Of a stretch of 14,415 nt of DNA, positions 1 to 14,415 are shown piece after piece; positions within the stretch are counted from its first letter, which is position 1, and each line of letters starts with the position of its first letter. Under the pieces are notes generated by a model. The model was given only the letters and a program-made list of their open reading frames with translations, was not told where the DNA came from and did no database searches. Both the position numbers and the translations under genes were made by a program. Source of the stretch: a virus; the UHGV virus genome UHGV-0068976. One strand, 5' to 3'.

Positions 1-26
1 GTTAACTAACCTAATGATATTTATAA

Positions 27-1322
27 TTAATAACCATCCGATCCCACAGCGTGGGGCATGGATGGGGCAAACTCACTCAATTTCTGGTTGAGGATGAGTA
101 CCTGGTCCTGGCTATTTTCAGCCATCCAGGATCCGTACACCCGGTAAACCATTTGCGCGTCGGTGTGACCCATTTGCTTCGCGATGAAGTTCGGGTTGGC
201 ACCGGCAGCTAATGACCAGCATGCATACGTGTGTCGGGACTGGTATGCTCTGCGATAGCGAATCCCGGCGCGTCGCATTGCCGCCTCCCATGACTGGTTA
301 ATCGACCCCACAGCGTAATGATGCCCGGCACGGCCATTACGTGTAACGATCTGCGGGTTGAACACGAACGTGCACGGATGCACATCAGTGCGACCATACT
401 CGCGTAGTTTCACCTCAACCTGATACTGCTTACCCAGACGCGTTAATTCAGCCTGACTTTTCAGCACGTCGACCGCTGGTTGAATCAGGTTAATGACACG
501 GTCCGTCCCGGCCTCTGTTTTCGGAAGGGTGAACTCCTTCGTTAACGTGTGGTTCCGGCGGATCATCATCGTACCGGCTTTCAGGTCGATATCTTCCCAC
601 GCCAGCGAAACCAGTTCGCCGTGTCGCACACCGGTGTACACCGCCAGCGACCACATGTTTTTCAGCTGCTGAGTAGAACAGGCGTTTACCATTCTCACGA
701 ACTCCTCGCGCGTCAGCGGATCGGGTTCGCAACGGGAACGCTTCAGAAGGGCGATCCCCGCAAATGGGTTCGTCCGGACATAGCCGCTGTCGAAGGCGAA
801 CTTAAACATCCCATTCATCGTCTTCATATAGTTGTTGACCGTTCTGACGGAGCGGCCCTTAACCGGTGTTTTCTGTCCTGTCTTCAGGGTGTGATAACCG
901 GTCAGCAATTCCTTCCTGATAAACAGCATGTCTTCCTGCGTCACAGCAGAAACAAGCCTGTCCCCGCCAATCCTCGGCACCATATTGCGCGCTATAGATG
1001 CATAGCGCGACATTGCGTTGGTGCTGATCTCCATGCGTTTCAACTCAAGCCATTTATTCGCCAGATCCAGAACGGTGATTTCCTTACTCTCCACCCCAAA
1101 TCTTCGCAGGTTCGGTGAGTCCGGGAACTGGGCGGCATAGTTGAAGTTTCCGGTCTTTATCGAAAAGCACACCGACGCGCGCAGTTCGCCAGCGACCTTT
1201 CTGTTTTTTGGTGTATCCGGTACGCCGAGGCTTTCACGCACCCGGATACCTTTATAGATGAACCATACACGCAGCGTGCCGCCGTGGTTCTCCACGCCTG
1301 TTGGGTATGCTGACTTAGCCAT
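27..1322 (-). CDS. int: Phage integrase, tyrosine recombinase family
   Basis: 431-aa ORF. Start ATG at 1320-1322 is preceded by a strong SD (GGAGG). C-terminal half carries tyrosine-recombinase catalytic-type residues (GVRHGEL, QSRHTYACW, VYRVYGSW). Sits at the end of the leftward operon immediately downstream of an excisionase-like gene, the usual int-xis arrangement. Confidence 0.9.
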   Translation of the reverse strand: MAKSAYPTGVENHGGTLRVWFIYKGIRVRESLGVPDTPKNRKVAGELRASVCFSIKTGNFNYAAQFPDSPNLRRFGVESKEITVLDLANKWLELKRMEISTNAMSRYASIARNMVPRIGGDRLVSAVTQEDMLFIRKELLTGYHTLKTGQKTPVKGRSVRTVNNYMKTMNGMFKFAFDSGYVRTNPFAGIALLKRSRCEPDPLTREEFVRMVNACSTQQLKNMWSLAVYTGVRHGELVSLAWEDIDLKAGTMMIRRNHTLTKEFTLPKTEAGTDRVINLIQPAVDVLKSQAELTRLGKQYQVEVKLREYGRTDVHPCTFVFNPQIVTRNGRAGHHYAVGSINQSWEAAMRRAGIRYRRAYQSRHTYACWSLAAGANPNFIAKQMGHTDAQMVYRVYGSWMAENSQDQVLILNQKLSEFAPSMPHAVGSDGY

Positions 1323-1367
1323 TATTCCCTCCTGACGTCCAAGAGCACGCTAAGCATAAACGGATCT

Positions 1368-1613
1368 TCATTGGCGCGCACCTGGCTGTTTCTTTTTGAG
1401 GCTTTCAACCCACTGATCGACAGCCTTACGGTTATACATGCATTCGCTAGACGGCTTTGGGTTTCCATCTGGTGCAACGTGAAGGTATTCTCTCCCGACC
1501 ATCCATGACTTTCTGCGCGCCGCCTCAATGGTTCCTGGGCGGAGGCCAGTAATCTCTATCAGTTTTTGCTCAGTCACCCAGTCATTGGGAACGATTAAAT
1601 TAATTTCGCTCAT
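1368..1613 (-). CDS. xis: Excisionase-like protein (small DNA-binding Xis)
   Basis: 81-aa product beginning MSEINLIVPNDWVTEQKLIEITGLRPGTIEAARRK, which resembles the excisionase family of lambdoid prophages. Start ATG at 1611-1613 has SD GGAGA upstream. Lies directly upstream of int on the same strand. A longer form starting at 1643 (10 extra residues) is possible. Confidence 0.7.
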   Translation of the reverse strand: MSEINLIVPNDWVTEQKLIEITGLRPGTIEAARRKSWMVGREYLHVAPDGNPKPSSECMYNRKAVDQWVESLKKKQPGARQ

Positions 1614-1642
1614 GGTTATCTCCAGGCAAAAAGAAACCGCCA

Positions 1643-1810
1643 TCAGGCGGCTTGGTGTTCTTTCAGTTCTTCAATTCGAATATTGGTTACGTCTGCATGT
1701 GCTATCTGCGCCCACAGCATCCAGTGGTCATAGCAGTCGCTGATGTTCTCGGCTTCGATAACTCTGTTGAATGGTTCTCCATTCCATTCACCTGTAACTC
1801 GGAAGTGCAT
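1643..1810 (-). CDS. Hypothetical small protein (55 aa)
   Basis: Open frame translated by hand (MHFRVTGEWNGEPFNRVIEAENISDCYDHWMLWAQIAHADVTNIRIEELKEHQAA). Its stop overlaps an in-frame-shifted ATG at 1641-1643 as TGATG. No convincing SD; below the ORF-track length cutoff. Confidence 0.3.
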   Translation of the reverse strand: MHFRVTGEWNGEPFNRVIEAENISDCYDHWMLWAQIAHADVTNIRIEELKEHQAA

Positions 1811-1830
1811 TTATCATCGCCATAAAACAA

Positions 1831-1878
1831 AACTCGCCGTAGCGAGTTCAGATAAAAGAAATCCCCGCGAGTGCGAGG
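1831..1878 (-). terminator. Two tandem hairpins with U-rich tails downstream of the 1899..2180 gene (candidate intrinsic terminators)
   Basis: On the minus strand: CCUCGC-ACUC-GCGGGG (one G.U pair) followed by AUUUCUUUUAU, then AACUCGC-UACG-GCGAGUU followed by UUGUUUUAU. Both lie just 3' of the Cys-rich orphan gene. Confidence 0.35.
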
Positions 1879-1898
1879 ATAGTTACTTGTTCATATTA

Positions 1899-2180
1899 TT
1901 AATCGTCAATGTATTTTGAGCATTGTGGGCAATCATCGATCCCACAATACGATTCATATGCATCCTTTATTGCGTCGCGGGCTTCAGTAAGAGTATTGAA
2001 TAAGTTGCAGCTATTATCTTTTTGATATAGGTAAGTTCCTAATTTATAAGCAGAAGAAGCATCATTTCCGCTGTCTAAAATTACATCGTTATGGATTCTG
2101 CACCTTGCAAGAACTCCTGATCCCATAAGGGTCTGCATAGCCCATTGCTCTTGATCTTCACACAAATCATGAATGCTCAT
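1899..2180 (-). CDS. Hypothetical Cys-rich small protein (93 aa), orphan moron-like gene
   Basis: ORF with likely start MSIHDL at 2178-2180 preceded by GAGAGGTG. Local sequence is markedly AT-rich by eye compared with flanking phage genes. Has its own downstream hairpins and a TATAAT-containing AT-rich upstream region (2200-2294). C-terminus has CGIDDCPQC (C-x4-C-x2-C). Confidence 0.55.
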   Translation of the reverse strand: MSIHDLCEDQEQWAMQTLMGSGVLARCRIHNDVILDSGNDASSAYKLGTYLYQKDNSCNLFNTLTEARDAIKDAYESYCGIDDCPQCSKYIDD

Positions 2181-2294
2181 TTCAACACCTCTCTTCACGT
2201 TTCACACACGTTAAGATTAACAGTGTTTTTACATGCTTTGGAAGATTTATTTTATAAAAACTCTTTTAATACAAATAGATATAATAGTTCACTA

Positions 2295-3017
2295 TTATAG
2301 CTCCTTTAATCGAGGCGGTTCTGGTAGAGGCATCCAGTGGGTTACACCGCCAATTGGCTCATCGTCGTCGTACTCCAATGCGGCTATATAGAACCCGTCA
2401 CGACGAGAATAAGAAATCCCGGACATTACAATGCCATCCGAAACAACAATAATGTCACCCGTTTCTTTCGGCATTCGCTCACTACAGCTTATCCAACCAT
2501 CCGGAGTTACCGGAGAGTTGCCATTTACATCGAAGTTTGGCTCTGCGTCCTGAACCAGGAGGATGTAACCATTCTTGGCAGTATCAAGTTCCGACGCCTC
2601 GGTGACGGTGCCGAAATAGCGATTACCTAAATCAGCATCACAAGTACTTACATCAATGGAAACTTCCATGCCTTCGATTAATTCTGGCAAGTTGTAAGCT
2701 TGGCTTACAGGTTCGGCTTCCAGTTCTGCAATGCGCTTTTTTGCTGCTTCCAGTTCATCCAGTAATTCCAGCACGGTAGCTGGATTGGCTGCGGCGATGA
2801 ATTCAGCATTGGCCTGCTGTTCCATTTGGAAATCTTCATCGAAGCCGCTTTCTGGATGCGCTCCTTCAATTCTGCAAATGGGAATATATCCAGCAATTTC
2901 ACGATGAATTAGCGCATCATCACAATCAAATCGGCTCTCTCCATATTCGAGCGACCACACCCCACACGTTGCTTTTTCTGCCTTAGCACGCAGTGCCTGA
3001 TAGTCAATTTCGCTCAC
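2295..3017 (-). CDS. Ea22-like protein with C-terminal DUF551-like domain
   Basis: Long ORF. Most plausible start is GTG at 3015-3017, 6 nt after a consensus SD (AAGGAGG), giving [16 protein letters not shown]. Central coiled-coil-like [20 protein letters not shown]-terminal [11 protein letters not shown]...[10 protein letters not shown] resembles DUF551 as recalled. The ORF track's upstream GTG at 3038 is the alternative start. Confidence 0.75.
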
Positions 3018-3199
3018 TGTTTGCCTCCTTTGCGCCACATCGCATTCAGATATTTGTTTTGATTCACTGATGGAAAAGAATTTCTCTTAAGCAATTCCTC
3101 TCTCGATGGCATTGGCTTTACGCGTTGGCGAATAATCATTTCTGCCGGAAGAATGCCGGGATTGTATGCAAGTCCTCTCATGGTAAATTCCTCAGTCAT
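3014..3199 (-). CDS. Hypothetical small protein (61 aa)
   Basis: ATG at 3197-3199 overlaps the stop of the upstream 97-aa gene; its own stop overlaps the GTG start of the Ea22-like gene (GTGA). The chain of couplings is the main support; no recognised motif. Confidence 0.4.
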
Positions 3200-3485
3200 T
3201 ACTGATAGCGCCATAGCGTGATCGATAATTACGCAGGCGCGGGTCAATTTCAGGGAAGTGGGTATATGTGGCTTTGCGGAACGGTCGGATTGATGTCTGG
3301 TAAATTCGCTCGCGTTCTTCTTTCTCTGCAAGCCATATACAATGACGAAATTCCTTTTCCTCTTTCGTTTCCTGCGGTAGCGACATTATCAGGTCATAGT
3401 TTTTTCTGAATTTATCCAGCACCTCCGATACGGAATTGCCGGAACAGCGGCGCGGGTCATCCGCACCATACATAGGCGCTGGCAT
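3192..3485 (-). CDS. Hypothetical protein (97 aa)
   Basis: ORF with ATG at 3483-3485 preceded by SD AGGAGA at about 5 nt. Located directly downstream of the exonuclease gene in the same operon. No motif recognised. Confidence 0.6.
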
Positions 3486-3501
3486 GTTTTTCTCCTGTTG
3501 A

Positions 3502-4050
3502 TTATTTAGCTAATTTTTTCCAGATTGCTGAAACGTATTTGGCTTGGTGGATGGCATCATCAAGCGCGTTGTGGCGAGTTCCTTTGAATGGCATATCTCG
3601 CTTAGGGTCGAATCCTATTACCTTTCCAAGCTCGACGATTGTTCTTACGTCGCGGTCATTCCACCACTGCCACGGAACTGGCCACCCTGTCAGCGAATAA
3701 CTGTTTCGGAGAATAACGCAGTCAAATGATGCTCCATTCCCCCAAACCTGAACGAATTTGTGGTTAGCGTTCTTTATGATGAATTCAGATAACCATGAAA
3801 GAGCCGTTGAAAGCTCCTGAGCGTTGCTGGTTAGCGATTTTCTGGCTTCTTCACTCTGTTCCAGCCACCATAAAATCGTTGAAGCGTCAGGACGCGCCCG
3901 ATATCGCATTGATGACTCAAGCGAGATATTTACCGAGAACTCTTCTCCTGTTTCTCCGGTATTCGGGTCAAAGAATACCGCCCCAATAGAAATAACTGGC
4001 GCGTATGGCCCGTTGCCCATTGTTTCAAGGTCAACCATCAAGTGATTCAT
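3502..4050 (-). CDS. DnaQ-like (DEDDh) 3'-5' exonuclease
   Basis: 182-aa ORF. Exo I-type motif MVDLETMG near the N-terminus and H-x4-D Exo III-type motif (HNALDDAIH) near the C-terminus. Start ATG 8 nt after the ssb stop with AAGGA in between. Confidence 0.8.
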   Translation of the reverse strand: MNHLMVDLETMGNGPYAPVISIGAVFFDPNTGETGEEFSVNISLESSMRYRARPDASTILWWLEQSEEARKSLTSNAQELSTALSWLSEFIIKNANHKFVQVWGNGASFDCVILRNSYSLTGWPVPWQWWNDRDVRTIVELGKVIGFDPKRDMPFKGTRHNALDDAIHQAKYVSAIWKKLAK

Positions 4051-4058
4051 GTAAGTCC

Positions 4059-4565
4059 TTAAATTGCGTGAATAGCGTGACGAGGGAAGGGGAGAGTTAC
4101 TGGTGCAAAGGGTATATCGTCGTCAAAATCCATCGGAGGTTCGTTGTGTTGTGCTGGTGATGATTGCTGCTGTGGCTTCTGTGATTGCCTGCTGGCTGCT
4201 TGTTGTTTGCTGTCGCCAATGCCGCCAAGCATCTGCATCACGCCATTAATTCCGACATGAACCTCGGTTGTGTAACGGTCTTGCCCTGACTGGTCTTTCC
4301 ACTTTCTGGTTCTCAGCATTCCCTCGAAATAAATCTGATCACCTTTTTTCACATACTGCCCCACGACCTCAGCCAGTTTCCCGGATACAGCAACACGATG
4401 CCATTCAGTCAATTCCTTTTGCTCGCCAGTATTTTTATCTCGCCATTGTTCTGACGTGGCTATTGTCAGGTTAGCGAACGCTGTTCCTGATGGTGAGTAT
4501 CGAACTTCCGGGTCTTGTCCTACCCGACCAAGGATAATCACCTTATTTACGCCTCTGCTTGCCAT
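4059..4565 (-). CDS. ssb: Single-stranded DNA-binding protein (SSB) with extended C-terminus
   Basis: N-terminal OB-fold region is a close match to bacterial SSB as recalled ([44 protein letters not shown]...), followed by a Q/P/S-rich linker and the acidic tip MDFDDDIPF. The frame continues 15 more codons ([15 protein letters not shown]) to TAA at 4059-4061. ATG at 4563-4565 directly abuts the upstream gene's TAA. Confidence 0.92.
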
Positions 4566-5273
4566 TTATGCCGCCTGTTTTAGTTCGTTAACTCTGATGT
4601 TCATTATCTGAACGCATTTAGCCTGCGCCTCCTCGTTGCCAGCCATTAATTGCCAGTCACGCTGATAACGCTCGATGAGTTTTTTCTTGTCAGTTTCTGT
4701 TGACGCATAATCGCTGAAGTCTTTCAGGATTTGTTCGCAGTCAACCGATGGAGATTTCTGGTTGGTATTTTCTGGTGATGGTTTGTTATCTGATGCTGGG
4801 ATTGCCCATCCCGGAAGCGATGGAGGGAGCCAGTAAAATCCTGTTCCATCCTTCAGTTTTGCCCTGTGCCACCCCTGCTTTTTATCGAGAGATGTTTGTG
4901 CGAAACCTTCCTCAAGGTTATACAGATACCGACCGATTCCCCACTGAACGGCAGCGCGCTTCATTGCACCGGAACGACCACCTTTGACGGCTTCTACCTG
5001 CGTGTTTTCAGCAGCATCCCATTTGGTTACCCATTCGGAATCAATCTTTATTGATATGCCGCATTCAACGCCGCCGTTGTTGGGAATATCGCGGTATTCA
5101 TTGCGCCATCCTGCTTTGCCGCAAACATCGTCCAGGCGTTTCATGATTGCCCGGTTCGTGACATAAGCCAGCACCATAGCCCACACCTTGCCATCGCGTG
5201 TTTTACCGCTTTGCTGTATTCGCCATTCGATATCTTCAGGGCTGAATGGCTCATCGAATTTGTTCAAATCCAT
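4566..5273 (-). CDS. Single-strand annealing protein, Rad52/Erf-like recombinase
   Basis: 235-aa ORF immediately upstream of ssb and the exonuclease (TAA-ATG junction). N-terminal region (GKVWAMVLAYVTNRAIMKRLDDVCGKAGWRNEY) resembles Rad52/Sak-type annealing proteins as recalled; C-terminal tail (ETDKKKLIERYQRDWQLMAGNEEAQAKCVQIMNIRVNELKQAA) resembles the C-terminus of P22 Erf as recalled. SD GAGGTGA precedes the start. Confidence 0.75.
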   Translation of the reverse strand: MDLNKFDEPFSPEDIEWRIQQSGKTRDGKVWAMVLAYVTNRAIMKRLDDVCGKAGWRNEYRDIPNNGGVECGISIKIDSEWVTKWDAAENTQVEAVKGGRSGAMKRAAVQWGIGRYLYNLEEGFAQTSLDKKQGWHRAKLKDGTGFYWLPPSLPGWAIPASDNKPSPENTNQKSPSVDCEQILKDFSDYASTETDKKKLIERYQRDWQLMAGNEEAQAKCVQIMNIRVNELKQAA

Positions 5274-5281
5274 AATTCACC

Positions 5282-5452
5282 TCAGAATGGACAATGCCCA
5301 AGGAAATAACGCTGATTTAATACTTCGACTCGGGACAAATTAAGGCATACCCGCATTCCTTCGCGGTCACCATTATGGCGATACCAGAGAGCTTTCTGCG
5401 TGTACATGCGTCTCTGTAACTTGCTCTCCTTCACTGTGGTTGCAAGTGACAT
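5282..5452 (-). CDS. Hypothetical small protein (56 aa), kil-position ORF
   Basis: Hand-translated ORF (MSLATTVKESKLQRRMYTQKALWYRHNGDREGMRVCLNLSRVEVLNQRYFLGHCPF) with SD GGAGAT upstream. Overlaps the 5373..5531 ORF in another frame, so only one of the two may be real. Confidence 0.3.
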   Translation of the reverse strand: MSLATTVKESKLQRRMYTQKALWYRHNGDREGMRVCLNLSRVEVLNQRYFLGHCPF

Positions 5453-5531
5453 GAATATCTCCTTCGTTACCGATTAATTCTTTCATCTGACGAATGAATT
5501 CTTCGTCTGACCAGTTATCTGTAAAACTCAT
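5373..5531 (-). CDS. Hypothetical small acidic protein (52 aa), kil-position ORF
   Basis: Hand-translated ORF (MSFTDNWSDEEFIRQMKELIGNEGDIHVTCNHSEGEQVTETHVHAESSLVSP). Its ATG overlaps the stop of the upstream 50-aa ORF as ATGA. Overlaps 5282..5452 in another frame. Confidence 0.3.
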   Translation of the reverse strand: MSFTDNWSDEEFIRQMKELIGNEGDIHVTCNHSEGEQVTETHVHAESSLVSP

Positions 5532-5680
5532 TTCCTGCGATACCACGGAAGGTTGATAGCTGATTTCATCGCTTTATTTGCTTCAAGCCACATTTTTGAA
5601 TCACCAATAAATCTGGCTATTACTGCTTTGTTTTGTGCCGCACGAAGCATCTGGTGATTGATGGCTATTTCATTGCGCAT
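5528..5680 (-). CDS. Hypothetical small protein (50 aa)
   Basis: Hand-translated ORF (MRNEIAINHQMLRAAQNKAVIARFIGDSKMWLEANKAMKSAINLPWYRRK). ATG at 5678-5680 preceded by GGAGG; stop overlaps the next ATG (ATGA). Confidence 0.4.
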   Translation of the reverse strand: MRNEIAINHQMLRAAQNKAVIARFIGDSKMWLEANKAMKSAINLPWYRRK

Positions 5681-5799
5681 AACGCCTCCAGTTGTTTCTT
5701 TGCTGCTCTGATTAATTGTTTAACTCGGCGTGATAATTCAGATTCGTGCGGGTAGAAAGCGGACATGACGCCGCTACCCGCGAGCTGAAAGTGCATCAT
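5665..5799 (-). CDS. cIII: cIII-like small protein (candidate FtsH-inhibitor / CII stabiliser)
   Basis: 44-aa product MMHFQLAGSGVMSAFYPHESELSRRVKQLIRAAKKQLEALCAMK. N-terminal pattern and the following basic amphipathic segment resemble lambda CIII as recalled. SD AGGAG 6 nt upstream of tandem ATGs at 5794-5799. Position between the N operon and the recombination genes matches lambda. Confidence 0.5.
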   Translation of the reverse strand: MMHFQLAGSGVMSAFYPHESELSRRVKQLIRAAKKQLEALCAMK

Positions 5800-5864
5800 G
5801 GGTAACTCCTTATATTTGATTGCATAACGAAAACGCCTCGAGTGAAGCGTTATTGGTATGCATA

Positions 5865-5888
5865 TAAAAAAGCCCTCACACTGGAGGG
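5865..5888 (-). terminator. Intrinsic terminator-like hairpin (tL-type) between the N-proximal genes and cIII
   Basis: Minus-strand RNA: GCCCUC-CAGUGU-GAGGGC followed by UUUUUU (plus-strand A-run 5865-5870). A perfect 6-bp GC-rich stem with a U-tract. Confidence 0.55.
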
Positions 5889-6017
5889 CAAAGAAGATTT
5901 CCAATAATCAGAACAAGTCGGCTCCTGTTTAGTTACGAGCGACATTGCTCCGTGTATTCACTCGTTGGAATGAATACACAGTGCAGTGTTTATTCTGTTG
6001 CTTATTCCAAAGCAAAT

Positions 6018-6260
6018 TTAACCATCAACAAACTCTTCTGGTAATTTATCAACCAGTTGATGACTTATTATCAGCCATTTGCCATCCTTCGTTTCGTATG
6101 CATATTTCTGGTCTTTTATCATCATGTGTTCGGCTACTGCCCTAACTGCCTGATCGGTGACATCTTCTCTCTTTCCTACCCACATTCCTTTTTCAGTGTT
6201 TAATGTTCCTTGAAAAATACGACCGCTTAATGGGCTTGCGCCCATAGTTTTTACTCTCAT
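6018..6260 (-). CDS. Hypothetical protein (80 aa)
   Basis: ORF in the N-cIII interval; ATG at 6258-6260. No recognised motif. Confidence 0.5.
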   Translation of the reverse strand: MRVKTMGASPLSGRIFQGTLNTEKGMWVGKREDVTDQAVRAVAEHMMIKDQKYAYETKDGKWLIISHQLVDKLPEEFVDG

Positions 6261-6324
6261 GTATCAGCTCTCAAATAAGTGGTTTGCTGCCAAAACAATG
6301 AACCATCCGGAAATTCCAGATAGT

Positions 6325-6549
6325 TCATAATTCACTCTTCAATACTTCCAACTTACTAATCGCCGATAGATATCCGCGCTGATAGGGCATCATCATTCCT
6401 TCGAGCTTGCCACTTCTTAACTCCTCCCTGAGCAATTGTATTGCTTGATCAATAACCTCTGACTTAGCGTCCTTTATGGCTTGCTTGCGGGGCTTTGCTT
6501 TCTGCTTTGGCAGATTTCTCAAGCATGATGGAATGTATGTCTGATTCAT
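6325..6549 (-). CDS. Hypothetical protein (74 aa)
   Basis: ORF starting 3 nt after the N stop (TAA GTG ATG) with GAGG upstream. Lys/Arg-rich N-terminal half. The ORF track's first codon is the GTG at 6550-6552. Confidence 0.5.
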   Translation of the reverse strand: MNQTYIPSCLRNLPKQKAKPRKQAIKDAKSEVIDQAIQLLREELRSGKLEGMMMPYQRGYLSAISKLEVLKSEL

Positions 6550-6552
6550 CAC

Positions 6553-6825
6553 TTACCTCGCTGTCAGTTGTTTTGATTTCCGGTATCCTGCCGCGTAAAG
6601 AGCTACGTTTGGCAGGCAAATACTTCCACTGCGTTCATCTTCTTCCTTACAGCGAAGGCTTCCGAGTGATGCTGCTTTATCTGCTCTGACGCAACCAGAG
6701 AGCTTTAGCGCAATTTTTCGCGCCAGTGCTTCATTACTGCGTCGCTCGGCAATAAGTTCTGCTCTGCGAGCTTTGTAGCGGCTTTTTGCCGTACCTTTGG
6801 ATTCTTTCCAGACAATGGTTACCAT
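6553..6825 (-). CDS. N: N-like transcription antitermination protein (P22 gp24-like)
   Basis: 90-aa product from ATG at 6823-6825 with SD AAGGAGA. N-terminal arginine-rich motif (GTAKSRYKARRAELIAERR) and C-terminal LPNVALYAAGYRKSKQLTAR, which closely resembles the C-terminus of the P22 N-like protein as recalled. Lies directly downstream of a boxA/boxB nut site and the pL/OL region. Confidence 0.8.
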   Translation of the reverse strand: MVTIVWKESKGTAKSRYKARRAELIAERRSNEALARKIALKLSGCVRADKAASLGSLRCKEEDERSGSICLPNVALYAAGYRKSKQLTAR

Positions 6826-6935
6826 GATGGTCTCCTTTAAGTGGCTTTGGCGCATGACGCGTCGAGGTGCTTATCTTCTCGATCGCTGTCTTGCAGCTGC
6901 AATTCGCGCCATCCCCAAAACCACTCAAGTTCTGG

Positions 6936-6975
6936 TCTCAACGGTTAGGTTGAGAGTCCGTCGATGTTAAAGAGC
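6936..6975 (-). promoter_or_regulatory. nutL site (boxA plus boxB hairpin) in the pL leader
   Basis: Minus-strand RNA reads GCUCUUUAACA (boxA consensus-like; plus 6965-6975), an 8-nt spacer, then boxB hairpin UCUCAAC-CUAACC-GUUGAGA (plus 6936-6955). The same loop CUAACC with a different stem occurs in the rightward nut site at 9898-9915. Confidence 0.7.
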
Positions 6976-7023
6976 CTGCCAATCTGTTCCTTGTGGCGTC
7001 TCAGCGTCCTGCTGATGGAAATG

Positions 7024-7091
7024 ATAGTCACATATTGTGATTTAATGGTCAATCACAAAATGTGTAAAATAAAGGTGTGACACGTTATGTG
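7024..7091 (-). promoter_or_regulatory. OL operator cluster with candidate pL promoter
   Basis: Three 11-bp dyad sites of the form CAC(A/G)-N3-TGTG: CACAtatTGTG 7029-7039, CACAaaaTGTG 7054-7064, CACGttaTGTG 7081-7091. The same family recurs at OR. Candidate minus-strand -35 TTGACC (plus 7047-7052) with a weak -10 (GACTAT) about 17 bp downstream. Confidence 0.6.
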
Positions 7092-7302
7092 TATGATTTT
7101 TTTGTGTAAATAGTTTTACCCGCGATGGTTTTGCTTACTTAAGTCGGTGGCAACAGCAGGATGGGTGCTGAAAAGTTCGAAAAACGAGCGAAGGGGGGGT
7201 GGCGAGATGGCGGGATATGGGAGTTGTATTAAGAATTATAGTAATTTAATCAATAGTTTGGACCGGCGGGCAGGTGCTGTCCTGATAGTGATCGGCGGGC
7301 AA

Positions 7303-7327
7303 TAAAAAACCCGGCTCGGTGGCCGGG
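7303..7327 (-). terminator. Intrinsic terminator downstream of the two-gene cassette
   Basis: Minus-strand RNA: CCCGGC-CACCGA-GCCGGG followed by UUUUUUAUU (plus-strand stem 7310-7327, A-run 7303-7309). Lies 8 nt past the stop of the 310-aa gene. Confidence 0.7.
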
Positions 7328-7334
7328 TGAGATA

Positions 7335-8267
7335 TTAAAGAACCGATTTAACAAGATGGTTTTTACGGTACAGACCTATGCGATCATTGTGAATCTCAGT
7401 AGTCTCCACTAAAAGAGAAACAATCTGTCCGACCTTGTGTTTTTTTTGTATTAAATCTAGCATTTCAATCGGATAGGAAGCCTTTAAATGTTCACCACCA
7501 ACATCAAGCTCCAGCTTCCCATATTTGGATAGAACGACCAGTTCGCCTGTAACCGTTTCAGTAATGGGAGGGGATGAAATGGTTGATGTAAGTCTACTCA
7601 CCAAGTACTTAATTTTATTGGAGTCAATAGTTGCCACCTTGGTGCCATTACTAAATGGACCGGTCCAACTTGCATCAAATGTTAAGTTGTGTTTATCGCA
7701 TTCCTCTACGATTCTCTTAAGGCTTACAGTGGAATTGTATCCAATTTCAGCGACGTGATTCATGAAGTTGTTGTCGTCATCGCTTAACAACAAATCGAAT
7801 ATGCCTTTTACAGCCTTGCTGGGTACTGTTTCTACTAATTCTGCTATTCCTGTAGAGAAGGTGACGCCCAATTTTGTAGACCCAGGGGATAAATCAGCCA
7901 GCCTGAGGTTTAAGGAGCTTTTCACGTCGTAGGGAACTTTTTTTGAGTCCTTGCCTGAGGCAATTTTGTGTGTTGCTCTTTGTATTAGCGCTGCAAGATT
8001 TGTTGAAATAGCCCCAAGCAGCTCTAAAGGAATAGAGCCAAAGTCAACCTCAGAGCCTTTCAGCCGCAGCTCAAAAAAATCGATAAGTGGGTGCCGACTA
8101 TCTTGCTTTAATTTTTCGGCCTTCAAATCGCTCAGATGAGAATCCATGGAGCGATAAAGAAGCATGTCAGCAAAGGACCTGGTTTTGTTTTGCTTCATTG
8201 CATCGACTTCTTTTTGAATGAAATCAATGCGTTTATCGCAATTTTTAAACATTGATTTATCATTCAT
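7335..8267 (-). CDS. Hypothetical 310-aa protein, second gene of the accessory cassette in the cI-pL interval
   Basis: Long ORF in AT-rich DNA. ATG at 8265-8267 overlaps the upstream gene's TGA (ATGA coupling) with SD GAGGA 7 nt upstream. No recognisable catalytic motif by eye. Followed by a strong terminator. Confidence 0.8.
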   Translation of the reverse strand: MNDKSMFKNCDKRIDFIQKEVDAMKQNKTRSFADMLLYRSMDSHLSDLKAEKLKQDSRHPLIDFFELRLKGSEVDFGSIPLELLGAISTNLAALIQRATHKIASGKDSKKVPYDVKSSLNLRLADLSPGSTKLGVTFSTGIAELVETVPSKAVKGIFDLLLSDDDNNFMNHVAEIGYNSTVSLKRIVEECDKHNLTFDASWTGPFSNGTKVATIDSNKIKYLVSRLTSTISSPPITETVTGELVVLSKYGKLELDVGGEHLKASYPIEMLDLIQKKHKVGQIVSLLVETTEIHNDRIGLYRKNHLVKSVL

Positions 8268-8743
8268 AAAAAAATCCTCACTAACCCTTTCGGGTTTTCA
8301 CTGCGATCAAAACCAAACCAACCGCGCCAGTAGCTACGCCAGTACTCATAATCATAGTTAGGGTCATCTAAATTCTTCATGAGTAGTAGGACATCAATTT
8401 TGTAGTTTTGTTTGATGTAGTTTCGGTCAAGCAAATTATCGACGCGGCCCCGAAGCATGACAGGTATTGAGTTTATATTGCTATAGTCACATACCAACAA
8501 AATATCAATATCATCAGGCTCTGGTTTAGACGTGGTGTATGAACCATCAACCCATATTTCTGTAAAACAGCCATATTGAGCAGATAATTCTCGAATAGAT
8601 TCGAGTAGCTGTATAAAATTACAGTATAGCATGCCTCGCCTGGATGATGAAGGAAAGCAATCGACACAATACGATTTTAATCCAGCTTCATCCATGTCAT
8701 GGAACCCTGGCTCAAACAGGGGTGGGTAATTAATTTTATCCAT
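8264..8743 (-). CDS. Minimal nucleotidyltransferase-fold protein (Pol-beta superfamily-like), first gene of the accessory cassette
   Basis: 159-aa ORF with AAGG SD. Contains GS-x9-D-x-D (VDGSYTTSKPEPDDIDILLV), the signature arrangement of Pol-beta-type/minimal nucleotidyltransferases, with a further acidic residue on a hydrophobic stretch (KIDVLLLM). AT-rich codon usage. Confidence 0.8.
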   Translation of the reverse strand: MDKINYPPLFEPGFHDMDEAGLKSYCVDCFPSSSRRGMLYCNFIQLLESIRELSAQYGCFTEIWVDGSYTTSKPEPDDIDILLVCDYSNINSIPVMLRGRVDNLLDRNYIKQNYKIDVLLLMKNLDDPNYDYEYWRSYWRGWFGFDRSENPKGLVRIFL

Positions 8744-8891
8744 AAAAAACCTTGCTATACATTTGTTTTTTTATTAAAAATCTAACCACCGAAATGGTGA
8801 CGGCAAGATGTTACATGGGGTTACAATCAGCCAATACACCGCATTAAATAATTTTTTCACCAGCTATGCGCCGACCAGAACACCTTGCCCA

Positions 8892-9539
8892 TCACCCAAA
8901 CGTCTCTTCAGGCCACTGCGCCTTAACTACCTTGCCTATGATGCGGCAGCTATGGTCGCAATCCAGGGTTCTATATGCCGGGTTTAAAGGTACCAGGTAA
9001 CTAACCCCTGCATCCTTCTCATACTTCTTGAACGTTGCCTCTGAATCACCATTTGCAGAAGCCACGCAGAAATCCCCAGACTCTACCGGCTCAGCCGGAT
9101 CAACGAGTATCAGCATGCCTTCCGGAAAACTTGGACGAACCCCCTGAGGCGCCGTCATTGAATGCCCCTTCACCTCAAGCCAGAAAGCTTTTTCGCTGGC
9201 TTTTGTGGTCGTTGGGACCCATGCCTTTGCATCGCTGGCTGTGTAGCTTCCCACCTCCGAAAATGGCCCGGCCTGCACTGAAGAAAATAACGGGTATTCA
9301 TATTGGCGAAATACGGCGTCTGAATCCTCGCCAAACATTATTTTTGCCGGAGATACGCCGAGTGCCGCCCCAAGAACCAGCGCGTCATCCGCGCTAACCT
9401 TTCTTGTTCCTAACTCGTAGTTCCCCAGGCGTGAAGGCGCAGCCCAGCCGCAAAGCTTGGCCAATTGAGCCTGGCTAAGTCCTTTAGCTTCTCTAAGGGA
9501 CTTGATCCTTTCCCCGATAATTTCATGCATCGTTTTCAT
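8892..9539 (-). CDS. cI: CI-like phage repressor (N-terminal HTH, C-terminal LexA/S24-type autopeptidase)
   Basis: 215-aa ORF divergent from a cro-like gene across an operator-bearing intergenic region. N-terminal HTH segment ([24 protein letters not shown]), candidate Ala-Gly cleavage site (VQAGP), and serine/lysine dyad motifs (GHSM; FKKY) typical of S24 self-cleaving repressors. Confidence 0.9.
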
Positions 9540-9552
9540 CCCTTAAATGTAA

Positions 9553-9617
9553 CACGCAACGTGATTGAACTCTGTACACGAATTGAGGTTGACTGTTAAT
9601 CACAAATTGTGTGTAAT
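9553..9617. promoter_or_regulatory. OR operator cluster with candidate pR (and divergent pRM) between cI and cro
   Basis: Three dyad sites spaced 24 bp: CACGcaaCGTG 9553-9563, CACGaatTGAG 9577-9587 (imperfect), CACAaatTGTG 9601-9611. Same family as OL. Candidate pR -35 TTGACT 9589-9594, 17-bp spacer, -10 TGTAAT 9612-9617. The cI start codon has almost no leader, consistent with a lambda-like leaderless pRM transcript. Confidence 0.6.
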
Positions 9618-9647
9618 GGGTGTGTGATTAATACTAGGGAGACCGCA

Positions 9648-9866
9648 ATGAACAAAATTGCCCAGCAGCGAAAAAAAATCGGAGTTTCGCAAGCTGTACT
9701 AGCTTCGGCAATTGGTTGGGGGCAATCCCGCATCGCCAACTATGAGCTGAATATCCGTACTCCTGGCCTTAACGATTGCCGAATGATCGTAGAAGGCCTC
9801 AGGAAGTTAGGGTGCCAATGTTCTTTGGATGATGTTTTCCCTCCATCCAGTAACAAAGCCGCCTAA
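9648..9866 (+). CDS. cro: Cro-like HTH (XRE-family) regulator
   Basis: 72-aa product from ATG at 9648-9650 with SD GGGAGA. HTH segment (IGVSQAVLASAIGWGQSRIANYE). Divergently oriented from cI across the operators. Confidence 0.8.
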   Translation: MNKIAQQRKKIGVSQAVLASAIGWGQSRIANYELNIRTPGLNDCRMIVEGLRKLGCQCSLDDVFPPSSNKAA

Positions 9867-9874
9867 GCAGTACC

Positions 9875-9915
9875 CGCTCTTTAACAGTCATGGCCTTTCA
9901 CCTCTAACCGGGTGA
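9875..9915 (+). promoter_or_regulatory. nutR site (boxA plus boxB hairpin) downstream of cro
   Basis: Plus strand: CGCTCTTTAACA (9875-9886, boxA consensus-like), spacer, then hairpin UCACCU-CUAACC-GGGUGA (9898-9915, one U.G pair). The loop CUAACC is identical to the nutL boxB loop while the stem differs. Confidence 0.65.
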
Positions 9916-9983
9916 GCAAACATCAGCGGCAAATCCATTGGGTGTGCCGCTATAACTCAATATCAATATAGGAAAATTAACAA

Positions 9984-10280
9984 ATGACACAAGCAAGTTA
10001 CAGCAAGCCAACACAGCGAGAAATTGATCGCGCTGAAACTGATTTACTCATCAACCTGTCAACGCTTACCCAGCGCGGTCTGGCAAAGATGATTGGCTGT
10101 CATGAATCGAAGATAAGCAGAACGGACTGGAGATTTATTGCTTCGGTCTTGTGTGCTTTCGGAATGGCATCAGACATCAGTCCGATTAGCAGGGCTTTTA
10201 AGTATGCGCTTGATGAAATCACAAAGAAAAAATCCCCGGCTGCCACCGAGGATTTTAAGCAAATTGATATGCAATTCTGA
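9984..10280 (+). CDS. cII: CII-like transcriptional activator
   Basis: 98-aa ORF immediately after cro/nutR. C-terminal [18 protein letters not shown] closely parallels the lambda CII C-terminus (KKRPAATERSEQIQMEF) as recalled; central HTH-like [14 protein letters not shown]. Confidence 0.85.
9993..10006 (-). promoter_or_regulatory. Candidate CII-binding direct repeat (TTGC-N6-TTGC) of a pRE-type promoter
   Basis: Minus strand reads TTGCtgtaacTTGC, matching the known CII recognition pattern, and lies just inside the 5' end of cII as in lambda. An AT-rich -10-like region follows leftward. Confidence 0.5.
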
Positions 10281-10312
10281 GGGAATTACTGGATCAATCC
10301 ACAGGAGTAATT

Positions 10313-10459
10313 ATGACAAAACAACTCAGTCCTTACCAGGACAAAATTCACAAACACATACTACGTGATCGCTTCCTGTCCAGCTTCAAGCAGCCTGGTC
10401 GATTCCGGTCTGAGTTGGAAAAAGTGAAGCTGATGCAGAAGGAGAAAGGTCATGAGTAA
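10313..10459 (+). CDS. Hypothetical small protein (48 aa)
   Basis: Hand-translated ORF ([48 protein letters not shown]) with SD GGAG 5 nt upstream. Its TAA overlaps the O-like gene start (ATGAGTAA). Confidence 0.45.
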
Positions 10460-11312
10460 TATTGCAACCGTAACACATTTAAGGCCTTCACAACGGCCTG
10501 TGGAGCGTCGTGTGGCAGAAGTTGAAGATGGTTATACCCGTCTTGCAAATGCCCTGTATGAAGAGCTTATCGGCGCAGATTTAACGAAAAATCAGAGCAA
10601 GGTTGCCCACGCCATATGCCGTAAAACATACGGCTACGGTAAAAAGATGGATCGCATCTCTGATAGTCAGTTAGCTCAAATTACCAGGCTGCCAAGACAG
10701 AAGGTAAACAAGGCCAAGAATGAGCTTATCGCGATGAAGGTTATCCTTCGCGAAGGCCAGCAAATCGGGCCTAACAAGAACATCGAGGAATGGCAAATCG
10801 AAGGGTGTCACTACTCTGGTGATAATGTCACTGCATTGGTGACAAAAAGTGTCACCAAAACGGTGACAGCGCTGTCACCAAAACAGGGACACACAAAAGA
10901 AACTATTACAAAAGAAAAAAGAAATAATAAAAACACTATGTCCGAAAGTGTTCGGACGGAGTGTGAAAAATCACCTGACCGTCACGAAGAAACCGACAAG
11001 GCATTCGAGGAAATATTCTGGTGTGCAGGCATGCGGAAAGCCGGGAAGAAAAACGCAGCTTCGGCATTCAGAACACAGTTCAGGGAATGGCGTAAAACTA
11101 CCAGGGGTACGGCAAGCGAGTTTGCCACGATGCTGGCAGAAGACATCGCATGCAGGAATGGTAAGCAGTTCGGATTCGACAGGTTGTTACCATCGAGCTA
11201 CCTGAACGGTCAGCGCTGGAACGACGAGAAGCCAGAAACCATTCAACCACAATCCAAACCATCATCCGCAATCACCGTATCGAAAACTGGCTACGTGTTT
11301 TTCGACAGGTGA
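10452..11312 (+). CDS. O: Replication initiator, lambda O-like
   Basis: 286-aa ORF. N-terminal domain strongly resembles lambda O as recalled ([58 protein letters not shown]). Iteron-like repeats and an AT-rich tract lie inside the coding sequence, as for ori-lambda. Confidence 0.85.
10807..10940. repeat. Origin-like iteron array plus AT-rich tract inside the O-like gene
   Basis: Four 19-bp dyad-containing repeats: degenerate GTCACtactctGGTGAT 10807-10825, TGTCACtgcattgGTGACA 10826-10844, TGTCACCaaaacGGTGACA 10850-10868, TGTCACCaaaacAGGGACA 10873-10891. Followed by an A/T-rich stretch to about 10940. Confidence 0.7.
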
Positions 11313-11315
11313 ACC

Positions 11316-11423
11316 ATGAAATCAAAAATCAAATCGCTACTGGTCGCTGGTTATAACCACGGCTGGTTAAGTATTTCGTTTGTCGATTTCTGGTTTAAAA
11401 ATCTCAATCTGAGGGAATCATGA
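11316..11423 (+). CDS. Hypothetical small hydrophobic peptide (35 aa)
   Basis: Hand-translated ORF (MKSKIKSLLVAGYNHGWLSISFVDFWFKNLNLRES) between the O stop and the primase-helicase start; its TGA overlaps the downstream ATG (ATGA). Weak SD. May simply be spacer. Confidence 0.25.
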   Translation: MKSKIKSLLVAGYNHGWLSISFVDFWFKNLNLRES

Positions 11424-13300
11424 CGCCAAGTGAACTCAGTGACCTGCTTTGGGCGCAGGTTGACAGGGTGGCTCCGCACCTGTTGCCAAACGGCAAGAAA
11501 GAGGGGCATGAGTGGGTTGCCGGTAACGTCAACGGTGACAAGGGAAACAGCCTTAAGGTCAACCTTAGCGGCAAGAAAAAATGGGCTGATTTCGCTGAGG
11601 GAGACGGCGGTGACATGCTTGATTTGTGGATGGCATGTCGTGGAATTAACCTGCATCAGGCTATGCAGGAAGCGAAAGCCTTTCTCGGAATCAAGGATGA
11701 CGATCACCATTTCGATGCCAAACGTGAGAAGAAATTCTCCAGACCTGACCGCAAGAAAATCGCCCGCTACGTTACCAGAACAGAATCCCATCTTGAGTAC
11801 CTGCAATCGCGTGGCATATCGCCAGAAGTCGTAAAGCGCTACGAGGTTGTCAGCGGCAAGGTGTGGAATGGAGAACGGGAACTGGATGCTCTGGTGATTC
11901 CGTACAAACGCGATGGTGAGTTGTTGCAGGTCAAGCGAATCAGCACTGAGCGCCCGGACGGGAAGAAAGTCATTATGGCAGAAGGTGATTGCGAACCTTG
12001 TCTGTTCGGATGGCAGGCTCTGGACGCTGGCGTGAGGGCGGTTGTACTTTGCGAAGGCGAAATTGATTGTATGAGCTATGCGCAATATGGCATCTCGGCG
12101 TTATCCGTGCCGTTTGGTGGCGGGAAAGGCGCTAAACAGCAGTGGATTGAGTTTGAGTATCACAACCTCGACAGGTTTGAGGAAATATTCATCTCGATGG
12201 ACGTTGATGATGTTGGTCGTGAAGCCGCAAGGGAAATCGCAAGCCGACTCGGTGAACATCGTTGCCGTCTTGTTACTCTGCCGTACAAAGACATCAACGA
12301 ATGCCTGATGAACGGTGTTACCGAGGATGAAATCTGGCAGTACATCGGCACGGCATCCTACTTCGATCCTGAAGAACTCTACAGTGCGCGAGAGTTTTAC
12401 CAGGACACTATCAACGCTTTCTACGGCAAGCAGCAGTATCTGTTTAATCCACTGTGGGAATCTCTGGCAGATAAATTCCAGTTCCGTGAGGCAGAGTTGA
12501 CGCTGGTCAATGGTGTGAACGGTCACGGAAAAACGGAGGTTGTAGGGCATATGGCACTTGAGGCAATGCGTCAGGGTGTGAAGACGTGCATCGCGTCACT
12601 TGAGCTGAAGCCAGGCATTCTCCTTAAGCGACTTACCCGTCAGGCGACGTGCTGCAAGATGCCGCCAGTGCTGGAAATTGACTCTGCATTTAAATTTTAT
12701 GACGAAAGACTTTGGGTGTTTGGCCTGACCGGAACGGCGAAAGCCGACAGGCTGATCGAAATATTCGACTACGCTCGCCGCCGATACGGCATCCAGTTAT
12801 TCATCATCGACAGCCTGATGAAATGTGGCATAGGCGACGATGACTATAACGGGCAGAAGGCGTTTGTTGACTCGATTTGCGATTTCAAAAACAAAACAAA
12901 CTCCCACGTCATTCTCGTTACTCACTCGCGAAAAGGTGACAGCGAAGAAAAACCAACCGGGAAAATGGACGTAAAAGGATCTGGAGCGATAACAGACCTG
13001 ACAGACAACCTTTTCATCATCTGGCGTAACAAGGCTCGCGAGAGAGCGTTACAGAGAGTTCAGAGTGGTGAAAAGATGTCAGAGAAGGACGAACAGCTAC
13101 TGGCATCTCCGGCATCTGTTTTGATGCTTGAAAAGCAACGTAACGGCGAAGGTTGGGAAGGTGGTGTCCCGTTGTTCCTTGACGAGCAATCGCACCAGTT
13201 CCTGCAACTTGAATCAGGATCGCCTTATAGCTACATCGCCAATATGCCGAAATCGGAATATGACGAGGCGTGGCGACAGGAAAACGTGACGGAGTATTAA
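11420..13300 (+). CDS. Bifunctional DNA primase/helicase (TOPRIM domain plus RecA/DnaB-like NTPase)
   Basis: 626-aa ORF with SD GAGGGAA. TOPRIM-like acidic motifs (VVLCEGEIDCMSY; ISMDVDDVGRE), Walker A (GVNGHGKT) and Walker B-like (LFIIDSLMK) motifs. Occupies the slot of lambda P / P22 gene 12 after the initiator. Confidence 0.85.
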   Translation: MTPSELSDLLWAQVDRVAPHLLPNGKKEGHEWVAGNVNGDKGNSLKVNLSGKKKWADFAEGDGGDMLDLWMACRGINLHQAMQEAKAFLGIKDDDHHFDAKREKKFSRPDRKKIARYVTRTESHLEYLQSRGISPEVVKRYEVVSGKVWNGERELDALVIPYKRDGELLQVKRISTERPDGKKVIMAEGDCEPCLFGWQALDAGVRAVVLCEGEIDCMSYAQYGISALSVPFGGGKGAKQQWIEFEYHNLDRFEEIFISMDVDDVGREAAREIASRLGEHRCRLVTLPYKDINECLMNGVTEDEIWQYIGTASYFDPEELYSAREFYQDTINAFYGKQQYLFNPLWESLADKFQFREAELTLVNGVNGHGKTEVVGHMALEAMRQGVKTCIASLELKPGILLKRLTRQATCCKMPPVLEIDSAFKFYDERLWVFGLTGTAKADRLIEIFDYARRRYGIQLFIIDSLMKCGIGDDDYNGQKAFVDSICDFKNKTNSHVILVTHSRKGDSEEKPTGKMDVKGSGAITDLTDNLFIIWRNKARERALQRVQSGEKMSEKDEQLLASPASVLMLEKQRNGEGWEGGVPLFLDEQSHQFLQLESGSPYSYIANMPKSEYDEAWRQENVTEY

Positions 13301-13329
13301 ATGACCATCTACATCACTGAGCTTGTAAC

Positions 13330-13360
13330 AGGCCTGCTGGTAATCGCAGGCCTTTTTATT
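13330..13360 (+). terminator. Intrinsic terminator (tR2-position) between the replication genes and ninB
   Basis: Plus strand: AGGCCTGC-tggtaatc-GCAGGCCT (8-bp perfect stem) followed by TTTTTATTT. In lambda, tR2 sits at the equivalent place upstream of the nin genes. Confidence 0.6.
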
Positions 13361-13377
13361 TGGGGGAGAGGGAAGTC

Positions 13378-13818
13378 ATGAAAAAACTAACCTTTGAAAT
13401 TCGATCTCCAGCACATCAGCAAAACGCTATTCACGCAGTACAGCAAATCCTTCCAGACCCAACCAAACCAATCGTAGTAACCATTCAGGAACGCAACCGC
13501 AGCTTAGACCAAAACAGGAAGCTATGGGCCTGCTTAGGTGACGTCTCTCGTCAGGTTGAATGGCATGGTCGCTGGCTGGATGCAGAAAGCTGGAAGTGTG
13601 TGTTTACCGCAGCATTAAAGCAGCAGGATGTTGTTCCTAACCTTGCCGGGAATGGCTTTGTGGTAATAGGCCAGTCAACCAGCAGGATGCGTGTAGGCGA
13701 ATTTGCGGAGCTATTAGAGCTTATACAGGCATTCGGTACAGAGCGTGGCGTTAAGTGGTCAGACGAAGCGAGACTGGCTCTGGAGTGGAAAGCGAGATGG
13801 GGAGATCGGGCTGCATGA
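13378..13818 (+). CDS. ninB: NinB (Orf-family recombination mediator)
   Basis: 146-aa product from ATG at 13378-13380 (MKKLTFEIRSPAHQQNAIHAVQQILPDPTKPIVVTIQERNRSLDQNRKLWACLGDV...), which I recognise as essentially the lambda NinB sequence. Not verified by search. Confidence 0.9.
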   Translation: MKKLTFEIRSPAHQQNAIHAVQQILPDPTKPIVVTIQERNRSLDQNRKLWACLGDVSRQVEWHGRWLDAESWKCVFTAALKQQDVVPNLAGNGFVVIGQSTSRMRVGEFAELLELIQAFGTERGVKWSDEARLALEWKARWGDRAA

Positions 13819-14342
13819 CTATCAAATCAAATACGCCAGCACACGACAAGGACTGCTGGCAAACGCCGCTTTGGCTTTTTGATGCACTGGATATTGAGTT
13901 TGGATTCTGGCTGGATTCGGCAGCGAGCGACAAAAATGCTCTGTGTGCTCACTGGCTAACTGAGGCCGACGACGCGCTCAATTCTGAGTGGGTAAGCCAC
14001 GGTGCAATCTGGAATAACCCACCGTACAGCAATATCAGGCCGTGGGTGGAAAAAGCCGCTGAGCAGTGCATACAACAGCGACAGACGGTAGTTATGCTTG
14101 TGCCAGAGGATATGTCAGTCGGATGGTTCAGCAAGGCTCTGGAGAGTGTCGACGAAGTTCGCATTATCACTGATGGACGGATTAATTTTATCGAACCATC
14201 GACAGGGTTGGAGAAGAAGGGAAACAGCAAAGGCTCCATGCTGCTGATTTGGCGACCGTTCATCAGTCCTCGACGGATGTTTACTACCGTATCCAAAGCG
14301 GCATTGATGGCGATCGGGCAGGGCGTCAGGAGGGCGGCATGA
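13815..14342 (+). CDS. Phage DNA N6-adenine methyltransferase (Dam-type)
   Basis: 175-aa product from ATG at 13815-13817, overlapping the ninB stop (ATGA). Conserved [13 protein letters not shown] near the N-terminus and the amino-methyltransferase catalytic motif NPPY (IWNNPPYSN). Confidence 0.85.
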
Positions 14343-14415
14343 GGCGACAGCGACGAAGTTTCACCGACATCATCTGCGAAAACTGCAAATACCTTCCAAC
14401 GAAACGCTCCAGAAA
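14339..14415 (+). CDS. ninE: NinE (5' part only; truncated by window end)
   Basis: ATG at 14339-14341 overlaps the methyltransferase stop (ATGA). Translation [25 protein letters not shown] matches the lambda NinE N-terminus as recalled. Incomplete. Confidence 0.7.

Follow-up and report, generated by a model that had tools for sequence, protein, structure and literature searches.

The best described relative of the gene considered here is ea8.5 of phage lambda. It is transcribed with the exo-xis region, which was attributed to pL, and its mRNA is less abundant than that of the upstream genes (PMC4195576). Multicopy ea8.5 was found to repress paQ and, slightly, pI, with a negligible effect on pE (Los 2008, as cited in PMC7093339), and its effect was stated to be the strongest among the exo-xis genes (PMC10789677). 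The gene was non-essential in a CRISPRi screen (PMC10695390). Yeast two-hybrid partners of lambda Ea8.5 are Int, Q, Ren, Stf, Tfa and the host protein MinE; Ea8.5 was flagged as promiscuous and these partners are of low reliability (PMC3224144, PMC8614690). Three hairpins in the lambda region, t3, t4 and t5, are predicted terminators (PMC4195576, Table 4).

Structures are also available. PDB 2M7A, released in 2013, is the NMR structure of ORF ECO111_1119 of EPEC O111:H- str. 11128, described as "similar to bacteriophage lambda ea8.5". It is one of two structures in Kwan et al. 2013 (Biochemistry 52:3612, as cited in PMC8614690 and PMC7093339), whose title describes a hybrid homeodomain/zinc-finger fold and thereby implies zinc binding by Ea8.5 proteins. 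A second family structure, PDB 2M7B, is that of PP_3909 from P. putida KT2440. Searching the literature by the locus tags ECO111_1119 and PP_3909 gave nothing useful.

Identity of the 93-amino-acid protein

We studied a stretch of 14,415 nucleotides from virus genome UHGV-0068976 (the window), in which positions 1811-2294 had been predicted to hold an orphan gene of unknown function. Judged by sequence, the ORF at 1899..2180 is the prophage counterpart of lambda ea8.5, as the allele of ECO111_1119 of EPEC O111:H- 11128. The ORF and its start region are as follows.

1899..2180, minus strand: Ea8.5-family coding sequence, 93 amino acids, ATG at 2180 (ORF list and family matches)
2188..2191, minus strand: Shine-Dalgarno sequence GAGG, 7 nt before the ATG; the minus strand at 2215..2170 reads ...GAAGAGAGGTGTTGAAATG

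As originally predicted, the ORF is real. In addition to the GAGG before its ATG, M1 is nearly invariant across the family alignment, and the RefSeq/PGAP annotation has the same 93-amino-acid form, under the NCBI name "Ea8.5 family phage-derived protein". In the ORF list, a GTG in the same frame at 2198 is an alternative start that adds six residues, and this 99-amino-acid form is the one used for PDB 2M7A.

The protein matches Pfam family PF20735 (Lambda_ea8_5, bacteriophage lambda ea8.5-related domain) with 58.4 bits (E 1.1e-15), where the gathering cutoff is 27 bits, and the match spans profile positions 1-90 of 90. It also matches phrog_6325 (E 7e-57). No NCBIfam model matches it, despite the family name given by PGAP. 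A word-indexed protein search returned only near-identical sequences; the family itself was reached by an exhaustive HMMER search, which gave 89 clusters, each with a representative, at 50 % identity.

The GTG-started form is 100 % identical to 2M7A chain A over all 99 residues; only the surrounding prophage differs, being a different mosaic here. The protein is mostly helical. By model comparison, its fold is that of 2M7A and agrees with the hybrid three-helix (homeodomain-like)/zinc-finger fold of the family, and the structures that it matches outside the family are helical bundles of a generic kind. 2M7B, from a Pseudomonas prophage, shares the family, the fold and four aligned ligand positions, although its identity is only about 20 %.

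Lambda Ea8.5 (lambdap36, NP_040611) is likewise 93 amino acids long, is 41 % identical and has the same C-x2-H…C-x2-C pattern. Both genes lie on the pL strand between ea22 and orf55/xis and are followed by the t3/t4 hairpins. In contrast, identity in the coding DNA is no more than about 55 %, and a further difference is the DUF551 domain at the end of the upstream gene here. The published functional data concern this 41 %-identical lambda protein, mostly in multicopy overexpression.

The protein is therefore no orphan: it belongs to a curated family, sits at the position of lambda ea8.5 and has an identical solved structure. Gene, family, position and structure of the exact protein were all public from 2013 on, so that the finding is real but ordinary. 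For the set of phages compared in PMC8614690, Ea8.5 was termed "exclusive to lambda"; as seen from the present allele, prophages of pathogenic E. coli commonly carry it too. The family is small and acidic, and it is found widely in lambdoid prophages, also in those of pathogenic E. coli strains (O121, O103, O111).

The AT-richness that had been noted is confirmed. The ORF has 38.7 % GC and the spacer at 2181-2294 has 27.2 %, versus 48.0 % in the Ea22-like gene and 47.6 % in orf55. Lambda ea8.5 has exactly the same GC content, 38.7 %, between flanks near 48 %, and a family member with 34 % identity, encoded in the nin region of a different prophage (see below), has 42 % between flanks of 47-52 %. 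Low GC is therefore a trait of the Ea8.5 family. According to the original prediction, assignment to a known conserved lambdoid early-left gene of normal composition would refute it. Half of this applies: the assignment holds, whereas the GC content is low but equal to that of lambda ea8.5.

Position in the early-left operon

The genes that place the ORF in a lambdoid prophage are listed below.

27-1322, minus strand: int
1368-1643, minus strand: xis, DUF1233 type
1643..1810, minus strand: orf55 homologue (lambdap35), 55 amino acids; phrog_676, E 5.5e-40; about 96 % DNA identity to lambda
2295..3038, minus strand: upstream gene with an Ead/Ea22-like N-terminal part and a DUF551 C-terminal part (Pfam PF13935, PF04448)
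6553-6855, minus strand: N-like antiterminator (PF25694)
8892-9539: cI-like repressor

The lambda gene order is kept: Ea22-like gene, ea8.5, two hairpins, orf55, a hairpin, xis and int. The original prediction placed the gene between the Ea22-like gene and xis and omitted the orf55 homologue that lies between it and xis. Further upstream, the minus strand encodes an Abc2 anti-RecBCD protein, an exonuclease, SSB, a Rad52-like recombinase, cIII and the N-like antiterminator, and cro-like and cII genes diverge from the cI-like repressor. Every gene from N down to int is on the minus strand, so that ea8.5, between the Ea22-like gene and orf55/xis/int, is co-oriented with the N-antiterminated leftward operon.

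Given this upstream gene order and strand, the Ea8.5 gene lies at the far end of an early-left operon of the usual N-antiterminated kind. The order runs from the cI-like repressor through the N-like gene, cIII, the recombination genes, Abc2 and Ea22/DUF551 to ea8.5, t3, t4, orf55, t5, xis and int. From this anatomy and the example of lambda, ea8.5 is most likely a non-essential accessory gene at the far end of the pL operon, and it would be transcribed from pL as a delayed-early gene by N-modified RNA polymerase.

The downstream hairpins

Three hairpins follow the ORF.

1851..1880, minus strand: terminator-like hairpin 1 (lambda t3); stem 1880..1861, then UUCUUUUAUC (terminator scan, fold)
1820..1849, minus strand: terminator-like hairpin 2 (lambda t4); stem 1849..1830 with a UACG loop, then UGUUUUAUGG (terminator scan, fold)
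1624..1653, minus strand: third hairpin (lambda t5), between orf55 and xis; conserved in lambda (terminator scan)

The two terminator-like hairpins downstream of the ORF had been predicted, and our analysis supports them. Each stem is followed by a U-tract on the coding strand, and the 90-nt stretch containing the pair folds with -24.7 kcal/mol (z = -2.9), a value equalled by 1 of 200 shuffles. The same scan finds the same three hairpins in lambda, and the third is annotated as a rho-independent terminator in phage HK140.

These signals probably do not belong to the gene, however. In the part that extends from hairpin 1 across orf55 to hairpin 3 (window about 1885 to 1623), the DNA is about 96 % identical to lambda, which creates a sharp mosaic junction with the roughly 55 % identical ea8.5 coding DNA and the unalignable spacer. 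Among 5,426 complete E. coli genomes, 2,260 match part of 1811-2294, and 92 hold at least 80 % of it. The remaining genomes, about 2,170, match only query positions 1 to 70 or 80, i.e., the hairpin block, and have other cargo upstream of it, often a gene with an ASCH domain. Given the identity to lambda and the many genomes with other cargo, we conclude that the hairpins most likely mark a shared lambdoid module boundary and are not owned by the gene.

By analogy to lambda, t3 and t4 would stop unmodified polymerase before orf55-xis-int, while N-modified polymerase would pass them. Full-text literature searches with the name tL3 returned only synthetic "TL3S…" terminators and mentions of CRIM vectors, with no coordinates. 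For this reason, we do not equate t3/t4 with tL3.

The upstream spacer and its palindrome

Upstream of the ORF lie a spacer and, at its far end, an inverted repeat.

2181..2294, minus strand: AT-rich spacer, 114 bp, 27 % GC, a constant companion of the allele
2277..2302, both strands: palindrome (inverted repeat) with perfect 9-bp arms TATAATAGT / ACTATTATA (2280-2299) and a 2-bp spacer, TC

The spacer was 114 bp long in all ten independent contexts that we compared. In lambda, by contrast, the spacer is 191 bp long, cannot be aligned and lacks the 20-bp palindrome. We considered a structured leader RNA in the spacer, but rejected it because the fold is no better than that of shuffled sequences (z = -1.4). 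An Rfam scan of 1300-3200 gave only a sub-threshold miRNA match, which we attribute to chance.

A perfect TATAAT on the coding strand had been reported at about 2263-2268. The hexamer exists, but about 30 bp away, at 2299..2294, where it shares bases with the upstream gene's stop codon (2295-2297). It also occurs on the plus strand at 2280-2285, and this presence on both strands follows from the hexamer being a palindrome arm. TATAAT occurs 4 times in the whole window, versus 5.6 times expected by chance, and we do not regard the hexamer as significant. A consensus scan, which can miss weak or activator-dependent promoters, found no site of at least 9/12 upstream of the Ea8.5 gene. The best candidate combines TATAAT with 2/6 positions of a -35 element, for a total of 8/12, and has no TGn (extended -10). 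Promoter-like sites in the window are fewer than in shuffles. With no consensus promoter, and with terminators that belong to the shared t3-t4-orf55-t5 module, the proposal that the gene has its own signals largely fails.

The palindrome itself is unlikely to have arisen by chance (P about 0.004, 5000 Markov simulations). It is 20 bp long, its arms can be extended to 12 nt, and it covers the stop codon of the DUF551 gene. An exact copy is present in all 11 loci with the allele. It is also found in 51 IMG/VR contigs; 50 of them contain the ORF (98.6-100 % identity), and one is cut at the contig end. The palindrome is thus strictly linked to the Ea8.5 allele, and it might be an operator, an RNA hairpin or a recombination joint. 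Given a perfect -10 hexamer and a non-random palindrome upstream of the gene, there could be some expression independent of pL.

Mobility of the block and the moron question

The DNA shared between prophages with this allele extends, by BLAST, from about 1813 to 2337/2345 of the window. It includes the 114-bp spacer, the palindrome and the last ~15 codons of the 2295..3038 gene. In all ten independent contexts, DUF551 forms the end of the upstream gene, at an unchanged position, whereas the N-terminal part of this gene can be Ead/Ea22, a dATP/dGTP pyrophosphohydrolase or neither (loci L004-L013). The downstream gene also varies (orf55 or a gene for 99 amino acids), as does the int/xis type. 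Phages HK022, HK140 and Kapi1 carry other genes in the ea8.5 slot. In the isolated phages of the collection searched, tblastn found only the lambda-type allele (41 % identity), and the present allele is therefore known only from prophages.

Another lambdoid prophage has a family member with 34 % identity (P0012) in its nin region, where the gene lies between the replication genes and a Q-like antiterminator (4001-4279 in loci L015-L017 and 2154-2432 in L018). Neither a promoter nor a terminator flanks it. Given this location, the Ea8.5 family is not tied to the exo-xis slot.

Lambda bor and lom are examples of lambdoid morons. Morons in HK97 and HK022 were reportedly described by Juhala et al. 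in 2000. The original prediction classified our gene as a moron on the basis of its composition, and part of this classification holds. Like lambdoid morons, the gene is an accessory gene in a variable slot, present at it in 92 E. coli genomes versus about 2,170 with other cargo, and its GC content and that of its spacer are below those of the neighbouring genes, with terminators downstream. Unlike them, it has no recognisable promoter of its own, its terminators are a shared flanking module, and it is co-oriented within an early operon instead of being a late-region insertion.

If the gene were a true moron, the palindrome, leader and ORF would form a unit with its own weak sigma-70 promoter (-10 at 2299..2294), giving a monocistronic message in lysogens that ends at t3/t4 and confers some benefit on the host. 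The perfect coding-strand TATAAT, the low GC and the two good terminators all fit this idea, as do the other cargo found in the slot in most lambdoid prophages and the movement of the block as a unit (about 1813 to 2337) between prophages that differ in the upstream N-terminus and int/xis type. However, the missing -35 element (best match 2/6), the lack of an extended -10 and the scan results argue against such a promoter, and the hexamer occurs at chance frequency and is a by-product of the palindrome. Moreover, the terminators come with the conserved downstream module and not with the cassette, lambda ea8.5 has equal GC and is a pL-operon gene, and the nin-region relative lacks both signals. 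We therefore regard the moron idea as a minority reading, and an unlikely one.

Zinc site, acidity and possible function

In an alignment of 73 full-length family members, which are representatives of the 50 %-identity clusters, the only invariant columns are C27, H30, C84 and C87, and all four residues are present in the protein studied here. The cysteine cluster CGIDDCPQC noted in the original prediction is there as well, and comprises C79, C84 and C87. However, C79 corresponds to a gap in 46 of the 73 homologues and is a cysteine in only 5, and C7 and C58 are also not conserved. Hence, the notion of a small metal-binding protein agrees with the four invariant ligands, but the proposed C-x4-C-x2-C set does not.

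The zinc site is likely C27-x2-H30 … C84-x2-C87, an assignment based on conservation and not on published coordinates. One zinc ion very probably holds the protein together through these residues, in which case the site would tie the N-terminal hairpin to the C-terminal helix; the present copy would presumably be occupied by zinc as well.

With a pI of 4.3 and a net charge of -9, the protein lacks the basic DNA-contacting surface expected of homeodomain or HTH proteins. The family as a whole is acidic (median pI 4.7), with 70 of 72 members below pI 6 and 1 of 72 above pI 7, and few basic positions are conserved in it. Acidity across the family speaks for binding to protein and against DNA binding of the classical homeodomain type. 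Thus, the protein most likely acts on another protein, which might be a phage or host regulator, and not on DNA. It would mildly shift the balance between lysis and lysogeny, as reported for overexpressed lambda ea8.5, and would be dispensable for growth. Together with the four invariant ligands, the acidity favours a protein-binding role and narrows the range of worthwhile experiments. We are confident in the combined explanation: the ea8.5 gene of a lambdoid prophage, expressed as part of the pL operon and encoding an acidic, zinc-held protein that acts by binding protein.

The protein could more specifically be an inhibitor used in host takeover or anti-defence, in which a small acidic zinc protein blocks a DNA-binding or nuclease protein of the host, like other small acidic proteins of early accessory regions in phages. 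The strong acidity of the family is consistent with such a role, as is the location among early accessory genes, near Abc2 and the recombination genes, with a relative in the nin accessory region. Its patchy occurrence, the diversity of its alleles (89 clusters at 50 % identity) and the non-essentiality in the laboratory also fit. However, this evidence is circumstantial and the idea overlaps with the general protein-binding explanation. Ea8.5 has no PADLOC match, and a literature search gave no link to defence. We consider this role doubtful.

An independently regulated cassette is conceivable as well, but rather improbable. It would consist of the palindrome as an operator, the AT-rich leader and the ORF, and the acidic zinc protein, made independently of the pL programme (for example in lysogens or under stress), would inhibit a specific host DNA-binding protein or defence nuclease. 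If true, the Ea8.5 family would at last have a biochemical function.

It is very unlikely that the protein is a sequence-specific transcription factor whose homeodomain-like three-helix unit and zinc finger bind DNA. The fold description in the title of Kwan et al. 2013, the reduced paQ activity under lambda ea8.5 overexpression and the non-random palindrome that constantly accompanies the gene could be explained in this way. In that case, the palindrome at 2280-2299 might be the binding site, with autoregulation or direct repression of cII-dependent promoters as the outcome. However, the charge of the protein and of its family is unlike that of homeodomains and HMG boxes, few basic positions are conserved, the structural matches beyond the family are generic bundles, and the palindrome is missing from the lambda spacer.

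Finally, AT-rich DNA often holds short ORFs, but a spurious ORF is ruled out almost completely by the Pfam and PHROG matches, the solved structure of the identical polypeptide, a Cys/His pattern that is invariant over 73 diverged homologues, the good ribosome-binding site ahead of the ATG and the presence of the exact protein in 9,886 indexed blocks of an assembly collection.

Other observations on the prophage

Among complete E. coli genomes in RefSeq, none contains 80 % or more of the window, the best covering 68 % at 98.5 % identity. The combination of int/xis (DUF1233 type), early-left region and immunity region is a mosaic that we did not find as such in this collection.

GenBank entry MW057783.1, "Campylobacter phage CJLB-4" (48,361 bp), contains a lambda-type Ea8.5 at lambda-like coordinates. 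By appearance, this is a lambda genome that bears the name of a Campylobacter phage.

Two minus-strand genes occupy the place of lambda rexAB, immediately downstream of the cI-like repressor: a DUF6932 gene (159 amino acids, 8264-8743) and a gene for 310 amino acids (7335-8267). The pair matches the PADLOC candidate defence pair PDC-M63A (E 1.8e-41) and PDC-M63B (E 7.5e-45), and a strong hairpin terminator (7328..7309) follows the gene pair at 7335-8743.

Follow-up and report, generated by a model that had tools for sequence, protein, structure and literature searches.

Organization of the recombination module

Analysis of the 14,415-nt window (the whole stretch of the virus genome UHGV-0068976 that was studied here) led to a contiguous block of Rec genes at 3192-5273, located between kil/cIII/N and Ead-xis-int. 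We identify this block as the recombination (Rec) module in the early-left (pL) operon of a lambdoid prophage. Along the minus strand it reads 56-aa ORF, annealing protein, single-stranded DNA-binding protein (SSB), DexA-like exonuclease and Abc2, with the following features:

5282..5452, minus strand: 56-aa ORF at the position of P22 arf, matching phrog_1723 'recombinase' (E-value = 4.8e-35)
4566-5273, minus strand: annealing protein, whole ORF, 235 aa
4866..5273, minus strand: Rad52/Rad22-type core of the annealing protein, residues 1-136 (PF04098, E-value = 5e-26)
4569..4805, minus strand: Erf-type tail of the annealing protein, residues 157-235, aligned to P22 Erf
4059..4565, minus strand: SSB with OB fold, 168 aa (PF00436, E-value = 1.6e-36; TIGR00621, E-value = 4.5e-49)
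4062..4106, minus strand: 15-codon extension of the SSB past the canonical ...DDDIPF tip, 45 nt derived from an HNH endonuclease gene
3502..4050, minus strand: predicted DexA-family DEDDh 3'-5' exonuclease, 182 aa (PF16473, E-value = 5.7e-73)
3192..3485, minus strand: abc2, anti-RecBCD protein 2, a RecBCD hijacker (PF11043, E-value = 1.4e-64)

The original prediction, made from the sequence alone, described three tightly coupled genes for an annealing protein, an SSB and a DnaQ-like exonuclease. Homology search confirmed all three identities (PF04098, PF00436 and PF16473) at exactly the predicted coordinates on the minus strand, and the coupling is as it was described. The TAA stop of the annealing protein gene directly abuts the ssb ATG, while 8 nt (GGACTTAC) lie between the ssb TAA and the exonuclease ATG, with a Shine-Dalgarno-like AAGGA overlapping the ssb stop. 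A further 16 nt separate the exonuclease stop from the start of abc2, which is preceded by an AGGAG ribosome-binding site. The abc2 gene lies outside the coordinates of the original prediction and was overlooked there, yet it is part of the module. At the other end, the 56-aa ORF is established 8 nt upstream of the annealing protein gene and some of the related loci retain it ahead of their Rad52-type gene; it was considered as a counterpart of P22 Arf and rejected, as there is no similarity between the two. An ORF at 3014-3331 overlapping abc2 is a spurious pick of the gene caller and was disregarded.

All four functions that define the 'anti-RecBCD + SSB + nuclease + SAP' type of Rec module (PMC12315714) are present here contiguously. 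No lambda Exo, Bet, Gam, RecT or RecE nuclease domain was found in the window or in 80 related loci, and tblastn with RecE matched only its non-nuclease region, in four fusion proteins of the related loci. A promoter scan of the minus strand from 3500 to 5490 gave no candidate site, and over the whole scan fewer sites were found than in shuffled sequence; an independent transcription unit was rejected on this basis. Given this lack of promoter-like sites and the Shine-Dalgarno sequence overlapping the ssb stop, the exonuclease would be co-expressed with the other Rec genes. The genes of the module are real, as judged by dN/dS against the orthologues of phage epsilon34 (0.13 for the exonuclease, 0.09 for ssb, 0.14 for the annealing protein and 0.07 for abc2) and, for the exonuclease, by the presence of its exact sequence in a 90%-identity cluster of 1,286 members.

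The DexA-like exonuclease

Residues 2-177 of the exonuclease cover profile positions 1-177 of the 177 of PF16473 (Rv2179c-like) with 244.8 bits against a cutoff of 27. NCBIfam had no match for the exonuclease, the annealing protein or Abc2. The two motifs that had first been read from the translation are indeed there, MVDLETMG at residues 5-12 and HNALDDAIH at residues 160-168, and the full DEDDh set is present, namely D7 and E9 (ExoI, D-x-E), D110 (ExoII) and H160 with D165 (ExoIII, H-x4-D). In 16 diverse homologues D7, D110, H160 and D165 are invariant and E9 is replaced in one. The AlphaFold2 model of the protein is confident (pLDDT 92.7, pTM 0.89). By sequence, the best PDB match is T4 DexA (8KEL, E-value = 1.8e-13), which is also the first Foldseek match of the model (TM 0.80, E-value = 7e-12) and is followed by REXO2, RNase T, Orn, Cap18 and RNase AS (TM 0.60 for the last). 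Since the DEDDh residues are complete, the model is confident and the closest folds (T4 DexA, then RNase T, Orn and REXO2) are all 3'-5' exonucleases, the 3'-5' polarity assumed in the original prediction can be soundly inferred from sequence and model.

Alignment with T4 DexA places W130 opposite W152, the residue proposed to recognize 5hmC. DexA D169 corresponds to F147, with D148 adjacent, and no Asp aligns with the tetramer residue D90 of DexA (a gap, or Ser/Ala). PADLOC returned a generic Cas-associated DEDDh match for the exonuclease (E-value = 1.4e-4); being both weak and generic, it was not accepted as an indication of a defence role.

The annealing protein and the SSB

The annealing protein was originally suspected of being a mosaic of a Rad52-like core and an Erf-like tail, and this architecture is now substantiated on both sides. 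Residues 4-136 match PF04098 with 91.9 bits against a cutoff of 20.3, while the last 79 residues (157-235) share 62% identity with residues 134-205 of P22 Erf (BLASTP, E-value = 3e-30). BLASTP aligned the tail only, with no similarity between the N-terminal core and the P22 Erf core, and PF04404 (ERF core) had no match in the annealing protein at E <= 0.01. The tail is also 50% identical to that of an ERF-family (PF04404) protein found at this position in one related locus (L037), and tblastn with the tail matches bona fide erf genes of P22-like phages. Concerning the Sak4-type proteins of related loci, BLASTP found nothing significant for an Erf-type tail, and the resemblance is one seen by eye only. 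No solved homologue of the annealing protein was detectable by sequence.

The SSB carries the acidic motif DFDDDIPF at residues 146-153, although not at its very end, because it continues for the 15 residues listed above. The 45 nt of this extension recur without change at the 3' end of an HNH endonuclease ORF in four related loci (L003, L004, L008 and L021), where that ORF sits between ssb and the exonuclease gene and the SSB ends right after IPF. It is a possibility that a tip masked in this way keeps host ExoI and other clients of the SSB tip off the phage ssDNA, with the phage exonuclease acting as a substitute.

Relation to known recombination systems

The same four genes in the same order are found in the Escherichia coli phages mEp235 and mEpX2 (96.9% nucleotide identity over 2.4 kb) and in the Salmonella phages epsilon34 and g341c (89.5%), so that only allelic differences separate the module from theirs. 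In some relatives, an additional HNH endonuclease gene separates ssb from the exonuclease gene. The modules of these four phages belong to the 'ES18 functional type' defined by Zheng et al. (2025, Genome Research, PMC12315714), who termed the presence of DnaQ-like nucleases in lambdoid Rec modules curious and regarded the tightly packed DnaQ gene of epsilon34 as 'very likely' a legitimate member of its Rec module. The module is thus known and common, its odd nuclease was already reported in 2025, and it is legitimate to ask what function a 3'-5' exonuclease has in a Rec slot, as has already been done in print (PMC12315714).

Phage P22 shares the operon position with its arf-erf-abc1-abc2 genes (kil, a small ORF, an annealing protein and, further on, abc2), but its annealing core is of the ERF type (PF04404) instead of the Rad52 type (PF04098), and it has abc1 where ssb and the exonuclease gene are located here. 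No match to Abc1 was found in the window. The annealing protein, the SSB with its 15-residue extension and Abc2 all have near-identical counterparts in HK75 and ECP1. Lambda Red (Exo-Bet-Gam) and Rac RecET likewise combine, in the early left region, an annealing protein, a nuclease and an anti-RecBCD function, but their nucleases are 5'-3' enzymes of the PD-(D/E)XK type, whereas the one studied here is predicted to be a 3'-5' DEDDh enzyme. Additionally, Gam blocks RecBCD outright, while Abc2 would, by analogy, reprogram it.

For the exonuclease itself, T4 DexA belongs to the same Pfam family, has the same DEDDh residues and represents the closest solved structure (8KEL/8KEN), although it is only about 25% identical and longer, with extra loops (227 aa compared to 182 aa). 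DexA is a phage 3'-5' DNA exonuclease taking part in recombinational double-strand-break repair (PMC2988022), which forms tetramers via S87/D90 and acts on 5hmC DNA (PMC12153337). Together with RNase H and 43Exo it affects the efficiency and the coconversion of intron homing, itself a recombination-dependent form of double-strand-break repair (PMC2988022, PMC12153337). The other of the two closest characterized relatives is the E. coli nuclease 'EcD' (HREX), also a PF16473 protein, of similar compact size, with an MNHLM(I/V)D.ET N-terminus and 39% identity over the full length. Its gene was located using the published primers of Kang et al.: the forward primer matches exactly in 26 E. coli genomes, inside a gene annotated as '3'-5' exonuclease', and the reverse primer matches the 3' end of the same gene with a one-base difference, so this gene should be EcD or a close allele of it. 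It belongs to a P2-like prophage, where it is found in the early operon and not in a Rec module, and at only 39% identity the exonuclease presented here is not EcD itself.

Distribution of the exonuclease gene

In HK75, 13 nt lie between the ssb TAA and the abc2 ATG; the flanking proteins are near-identical and the exonuclease ORF is exactly missing, and both HK75 and ECP1 have the annealing protein-SSB-Abc2 order with a clean indel of the size of the exonuclease gene. Among 5,426 complete E. coli genomes, the exonuclease is present in 152, the Rad52 core in 362 and abc2 in 1,046; the module as a whole is carried by 137-152 of these genomes and by several sequenced phages.

Related loci were divided into clade A, with 39 loci whose exonuclease is at least 69% identical, and a sister clade of 41 loci with 59-62% identity. 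The clade-A exonuclease is established within a Rec module in 39/39 loci, with a recognizable SSB gene immediately upstream in 37 of them and Abc2 downstream in 29 (a thirtieth match is borderline, 24.5 bits against a cutoff of 25); the downstream ORFs of the other loci gave no assignment. The upstream annealing protein is of the Rad52 type in 29 loci, Sak4/AAA_24 in four or five, and has an Erf core in three. The sister-clade genes (41 loci), in contrast, immediately precede xis/int and have neither an SSB nor an annealing protein nor Abc2 beside them, and the 39%-identical relative in the P2-like prophage early operon stands beside Dam and a replication endonuclease. These contexts indicate that the exonuclease family is not intrinsically tied to recombination genes.

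On comparative sequence evidence, the exonuclease is a precise, facultative and dispensable cassette. It is nevertheless maintained, to judge from its dN/dS of 0.13, which resembles that of its neighbours, from its placement in clade A and from its predicted co-expression. Taken jointly, the identity, the architecture and the optional nature of the gene are very probable in our view.

Probable source of the 5'-3' resection and possible role of the exonuclease

The original prediction presented the 3'-5' enzyme as standing in the module rather than a lambda-Exo-type nuclease, a framing that finds no support, given the adjacent abc2, the nuclease-free P22 and HK75 types and the HK75 indel. The encoded Abc2 shares 94% identity with its P22 counterpart and has a match in chain A of PDB 8B1T (E-value = 5e-59). 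Abc2 binds RecC and blocks activation at Chi (PMC12315714) and, according to the statement in PMC5928155 that cites Murphy 2000, turns RecBCD into a 5'-3' exonuclease that readies ends for recombination. P22-type (46 phages) and HK75-type (27 phages) Rec modules include an annealing protein and an anti-RecBCD protein, with no phage nuclease (PMC12315714, Table 1), showing that a phage-encoded 5'-3' exonuclease is not the norm. By analogy with P22, taking abc2 into account would remove most of the polarity paradox: once reprogrammed by Abc2, host RecBCD would supply the 5'-3' resection for the annealing protein, and the exonuclease would not be the resection nuclease. It would instead be an optional accessory enzyme trimming 3' ssDNA during lytic growth, either 3' tails or flaps of non-homologous sequence that persist once annealing has occurred or, alternatively, 3' overhangs that prevent RecBCD from entering or impede priming. 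T4 DexA and the E. coli exonucleases ExoI and ExoX have comparable roles in double-strand-break repair. To the explanation as a whole, a Rec module with Abc2-driven resection and an accessory 3'-5' exonuclease, we assign a probability of about 0.5; the 3'-end-trimming role in recombination, taken separately, is somewhat more doubtful. Several points stand against the explanation. The substrate (DNA or RNA), the polarity and the partners of the exonuclease are all predicted, circularization by annealing of terminal repeats should by our own reasoning proceed with no need for removal of 3' flaps, and both the sister clade and the P2-like relative stand apart from recombination genes. Moreover, 3'-5' ssDNA exonucleases generally lower recombination by destroying 3' tails, according to the passage of PMC12315714 that cites Lovett 2011, and EcD has been reported as an anti-T4 nuclease (PMC12153337).

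This last report leads to a different reading, in which the exonuclease is an HREX-like nuclease of inter-phage warfare or defence directed against modified (e.g., 5hmC) T-even DNA and its placement in the Rec module is accidental. Kang et al. (2025, PMC12153337) report that EcD has no activity on unmodified dsDNA but degrades the DNA of T4, and that its expression from a plasmid protects cells from this phage; the gene matched by its primers is the 39%-identical, full-length relative described above, W130 aligns with DexA W152 with no Asp at the D90 position, and the sister clade is located in an accessory region near int. We nonetheless hold this reading to be unlikely. Lacking its own promoter and following ssb at a distance of 8 nt within the repressed pL operon, the exonuclease gene would be expected to stay silent in lysogens. 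The EcD-like gene, too, is enclosed in an early operon, that of a P2-like prophage, and the evidence for EcD rests on plasmid expression. Furthermore, the position of DexA D169 is taken by the non-acidic F147 (although D148 is adjacent), PADLOC gave nothing beyond the weak generic DEDDh match, and the SSB-exonuclease-Abc2 order is kept through swaps of the annealing protein (SSB in 37 and Abc2 in 29-30 of the 39 clade-A loci). A general function in nucleic-acid turnover during lytic growth, with no specific role in recombination, would be compatible with the occurrence of the family in several unrelated phage contexts and with the host-DNA scavenging documented for DexA (PMC12153337). It could take the form of nucleotide salvage from ssDNA or oligonucleotides made by RecBCD or other nucleases, or of RNA 3'-end decay like that of RNase AS (Rv2179c), an exoribonuclease that gave the Pfam family its name and that belongs, with Orn, RNase T and REXO2, to the structural neighbours of the model. 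The exonuclease is, however, far closer to the DNase DexA (TM 0.80) than to RNase AS (TM 0.60), and the conserved site of clade A is specifically the one between ssb and abc2, which makes this reading distinctly unlikely. Degradation of host DNA for precursors is not known from temperate lambdoid phages.

The exonuclease might also act as a negative regulator or quality control of recombination while Abc2 disables RecBCD, shortening or removing 3' tails and so limiting RecA loading, SOS induction and aberrant events. This would fit its co-expression with Abc2 and the statement, in the part of PMC12315714 citing Lovett 2011, that 3'-5' exonucleases 'usually inhibit homologous recombination', but the proposal is purely inferential and leaves the absence of the exonuclease from most Abc2 modules unexplained; we regard it as very improbable. 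Finally, the implicit reading of the original prediction was that the exonuclease replaces lambda Exo as the resection nuclease, producing 5' tails for annealing with reversed polarity. It is true that this is the only nuclease gene of the module and that no lambda Exo or RecE nuclease is nearby. Against this, the module includes abc2, and P22 manages with no nuclease of its own (PMC5928155; PMC12315714). HK75, in addition, has the same annealing protein, SSB and Abc2 with no exonuclease. DexA-type DEDDh enzymes act on the 3' ends of ssDNA, with no processive dsDNA resection enzyme known among them. Replacement of lambda Exo is consequently hardly tenable.

Returning to the accessory 3'-5' exonuclease, a more ambitious version of this role can be drawn, although we find it rather doubtful: the DexA-like enzyme may be a true partner of Abc2-reprogrammed RecBCD and the phage SSB in a two-nuclease pathway. 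The host enzyme would resect 5'-3' and the phage enzyme would trim heterologous or over-long 3' tails, leaving ends onto which RecBCD can load or annealed 3' ends able to prime synthesis. Such a pathway would specifically promote 'relaxed' recombination between diverged mosaic phages and prophages. The experimental question that remains on the exonuclease is well-posed but modest. If the enzyme does take part in recombination, it would mean that RecBCD-hijacking annealing systems also need controlled processing of 3' ends and, if true, this might improve dsDNA recombineering toolkits composed of an annealing protein, SSB and Abc2.

Organization of the early region

The window covers the immunity and early region of a lambdoid prophage and, judging by homology, holds a P22-like recombination module containing Abc2. 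Minus-strand genes are listed leftward from cI, followed by those of the plus strand.

8892-9539, minus: cI
7335-8743, minus: two-gene insert between N and cI
6553-6855, minus: N
6018-6260, minus: DUF7446 gene
5665-5904, minus: cIII
5528-5680, minus: kil
5282-5452, minus: 56-aa ORF
4566-5273, minus: Rad52-family annealing protein
4059-4565, minus: SSB
3502-4050, minus: PF16473 DEDDh exonuclease
3192-3485, minus: Abc2
2295-3038, minus: Ead/Ea22-DUF551 protein
1899-2198, minus: ea8.5-like gene
1368-1643, minus: xis
27-1322, minus: int
Plus: cro, cII, O-like initiator, primase-helicase, NinB, Dam-type methylase

The two insert genes (7335-8267 and 8264-8743, minus) overlap, occupy the position of lambda rexAB and match both components of PDC-M63, a PADLOC candidate defence system (B, E-value = 7.5e-45; A, E-value = 1.8e-41); the smaller one is a DUF6932 protein. 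NinB (13360-13818, plus; PF05772, E-value = 2e-54) is a second recombination-associated function of the prophage. It is followed by the N6-adenine methylase (13755-14342, plus; PF05869), listed with a GTG start that overlaps ninB; its match to Pfam starts at residue 24, and therefore an ATG near 13815 is probably the true start. Where P22 has arf, 8 nt ahead of the annealing-protein gene, the window has the 56-aa ORF. Its family, phrog_1723, bears the label 'recombinase', but the ORF shares no similarity with P22 Arf, and other small ORFs fill this slot in related loci.

The recombination module

As originally predicted, the genes of the annealing protein, SSB and exonuclease are tightly coupled. 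The TAA stop of the annealing-protein gene directly adjoins the ATG of ssb, while the ssb TAA is separated by 8 nt from the exonuclease ATG, which is preceded by a Shine-Dalgarno sequence (AAGGA) overlapping the ssb stop. Promoter scanning of the minus strand between 3500 and 5490 detected no promoter-like sites, and the exonuclease gene is predicted to be co-transcribed with ssb and probably translationally coupled to it. All four module genes are under purifying selection, with dN/dS values against epsilon34 of 0.13 for the exonuclease, 0.09 for SSB, 0.14 for the annealing protein and 0.07 for Abc2.

The exonuclease can be assigned by homology to the DexA family of DEDDh enzymes. It carries both of the motifs previously noted (MVDLETMG and HNALDDAIH), and the five DEDDh residues are kept among 16 homologues (58-87% identity), except for E9, which is replaced in one. 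T4 DexA is the sole significant PDB match of the sequence (E-value = 1.8e-13) and also the nearest solved fold to the confident AF2 model (pLDDT 92.7; TM 0.80, E-value = 7e-12), with REXO2, RNase T, Orn, Cap18 and RNase AS as more distant fold neighbours.

The abc2 gene, overlooked in the original prediction, starts 16 bases downstream of the exonuclease. Its product is 94% identical to P22 Abc2, whose structure bound to RecBCD has been solved (PDB 8B1T). Abc2 is described as making RecBCD a 5'-3' exonuclease, which readies ends for recombination (PMC5928155, citing Murphy 2000). P22 possesses Erf and Abc2 and no nuclease of its own (Hutinet et al.), and lambdoid phages with an annealing protein, an anti-RecBCD protein and no nuclease include 46 of P22 type and 27 of HK75 type (Zheng et al., 2025, PMC12315714, Table 1). 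Therefore, the premise that the 3' tails lack a source is unfounded; homology suggests the reprogrammed host enzyme as their expected source.

The annealing protein is indeed a mosaic of a Rad52 core and an Erf tail. Its N-terminal 136 residues belong to Rad52/22 (PF04098), with no ERF (PF04404) signal, while residues 157-235 share 62% identity with the C-terminal domain of the bona fide P22 Erf (E-value = 3e-30). The same tail is 50% identical to that of an ERF-family protein found in the same slot of another phage. One C-terminal tail of ~60-80 residues is present on unrelated annealing cores: Rad52-type in the window (4569-4805, minus), and ERF-type in P22 erf (L083, 1575-2192) and in the related loci L037 (about 4360-4983) and L039 (4935-5540). 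Because P22 lacks both a phage SSB and the exonuclease, Abc2/RecBCD or a host factor is a more likely putative partner of the tail than phage SSB. A 33-nt piece of the Rad52-type gene (5094-5126) is a 100% match to a 'CRISPR'-annotated feature of E. coli JNE151685 (NZ_AP027258.1, 3118551-3118583), presumably a spacer that was taken up against phages of this family.

The SSB ends in ...DFDDDIPF plus 15 extra residues (4062-4106, minus), so that the canonical tip bound by host SSB partners is masked, as in HK75 and epsilon34. The 45 nt of this extension are identical to the end (3') of an HNH endonuclease ORF of 159 aa, which in four related loci (L003, L004, L008 and L021, about 5500-5992) separates the IPF codon precisely from this tail. 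When the HNH gene is present, SSB stops right after IPF (4/4 loci); when it is absent, SSB reads through into the HNH tail (30/32 loci). This SSB allele is widespread, belonging to an 880-member cluster.

Distribution of the exonuclease

The exonuclease gene is an optional cassette. Phages mEp235 and mEpX2 carry the full four-gene module (96.9% identity to the window), as do the Salmonella phages epsilon34 and g341c (89.5%), whereas in HK75 and ECP1 the annealing-protein, ssb and abc2 genes are near-identical and exactly the exonuclease ORF is missing. The HK75 junction reads ssb-TAA-TCAGGAGAAAAAC-ATG-abc2, compared with ssb-TAA-GGACTTAC-[exonuclease]-TAA-TCAACAGGAGAAAAAC-ATG-abc2 in the window. 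Sf6 and Huey have an HNH endonuclease in the slot, and some phages bear both. Among 5,426 complete E. coli genomes, abc2 occurs in 1,046, the Rad52-type core in 362, the exonuclease gene in 152 and the whole four-gene block in 137.

A profile-guided IMG/VR scan yielded 80 loci in two groups. Clade A (39 loci, 69-99% identical to the window exonuclease) is located in the recombination module in all cases, with a recognisable SSB gene directly upstream in 37/39 and Abc2 downstream in 29/39 (borderline in one more). The upstream annealing protein has a Rad52 core in 29, Sak4/AAA_24 in 4-5 and an ERF core in 3; the clade of the window gene is thus tied consistently to ssb and abc2 and not to one annealing protein. 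In lambdoid prophages, clade B (41 loci, L042-L082; 59-62% identical) is found immediately upstream of xis/int, and no SSB, annealing protein or Abc2 adjoins the gene in any of the 41. Among the genes nearby are those of a protein with a dATP/dGTP pyrophosphohydrolase domain, DUF2303 and RdgC; one locus (L051) has a separate P22-type module 3.3 kb upstream. In four others (L042, L044, L054 and L078), the PF16473 DEDDh domain forms the C-terminal end of a protein of 835-841 aa (e.g., L078, 4054-6561), which in its N-terminal and middle regions resembles RecE outside the nuclease part (PF06630, E-value = 2e-10; tblastn to Rac RecE, E-value down to 7e-8). These fusions, whose genes lie shortly before int and have no RecT in the vicinity, look like a RecE scaffold with a 3'-5' domain in place of the 5'-3' nuclease domain. 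Lambda Exo, Bet, Gam, RecT and the RecE nuclease domain were absent from all 80 loci.

The published forward primer for EcD, an E. coli DexA homologue, exactly matches a gene of 26/5,426 E. coli genomes, the reverse primer with a one-base difference. This gene (L086, 5989-6570, in E. coli S19-651, NZ_CP075852.1) is 39% identical to the window exonuclease. It is part of a P2-like prophage's early operon, in the order integrase, repressor-like HTH, ..., exonuclease, ParE-like, Dam, replication endonuclease, with small ORFs on one side of it and Dam and the replication endonuclease on the other. The description of this 'bacterial' anti-T4 exonuclease never mentions a prophage (Kang et al., 2025, PMC12153337). 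Overall, the family is an early-expressed accessory of temperate phages that turns up in several genomic settings.

Possible role of the exonuclease

RecBCD-Abc2 would make 3' tails, SSB would coat them and the Rad52/Erf-tail protein would anneal them, after which the exonuclease may remove unpaired 3' ssDNA. Its targets could be heterologous tails or flaps blocking priming or ligation, or long 3' overhangs keeping RecBCD out of an end. Thoms and Wackernagel (1998) and Dermic (2006) reportedly found that, once the RecBCD nuclease is attenuated, RecBC(D)-dependent recombination in E. coli requires ssDNA exonucleases. T4 DexA acts together with RNase H and 43Exo on intron homing, a double-strand-break repair that depends on recombination, and influences both its efficiency and its coconversion tracts (PMC2988022, PMC12153337). 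'Relaxed' recombination between diverged prophages is driven by Rad52-like phage recombinases (PMC3945230), and heterologous ends are to be expected there. Against end trimming, 3'-5' ssDNA exonucleases usually depress recombination, as also remarked by Zheng et al. (2025, PMC12315714), and the clade B and P2-like relatives are unlinked to recombination genes; we regard this role as tentative (probability about 0.4). Our confidence is much higher for the overall description, i.e., identity, architecture, optional accessory and resection by RecBCD-Abc2.

Alternatively, the enzyme could act as a brake on 3' tails. Other candidate functions are salvage of nucleotides or turnover of RNA. An anti-phage nuclease of the modification-dependent HREX class is suggested by EcD, which reportedly cleaves 5hmC DNA and protects against T4 if expressed from a plasmid (PMC12153337), but both the window gene and the EcD-like gene are located in prophage lytic operons without a promoter of their own, and the window exonuclease lacks one of the two residues proposed to recognise 5hmC. 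A true replacement of lambda Exo is the least likely reading because of abc2 and the HK75 arrangement.

All observed details of the original prediction hold, and its interpretation holds in part: the premise of a missing source of 3' tails fails given abc2. The feature is ordinary, and both object and puzzle were already known. The gene is present in sequenced phages and hundreds of genomes, and Zheng et al. (2025, PMC12315714) reported DnaQ-like nucleases in the recombination modules of lambdoid phages, found them curious and considered the tightly packed one of epsilon34 'very likely' a legitimate module member; sporadic DnaQ-type genes near int were remarked on as well. What a DexA-like 3'-5' exonuclease does beside SSB and Abc2 is nevertheless a well-posed and testable question.

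What the first reader, a model, noticed from the sequence alone, without database searches (positions are those of the whole stretch)
6936..6975. nutL: boxA consensus plus a boxB hairpin whose loop matches nutR while the stem differs
In the pL leader the minus-strand transcript has GCUCUUUAACA followed after 8 nt by UCUCAAC-CUAACC-GUUGAGA. The rightward site at 9898-9915 has the same 6-nt loop (CUAACC) on a different stem (UCACCU/GGGUGA). Conservation of the loop with stem covariation is what is expected of functional boxB RNAs recognised by the arginine-rich motif of the N-like protein at 6553..6825. The loop differs from the lambda and P22 boxB loops as I recall them, suggesting a distinct N/boxB specificity class.
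Basis: partly seen in the sequence, partly recalled or inferred. Interest (0 to 1): 0.4.

Follow-up and report, generated by a model that had tools for sequence, protein, structure and literature searches.

The report
Phage 21-type nutL/nutR antitermination sites

Summary
On the minus strand, boxA GCUCUUUAACA (6975-6965) is followed after 9 nt (not 8) by UCUCAAC-CUAACC-GUUGAGA (6955-6936). On the plus strand the same boxA (9876-9886) precedes UUCACCU-CUAACC-GGGUGAG (9897-9916). Chance does not explain this: 0 of 2000 shuffles gave two such hairpins.

It is not a new specificity class. The 60-nt nutL stretch is 60/60 identical to the annotated boxA-L/nutL of Escherichia phage 21 (OL657228.1), and the nutR boxB is also identical. 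N residues 1-60 equal phage 21 N. Residues 8-29 are 100% identical to the peptide in PDB 1NYB, the NMR structure of the phi21 N peptide bound to its boxB RNA, whose "CUAACC hexaloop" is described in the literature. The cI repressor is 100% identical to that of Stx1 phage VT1-Sakai, whose record already annotates both nut sites.

Across about 160 related viral loci the GTAKSRYKARRA arginine-rich motif always travels with the CUAACC loop (CUAAUC in one distant relative). An alternative motif of the HK620 type, on the same N body, travels with a CGAAAU hairpin.

Verdict: interpretation supported, already known, low interest.

The parts
7024..7052 (-). pL promoter (-35 TTGACC at 7052-7047, 17-nt spacer, -10 GACTAT at 7029-7024); transcription start near 7016
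   Evidence: Read. Coordinates were transferred from the VT1-Sakai annotation 'putative major leftward promotor' through the single-piece 594-nt match of equal length on both sides, which I assumed to be ungapped. The phage 21 'transcription start pL' maps to about 7016, and homology to phage 21 begins at 7018. The generic promoter scan did not detect it.
7026..7094 (-). OL operators (three 17-bp sites at about 7094-7078, 7067-7051 and 7042-7026)
   Evidence: Transferred from the VT1-Sakai 'putative operator' features. cI is 100% identical to VT1-Sakai cI.
6965..6975 (-). nutL boxA, GCUCUUUAACA (rrn-type consensus core GCUCUUUA)
   Evidence: Identical to the phage 21 boxA-L. Consensus from PMC2724277.
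6936..6955 (-). nutL boxB hairpin UCUCAAC-CUAACC-GUUGAGA (7 bp stem, hexaloop)
   Evidence: 60/60 identical to the phage 21 nutL region. Present in all 67 loci with the phi21 ARM in the first set, one of them with a G-to-A change in the closing pair.
6553..6825 (-). N antiterminator gene (90 aa). ARM = residues about 8-29. Residues 1-60 equal phage 21 N. The C-terminal 26 aa are of the VT1-Sakai/HK620 type.
   Evidence: Pfam PF25694; PHROG 271; 1NYB peptide identity.
9648..9866 (+). cro-like HTH gene, the first gene of the pR operon, immediately upstream of nutR
   Evidence: Pfam HTH_3. Same position and length as VT1-Sakai cro.
9876..9886 (+). nutR boxA, GCUCUUUAACA
9897..9916 (+). nutR boxB hairpin UUCACCU-CUAACC-GGGUGAG
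   Evidence: Identical to the annotated phage 21 nutR stem-loop. Present in 64 of 67 phi21-ARM loci.
9917..9983 (+). nutR-to-cII interval, the expected position of the Rho-dependent tR1
   Evidence: Inferred from the tR1 annotations at the same place in phage 21, VT1-Sakai and HK620. Not testable by sequence.
6298..6328 (-). Terminator-like hairpin downstream of N and the 75-aa ORF (candidate tL1). Further ones lie at 5889-5872 and 5851-5832.
   Evidence: Consensus scan only. HK620 annotates tL1/tL2 at comparable positions.
8892..9539 (-). cI repressor (HTH + S24 peptidase)
   Evidence: Pfam. 212/212 identical to VT1-Sakai cI.

Best explanation
These are the nutL and nutR sites of a phage 21-type N antitermination system in a lambdoid E. 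coli prophage whose immunity region is that of Stx1 phage VT1-Sakai. Transcripts from pL (start near 7016, minus strand) and from pR (through cro, plus strand) each carry boxA and then boxB. The N protein is translated from the pL transcript. Its N-terminal arginine-rich helix (residues about 8-29, ESKGTAKSRYKARRAELIAERR) binds the CUAACC hexaloop and apical stem of boxB. Host NusB/NusE(S10) bind boxA, and NusA/NusG join. The looped RNA delivers N to the elongating RNA polymerase, which then reads through tL and tR terminators into the recombination and replication/late genes. What is shown here: sequence identity of both RNA sites and of the ARM to the experimentally characterised phage 21 components; their positions in the pL and pR leaders; and strict co-inheritance of ARM type and boxB loop. 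What is inferred from established lambda and phage 21 biology: binding, Nus dependence and terminator read-through in this particular prophage.
For: The nutL region is 60/60 identical to phage 21 OL657228.1, whose record annotates boxA-L and a nutL stem_loop at those bases. The nutR boxB is identical to its annotated nutR. N residues 1-60 are identical to phage 21 N, and residues 8-29 are identical to PDB 1NYB chain A. [quoted passage not shown] The protein matches Pfam N_peptide at E = 1e-17. VT1-Sakai annotates 'putative N-utilization leftward/rightward' at the homologous positions and calls its N 'similar to bacteriophage phi-21 N'. Co-inheritance: all 67 phi21-ARM loci have the CUAACC nutL (one with a G-to-A change in the closing pair) and 64 of 67 have the CUAACC nutR, while 0 of 16 alternative-ARM loci have any CTAACC hairpin. 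The same held on a second N body in 23 of 23 parsed loci, plus 3 more read by hand. HK620-type ARMs pair with UCCCGC-CGAAAU-GCGGGA at both nut sites behind the same boxA. Stem covariation: 6 of 7 pairs show changes on both sides, 93.9% of cells are paired versus 68% in shuffles, and 5 of 6 loop positions are invariant. Chance is excluded.
Against: No functional data exist for this particular prophage. The C-terminal 26 residues of N differ from phage 21 N. By analogy with lambda N, this region binds RNA polymerase. The same hybrid exists in the viable phages VT1-Sakai and mEpX1. Rfam has no family that reports these sites. The 51-nt context folds are no more stable than shuffles. The covariation alignment was assembled from sequences I had already picked as hairpins, so its statistics lean towards the structure.
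Confidence: 0.96

Rival explanations
1. The hairpins are a new N/boxB specificity class, distinct from all characterised lambdoid systems.
For: The loop is a hexaloop, CUAACC, unlike the lambda pentaloop (nutR boxB agcccugaaaaagggc; PMC2724277).
Against: The RNA and the ARM are identical to those of phage 21, which has a solved N peptide-boxB complex.
Confidence: 0.01
2. The hairpins are intrinsic terminators, attenuators or RNA-processing sites rather than N-binding sites.
For: They are stable small stem-loops in leader RNAs.
Against: No U-tract follows either stem, and the terminator scan did not call them. Between sites and between phages the loop is conserved while the stem varies, which fits loop-specific recognition. 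The loop tracks the N ARM type.
Confidence: 0.01
3. The inverted repeats act at the DNA level as protein-binding palindromes (operator-like sites).
For: They are perfect or near-perfect inverted repeats close to the immunity region.
Against: The two sites share the non-palindromic centre and differ in the arms, which is the opposite of what a shared DNA-binding protein would require. The real operators map elsewhere, at about 7094-7026. Both sites lie on the transcribed strand directly after boxA.
Confidence: 0.01
4. The nut/N module is intact in sequence but is a silent remnant in a defective prophage, so it has no present function.
For: The window comes from a chromosomal prophage arrangement found in only 5 of 5426 complete E. 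coli genomes. Prophage integrity outside the window is unknown.
Against: N, cI, cro, cII, O and the nut sites are all intact and nearly identical to those of viable phages.
Confidence: 0.03

Closest known systems
Escherichia phage 21 (phi21) N / nutL / nutR (OL657228.1; PDB 1NYB; Cilley & Williamson 2003, RNA 9:663)
   Same: nutL boxA, spacer, boxB and flanks are 60/60 identical. The nutR boxA and boxB are identical. N residues 1-60 are identical, including the whole ARM used in 1NYB. The sites hold the same positions relative to pL/N and cro/cII.
   Different: The C-terminal 26 aa of N are of another type, and N is 90 aa rather than 99 aa. The immunity genes (cI, cro, operators) between the nut sites are not imm21. 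Sequence just upstream of the nutR boxA differs.
Stx1 phage VT1-Sakai (Sp15) early regulatory region (AP000400.1)
   Same: pL/OL, nutL and N are 98% identical over 594 nt. cI is 100% identical. N is 96% identical, including the C-terminus. Both nut sites are annotated in the record.
   Different: There is one spacer base difference in nutL (G/A). VT1-Sakai's nutR boxA region is 3 nt shorter (GCTCTTTCA versus GCTCTTTAACA). The cargo between cI and OL differs (H0053 versus a two-gene PDC-M63-like pair).
HK620 / HK140 / mEp213-type N and nut sites
   Same: Same N body from residue about 34 onward, same boxA GCUCUUUAACA and same architecture.
   Different: The ARM is DDNARNRRRARRQAQREQ, and boxB is UCCCGC-CGAAAU-GCGGGA at both nutL and nutR. 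This is a different recognition pair.
Phage lambda N / boxB (and P22 gp24 / boxB)
   Same: Same logic: boxA + spacer + boxB in the pL and pR leaders, an ARM peptide at the N-terminus of N, and Nus-factor-dependent processive antitermination (PMC2724277).
   Different: The lambda boxB is a 5-bp stem with a GNRA-like pentaloop GAAAA/GAAGA, and its boxA is CGCUCUUA, lacking the extra U. Here the loop is a hexaloop, CUAACC, reported as a U-turn/GNRA-like 'UMAC' fold closed by a C-C pair (PMC12550061). The P22 loop sequence is from my own memory and was not tested.

Membership tests
Phage 21-type N/nut antitermination system | boxB RNA hairpin with a CUAACC hexaloop | tested here: met
   Hairpins at 6955-6936(-) and 9897-9916(+). 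Identical to the annotated phage 21 nutL/nutR stem-loops. The loop is named in PMC12550061.
Phage 21-type N/nut antitermination system | N protein whose N-terminal arginine-rich motif is the phi21 type (GTAKSRYKARRAELIAERR) | tested here: met
   Residues 8-29 are 22/22 identical to 1NYB chain A. Residues 1-60 equal phage 21 N. Pfam PF25694.
Phage 21-type N/nut antitermination system | boxA (NusB/NusE site) about 9-10 nt upstream of boxB on the same transcript | tested here: met
   GCUCUUUAACA at 6975-6965(-) and 9876-9886(+), the only two copies in the window. The spacers are 9 and 10 nt.
Phage 21-type N/nut antitermination system | One site in the pL leader upstream of N, the other downstream of cro and upstream of cII | tested here: met
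   Gene identities from Pfam. Layout is colinear with phage 21, VT1-Sakai and HK620.
Phage 21-type N/nut antitermination system | Co-variation of ARM type and boxB type among relatives (cognate specificity) | tested here: met
   All 67 (nutL) and 64 of 67 (nutR) phi21-ARM loci have CUAACC, against 0 of 16 alternative-ARM loci. The pattern repeated on a second N body.
Phage 21-type N/nut antitermination system | Terminators downstream that N-modified polymerase reads through | tested here: inconclusive
   Terminator-like hairpins at 6328-6298, 5889-5872 and 5851-5832 on the minus strand come from a consensus scan only. A Rho-dependent tR1 cannot be recognised from sequence.
Phage 21-type N/nut antitermination system | Physical N-boxB binding and Nus-dependent antitermination activity | not testable with these tools
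   Inferred from identity to the components of 1NYB and from lambda/phage 21 genetics.
Lambda/P22-type boxB (GNRA-like pentaloop) | 5-nt loop GAAAA/GAAGA (lambda) on a 5-bp G-C-rich stem | tested here: not met
   The loop is 6 nt, CUAACC, on a 7-bp stem. Lambda nutR boxB is agcccugaaaaagggc (PMC2724277).
Rfam curated RNA families | Match at gathering score to any family | tested here: not met
   0 matches in the whole window. No curated family reported these sites.

The most novel reading that the evidence does not exclude
The least ordinary reading not excluded concerns the hybrid N in this window, which joins a phi21 ARM and central region to a VT1-Sakai/HK620-type C-terminus. Together with the loop variant CUAAUC found with the same ARM core in a 49%-identical N (L281), it may point to unexplored sub-specificities within the phi21 class. 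Examples would be tolerance of C5-to-U in the loop, or different polymerase-contact modules combined freely with one RNA-recognition module. That would be a modest extension of known modular evolution of N proteins, not a new system.
Probability: 0.1. Interest if true: 0.2.

Novelty: already known. Interest (0 to 1): 0.07.

Why it matters
It matters little as a discovery. The phage 21 nut sites, their cognate N ARM and the structure of the complex have been known for decades, and the same module is annotated in VT1-Sakai and phage 21 records.

It has some value as annotation. RefSeq labels the N gene of this E. coli prophage type only 'hypothetical protein' and marks no nut sites. The survey here gives a clean natural-swap illustration: the ARM and boxB are exchanged together as one recognition module, while boxA and the rest of N stay constant.

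Tried and rejected
- **Rfam.** A search of the whole window at gathering threshold found nothing, so no curated model covers nut/boxB.
- **Context folding.** Folding each hairpin in 51 nt of context gave z-scores near zero. Only the isolated hairpins stand out, so energy statistics were not used as the main argument.
- **Promoter scan.** The generic promoter scan missed pL, whose -10 GACTAT is weak. I placed pL by homology and by eye instead.
- **Primary paper.** Cilley & Williamson 2003 (PMC1370434) is not held. I therefore relied on papers that cite it and on the PDB sequence match. I could not verify whether the 1NYB RNA carries the nutL or the nutR stem.
- **boxA strings in papers.** Text searches for boxA strings in PMC3177189 and PMC2800207 found nothing. 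PMC2724277 supplied the sequences.
- **Reverse scan.** Of 120 hits, 114 were chance matches without a hairpin. It is not an exhaustive reverse test, though it did reveal the divergent L154 clade.
- **Coordinates.** A first attempt to query with L154 coordinates failed on frame. I used the protein sequence instead.
- **L281 nutR.** No nutR was found within the 4 kb held for L281.

Full report
**1. The observation**

Reading the minus strand gives, downstream of a promoter-like TTGACC-17-GACTAT (7052-7024), the sequence GGCAG-GCTCTTTAACA-TCGACGGAC-TCTCAAC-CTAACC-GTTGAGA-CC.
- boxA is at 6975-6965.
- The spacer is 9 nt.
- The boxB hairpin is at 6955-6936.

On the plus strand, just after the cro-like ORF, the sequence is CC-GCTCTTTAACA-GTCATGGCCT-TTCACCT-CTAACC-GGGTGAG.
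- boxA is at 9876-9886.
- boxB is at 9897-9916.

RNAfold returns exactly these hairpins.

The 11-mer boxA occurs only at these two sites. Two CTAACC-loop hairpins with stems of at least 6 bp never arose in 2000 dinucleotide shuffles (mean 0.0125).

**2. What it is**

The ORF at 6825..6553 is a Pfam N_peptide protein (PF25694, E = 1e-17) and belongs to PHROG 271, 'anti-termination protein N-like'.

The neighbours are those of a lambdoid early region:
- cI (HTH + S24 peptidase, 8892-9539, minus strand)
- cro (9648-9866, plus strand)
- cII (9984-10280)
- O (10452-11312)
- a Toprim/DnaB-like primase-helicase (11420-13300)

A megablast of 6500-7150 against phage records hit phage 21, lambda imm21, DE3, mEpX1, HK629 and VT1-Sakai at 97-98.5% identity.

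The phage 21 record (OL657228.1) annotates the pL start, boxA-L, a nutL stem_loop, N, boxA-R, a nutR stem_loop and tR1.
- Aligned to the window, the 60 nt around nutL are 60/60 identical.
- The nutR boxA, boxB and 3' flank are identical.
- Homology to phage 21 starts at window 7018, within 2 nt of the annotated pL transcription start, and runs to N codon about 61.

N residues 1-60 are identical to phage 21 N. The last 26 residues are instead of the VT1-Sakai/HK620 type.

Searching the PDB with the window's N gave a single hit, 1NYB chain A. This 22-residue peptide is 22/22 identical to residues 8-29.

The literature describes 1NYB as follows.
[quoted passage not shown] The window's boxA GCUCUUUAACA carries the rrn-type consensus core UGCUCUUUA rather than lambda's CGCUCUUA (PMC2724277).

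The window's cI is 212/212 identical to VT1-Sakai cI. That record already annotates 'putative N-utilization leftward/rightward' and calls its N 'similar to bacteriophage phi-21 N'. Transferring its coordinates through the single-piece 594-nt match puts its nutL feature at window 6976-6936, essentially the finding's own coordinates.

**3.

Eighty IMG/VR loci encoding relatives of this N, together with the phage 21 and VT1-Sakai loci and the window itself, split by N-terminus.
- Sixty-seven carry the phi21 ARM.
- Sixteen carry a different ARM (DDNARNRRRARRQAQREQ), fused to the same N body from residue about 34.

All 67 phi21-ARM loci have the UCUCAAC-CUAACC-GUUGAGA nutL, one of them with a G-to-A change in the closing pair. 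Sixty-four also have UUCACCU-CUAACC-GGGUGAG on the opposite strand. The remaining three lacked a detectable nutR in the DNA held, which I did not check further. None of the 16 alternative-ARM loci has any CTAACC-loop hairpin. Twelve of them have GCTCTTTAACA followed by UCCCGC-CGAAAU-GCGGGA. In the other four my parser did not find that arrangement, and I did not look further.

The alternative ARM is that of HK620, HK140, mEp213 and ECP1. HK620's annotated nutL and nutR both contain exactly this CGAAAU hairpin.

A second, more divergent N body (L204-L283) shows the same rule.
- All 23 parsed GTAKSRYKARRA ARMs pair with CUAACC, and 3 more read by hand do the same (L224, L227, L233).
- The DDNARNRRRARR ARMs pair with CGAAAU.

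In that clade nutR is GCUCACCU-CUAACC-GGGUAAGC. The loop and the four apical pairs are kept, while the lower stem is altered and carries a C.A mismatch.

The most distant relative is L281 (49% identity, ARM GTAKSRYKARRAAKVAERR). It has a third stem and a one-base loop variant, CUCCGCU-CUAAUC-GGCGGGG, after a variant boxA UCACUUUAACAA.

I counted pairs on the seven distinct variants.
- Six of 7 pairs have changes on both sides.
- 93.9% of cells are paired, against 68% in shuffles and 49% or less when the partner is slid.
- Five of 6 loop positions are invariant.

These sequences were chosen as hairpins, so the statistic leans towards the structure.

**4. Mechanism**

By identity with the characterised phage 21 components, and by the architecture shared with lambda, the mechanism is as follows.
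- pL and pR transcripts carry boxA and boxB.
- N's ARM helix binds the boxB hexaloop and apical stem.
- NusB/NusE bind boxA.
- With NusA and NusG, N is delivered to RNA polymerase, which becomes resistant to downstream terminators.

Candidate terminators on the pL side lie at 6328-6298, 5889-5872 and 5851-5832. The Rho-dependent tR1 is expected between nutR and cII, as annotated in phage 21, VT1-Sakai and HK620.

Binding and read-through in this prophage are inferred, not shown.

**5. Rivals**

- *A new specificity class.* Excluded by the sequence identity to phage 21 and 1NYB.
- *Terminator or processing hairpins.* Unlikely: no U-tract follows either stem, the loop is conserved while the stem varies, and the loop tracks the ARM type.
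- *DNA-level operator palindromes.* Contradicted by arms that differ between sites around a conserved asymmetric centre. The operators map elsewhere.
- *A silent remnant in a defective prophage.* Cannot be excluded without experiments, but every component is intact.

**6. Comparison, novelty and score**

The feature is a member of the phage 21 N/nut family on every sequence-testable criterion. It is not a lambda/P22-type pentaloop boxB.

The exact arrangement of 6500-10000 occurs at 99.3-99.8% identity in five of the 5426 complete E. coli genomes searched, all on chromosomes. Two of them, FJ_Ec_21 and C3728, match over the full length. The N/nut module occurs in over a thousand genomes.

The finding is already known. 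Interest is low (0.07).

Noticed in passing
window 7335-8743 (-): ORFs 8743..8264 (159 aa) and 8267..7335 (310 aa): Two overlapping genes sit in the rexA/rexB position, downstream of cI and upstream of a strong terminator at 7328-7309 and of OL. They match the PADLOC candidate defence system PDC-M63 (M63A E = 1.8e-41; M63B E = 7.5e-45). The 159-aa protein is Pfam DUF6932. VT1-Sakai, which has an identical cI, carries a different single gene (H0053) here. This looks like a swappable lysogen-expressed defence cargo slot.
   Followed up: partly
window 6553-6630 (-), N codons about 61-90: N is a mosaic. Residues 1-60 equal phage 21 N. The C-terminal 26 aa (EEDERSGSICLPNVALYAAGYRKSKQLTAR) are of the VT1-Sakai/HK620 type rather than phage 21's ...ERKQNRIYYSKPRSEMGVTCVGRQKIKLGSKPLI. 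Among relatives at least three C-terminal modules and two ARMs are recombined around a conserved centre, ARKIALKLSGCVRADKAASLGS.
   Followed up: partly
L029 (IMGVR_UViG_2909262264_000002): nutL about 3870, nutR about 2741: In this one relative both nut sites carry the same G-to-A change at the base immediately 3' of the CUAACC loop. In nutL the closing pair goes from C-G to C.A. In nutR it goes from U.G to U-A. The ARM is unchanged. Parallel change at both sites could mean this position matters for N recognition, or it could be coincidence.
   Followed up: no
L281 3786-3829 (IMGVR_UViG_3300047323_000307): A 49%-identical N with the ARM core GTAKSRYKARRA has a nutL with a variant boxA UCACUUUAACAA and a boxB CUCCGCU-CUAAUC-GGCGGGG. 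This is a one-base loop variant (C5 to U) on a third stem. No nutR was found within the 4 kb of upstream DNA held.
   Followed up: partly
L002 2331-2368 (VT1-Sakai nutR) versus window 9876-9886: VT1-Sakai's nutR boxA region is 3 nt shorter (GCTCTTTCA-TCATGG versus GCTCTTTAACAGTCATGG) although its cI is identical. The window's nutR boxA therefore matches phage 21 rather than VT1-Sakai.
   Followed up: no
window 11420-13300 (+): A 626-aa Toprim + DnaB-like/AAA_25 primase-helicase follows the O-like replication initiator, in place of a lambda P-type helicase loader. The same is seen in Sf101, mEp043 and epsilon34-like phages.
   Followed up: no
window 6325-6552 (-) and 6018-6260 (-): A 75-aa ORF (PHROG 5305, unknown function, no Pfam) starts right at the N stop codon. 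It is followed by a long terminator-like hairpin (6328-6298) and then a DUF7446 gene. These are conserved small early-left genes of unknown function.
   Followed up: no
window 6500-10000: RefSeq/PGAP annotation of the near-identical E. coli chromosomal copies (for example NZ_CP143627.1 and NZ_CP196347.1) lists 'hypothetical protein' under the match and names no antitermination protein N. The N gene and nut sites appear to be unannotated there.
   Followed up: no

Follow-up and report, generated by a model that had tools for sequence, protein, structure and literature searches.

The two-gene cassette described here is most likely a lysogen-expressed defence or toxin–antitoxin-like module, in which one product (A) would be the enzyme and the other (B) would sense or target nucleic acid. 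Both genes lie on the minus strand of a 14,415-nucleotide stretch of the viral genome UHGV-0068976, referred to below as the window. Our analysis established the fold class of A, the conservation of its catalytic residues, the obligate linkage of A and B, the modularity of the partner protein and the position of the cassette next to the repressor gene. Taken as a whole, and including the mechanism proposed below, the reading of this locus as a coupled transferase and OB-fold cassette in the slot used by lambda rexAB stands, in our judgement, at about even chances.

Conservation and fold of the gene A product

Gene A (8264–8743, minus strand) encodes a protein of 159 residues. The open reading frame, which the original prediction reported without a strand, is real; its translation begins MDKINYPPL and an AAGG ribosome-binding site is positioned 7 nt 5′ of the ATG codon. 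The peptide quoted in that prediction, VDGSYTTSKPEPDDIDILLV, was found in the gene A protein, and the GS-x9-DxD arrangement was located to G67-S68 (8540–8545) followed, after nine residues, by D78-I-D80 (8504–8512). The segment containing both elements (8504–8545, minus strand) carries the signature hG[GS]-x9-DhDh. It reads VDGS-x9-DIDILL, in agreement with the superfamily pattern of hG[GS] and, 9–13 residues further on, Dh[DE]h. All four residues were retained in 81/81 full-length homologues taken from one-genome-per-species loci. The downstream acidic residue previously pointed out in KIDVLLLM is D117 (8393–8395, minus strand), which conservation and the AF2 model identify as the third catalytic carboxylate, on strand 116–123. 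It corresponds to the h[DE]h element of a neighbouring strand (KID117VLL) and is Asp in 78/81 homologues and His in the remaining three. The catalytic residues were also invariant in a 53-sequence alignment (A1). As GS and DxD do not vary and the third Asp hardly does across phyla, at 27–62% identity, the active site appears to be under purifying selection, and we conclude from these alignments that the signature is not a chance motif.

The Pfam search and structure prediction suggested as checks on the original prediction were both carried out. Pfam assigned the protein to DUF6932 (PF22014; 87.3 bits, the cut-off being 27; 1.7e-24), with the match spanning residues 8–157 of 159 and profile positions 7–141 of 142, and A also matched PADLOC PDC-M63A (1.8e-41) and PHROG 9194 (2.3e-64). 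Weak additional matches among 53 family members were to Polbeta (33), NTP_transf_2 (32) and DNA_pol_B_palm (29). Sequence searches of the PDB with either protein or its profile yielded no significant match, the A profile returning only Pol beta at E ~0.2, and NCBIfam held no model for either protein. The RefSeq label for the same gene in E. coli is ‘DUF6932 family protein’.

The AF2 model of A (pLDDT 96.3) contains an alpha-beta-alpha-beta-alpha-beta core that superposes on known minimal nucleotidyltransferases, with GS following strand 1 (60–66), DxD starting strand 2 (79–86) and D117 on strand 3. Its best fold neighbours in the PDB were minimal and MNT-type transferases and aminoglycoside adenylyltransferases. 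The nearest solved structures identified by Foldseek (7ae2_B, 7ae9, 8xeo, 8xeh, 7bxo and 6m6u) are MNT antitoxins either bound to their HEPN toxins or in the act of AMPylating them. The profile matches, the conserved residues and the fold all support the assignment to the Pol-beta superfamily, and we conclude that gene A encodes an intact, divergent minimal Pol-beta-type nucleotidyltransferase whose catalytic activity is predicted from its sequence and model. The opposite view, that A is a catalytically dead scaffold whose likeness to nucleotidyltransferases is functionally meaningless, could appeal to the weak fold-search statistics, but the conservation of the three catalytic elements across phyla and the recurrent weak matches to three independent transferase Pfam families make it extremely improbable.

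The C-terminal part of A contains a family-specific aromatic and basic motif, RSYWRGWFGF (R136–F145; 8309–8338, minus strand), that was invariant in A1. Within it Y138 was conserved in 73/81 homologues, W139 in 78/81 and F/Y143 in 81/81, and 3′ of the motif K152 and G153 were conserved in 80/81 and 81/81, respectively. Such conservation suggests that the motif may serve as an acceptor- or nucleotide-binding element. The earlier description of the N-terminal 60 residues as unassigned was half right: residues 1–33 are a family-specific extension with conserved G13, H15 and F30, but residues 34–57 form a long helix just ahead of strand 1 of the transferase core. R36, at the start of this helix, is also invariant. 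The cysteines in CVDCF and YCNF that had been singled out are present but not conserved, the consensus in alignment A1 being FVxxF and RF, and a functional role for them was rejected.

Gene B and the alternative partners of A

Gene B (7335–8267, minus strand) encodes a 310-residue protein that matched PADLOC PDC-M63B (7.5e-45) and PHROG 6603 (3.4e-147); no recurring Pfam match was found among 94 family members. The AF2 model (pLDDT 91.3) describes a soluble alpha/beta protein. Residues 1–60 (8088–8267, minus strand) form a helical hairpin of helices 10–25 and 32–57 in this model, and residues 61–231 (7575–8087, minus strand) form a central alpha/beta domain with the motifs ELRLxG...GSxPL and LRLA..PGST, of which residues 62–146 weakly matched PADLOC PDC-M32A. 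The C-terminal domain (residues 232–310; 7338–7574, minus strand) is an SSB-, RPA- or RuvA-like OB fold composed of strands 1–3, a helix and strands 4–5. Scanning of B loci used the narrower alignment A2, the broad alignment A3 being too diverse.

No conserved catalytic residues were found in the 94 members, and no HD or nuclease motif was recognisable in B. A transmembrane effector was rejected on the basis of a maximum 19-residue Kyte–Doolittle mean of 1.38. A HEPN domain was likewise rejected, no HEPN family match rising above noise in the 94 members; the single R-x4-H match of B is R39-H44. The sole invariant polar residue of B is S130 (codon 7878–7880; 94/94 proteins), at the turn between strands 122–127 and 131–138, and in the hairpin S40 was conserved in 74/94 proteins and H44 in 62/94. 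B apparently acts as a binder and is non-enzymatic.

The stop codon of A lies on the start codon of B in a 4-bp ATGA overlap (8264–8267, minus strand) indicative of translational coupling, and the same overlap was present in most homologous loci. Gene A had been called gene 1 of a cassette, and it is indeed the first of two coupled genes. A B-type partner was found directly 3′ of 81/85 A genes from many phyla and adjoined A in 80/80 viral loci. Full-length A was in turn located 5′ of B in 59/60 further B loci, the exception being cut by a contig end. We conclude that the pairing of A with B is obligate.

At none of the 165 A loci examined was the coupled neighbour of A an HD-domain protein or any other protein lacking the hairpin. 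The alternative partners were rare and consisted of the hairpin joined to TPR (L020, L060 and L074), the hairpin with the OB fold only (mini-OB; L057 and L063) and, at L083, a type I restriction enzyme-like (HsdR-like) helicase whose residues 1–60 match PDC-M63B positions 1–60. The hairpin is the only part of B retained in the TPR, mini-OB and HsdR-like partners and is a portable module; we propose that it is the docking site through which these proteins would contact A. A fixed enzyme combined with exchangeable ligand-binding domains is consistent with an effector that works together with a sensor. A search of a 5.8-billion-protein set with a hairpin-only profile returned one trivial match, a 60-residue coiled-coil profile being too weak at that size.

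The conserved serines of B bear on whether the cassette follows type VII toxin–antitoxin logic, with A attaching a nucleotide covalently to its partner, in the way that MntA AMPylates HepT, and thereby controlling partner activity. The modified site would be the constant hairpin or the S130 loop, and both the invariance of S130 at a strand turn and the conservation of S40 and H44, in the element kept by every partner type, are what such a scheme would lead one to look for, as are MNT antitoxins with HEPN toxins among the nearest Foldseek structures. The transferase gene comes first in the solved MNT–HEPN systems, and A likewise precedes B. However, the partner of MntA is a HEPN RNase of ~130 residues with Rx4-6H, whereas that of A is a 310-residue hairpin and OB-fold protein that is not a HEPN-domain RNase of the HepT kind, has no toxin-like catalytic residues and does not conserve the Arg of its R39-H44 match. 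A resembles MntA only marginally (best E 4e-3, TM ~0.3) and differs from it by the N-terminal extension and the C-terminal RSYWRGWFGF motif. In addition, A is intact in four genomes in which B is split or frameshifted (L018, L027, L049 and L078), which, if these are not assembly errors, argues against simple mutual dependence. We therefore consider type VII logic decidedly improbable.

Proposed mechanism and related transferase systems

In the mechanism that we favour, B would dock on A via the hairpin, and the OB fold of B would bind single-stranded nucleic acid, for instance a phage replication or recombination intermediate or RNA. A, as the sole enzyme, would thereby be targeted or switched on and would add nucleotides either to the 3′ end of a nucleic acid, the reaction of MenT, or to a protein, with the outcome that the superinfecting phage or the infected cell would be stopped. 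MenT nucleotidylates tRNA 3′ ends and is thus a precedent for A as the proposed effector. The closest structural neighbours of A, MNT and ANT, modify proteins or small molecules and not nucleic acids, and this counts against the favoured mechanism. The partner protein of A is unlike that of any characterised enzyme of its type, and so would be the mechanism proposed here.

The original prediction had listed MNT–HEPN, AbiE and CBASS enzymes as relatives. Kinship at the level of the Pol-beta superfamily was upheld, but membership in any of these three families was not. AbiEii and MenT share the transferase fold with A and are effectors of toxin–antitoxin or abortive-infection modules. A and B are, however, not a DUF1814/AbiEii transferase with an AbiEi-type partner: neither protein matched such families in Pfam or PADLOC, A is about half the size of AbiEii and MenT, B is not of the AbiEi type, and no MenT structure was among the top fold matches of A. 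A CBASS CD-NTase is a two-lobed cGAS/DncV-like enzyme of ~300 residues accompanied by a Cap effector that has a signal-sensing domain; the A–B pair has no such composition, and the remark that 159 residues are too few for a CD-NTase was correct.

Two characterised anti-phage systems with small Pol-beta transferases offer a different model. HalB of Hailong makes oligo-dA for HalA and CloB of Clover makes p3diT for CloA, the transferase in each case acting as a negative regulator that supplies a ligand to its partner (PMC13276650; PMC12265719; PMC13434031). Hailong, Clover and A–B have in common two genes, a small Pol-beta-type transferase and a [DE]h[DE]...h[DE]h active site. By analogy, A could constitutively make a short oligonucleotide or nucleotide signal that the OB fold of B holds, leaving B inert, until a phage nuclease or ssDNA-binding protein removed the ligand and the freed B acted, perhaps coating the ssDNA of host or phage. 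With these two characterised systems as precedent, and with an SSB-, RPA- or RuvA-like OB fold as a natural receptor for a single-stranded oligonucleotide, this model has some appeal, but we regard it as unlikely. B has no recognisable killing domain, be it a transmembrane segment, an HD or nuclease motif or conserved catalytic residues, the TPR and mini-OB partner variants would be implausible as effectors, and a docking hairpin that is portable speaks for a stable complex more than for a diffusible signal. Furthermore, HalA is a transmembrane ion channel, whereas B contains no hydrophobic segment, and CloA is an HD-domain dNTPase (dGTPase), whereas B contains no HD domain; no solved structure labelled Hailong or HalB was among the matches listed in two PDB fold searches. 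A is set apart from HalB and CloB by features of its partner.

A broader version of the favoured reading, in which an enzyme is aimed by a nucleic-acid sensor, is in our judgement less likely than not. The DUF6932 transferase and the ~55-residue hairpin would together be a portable catalytic plug-in of a new immunity class, with a sensor of single-stranded nucleic acid switching on or aiming the transferase. Its partners in bacteria and temperate phages would comprise tandem central/OB-fold, OB-only and TPR proteins and a type I restriction helicase, and its chemistry (3′-end tailing, capping or nucleotidylylation of the partner) would differ from that of CBASS, Hailong, Clover, MenT and MNT–HEPN. 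Small Pol-beta-type transferases are versatile immune enzymes that AMPylate toxins (MNT), block tRNAs (MenT) or make decoy or inhibitory nucleotides (Hailong and Clover). In the DUF6932 family, which is spread over many bacterial phyla, an OB-fold protein is the partner of such an enzyme. The cassette is a member of PDC-M63 in every respect, with A belonging to DUF6932, and the fold, partner architecture and mechanism put forward here were previously undescribed for the PDC-M63 family. With the partner architecture, the portable hairpin and the lack of a toxin-like domain described, what was an anonymous database entry becomes a system that can be tested.

The slot behind the repressor and defence candidacy

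Comparison with VT1-Sakai by blastn showed that the common flanks stop at 7326 and resume at 8859, delimiting an exchangeable cassette (moron) at 7327–8858 between conserved prophage flanks. The GC content of the cassette is lower (0.39–0.42 in the GC profile). An intrinsic terminator directly follows B (7309–7328, minus strand) and consists of a 7-bp stem with 6 GC pairs and then TTTTTTATT; it lies inside the flank common with VT1-Sakai, where the VT1-Sakai record annotates, at the equivalent position, a putative rho-independent terminator of the pRM transcript. Directly upstream of the cassette is a cI-type repressor gene (8892–9539, minus strand) with HTH and S24 peptidase domains, as identified by Pfam and the record annotation, and cI is the likely source of lysogenic transcription. 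As the cassette sits directly downstream of the repressor gene and upstream of the terminator, it is probably transcribed in lysogens. Since no promoter for the cassette was identified and a weak terminator-like hairpin (8785–8804) is present in the cI–A spacer, co-transcription with cI can only be presumed. The prophage arm with the cassette also encodes SSB, a Rad52-like annealase and an exonuclease.

The same slot is occupied by the cassette in mEpX1, PhiR30_1, Erwinia phage vB_EhrS_59 and a Rac-like prophage, whose repressors all differ from one another. An HTH/cI-like gene was located directly 5′ in 61/80 viral loci and fell into 21 clusters at 60% identity, so that in viral contigs the cassette follows repressors of at least 21 types. 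Placement behind repressors of at least 21 immunity types implies a selected function in the lysogen. In lambda, rexAB are lysogen-expressed exclusion genes, RexA being a sensor and RexB a membrane protein. The lambda record places rexB just past the cI 3′ end that lambda shares with the window, in the same slot; there is no sequence or fold relationship between rexAB and the cassette, whose two products, the transferase and the OB-fold protein, are both soluble.

The claim that proteins of this kind recur in toxin–antitoxin and defence systems was borne out, as A and B are adjacent genes that match PDC-M63A and PDC-M63B of one PADLOC candidate, in the order of the model names. PDC-M63 is a computational defence candidate, and from this and the position of the cassette we infer its defence role. 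PDC systems were nominated because their genes lie within BREX, DISARM or type I RM loci, and they were described as untested candidates (bioRxiv 10.1101/2024.01.29.577857). The main text of the DefensePredictor preprint contains no mention of nucleotidyltransferase, OB fold or DUF6932, and literature searches on DUF6932, the function of the mEpX1 cassette and transferase plus OB-fold defence systems found nothing relevant. Phage mEpX1 on E. coli K-12 provides a cultivable model. If the cassette is active, immunity based on transferases would gain a new sensor–enzyme arrangement; should it have no effect on phages, it would stand as a well-documented failure of a defence label given by genomic context.

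Deletion of PDC-M63AB in the native E. coli strain NILS69 caused no change against 10 virulent phages (bioRxiv 10.1101/2024.12.20.629700). This deletion is the only experimental test of PDC-M63 that we found, and it counts against the favoured reading, as does the finding that the genes right beside the cassette are, in non-phage settings, for the most part housekeeping genes. Strong defence-island enrichment was rejected, the immediate neighbours in 80 species genomes being heterogeneous and only a handful of 139 flanking ORFs matching defence models.

The negative deletion result and the many chromosomal copies amid housekeeping genes would be in keeping with a non-immune cassette that repairs or tails RNA or DNA 3′ ends, controls induction or stabilises the prophage by addiction. 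Two overlapping genes that are widely scattered would also fit a plain addiction module, and the SSB, annealase and exonuclease genes of the same prophage arm point in a similar direction. We nevertheless rate a non-immune role somewhat lower still than type VII logic, as the slot next to the repressor is that of lambda rexAB, the cassette is linked to many repressor types and PDC-M63 was itself nominated through embedding in defence loci (bioRxiv 10.1101/2024.01.29.577857). In some genomes the cassette is embedded in or adjoins RM systems; L004 adjoins a type I RM system and a YoeB/YefM pair, and at L083 gene A lies inside an RM operon.

The transferase signature and fold of A

The 159-aa ORF of gene A lies on the minus strand (8264-8743) and is preceded by a ribosome-binding site, AAGG, 7 nt 5' of its ATG; the plus-strand reading of this segment was riddled with stop codons. 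The original prediction had quoted a peptide with a GS-x9-DxD arrangement and a later acidic residue in KIDVLLLM. Both were located in the minus-strand ORF, the former as G67-S68, nine residues and D78-I-D80 in a hydrophobic stretch, the latter as D117. The classical Pol-beta transferase signature, as Aravind and Koonin reportedly defined it in 1999, is hG[GS]-x9-13-Dh[DE]h with a later h[DE]h, and the motif of A fits it.

Gene A is a member of DUF6932 and of PDC-M63, a two-gene candidate system in PADLOC. The Pfam search suggested in the original prediction returned DUF6932 (1.7e-24; 87 bits, with the cut-off at 27), the PADLOC match was PDC-M63A (1.8e-41), and the PHROG was 9194, annotated as function unknown. 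NCBIfam gave no match to A. DUF6932 was found in all 95 relatives recovered by a homologue search, and scanning 53 members singly gave weak matches to Polbeta in 33, NTP_transf_2 in 32 and DNA_pol_B_palm in 29. In an AlphaFold2 model (pLDDT 96.3, pTM 0.89), helix 34-57 is followed by strand 60-66, the GS pair, strand 79-86 starting from the DxD, and strand 116-123 carrying D117. Foldseek placed this model nearest to 2rff (E 4e-3) and to the MNT antitoxins 7ae2_B and 7ae9 (probability up to 0.96), with CdnC, AAD(9) and Pol beta lower down; no match had E <1e-3 and TM-scores were about 0.3. Together, the profile matches, the weak Pol-beta-type matches and the modelled fold argue that A is a genuine yet divergent minimal transferase, as originally predicted, with a shared core of about 90 residues; residues 1-33 and approximately 125-159 are family-specific. 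That MNT antitoxins are the nearest structures would also suit a type VII-like arrangement in which A nucleotidylylates its partner B.

An alignment of 53 A sequences contained seven invariant residues (G67, S68, T71, K73, P76, D78 and D80), with D117 nearly so. The N-terminal Cys residues that had drawn attention in the original prediction were not conserved in this alignment. A second set comprised 81 full-length homologues, one genome per species, from many phyla and with 27-62% identity. Here G67, S68, D78 and D80 were each present in 81/81, and D117 in 78, the remaining three having His. Both sets also revealed a second strongly conserved element at the C-terminus, R136-SYWRGWFGF followed by K152-G153. 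Judged from these alignments, the signature exceeds chance and purifying selection acts strongly on the predicted transferase active site. With such conservation of the active site, it is very unlikely that A is a dead enzyme.

The partner protein and its coupling to A

The start codon of gene B (310 aa, 7335-8267) is overlapped by the A stop codon (ATGA). B matched PADLOC PDC-M63B (7.5e-45) and PHROG 6603; no Pfam family recurred across 94 diverse members and no sequence relative was present in the PDB. An exhaustive profile search yielded 269 cluster representatives; of the best 150, almost all measured 300-330 aa. In the AlphaFold2 model built from the 94-sequence alignment (pLDDT 91.3), two helices (10-25 and 32-57) form a hairpin, residues 61-231 a central alpha/beta region, and residues 232-310 a C-terminal unit of five strands and one helix. 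The usual partner of A ends in an OB fold and is devoid of catalytic residues. This fold raised the alternative of a guard of the Hailong or Clover type, in which A would make an oligonucleotide that the OB fold holds, a reading that B, having no effector domain, makes less likely.

Conservation across the 94 sequences fell mostly on Gly, Pro, Trp and Leu; the sole invariant polar residue was S130, where strand 122-127 turns into strand 131-138. As B also has neither a transmembrane segment nor a conserved HEPN motif, it appears to serve binding or scaffolding and not catalysis. For the type VII-like alternative, candidate modification sites would be S130 or, in the hairpin, S40 and H44, but B is not a HEPN toxin. 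Residues 62-146 of B (7830-8082) gave a weak match (E 3.4e-5) to the N-terminus of PDC-M32A, another PADLOC candidate; the two proteins may share a domain.

The two genes form an obligate pair. We collected 84 A loci, 80 of them from a one-genome-per-species collection, extending from Proteobacteria to Bacteroidota, Bacillota, Acidobacteriota, Nitrospirota, Verrucomicrobiota and Parcubacteria. A B-type gene lay directly 3' of A for 81/85 A genes, mostly with a 4-bp overlap, and distant partners were verified as true B homologues (22-25% identity, BLASTP E 8e-32 and 4e-20). On viral contigs B was downstream at 80/80 A loci. In the reverse search, a full-length A was upstream at 59 of 60 further B loci, and the lone exception ends at a contig edge. 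At four loci (L018, L027, L049 and L078) B was split into two ORFs downstream of an intact A, through either pseudogenisation or assembly error; if the splits are real, an intact A can persist where B is not full-length.

Other partners of A were TPR proteins (L020 6445-7455, L060 5741-6673 and L074 6462-7499), proteins of 133-135 aa with only the hairpin and OB domain (L057 6444-6845 and L063 6444-6851), and the hairpin joined to an unrelated domain (L047 6464-6961). In a Bacteroidota metagenome-assembled genome (L083 2719-9026), A is flanked on one side by an N6-adenine methyltransferase of 1046 aa and on the other by a type I restriction enzyme-like helicase whose residues 1-60 match positions 1-60 of the PDC-M63B model (E 3.6e-5), a single case. 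The N-terminal hairpin of about 55 aa was retained by every partner type and was the only part of B kept in the alternative partners. A is therefore strictly coupled to a hairpin-bearing partner, and because all types retain the hairpin we propose that it docks on A. The variable parts are ligand-binding modules (OB, TPR) and, in one case, a restriction helicase.

The cassette slot in phages and bacteria

The window is a lambdoid prophage, with integrase (27-1322), excisionase (1368-1643), N (6553-6855), cI (8892-9539), cro (9609-9866), cII (9984-10280), NinB (13360-13818) and Dam (13755-14342). Its immunity region is 99.6% identical to that of Escherichia phage mEpX1, in which A and B are both annotated as hypothetical. 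The replication module (10452-13300) consists of O (10452-11312) and a 626-aa Toprim/DnaB-like primase-helicase (11420-13300), whereas mEpX1 has O and DnaC; the window is therefore a mosaic with only the immunity region in common with mEpX1. An Rv2179c-like 3'-5' exonuclease (3502-4050), SSB (4059-4565) and a Rad52-like annealase (4566-5273) are adjacent in the early left operon. A 244-aa TTG-initiated ORF on the minus strand (11351-12085), antisense to the start of the primase-helicase gene, is probably spurious.

The Stx1 prophage VT1-Sakai carries the same cI allele as the window. The common flanks stop at 7326 and restart at 8859, which defines an exchangeable cassette at 7327-8858 (GC 0.39-0.42). 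VT1-Sakai has in its place an unrelated 183-aa ORF (L085 1839-2390, H0053), which had no PADLOC match. In the lambda record rexB is annotated under the cI 3' end common to the window; the PDC-M63 cassette holds the slot that lambda gives to rexAB. Like placement behind different repressors was seen in phage PhiR30_1, Erwinia phage vB_EhrS_59 and a Rac-like E. coli prophage. An HTH/cI-like gene was directly upstream on the same strand at 61/80 viral loci, and these genes formed 21 clusters at 60% identity. We conclude that phage cassettes sit in a repressor-linked slot.

Streptococcus satellite Javan304 (L094 2501-3806) carries a distant A-like gene and a 294-aa B-like gene (E 2.6e-14 against the B profile) in its regulatory module. 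Streptococcus phage MissE1 (L093 2429-3069) has a distant A-like gene, adjoining a RelE-like toxin and ImmA, followed by a 55-aa ORF only. The window allele of the cassette is uncommon in E. coli, occurring in 18 of 5,426 complete genomes. Non-phage A-B loci had varied neighbours: one adjoined a type I RM system together with a YoeB/YefM pair, another was next to a large helicase, and others were among housekeeping genes. Defence models matched only a few of 139 flanking ORFs.

Proposed function and related systems

PDC systems are 'phage defence candidates' selected on the strength of genes lying within BREX, DISARM or type I RM systems, and they entered PADLOC as untested candidates (bioRxiv 10.1101/2024.01.29.577857). 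Deletion of PDC-M63AB from an E. coli NILS69 prophage left susceptibility to 10 virulent phages unchanged (bioRxiv 10.1101/2024.12.20.629700). This was the only PDC-M63 experiment found in our literature search, in which no paper mentioned DUF6932. The sole published test was negative, a defence role is putative, and a function unrelated to defence is a less likely reading.

From the selection on the active site, the hairpin coupling, the OB fold of B, the ligand-binding partner parts and the repressor-linked slot, we infer that lysogens express a module of enzyme plus sensor. The hairpin would anchor B on A, single-stranded nucleic acid would be the ligand of B, and A would add nucleotides to the 3' end of a nucleic acid, for which MenT offers a precedent, or to a protein; this transfer would block superinfecting phage. 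We consider this general picture to have an even chance of being correct, and any particular substrate of A to be far less probable.

A would work like the transferases of MNT-HEPN, AbiE/MenT, CBASS, Hailong and Clover, but it is not a member of any of them, since for each one a partner or domain feature that defines the group is absent. The cassette is best placed among the two-gene modules that centre on a small transferase of the Pol-beta type. PDC-M63 was already catalogued as a candidate system; the partner architecture of OB fold plus hairpin and the repressor-linked placement are new here, and the system is tractable for study.

An intrinsic terminator lies 3' of B (7309-7328). The 148-nt spacer between cI and A contains, at 8785-8804, a weak terminator-like hairpin in which 3 of the 6 pairs are GC, with a T-rich, AT-rich run after it. 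This element could attenuate read-through from PRM or precede a promoter of the cassette's own.

What the first reader, a model, noticed from the sequence alone, without database searches (positions are those of the whole stretch)
7335..8267. Cassette gene 2: 310-aa partner protein with no recognisable fold
Translationally coupled to the nucleotidyltransferase gene and equally AT-rich. No nuclease, ATPase, HTH or transmembrane signature was recognised by eye. One short R-x4-H pattern (YRSMDSH near residue 40) is at most a weak hint of a HEPN-like motif and should not be relied on. As the larger, unclassifiable partner it may be the effector, sensor or substrate-recognition component of the module.
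Basis: inference. Interest (0 to 1): 0.6.

Follow-up and report, generated by a model that had tools for sequence, protein, structure and literature searches.

The report
Modular partner of a prophage nucleotidyltransferase
This 310-aa gene is real and is the obligate partner of a small nucleotidyltransferase in a two-gene cassette that lambda-like prophages carry just after their repressor gene; it is already listed as an untested anti-phage candidate (PDC-M63B), and it most likely acts as the regulating or sensing subunit rather than the killing enzyme.

Summary
The ORF (7335-8267, minus strand, 310 aa) is real. Its start overlaps the stop of the upstream DUF6932 nucleotidyltransferase gene (ATGA), and it is AT-rich (40.5% GC against 52.5% for cI). 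It is not unclassifiable: it matches PADLOC candidate PDC-M63B (7.5e-45) and PHROG 6603, and gene 1 matches PDC-M63A. The window is a mEpX1-like lambdoid prophage, and the cassette sits between cI and N, where lambda carries rexAB. A 1.6-kb block (spacer, A, B, terminator) is over 99% identical next to many different repressors.

Structure prediction gives three parts:
- an N-terminal helical hairpin;
- a central alpha/beta domain with no PDB match;

The R-x4-H hint fails, because the Arg is not conserved.

The nucleotidyltransferase gene lies directly upstream in 59 of 59 testable viral loci. A partner gene follows it in 75 of 76 metagenomic loci. Variant partners keep only the hairpin: alone, fused to TPR repeats, or followed by a SecB-like chaperone.

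My reading is that the hairpin docks and restrains the nucleotidyltransferase (the likely toxin), and that the central and OB domains sense or target. This is inference. The single published test of PDC-M63AB found no defence.

The parts
7335..8267 (-). Gene B (the finding): 310-aa PDC-M63B / PHROG 6603 protein
   Evidence: ORF and translation; PADLOC 7.5e-45; PHROG 3.4e-147; 267 homologous 50%-identity clusters
8091..8267 (-). B residues 1-59: N-terminal helical hairpin (helices 10-25 and 32-57). It is the only part shared with all alternative DUF6932 partners, so it is the proposed A-docking or neutralising module.
   Evidence: AF2 secondary structure; hairpin-only, hairpin+TPR and hairpin+SecB variants; S40 invariant in alignment A6
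7569..8090 (-). B residues 60-233: central alpha/beta domain with no solved-structure match. Conserved polar residues are D/E63, R68, R122, S130 (100%), S/T131 and S/T136.
7338..7568 (-). B residues 234-310: C-terminal OB-fold (strand-strand-strand-helix-strand-strand)
8264..8743 (-). Gene A: 159-aa DUF6932 / PDC-M63A minimal Pol-beta-type nucleotidyltransferase with G67-S68, D78-x-D80 and D117
   Evidence: Pfam 1.7e-24; PADLOC 1.8e-41; motif conservation; some relatives also hit PF01909 or PF18765
8264..8279 (-). Translational coupling: ATGA stop/start overlap (8264-8267) and GAGGA Shine-Dalgarno for B (8275-8279)
   Evidence: Sequence read directly. A 4-nt overlap is the commonest junction in the other loci; a few nt of gap or overlap, or longer apparent overlaps in my own ORF calls, make up the rest.
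7300..7328 (-). Intrinsic terminator directly after B (7-bp GC-rich stem, then a T run)
   Evidence: Terminator scan. The sequence is shared with VT1-Sakai-type phages, where a 'terminator' feature is annotated under the match.
8744..8891 (-). 148-nt spacer between cI and A that travels with the cassette. It holds a weak terminator-like hairpin at 8804-8785. The scan found no consensus promoter here.
7290..8918 (-). Mobile 1.6-kb block (end of cI, spacer, A, B, terminator), over 99% identical in prophages with unrelated repressors and flanks
   Evidence: blastn break-points in 11 IMG/VR loci; repressor diversity
8892..9539 (-). cI-type repressor (HTH + Peptidase_S24) immediately upstream on the same strand
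   Evidence: Pfam; annotation of mEpX1 and E. coli PC6
6553..6855 (-). Antiterminator N gene downstream, which defines the cI-to-N (rexAB-equivalent) slot
   Evidence: Pfam N_peptide 1.5e-17; mEpX1 annotation

Best explanation
Gene B is the modular regulatory or sensor subunit of a two-gene, toxin-antitoxin-like prophage cassette (PADLOC candidate PDC-M63AB). The enzyme of the cassette is the upstream DUF6932 minimal nucleotidyltransferase (A). The cassette is a self-contained 1.6-kb moron placed just after the repressor gene cI of lambdoid prophages, in the slot where lambda carries rexAB. It is therefore probably expressed in lysogens together with cI. Proposed mechanism (inferred, not shown): B is made in step with A through translational coupling, and its N-terminal helical hairpin docks on A and holds the nucleotidyltransferase in check. 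The central domain and the C-terminal OB-fold bind an infection-specific ligand, most plausibly single-stranded nucleic acid or a phage protein. Ligand binding releases or redirects A, which then nucleotidylylates an essential RNA or protein target and stops growth (abortive infection or superinfection exclusion). What is shown here: the gene is real, it always pairs with A, it has a three-part architecture, its C-terminus is an OB-fold, its position and mobility are as described, and hairpin-only, hairpin+TPR and hairpin+SecB variants exist. What is inferred: the A-B contact through the hairpin, A being the toxic effector, the nature of the trigger, and the anti-phage outcome.
For: Identity: PDC-M63B 7.5e-45 and PDC-M63A 1.8e-41. 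PDC systems are untested candidates found embedded in BREX, DISARM or type I RM systems.

Position: N, terminator, B, A, cI on one strand, as in phage mEpX1 and E. coli PC6, and the same cI-A-B-...-N order in Erwinia phage 59. In about 55 of 57 IMG/VR loci the gene upstream of A is a repressor: S24+HTH proteins of at least 9 families below 50% identity, one of which looks like lambda cI itself by my reading, or a 128-aa HTH protein. The cI-to-N slot is a known mosaic hotspot that holds rexAB and bstA.

Mobility: a block of over 99% identity, 7290-8918, recurs next to different repressors.

Obligate pairing: A lies directly upstream in all 6 genome loci, in 59 of 59 testable viral loci, and in loci down to about 22% identity. 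Among loci fetched through A alone, 75 of 76 testable have a downstream ORF that matches the B profile. A remote pair exists in a Streptococcus satellite (hhalign 94%).

A looks catalytically competent: GS...DxD...D is conserved.

B looks non-catalytic: the conserved residues are mostly Gly, Pro, Trp and Leu.

Modularity: partners of A keep only profile positions about 1-60. The variants are L127 (hairpin + TPR, TPR_2 3.4e-15), L155 (hairpin + another domain), L168/L169, L171 and L172 (79-96 aa, hairpin only), and Treponema L026 (105-aa hairpin protein followed by a SecB-like PD-T4-9_C chaperone), which has the layout of toxin-antitoxin-chaperone systems in which the chaperone stabilises the antitoxin. 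The central domain also occurs without hairpin or A, in PDC-M32A.

Neighbours elsewhere are defence or TA genes: MmeI-type RM, Mrr, Gp49/HTH, HicAB.
Against: The one experimental test found no phenotype: deleting PDC-M63AB in E. coli NILS69 did not change the infectivity of 10 virulent phages.

DUF6932 relatives overlap Pfam families PF01909 and PF18765. In HEPN-MNT modules such nucleotidyltransferases are the antitoxin, not the toxin (own knowledge).

The OB domain is near-neutral (pI 7.45), so nucleic-acid binding is not assured; OB-folds also bind proteins.

The TAC-like Treponema arrangement comes from one lineage (two contigs). Some hairpin-only partners could be decayed genes, although L169 and L171 have visibly related short partners.

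Per-domain identity does not show the hairpin co-varying with A more than the other domains do.

No promoter was found in the spacer, and a weak hairpin lies between cI and A, so expression in lysogens is only inferred from position.
Confidence: 0.5

Rival explanations
1. Reverse polarity, as in HEPN-MNT (type VII toxin-antitoxin). B would be the toxin or effector, for example by sequestering single-stranded nucleic acid through its OB-fold or acting through the conserved D/E63-R68-R122-S130 site. A would be an enzymatic antitoxin that inactivates B by nucleotidylylation, with the invariant Ser130 in a lower-confidence loop as the candidate acceptor.
For: A is a minimal nucleotidyltransferase of about 150 aa, and its relatives also hit PF01909 and PF18765. 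The gene order (nucleotidyltransferase first, overlapping partner second) matches MNT-HEPN operons (own knowledge). S130 is invariant in 89 diverse sequences, G129 is 99% conserved, and the segment has lower pLDDT (55 in the full model, 79 in the N-terminal model).
Against: No HEPN fold or conserved R-x4-6-H. Natural partners that lack the whole central domain, and so lack S130, still pair with A; an 80-100-aa helical hairpin is an unlikely toxin. In Treponema the SecB-like chaperone follows the hairpin protein, which is the place of a chaperone-dependent antitoxin.
Confidence: 0.2
2. The cassette is not an anti-phage system. It would be either a plain addiction or stabilisation module for the prophage, or a phage-physiology function in which an OB-fold DNA/RNA-binding protein and a nucleotidyltransferase act on phage or host nucleic acid (lysogeny control, repair or tRNA modification).
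For: The only published test saw no defence. The defence label rests on guilt by embedding and on position. Some copies sit beside housekeeping genes (L011, L024).
Against: The cassette is an accessory, low-GC block swapped between phages with different immunity and is present in only a small minority of E. coli genomes (18 of 5426 carry this allele over at least 80% of its length). It recurs next to RM, TA and Mrr genes and in the rexAB/bstA slot. The variable C-terminal modules (OB, TPR) on a constant coupling element resemble sensor swapping in immune systems.
Confidence: 0.15
3. Signalling system of the CBASS type. A would synthesise a nucleotide second messenger on infection, and B would be the receptor and effector.
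For: A's profile has a weak, non-significant similarity to an E. coli CD-NTase (6e0k, E 0.58) and to the Pol beta palm.
Against: A is only about 150 aa, roughly half the size of CD-NTases (own knowledge), and no PADLOC CBASS model hits it. B has no known effector or cyclic-nucleotide receptor domain. The tight ATGA coupling and the hairpin-only partners fit a stoichiometric complex better than a diffusible signal.
Confidence: 0.05

Closest known systems
PADLOC phage defence candidate PDC-M63 (PDC-M63A + PDC-M63B), from Payne et al. guilt-by-embedding, bioRxiv 10.1101/2024.01.29.577857
   Same: Both proteins hit the PDC-M63 models end to end (7.5e-45 and 1.8e-41), with the same two-gene order.
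   Different: PDC-M63 is only a catalogue entry. It has no described fold, mechanism or validated phenotype, and one native-host deletion was negative. The domain dissection, the OB-fold, the hairpin-only, TPR and SecB variants and the cI-downstream mobility are additions made here.
HEPN-MNT (HepT-MntA) type VII toxin-antitoxin modules
   Same: A minimal Pol-beta nucleotidyltransferase is encoded first, overlapping a larger partner gene. The module is accessory, mobile and associated with defence islands.
   Different: The partner is not HEPN: there is no R-x4-6-H motif, no HEPN fold and no RNase motif. The variant partners suggest that the nucleotidyltransferase, not the partner, is the effector.
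Nucleotidyltransferase toxins MenT / AbiEii (DUF1814) with their antitoxins
   Same: The proposed logic is the same: a nucleotidyltransferase toxin held by a cognate protein partner and used in abortive infection.
   Different: There is no sequence membership; A is DUF6932, about half their size, and no DUF1814 or AbiEii hit was found. The gene order is reversed (toxin first). The partner has no AbiEi- or MenA-like domains.
Toxin-antitoxin-chaperone (TAC) systems such as CmdTAC / PD-T4-9
   Same: The Treponema relative has DUF6932, then a 105-aa hairpin protein, then a SecB-like protein that matches PD-T4-9_C (2.5e-10).
   Different: The window's cassette has no chaperone, and its partner carries the central and OB domains instead.
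Lambda rexAB and Salmonella BTP1 bstA (cI-downstream abortive-infection genes)
   Same: Same genomic slot between cI and N, same strand as cI, own terminator, and presumably transcribed with the repressor in lysogens. Some copies appear to sit after lambda-type cI itself (L032).
   Different: There is no sequence similarity (no Rex or BstA model hit). The biochemistry differs completely: a nucleotidyltransferase plus an OB-fold protein, rather than a sensor plus a membrane protein or a KilA-N protein.
OB-fold nucleic-acid-binding domains (RuvA domain I, SSB, RPA, PriB, AsnRS anticodon-binding domain)
   Different: Sequence identity is 8-20% and there is no Pfam SSB or tRNA_anti hit. The domain has a near-neutral pI. 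Its ligand is unknown.

Membership tests
PADLOC PDC-M63 (candidate system) | Protein matches a PDC-M63B profile over its full length | tested here: met
   PDLC04749, 7.5e-45, residues 23-304 against profile 20-300 of 309; five further PDC-M63B models also hit
PADLOC PDC-M63 (candidate system) | Adjacent PDC-M63A gene | tested here: met
   PDLC04744, 1.8e-41, for the gene at 8264-8743, which overlaps B by 4 nt
PADLOC PDC-M63 (candidate system) | Demonstrated anti-phage activity | not testable with these tools
   The literature has a single native-host deletion with no phenotype against 10 virulent phages. PDC systems are explicitly untested candidates.
HEPN toxins of HEPN-MNT modules | Conserved R-x4-6-H motif | tested here: not met
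   R40 varies even among close relatives (R, D, N, S) and is not among the conserved positions in 89 diverse sequences. H at the YRSMDSH position is only about 63% conserved.
HEPN toxins of HEPN-MNT modules | HEPN helical-bundle fold or a HEPN profile match | tested here: not met
HEPN-MNT modules | Upstream minimal nucleotidyltransferase with GS...DxD catalytic motif | tested here: met
   G67-S68, D78-x-D80 and D117 are conserved in alignment A4; Pfam DUF6932; relatives co-hit PF01909 and PF18765
OB-fold domains | Five-stranded beta-barrel with a helix between strands 3 and 4, and structural similarity to known OB-folds | tested here: met
OB-fold domains | Binding of single-stranded nucleic acid | not testable with these tools
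   Only indirect evidence: aromatic residues are conserved at positions 265 and 304, but the domain pI is 7.45.
Toxin-antitoxin-chaperone (TAC) systems | SecB-like chaperone gene in the operon | tested here: not met
   In the window, B is followed directly by a terminator and then the N region. A chaperone is present only in the Treponema variant.
RexAB / BstA | Sequence homology to RexA, RexB or BstA | tested here: not met
   No such PADLOC or Pfam hit. Only the genomic position is shared.
CBASS / CD-NTase signalling | CD-NTase-family cyclase plus an effector with a nucleotide-sensing domain | tested here: not met
   No CBASS model hits A or B. The A profile against CD-NTase 6e0k gives E 0.58. 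B has no SAVED, STING or other effector domain.
MenT / AbiEii nucleotidyltransferase toxins (DUF1814) | DUF1814/AbiEii profile match | tested here: not met
   A hits only DUF6932, plus a weak DNA_pol_B_palm match, in Pfam and only PDC-M63A in PADLOC.

The most novel reading that the evidence does not exclude
DUF6932 nucleotidyltransferases and their hairpin-bearing partners may form an undescribed class of toxin/sensor-antitoxin immune modules. A short helical hairpin would gate a minimal nucleotidyltransferase toxin, and interchangeable C-terminal sensors would set what is detected: a new alpha/beta fold plus OB-fold in PDC-M63B, TPR repeats, or none with a SecB-like chaperone. In lambdoid prophages this module would take the place of rexAB as the lysogen's exclusion system, with the OB-fold reading out phage single-stranded DNA or RNA intermediates.
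Probability: 0.3. Interest if true: 0.75.

Novelty: new variant of a known kind. Interest (0 to 1): 0.55.

Why it matters
The slot after cI is where lambda keeps rexAB, one of the oldest unsolved exclusion systems, and where Salmonella phage BTP1 keeps bstA. This 1.6-kb cassette fills that slot in many E. coli, Klebsiella, Serratia, Erwinia and Providencia prophages, apparently including ones with lambda-type cI. Its relatives extend to Bacteroidota, Nitrospirota, spirochaetes and streptococcal satellites. Neither protein has any described function.

The domain dissection turns 'hypothetical protein' into a specific, cheap set of tests: is A alone toxic, does B(1-59) neutralise it, and what does the OB-fold bind. 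Phage mEpX1 is a sequenced phage whose GenBank record names E. coli K-12 MG1655 as host, so the native system should be easy to work with.

If the model holds, it adds a nucleotidyltransferase toxin family with swappable sensors to the toxin-antitoxin-based immunity repertoire. It also gives a function to Pfam DUF6932 and to a new protein fold. If it fails, a PADLOC candidate can be down-weighted.

Tried and rejected
- **HEPN reading of YRSMDSH:** rejected. The Arg is not conserved and there is no HEPN fold or profile.
- **Pfam and NCBIfam on B, and Pfam on 89 relatives:** no recurring family.
- **PDB sequence searches with the B and A profiles:** nothing significant. The best hits were 7avh at E 0.0085 over 36 residues, and Pol beta or CD-NTase at E about 0.5.
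- **Foldseek against AFDB50:** the library was not available.
- **BFVD search:** three uncharacterised phage proteins, one labelled DUF6575. This is only a lead. DUF6575 is listed among domains in validated E. coli defence systems, but the Treponema DUF6575 neighbour hits no PADLOC model.
- **Viral scan with the 89-sequence alignment:** failed because no stretch was conserved enough.
- **Second homologue search with that alignment:** returned mostly the close relatives again.
- **Hairpin co-variation with A:** per-domain identities correlate equally (Spearman 0.74, 0.74 and 0.76), so the test does not discriminate.
- **RNA component or repeats in the cassette:** no Rfam hit and no meaningful repeats.
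- **Promoter in the cI-A spacer:** none at the scan's threshold.
- **Literature:** nothing for DUF6932 or for the RefSeq accessions.
- **'Not a gene' and 'membrane protein' readings:** rejected.

Full report

Yes. An ATG-to-TAA ORF of 310 codons lies at 7335-8267 on the minus strand. Its ATG (8267-8265) overlaps the TGA (8266-8264) of the upstream 159-codon gene at 8264-8743. A GAGGA Shine-Dalgarno sequence sits 7 nt before the ATG. Both genes are AT-rich: 39.6% and 40.5% GC, against 52.5% for cI and 47.2% for the window. The ORF codes for a real, selected protein. A profile of it finds 267 clusters at 50% identity among 1.84 billion representatives, and nearly all of the 150 listed are 300-325 aa and match end to end.

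**2. Where it sits**

The window is the immunity region of a lambdoid prophage. Over the 1.7-kb cassette region it is 99.6% identical to phage mEpX1 and 100% identical to prophages in several E. coli chromosomes.

On the minus strand the order is:
- cI (8892-9539, HTH + Peptidase_S24)
- a 148-nt spacer
- gene A
- gene B
- an intrinsic terminator (7328-7309 plus a T run)
- the pL/nutL region
- N (6553-6855)

On the plus strand come cro, cII, O and a primase-helicase. This is the slot where lambda carries rexAB and Salmonella phage BTP1 carries bstA. It is a recognised mosaic hotspot thought to be read from the repressor promoter in lysogens.

The cassette behaves as a discrete moron. A block from about 7290 to about 8918 (the last codons of cI, the spacer, A, B and the terminator) is over 99% identical in IMG/VR prophages whose repressors and flanks differ. 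Across 57 viral loci, the gene in front of A is a CI-type repressor in about 55. These are S24+HTH proteins of at least nine families below 50% identity, or a 128-aa HTH protein. One family looks like lambda cI itself by my reading of the sequence. Erwinia phage vB_EhrS_59 has the same cI-A-B-...-N order.

**3. It is already catalogued, but not understood**

B matches PADLOC PDC-M63B (7.5e-45) and PHROG 6603, which has unknown function. A matches PDC-M63A (1.8e-41), PHROG 9194 and Pfam DUF6932. PDC systems are 145 untested 'phage defence candidates', proposed because they occur embedded in BREX, DISARM or type I RM systems. The only test I found deleted PDC-M63AB from a prophage of E. coli NILS69 and saw no change in the infectivity of ten virulent phages. 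No paper in the library mentions DUF6932 or the RefSeq accessions.

**4. Anatomy of B**

AlphaFold2 on a 38-sequence alignment gave pLDDT 80.5 and pTM 0.67. A second run on residues 1-233, with a more diverse alignment, gave pLDDT 84.2 and pTM 0.72. There are three parts.

(i) Residues about 8-57 form a two-helix hairpin.

**5. The HEPN hint**

YRSMDSH is present, but the Arg varies even among close relatives (R, D, N, S) and is not a conserved position in the wide alignment. No HEPN fold or profile is found. What is conserved there is S40 and, less strongly, the His. These belong to a 'P[DN][DN]FA..L...S[ML]..H...L' signature of the hairpin.

**6. The partner enzyme**

A keeps the Pol-beta nucleotidyltransferase signature: G67-S68, then D78-x-D80 ten residues later, and a third acidic residue, D117. 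Some relatives also hit PF01909 and PF18765. No solved structure is detectable by sequence; Pol beta palm and a CD-NTase appear only at E about 0.5.

**7. Pairing and the informative exceptions**

A lies directly upstream of B in:
- all 6 genome loci;
- 59 of 59 testable viral loci;
- every distant relative I looked up, at about 20-28% identity. One of these is a locus where the gene caller had missed A and mis-started B.

Starting instead from A, the partner in Chishuiella (Bacteroidota), a Nitrospirota MAG and a Marinobacterium prophage is a B-family protein (E 1e-83 to 1e-115). Among 80 metagenome loci fetched through A alone, 75 of 76 testable have a downstream ORF that matches the B profile. 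A 4-nt overlap is the commonest junction. A Streptococcus satellite prophage carries A plus a remote B (hhalign 94%, E 1.4e-7).

The exceptions are the most informative result. In several loci the downstream protein matches only profile positions about 1-60:
- L127: hairpin fused to TPR repeats (TPR_2 3.4e-15).
- L155: hairpin plus an unrelated C-terminus.
- L168/L169, L171, L172: proteins of 79-96 aa that are hairpin only. One of these loci sits next to what look like terminase genes, by my reading of the ORFs.
- Treponema putidum: a 105-aa hairpin protein followed by a SecB-like protein that matches the chaperone of CmdTAC (PD-T4-9_C, 2.5e-10).

In TAC systems the SecB-like chaperone stabilises the antitoxin.

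**8. Mechanism**

Taken together, the hairpin is the constant element that goes with the nucleotidyltransferase, and everything after it is exchangeable. The simplest reading is a toxin-antitoxin-like module:
- A is the enzyme and likely toxin.
- The hairpin docks on A and restrains it.
- The C-terminal body senses or targets something. In this window that body is a new alpha/beta domain plus an OB-fold, so the ligand is plausibly a single-stranded nucleic acid or a phage protein.
- Infection would release or redirect A, which would nucleotidylylate an essential RNA or protein.

What is shown: the architecture, the pairing, the position, the mobility and the variants. What is inferred: the physical contact, the polarity (A as toxin), the ligand and the anti-phage outcome. 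I put this model at about 0.5.

The main rival (0.2) keeps the HEPN-MNT logic. There, A would be an antitoxin that nucleotidylylates B, with the invariant S130 in a lower-confidence loop as the attractive acceptor site. The hairpin-only partners and the position of the chaperone argue against it.

A non-defence role (0.15) stays open because of the negative NILS69 result. A CBASS-like signalling role is unlikely (0.05).

Further cautions:
- The OB domain is not basic (pI 7.45).
- The TAC-like case comes from one lineage.
- Per-domain identities do not single out the hairpin as co-varying with A.
- The cassette has no RNA family hit and no notable repeats.

**9. Comparison and novelty**

By membership this is PDC-M63, since both profile criteria are met. 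It is not a HEPN-MNT, MenT/AbiEii, CBASS, Rex or Bst member, because their defining sequence features were tested and not met.

By function it most resembles nucleotidyltransferase-based toxin-antitoxin or abortive-infection modules, and by position it resembles rexAB and bstA. The locus itself is known sequence (phage mEpX1) and a known candidate family. New here are the domain dissection, the OB-fold, the fold-less central domain shared with PDC-M32A, the modular partner series, and the scale of its linkage to cI. I rate it a new variant of a known kind, with moderate interest. It is uncharacterised, widespread, sits in a classic locus, and should be directly testable with mEpX1 in E. coli K-12, but nothing yet shows that it does anything.

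Noticed in passing
L026:4001-5240 (Treponema putidum contig JACDII010000023.1): DUF6932 gene followed by a 105-aa protein that matches only B's N-terminal hairpin, then a SecB-like protein that hits PADLOC PD-T4-9_C (the CmdTAC chaperone). This is a toxin-antitoxin-chaperone-like layout. A DUF6575 protein lies two genes upstream and an integrase downstream.
   Followed up: partly
L127:2992-4455 (metagenome contig Ga0193732_1000019): DUF6932 gene followed by a 336-aa protein whose first 53 or so residues match B's hairpin. The rest is TPR repeats (TPR_2 3.4e-15) instead of the central and OB domains.
   Followed up: partly
L169:60-838, L168, L171:662-1374, L172:837-1576: A sub-clade of DUF6932 in which 'HFGH.R.G' replaces 'WFGF.R', paired with 79-96-aa hairpin-only partners. 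In L169 the pair sits just upstream of what look like phage terminase genes by my reading of the ORFs. The short partners of L169 and L171 are clearly related, so they are probably functional minimal modules.
   Followed up: partly
window 7290-8918; L030-L045: The cassette travels as a block of over 99% identity with sharp break-points. One lies inside the last codons of cI and the other about 20-40 nt beyond the terminator. The block sits next to repressors of at least nine families, one of which looks like lambda cI itself (L032).
   Followed up: yes
window 62-146 aa of B; PADLOC PDC-M32A positions 5-90 (and 4-215 for L024 B): B's central domain is homologous to the N-terminal part of another untested PADLOC candidate, PDC-M32A (profile of about 376 positions), which has no hairpin. 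BFVD proteins of 370-381 aa (one labelled DUF6575, one from Leptospira phage LE1) match the same model structurally.
   Followed up: partly
L011:3800-4260 (JGI contig Ga0672856_0024461): The public gene call for the B homologue P0115 (355 aa) starts too early, and no gene was called for the DUF6932 ORF that ends just before the true B start. The 'N-terminal extension' is an annotation artefact.
   Followed up: yes
L020:3438-4806 (Streptococcus satellite phage Javan304, MK448417.1): The record annotates only a 68-aa CDS (3711-3917) where a full 159-aa DUF6932 ORF (3438-3917) exists. The next gene (about 300 aa) is a remote B homologue, which extends the pair to Firmicutes satellites.
   Followed up: yes
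L019:3429-4460 (Streptococcus phage MissE1): A DUF6932 gene is followed by only a 55-aa ORF with no detectable B similarity, then an ImmA/IrrE peptidase. A RelE/ParE toxin gene lies just upstream. B may have been lost here, or another partner type may be in use.
   Followed up: no
window 8785-8804 (minus strand): A weak terminator-like hairpin (6 bp, 3 GC pairs, T-poor tail) lies in the spacer between cI and gene A. It might attenuate read-through from the repressor promoter. The scan found no promoter-like site in the spacer.
   Followed up: no
window 3502-5273 and 6018-6260 (minus strand): The early-left operon carries an Rv2179c-like 3'-5' exoribonuclease (5.7e-73), an SSB, a Rad52/22-family annealing protein and a DUF7446 protein. 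This recombination module differs from the Bet-containing early-left region annotated in mEpX1, which shows the mosaicism around the identical cassette.
   Followed up: no
L028:4001-5382 (Marinobacterium stanieri prophage): Here the A-B pair is not next to a repressor. It is inserted on the opposite strand between the lysis/terminase genes and a block that includes Dam and replication genes, so this is a second moron site for the same cassette type.
   Followed up: no
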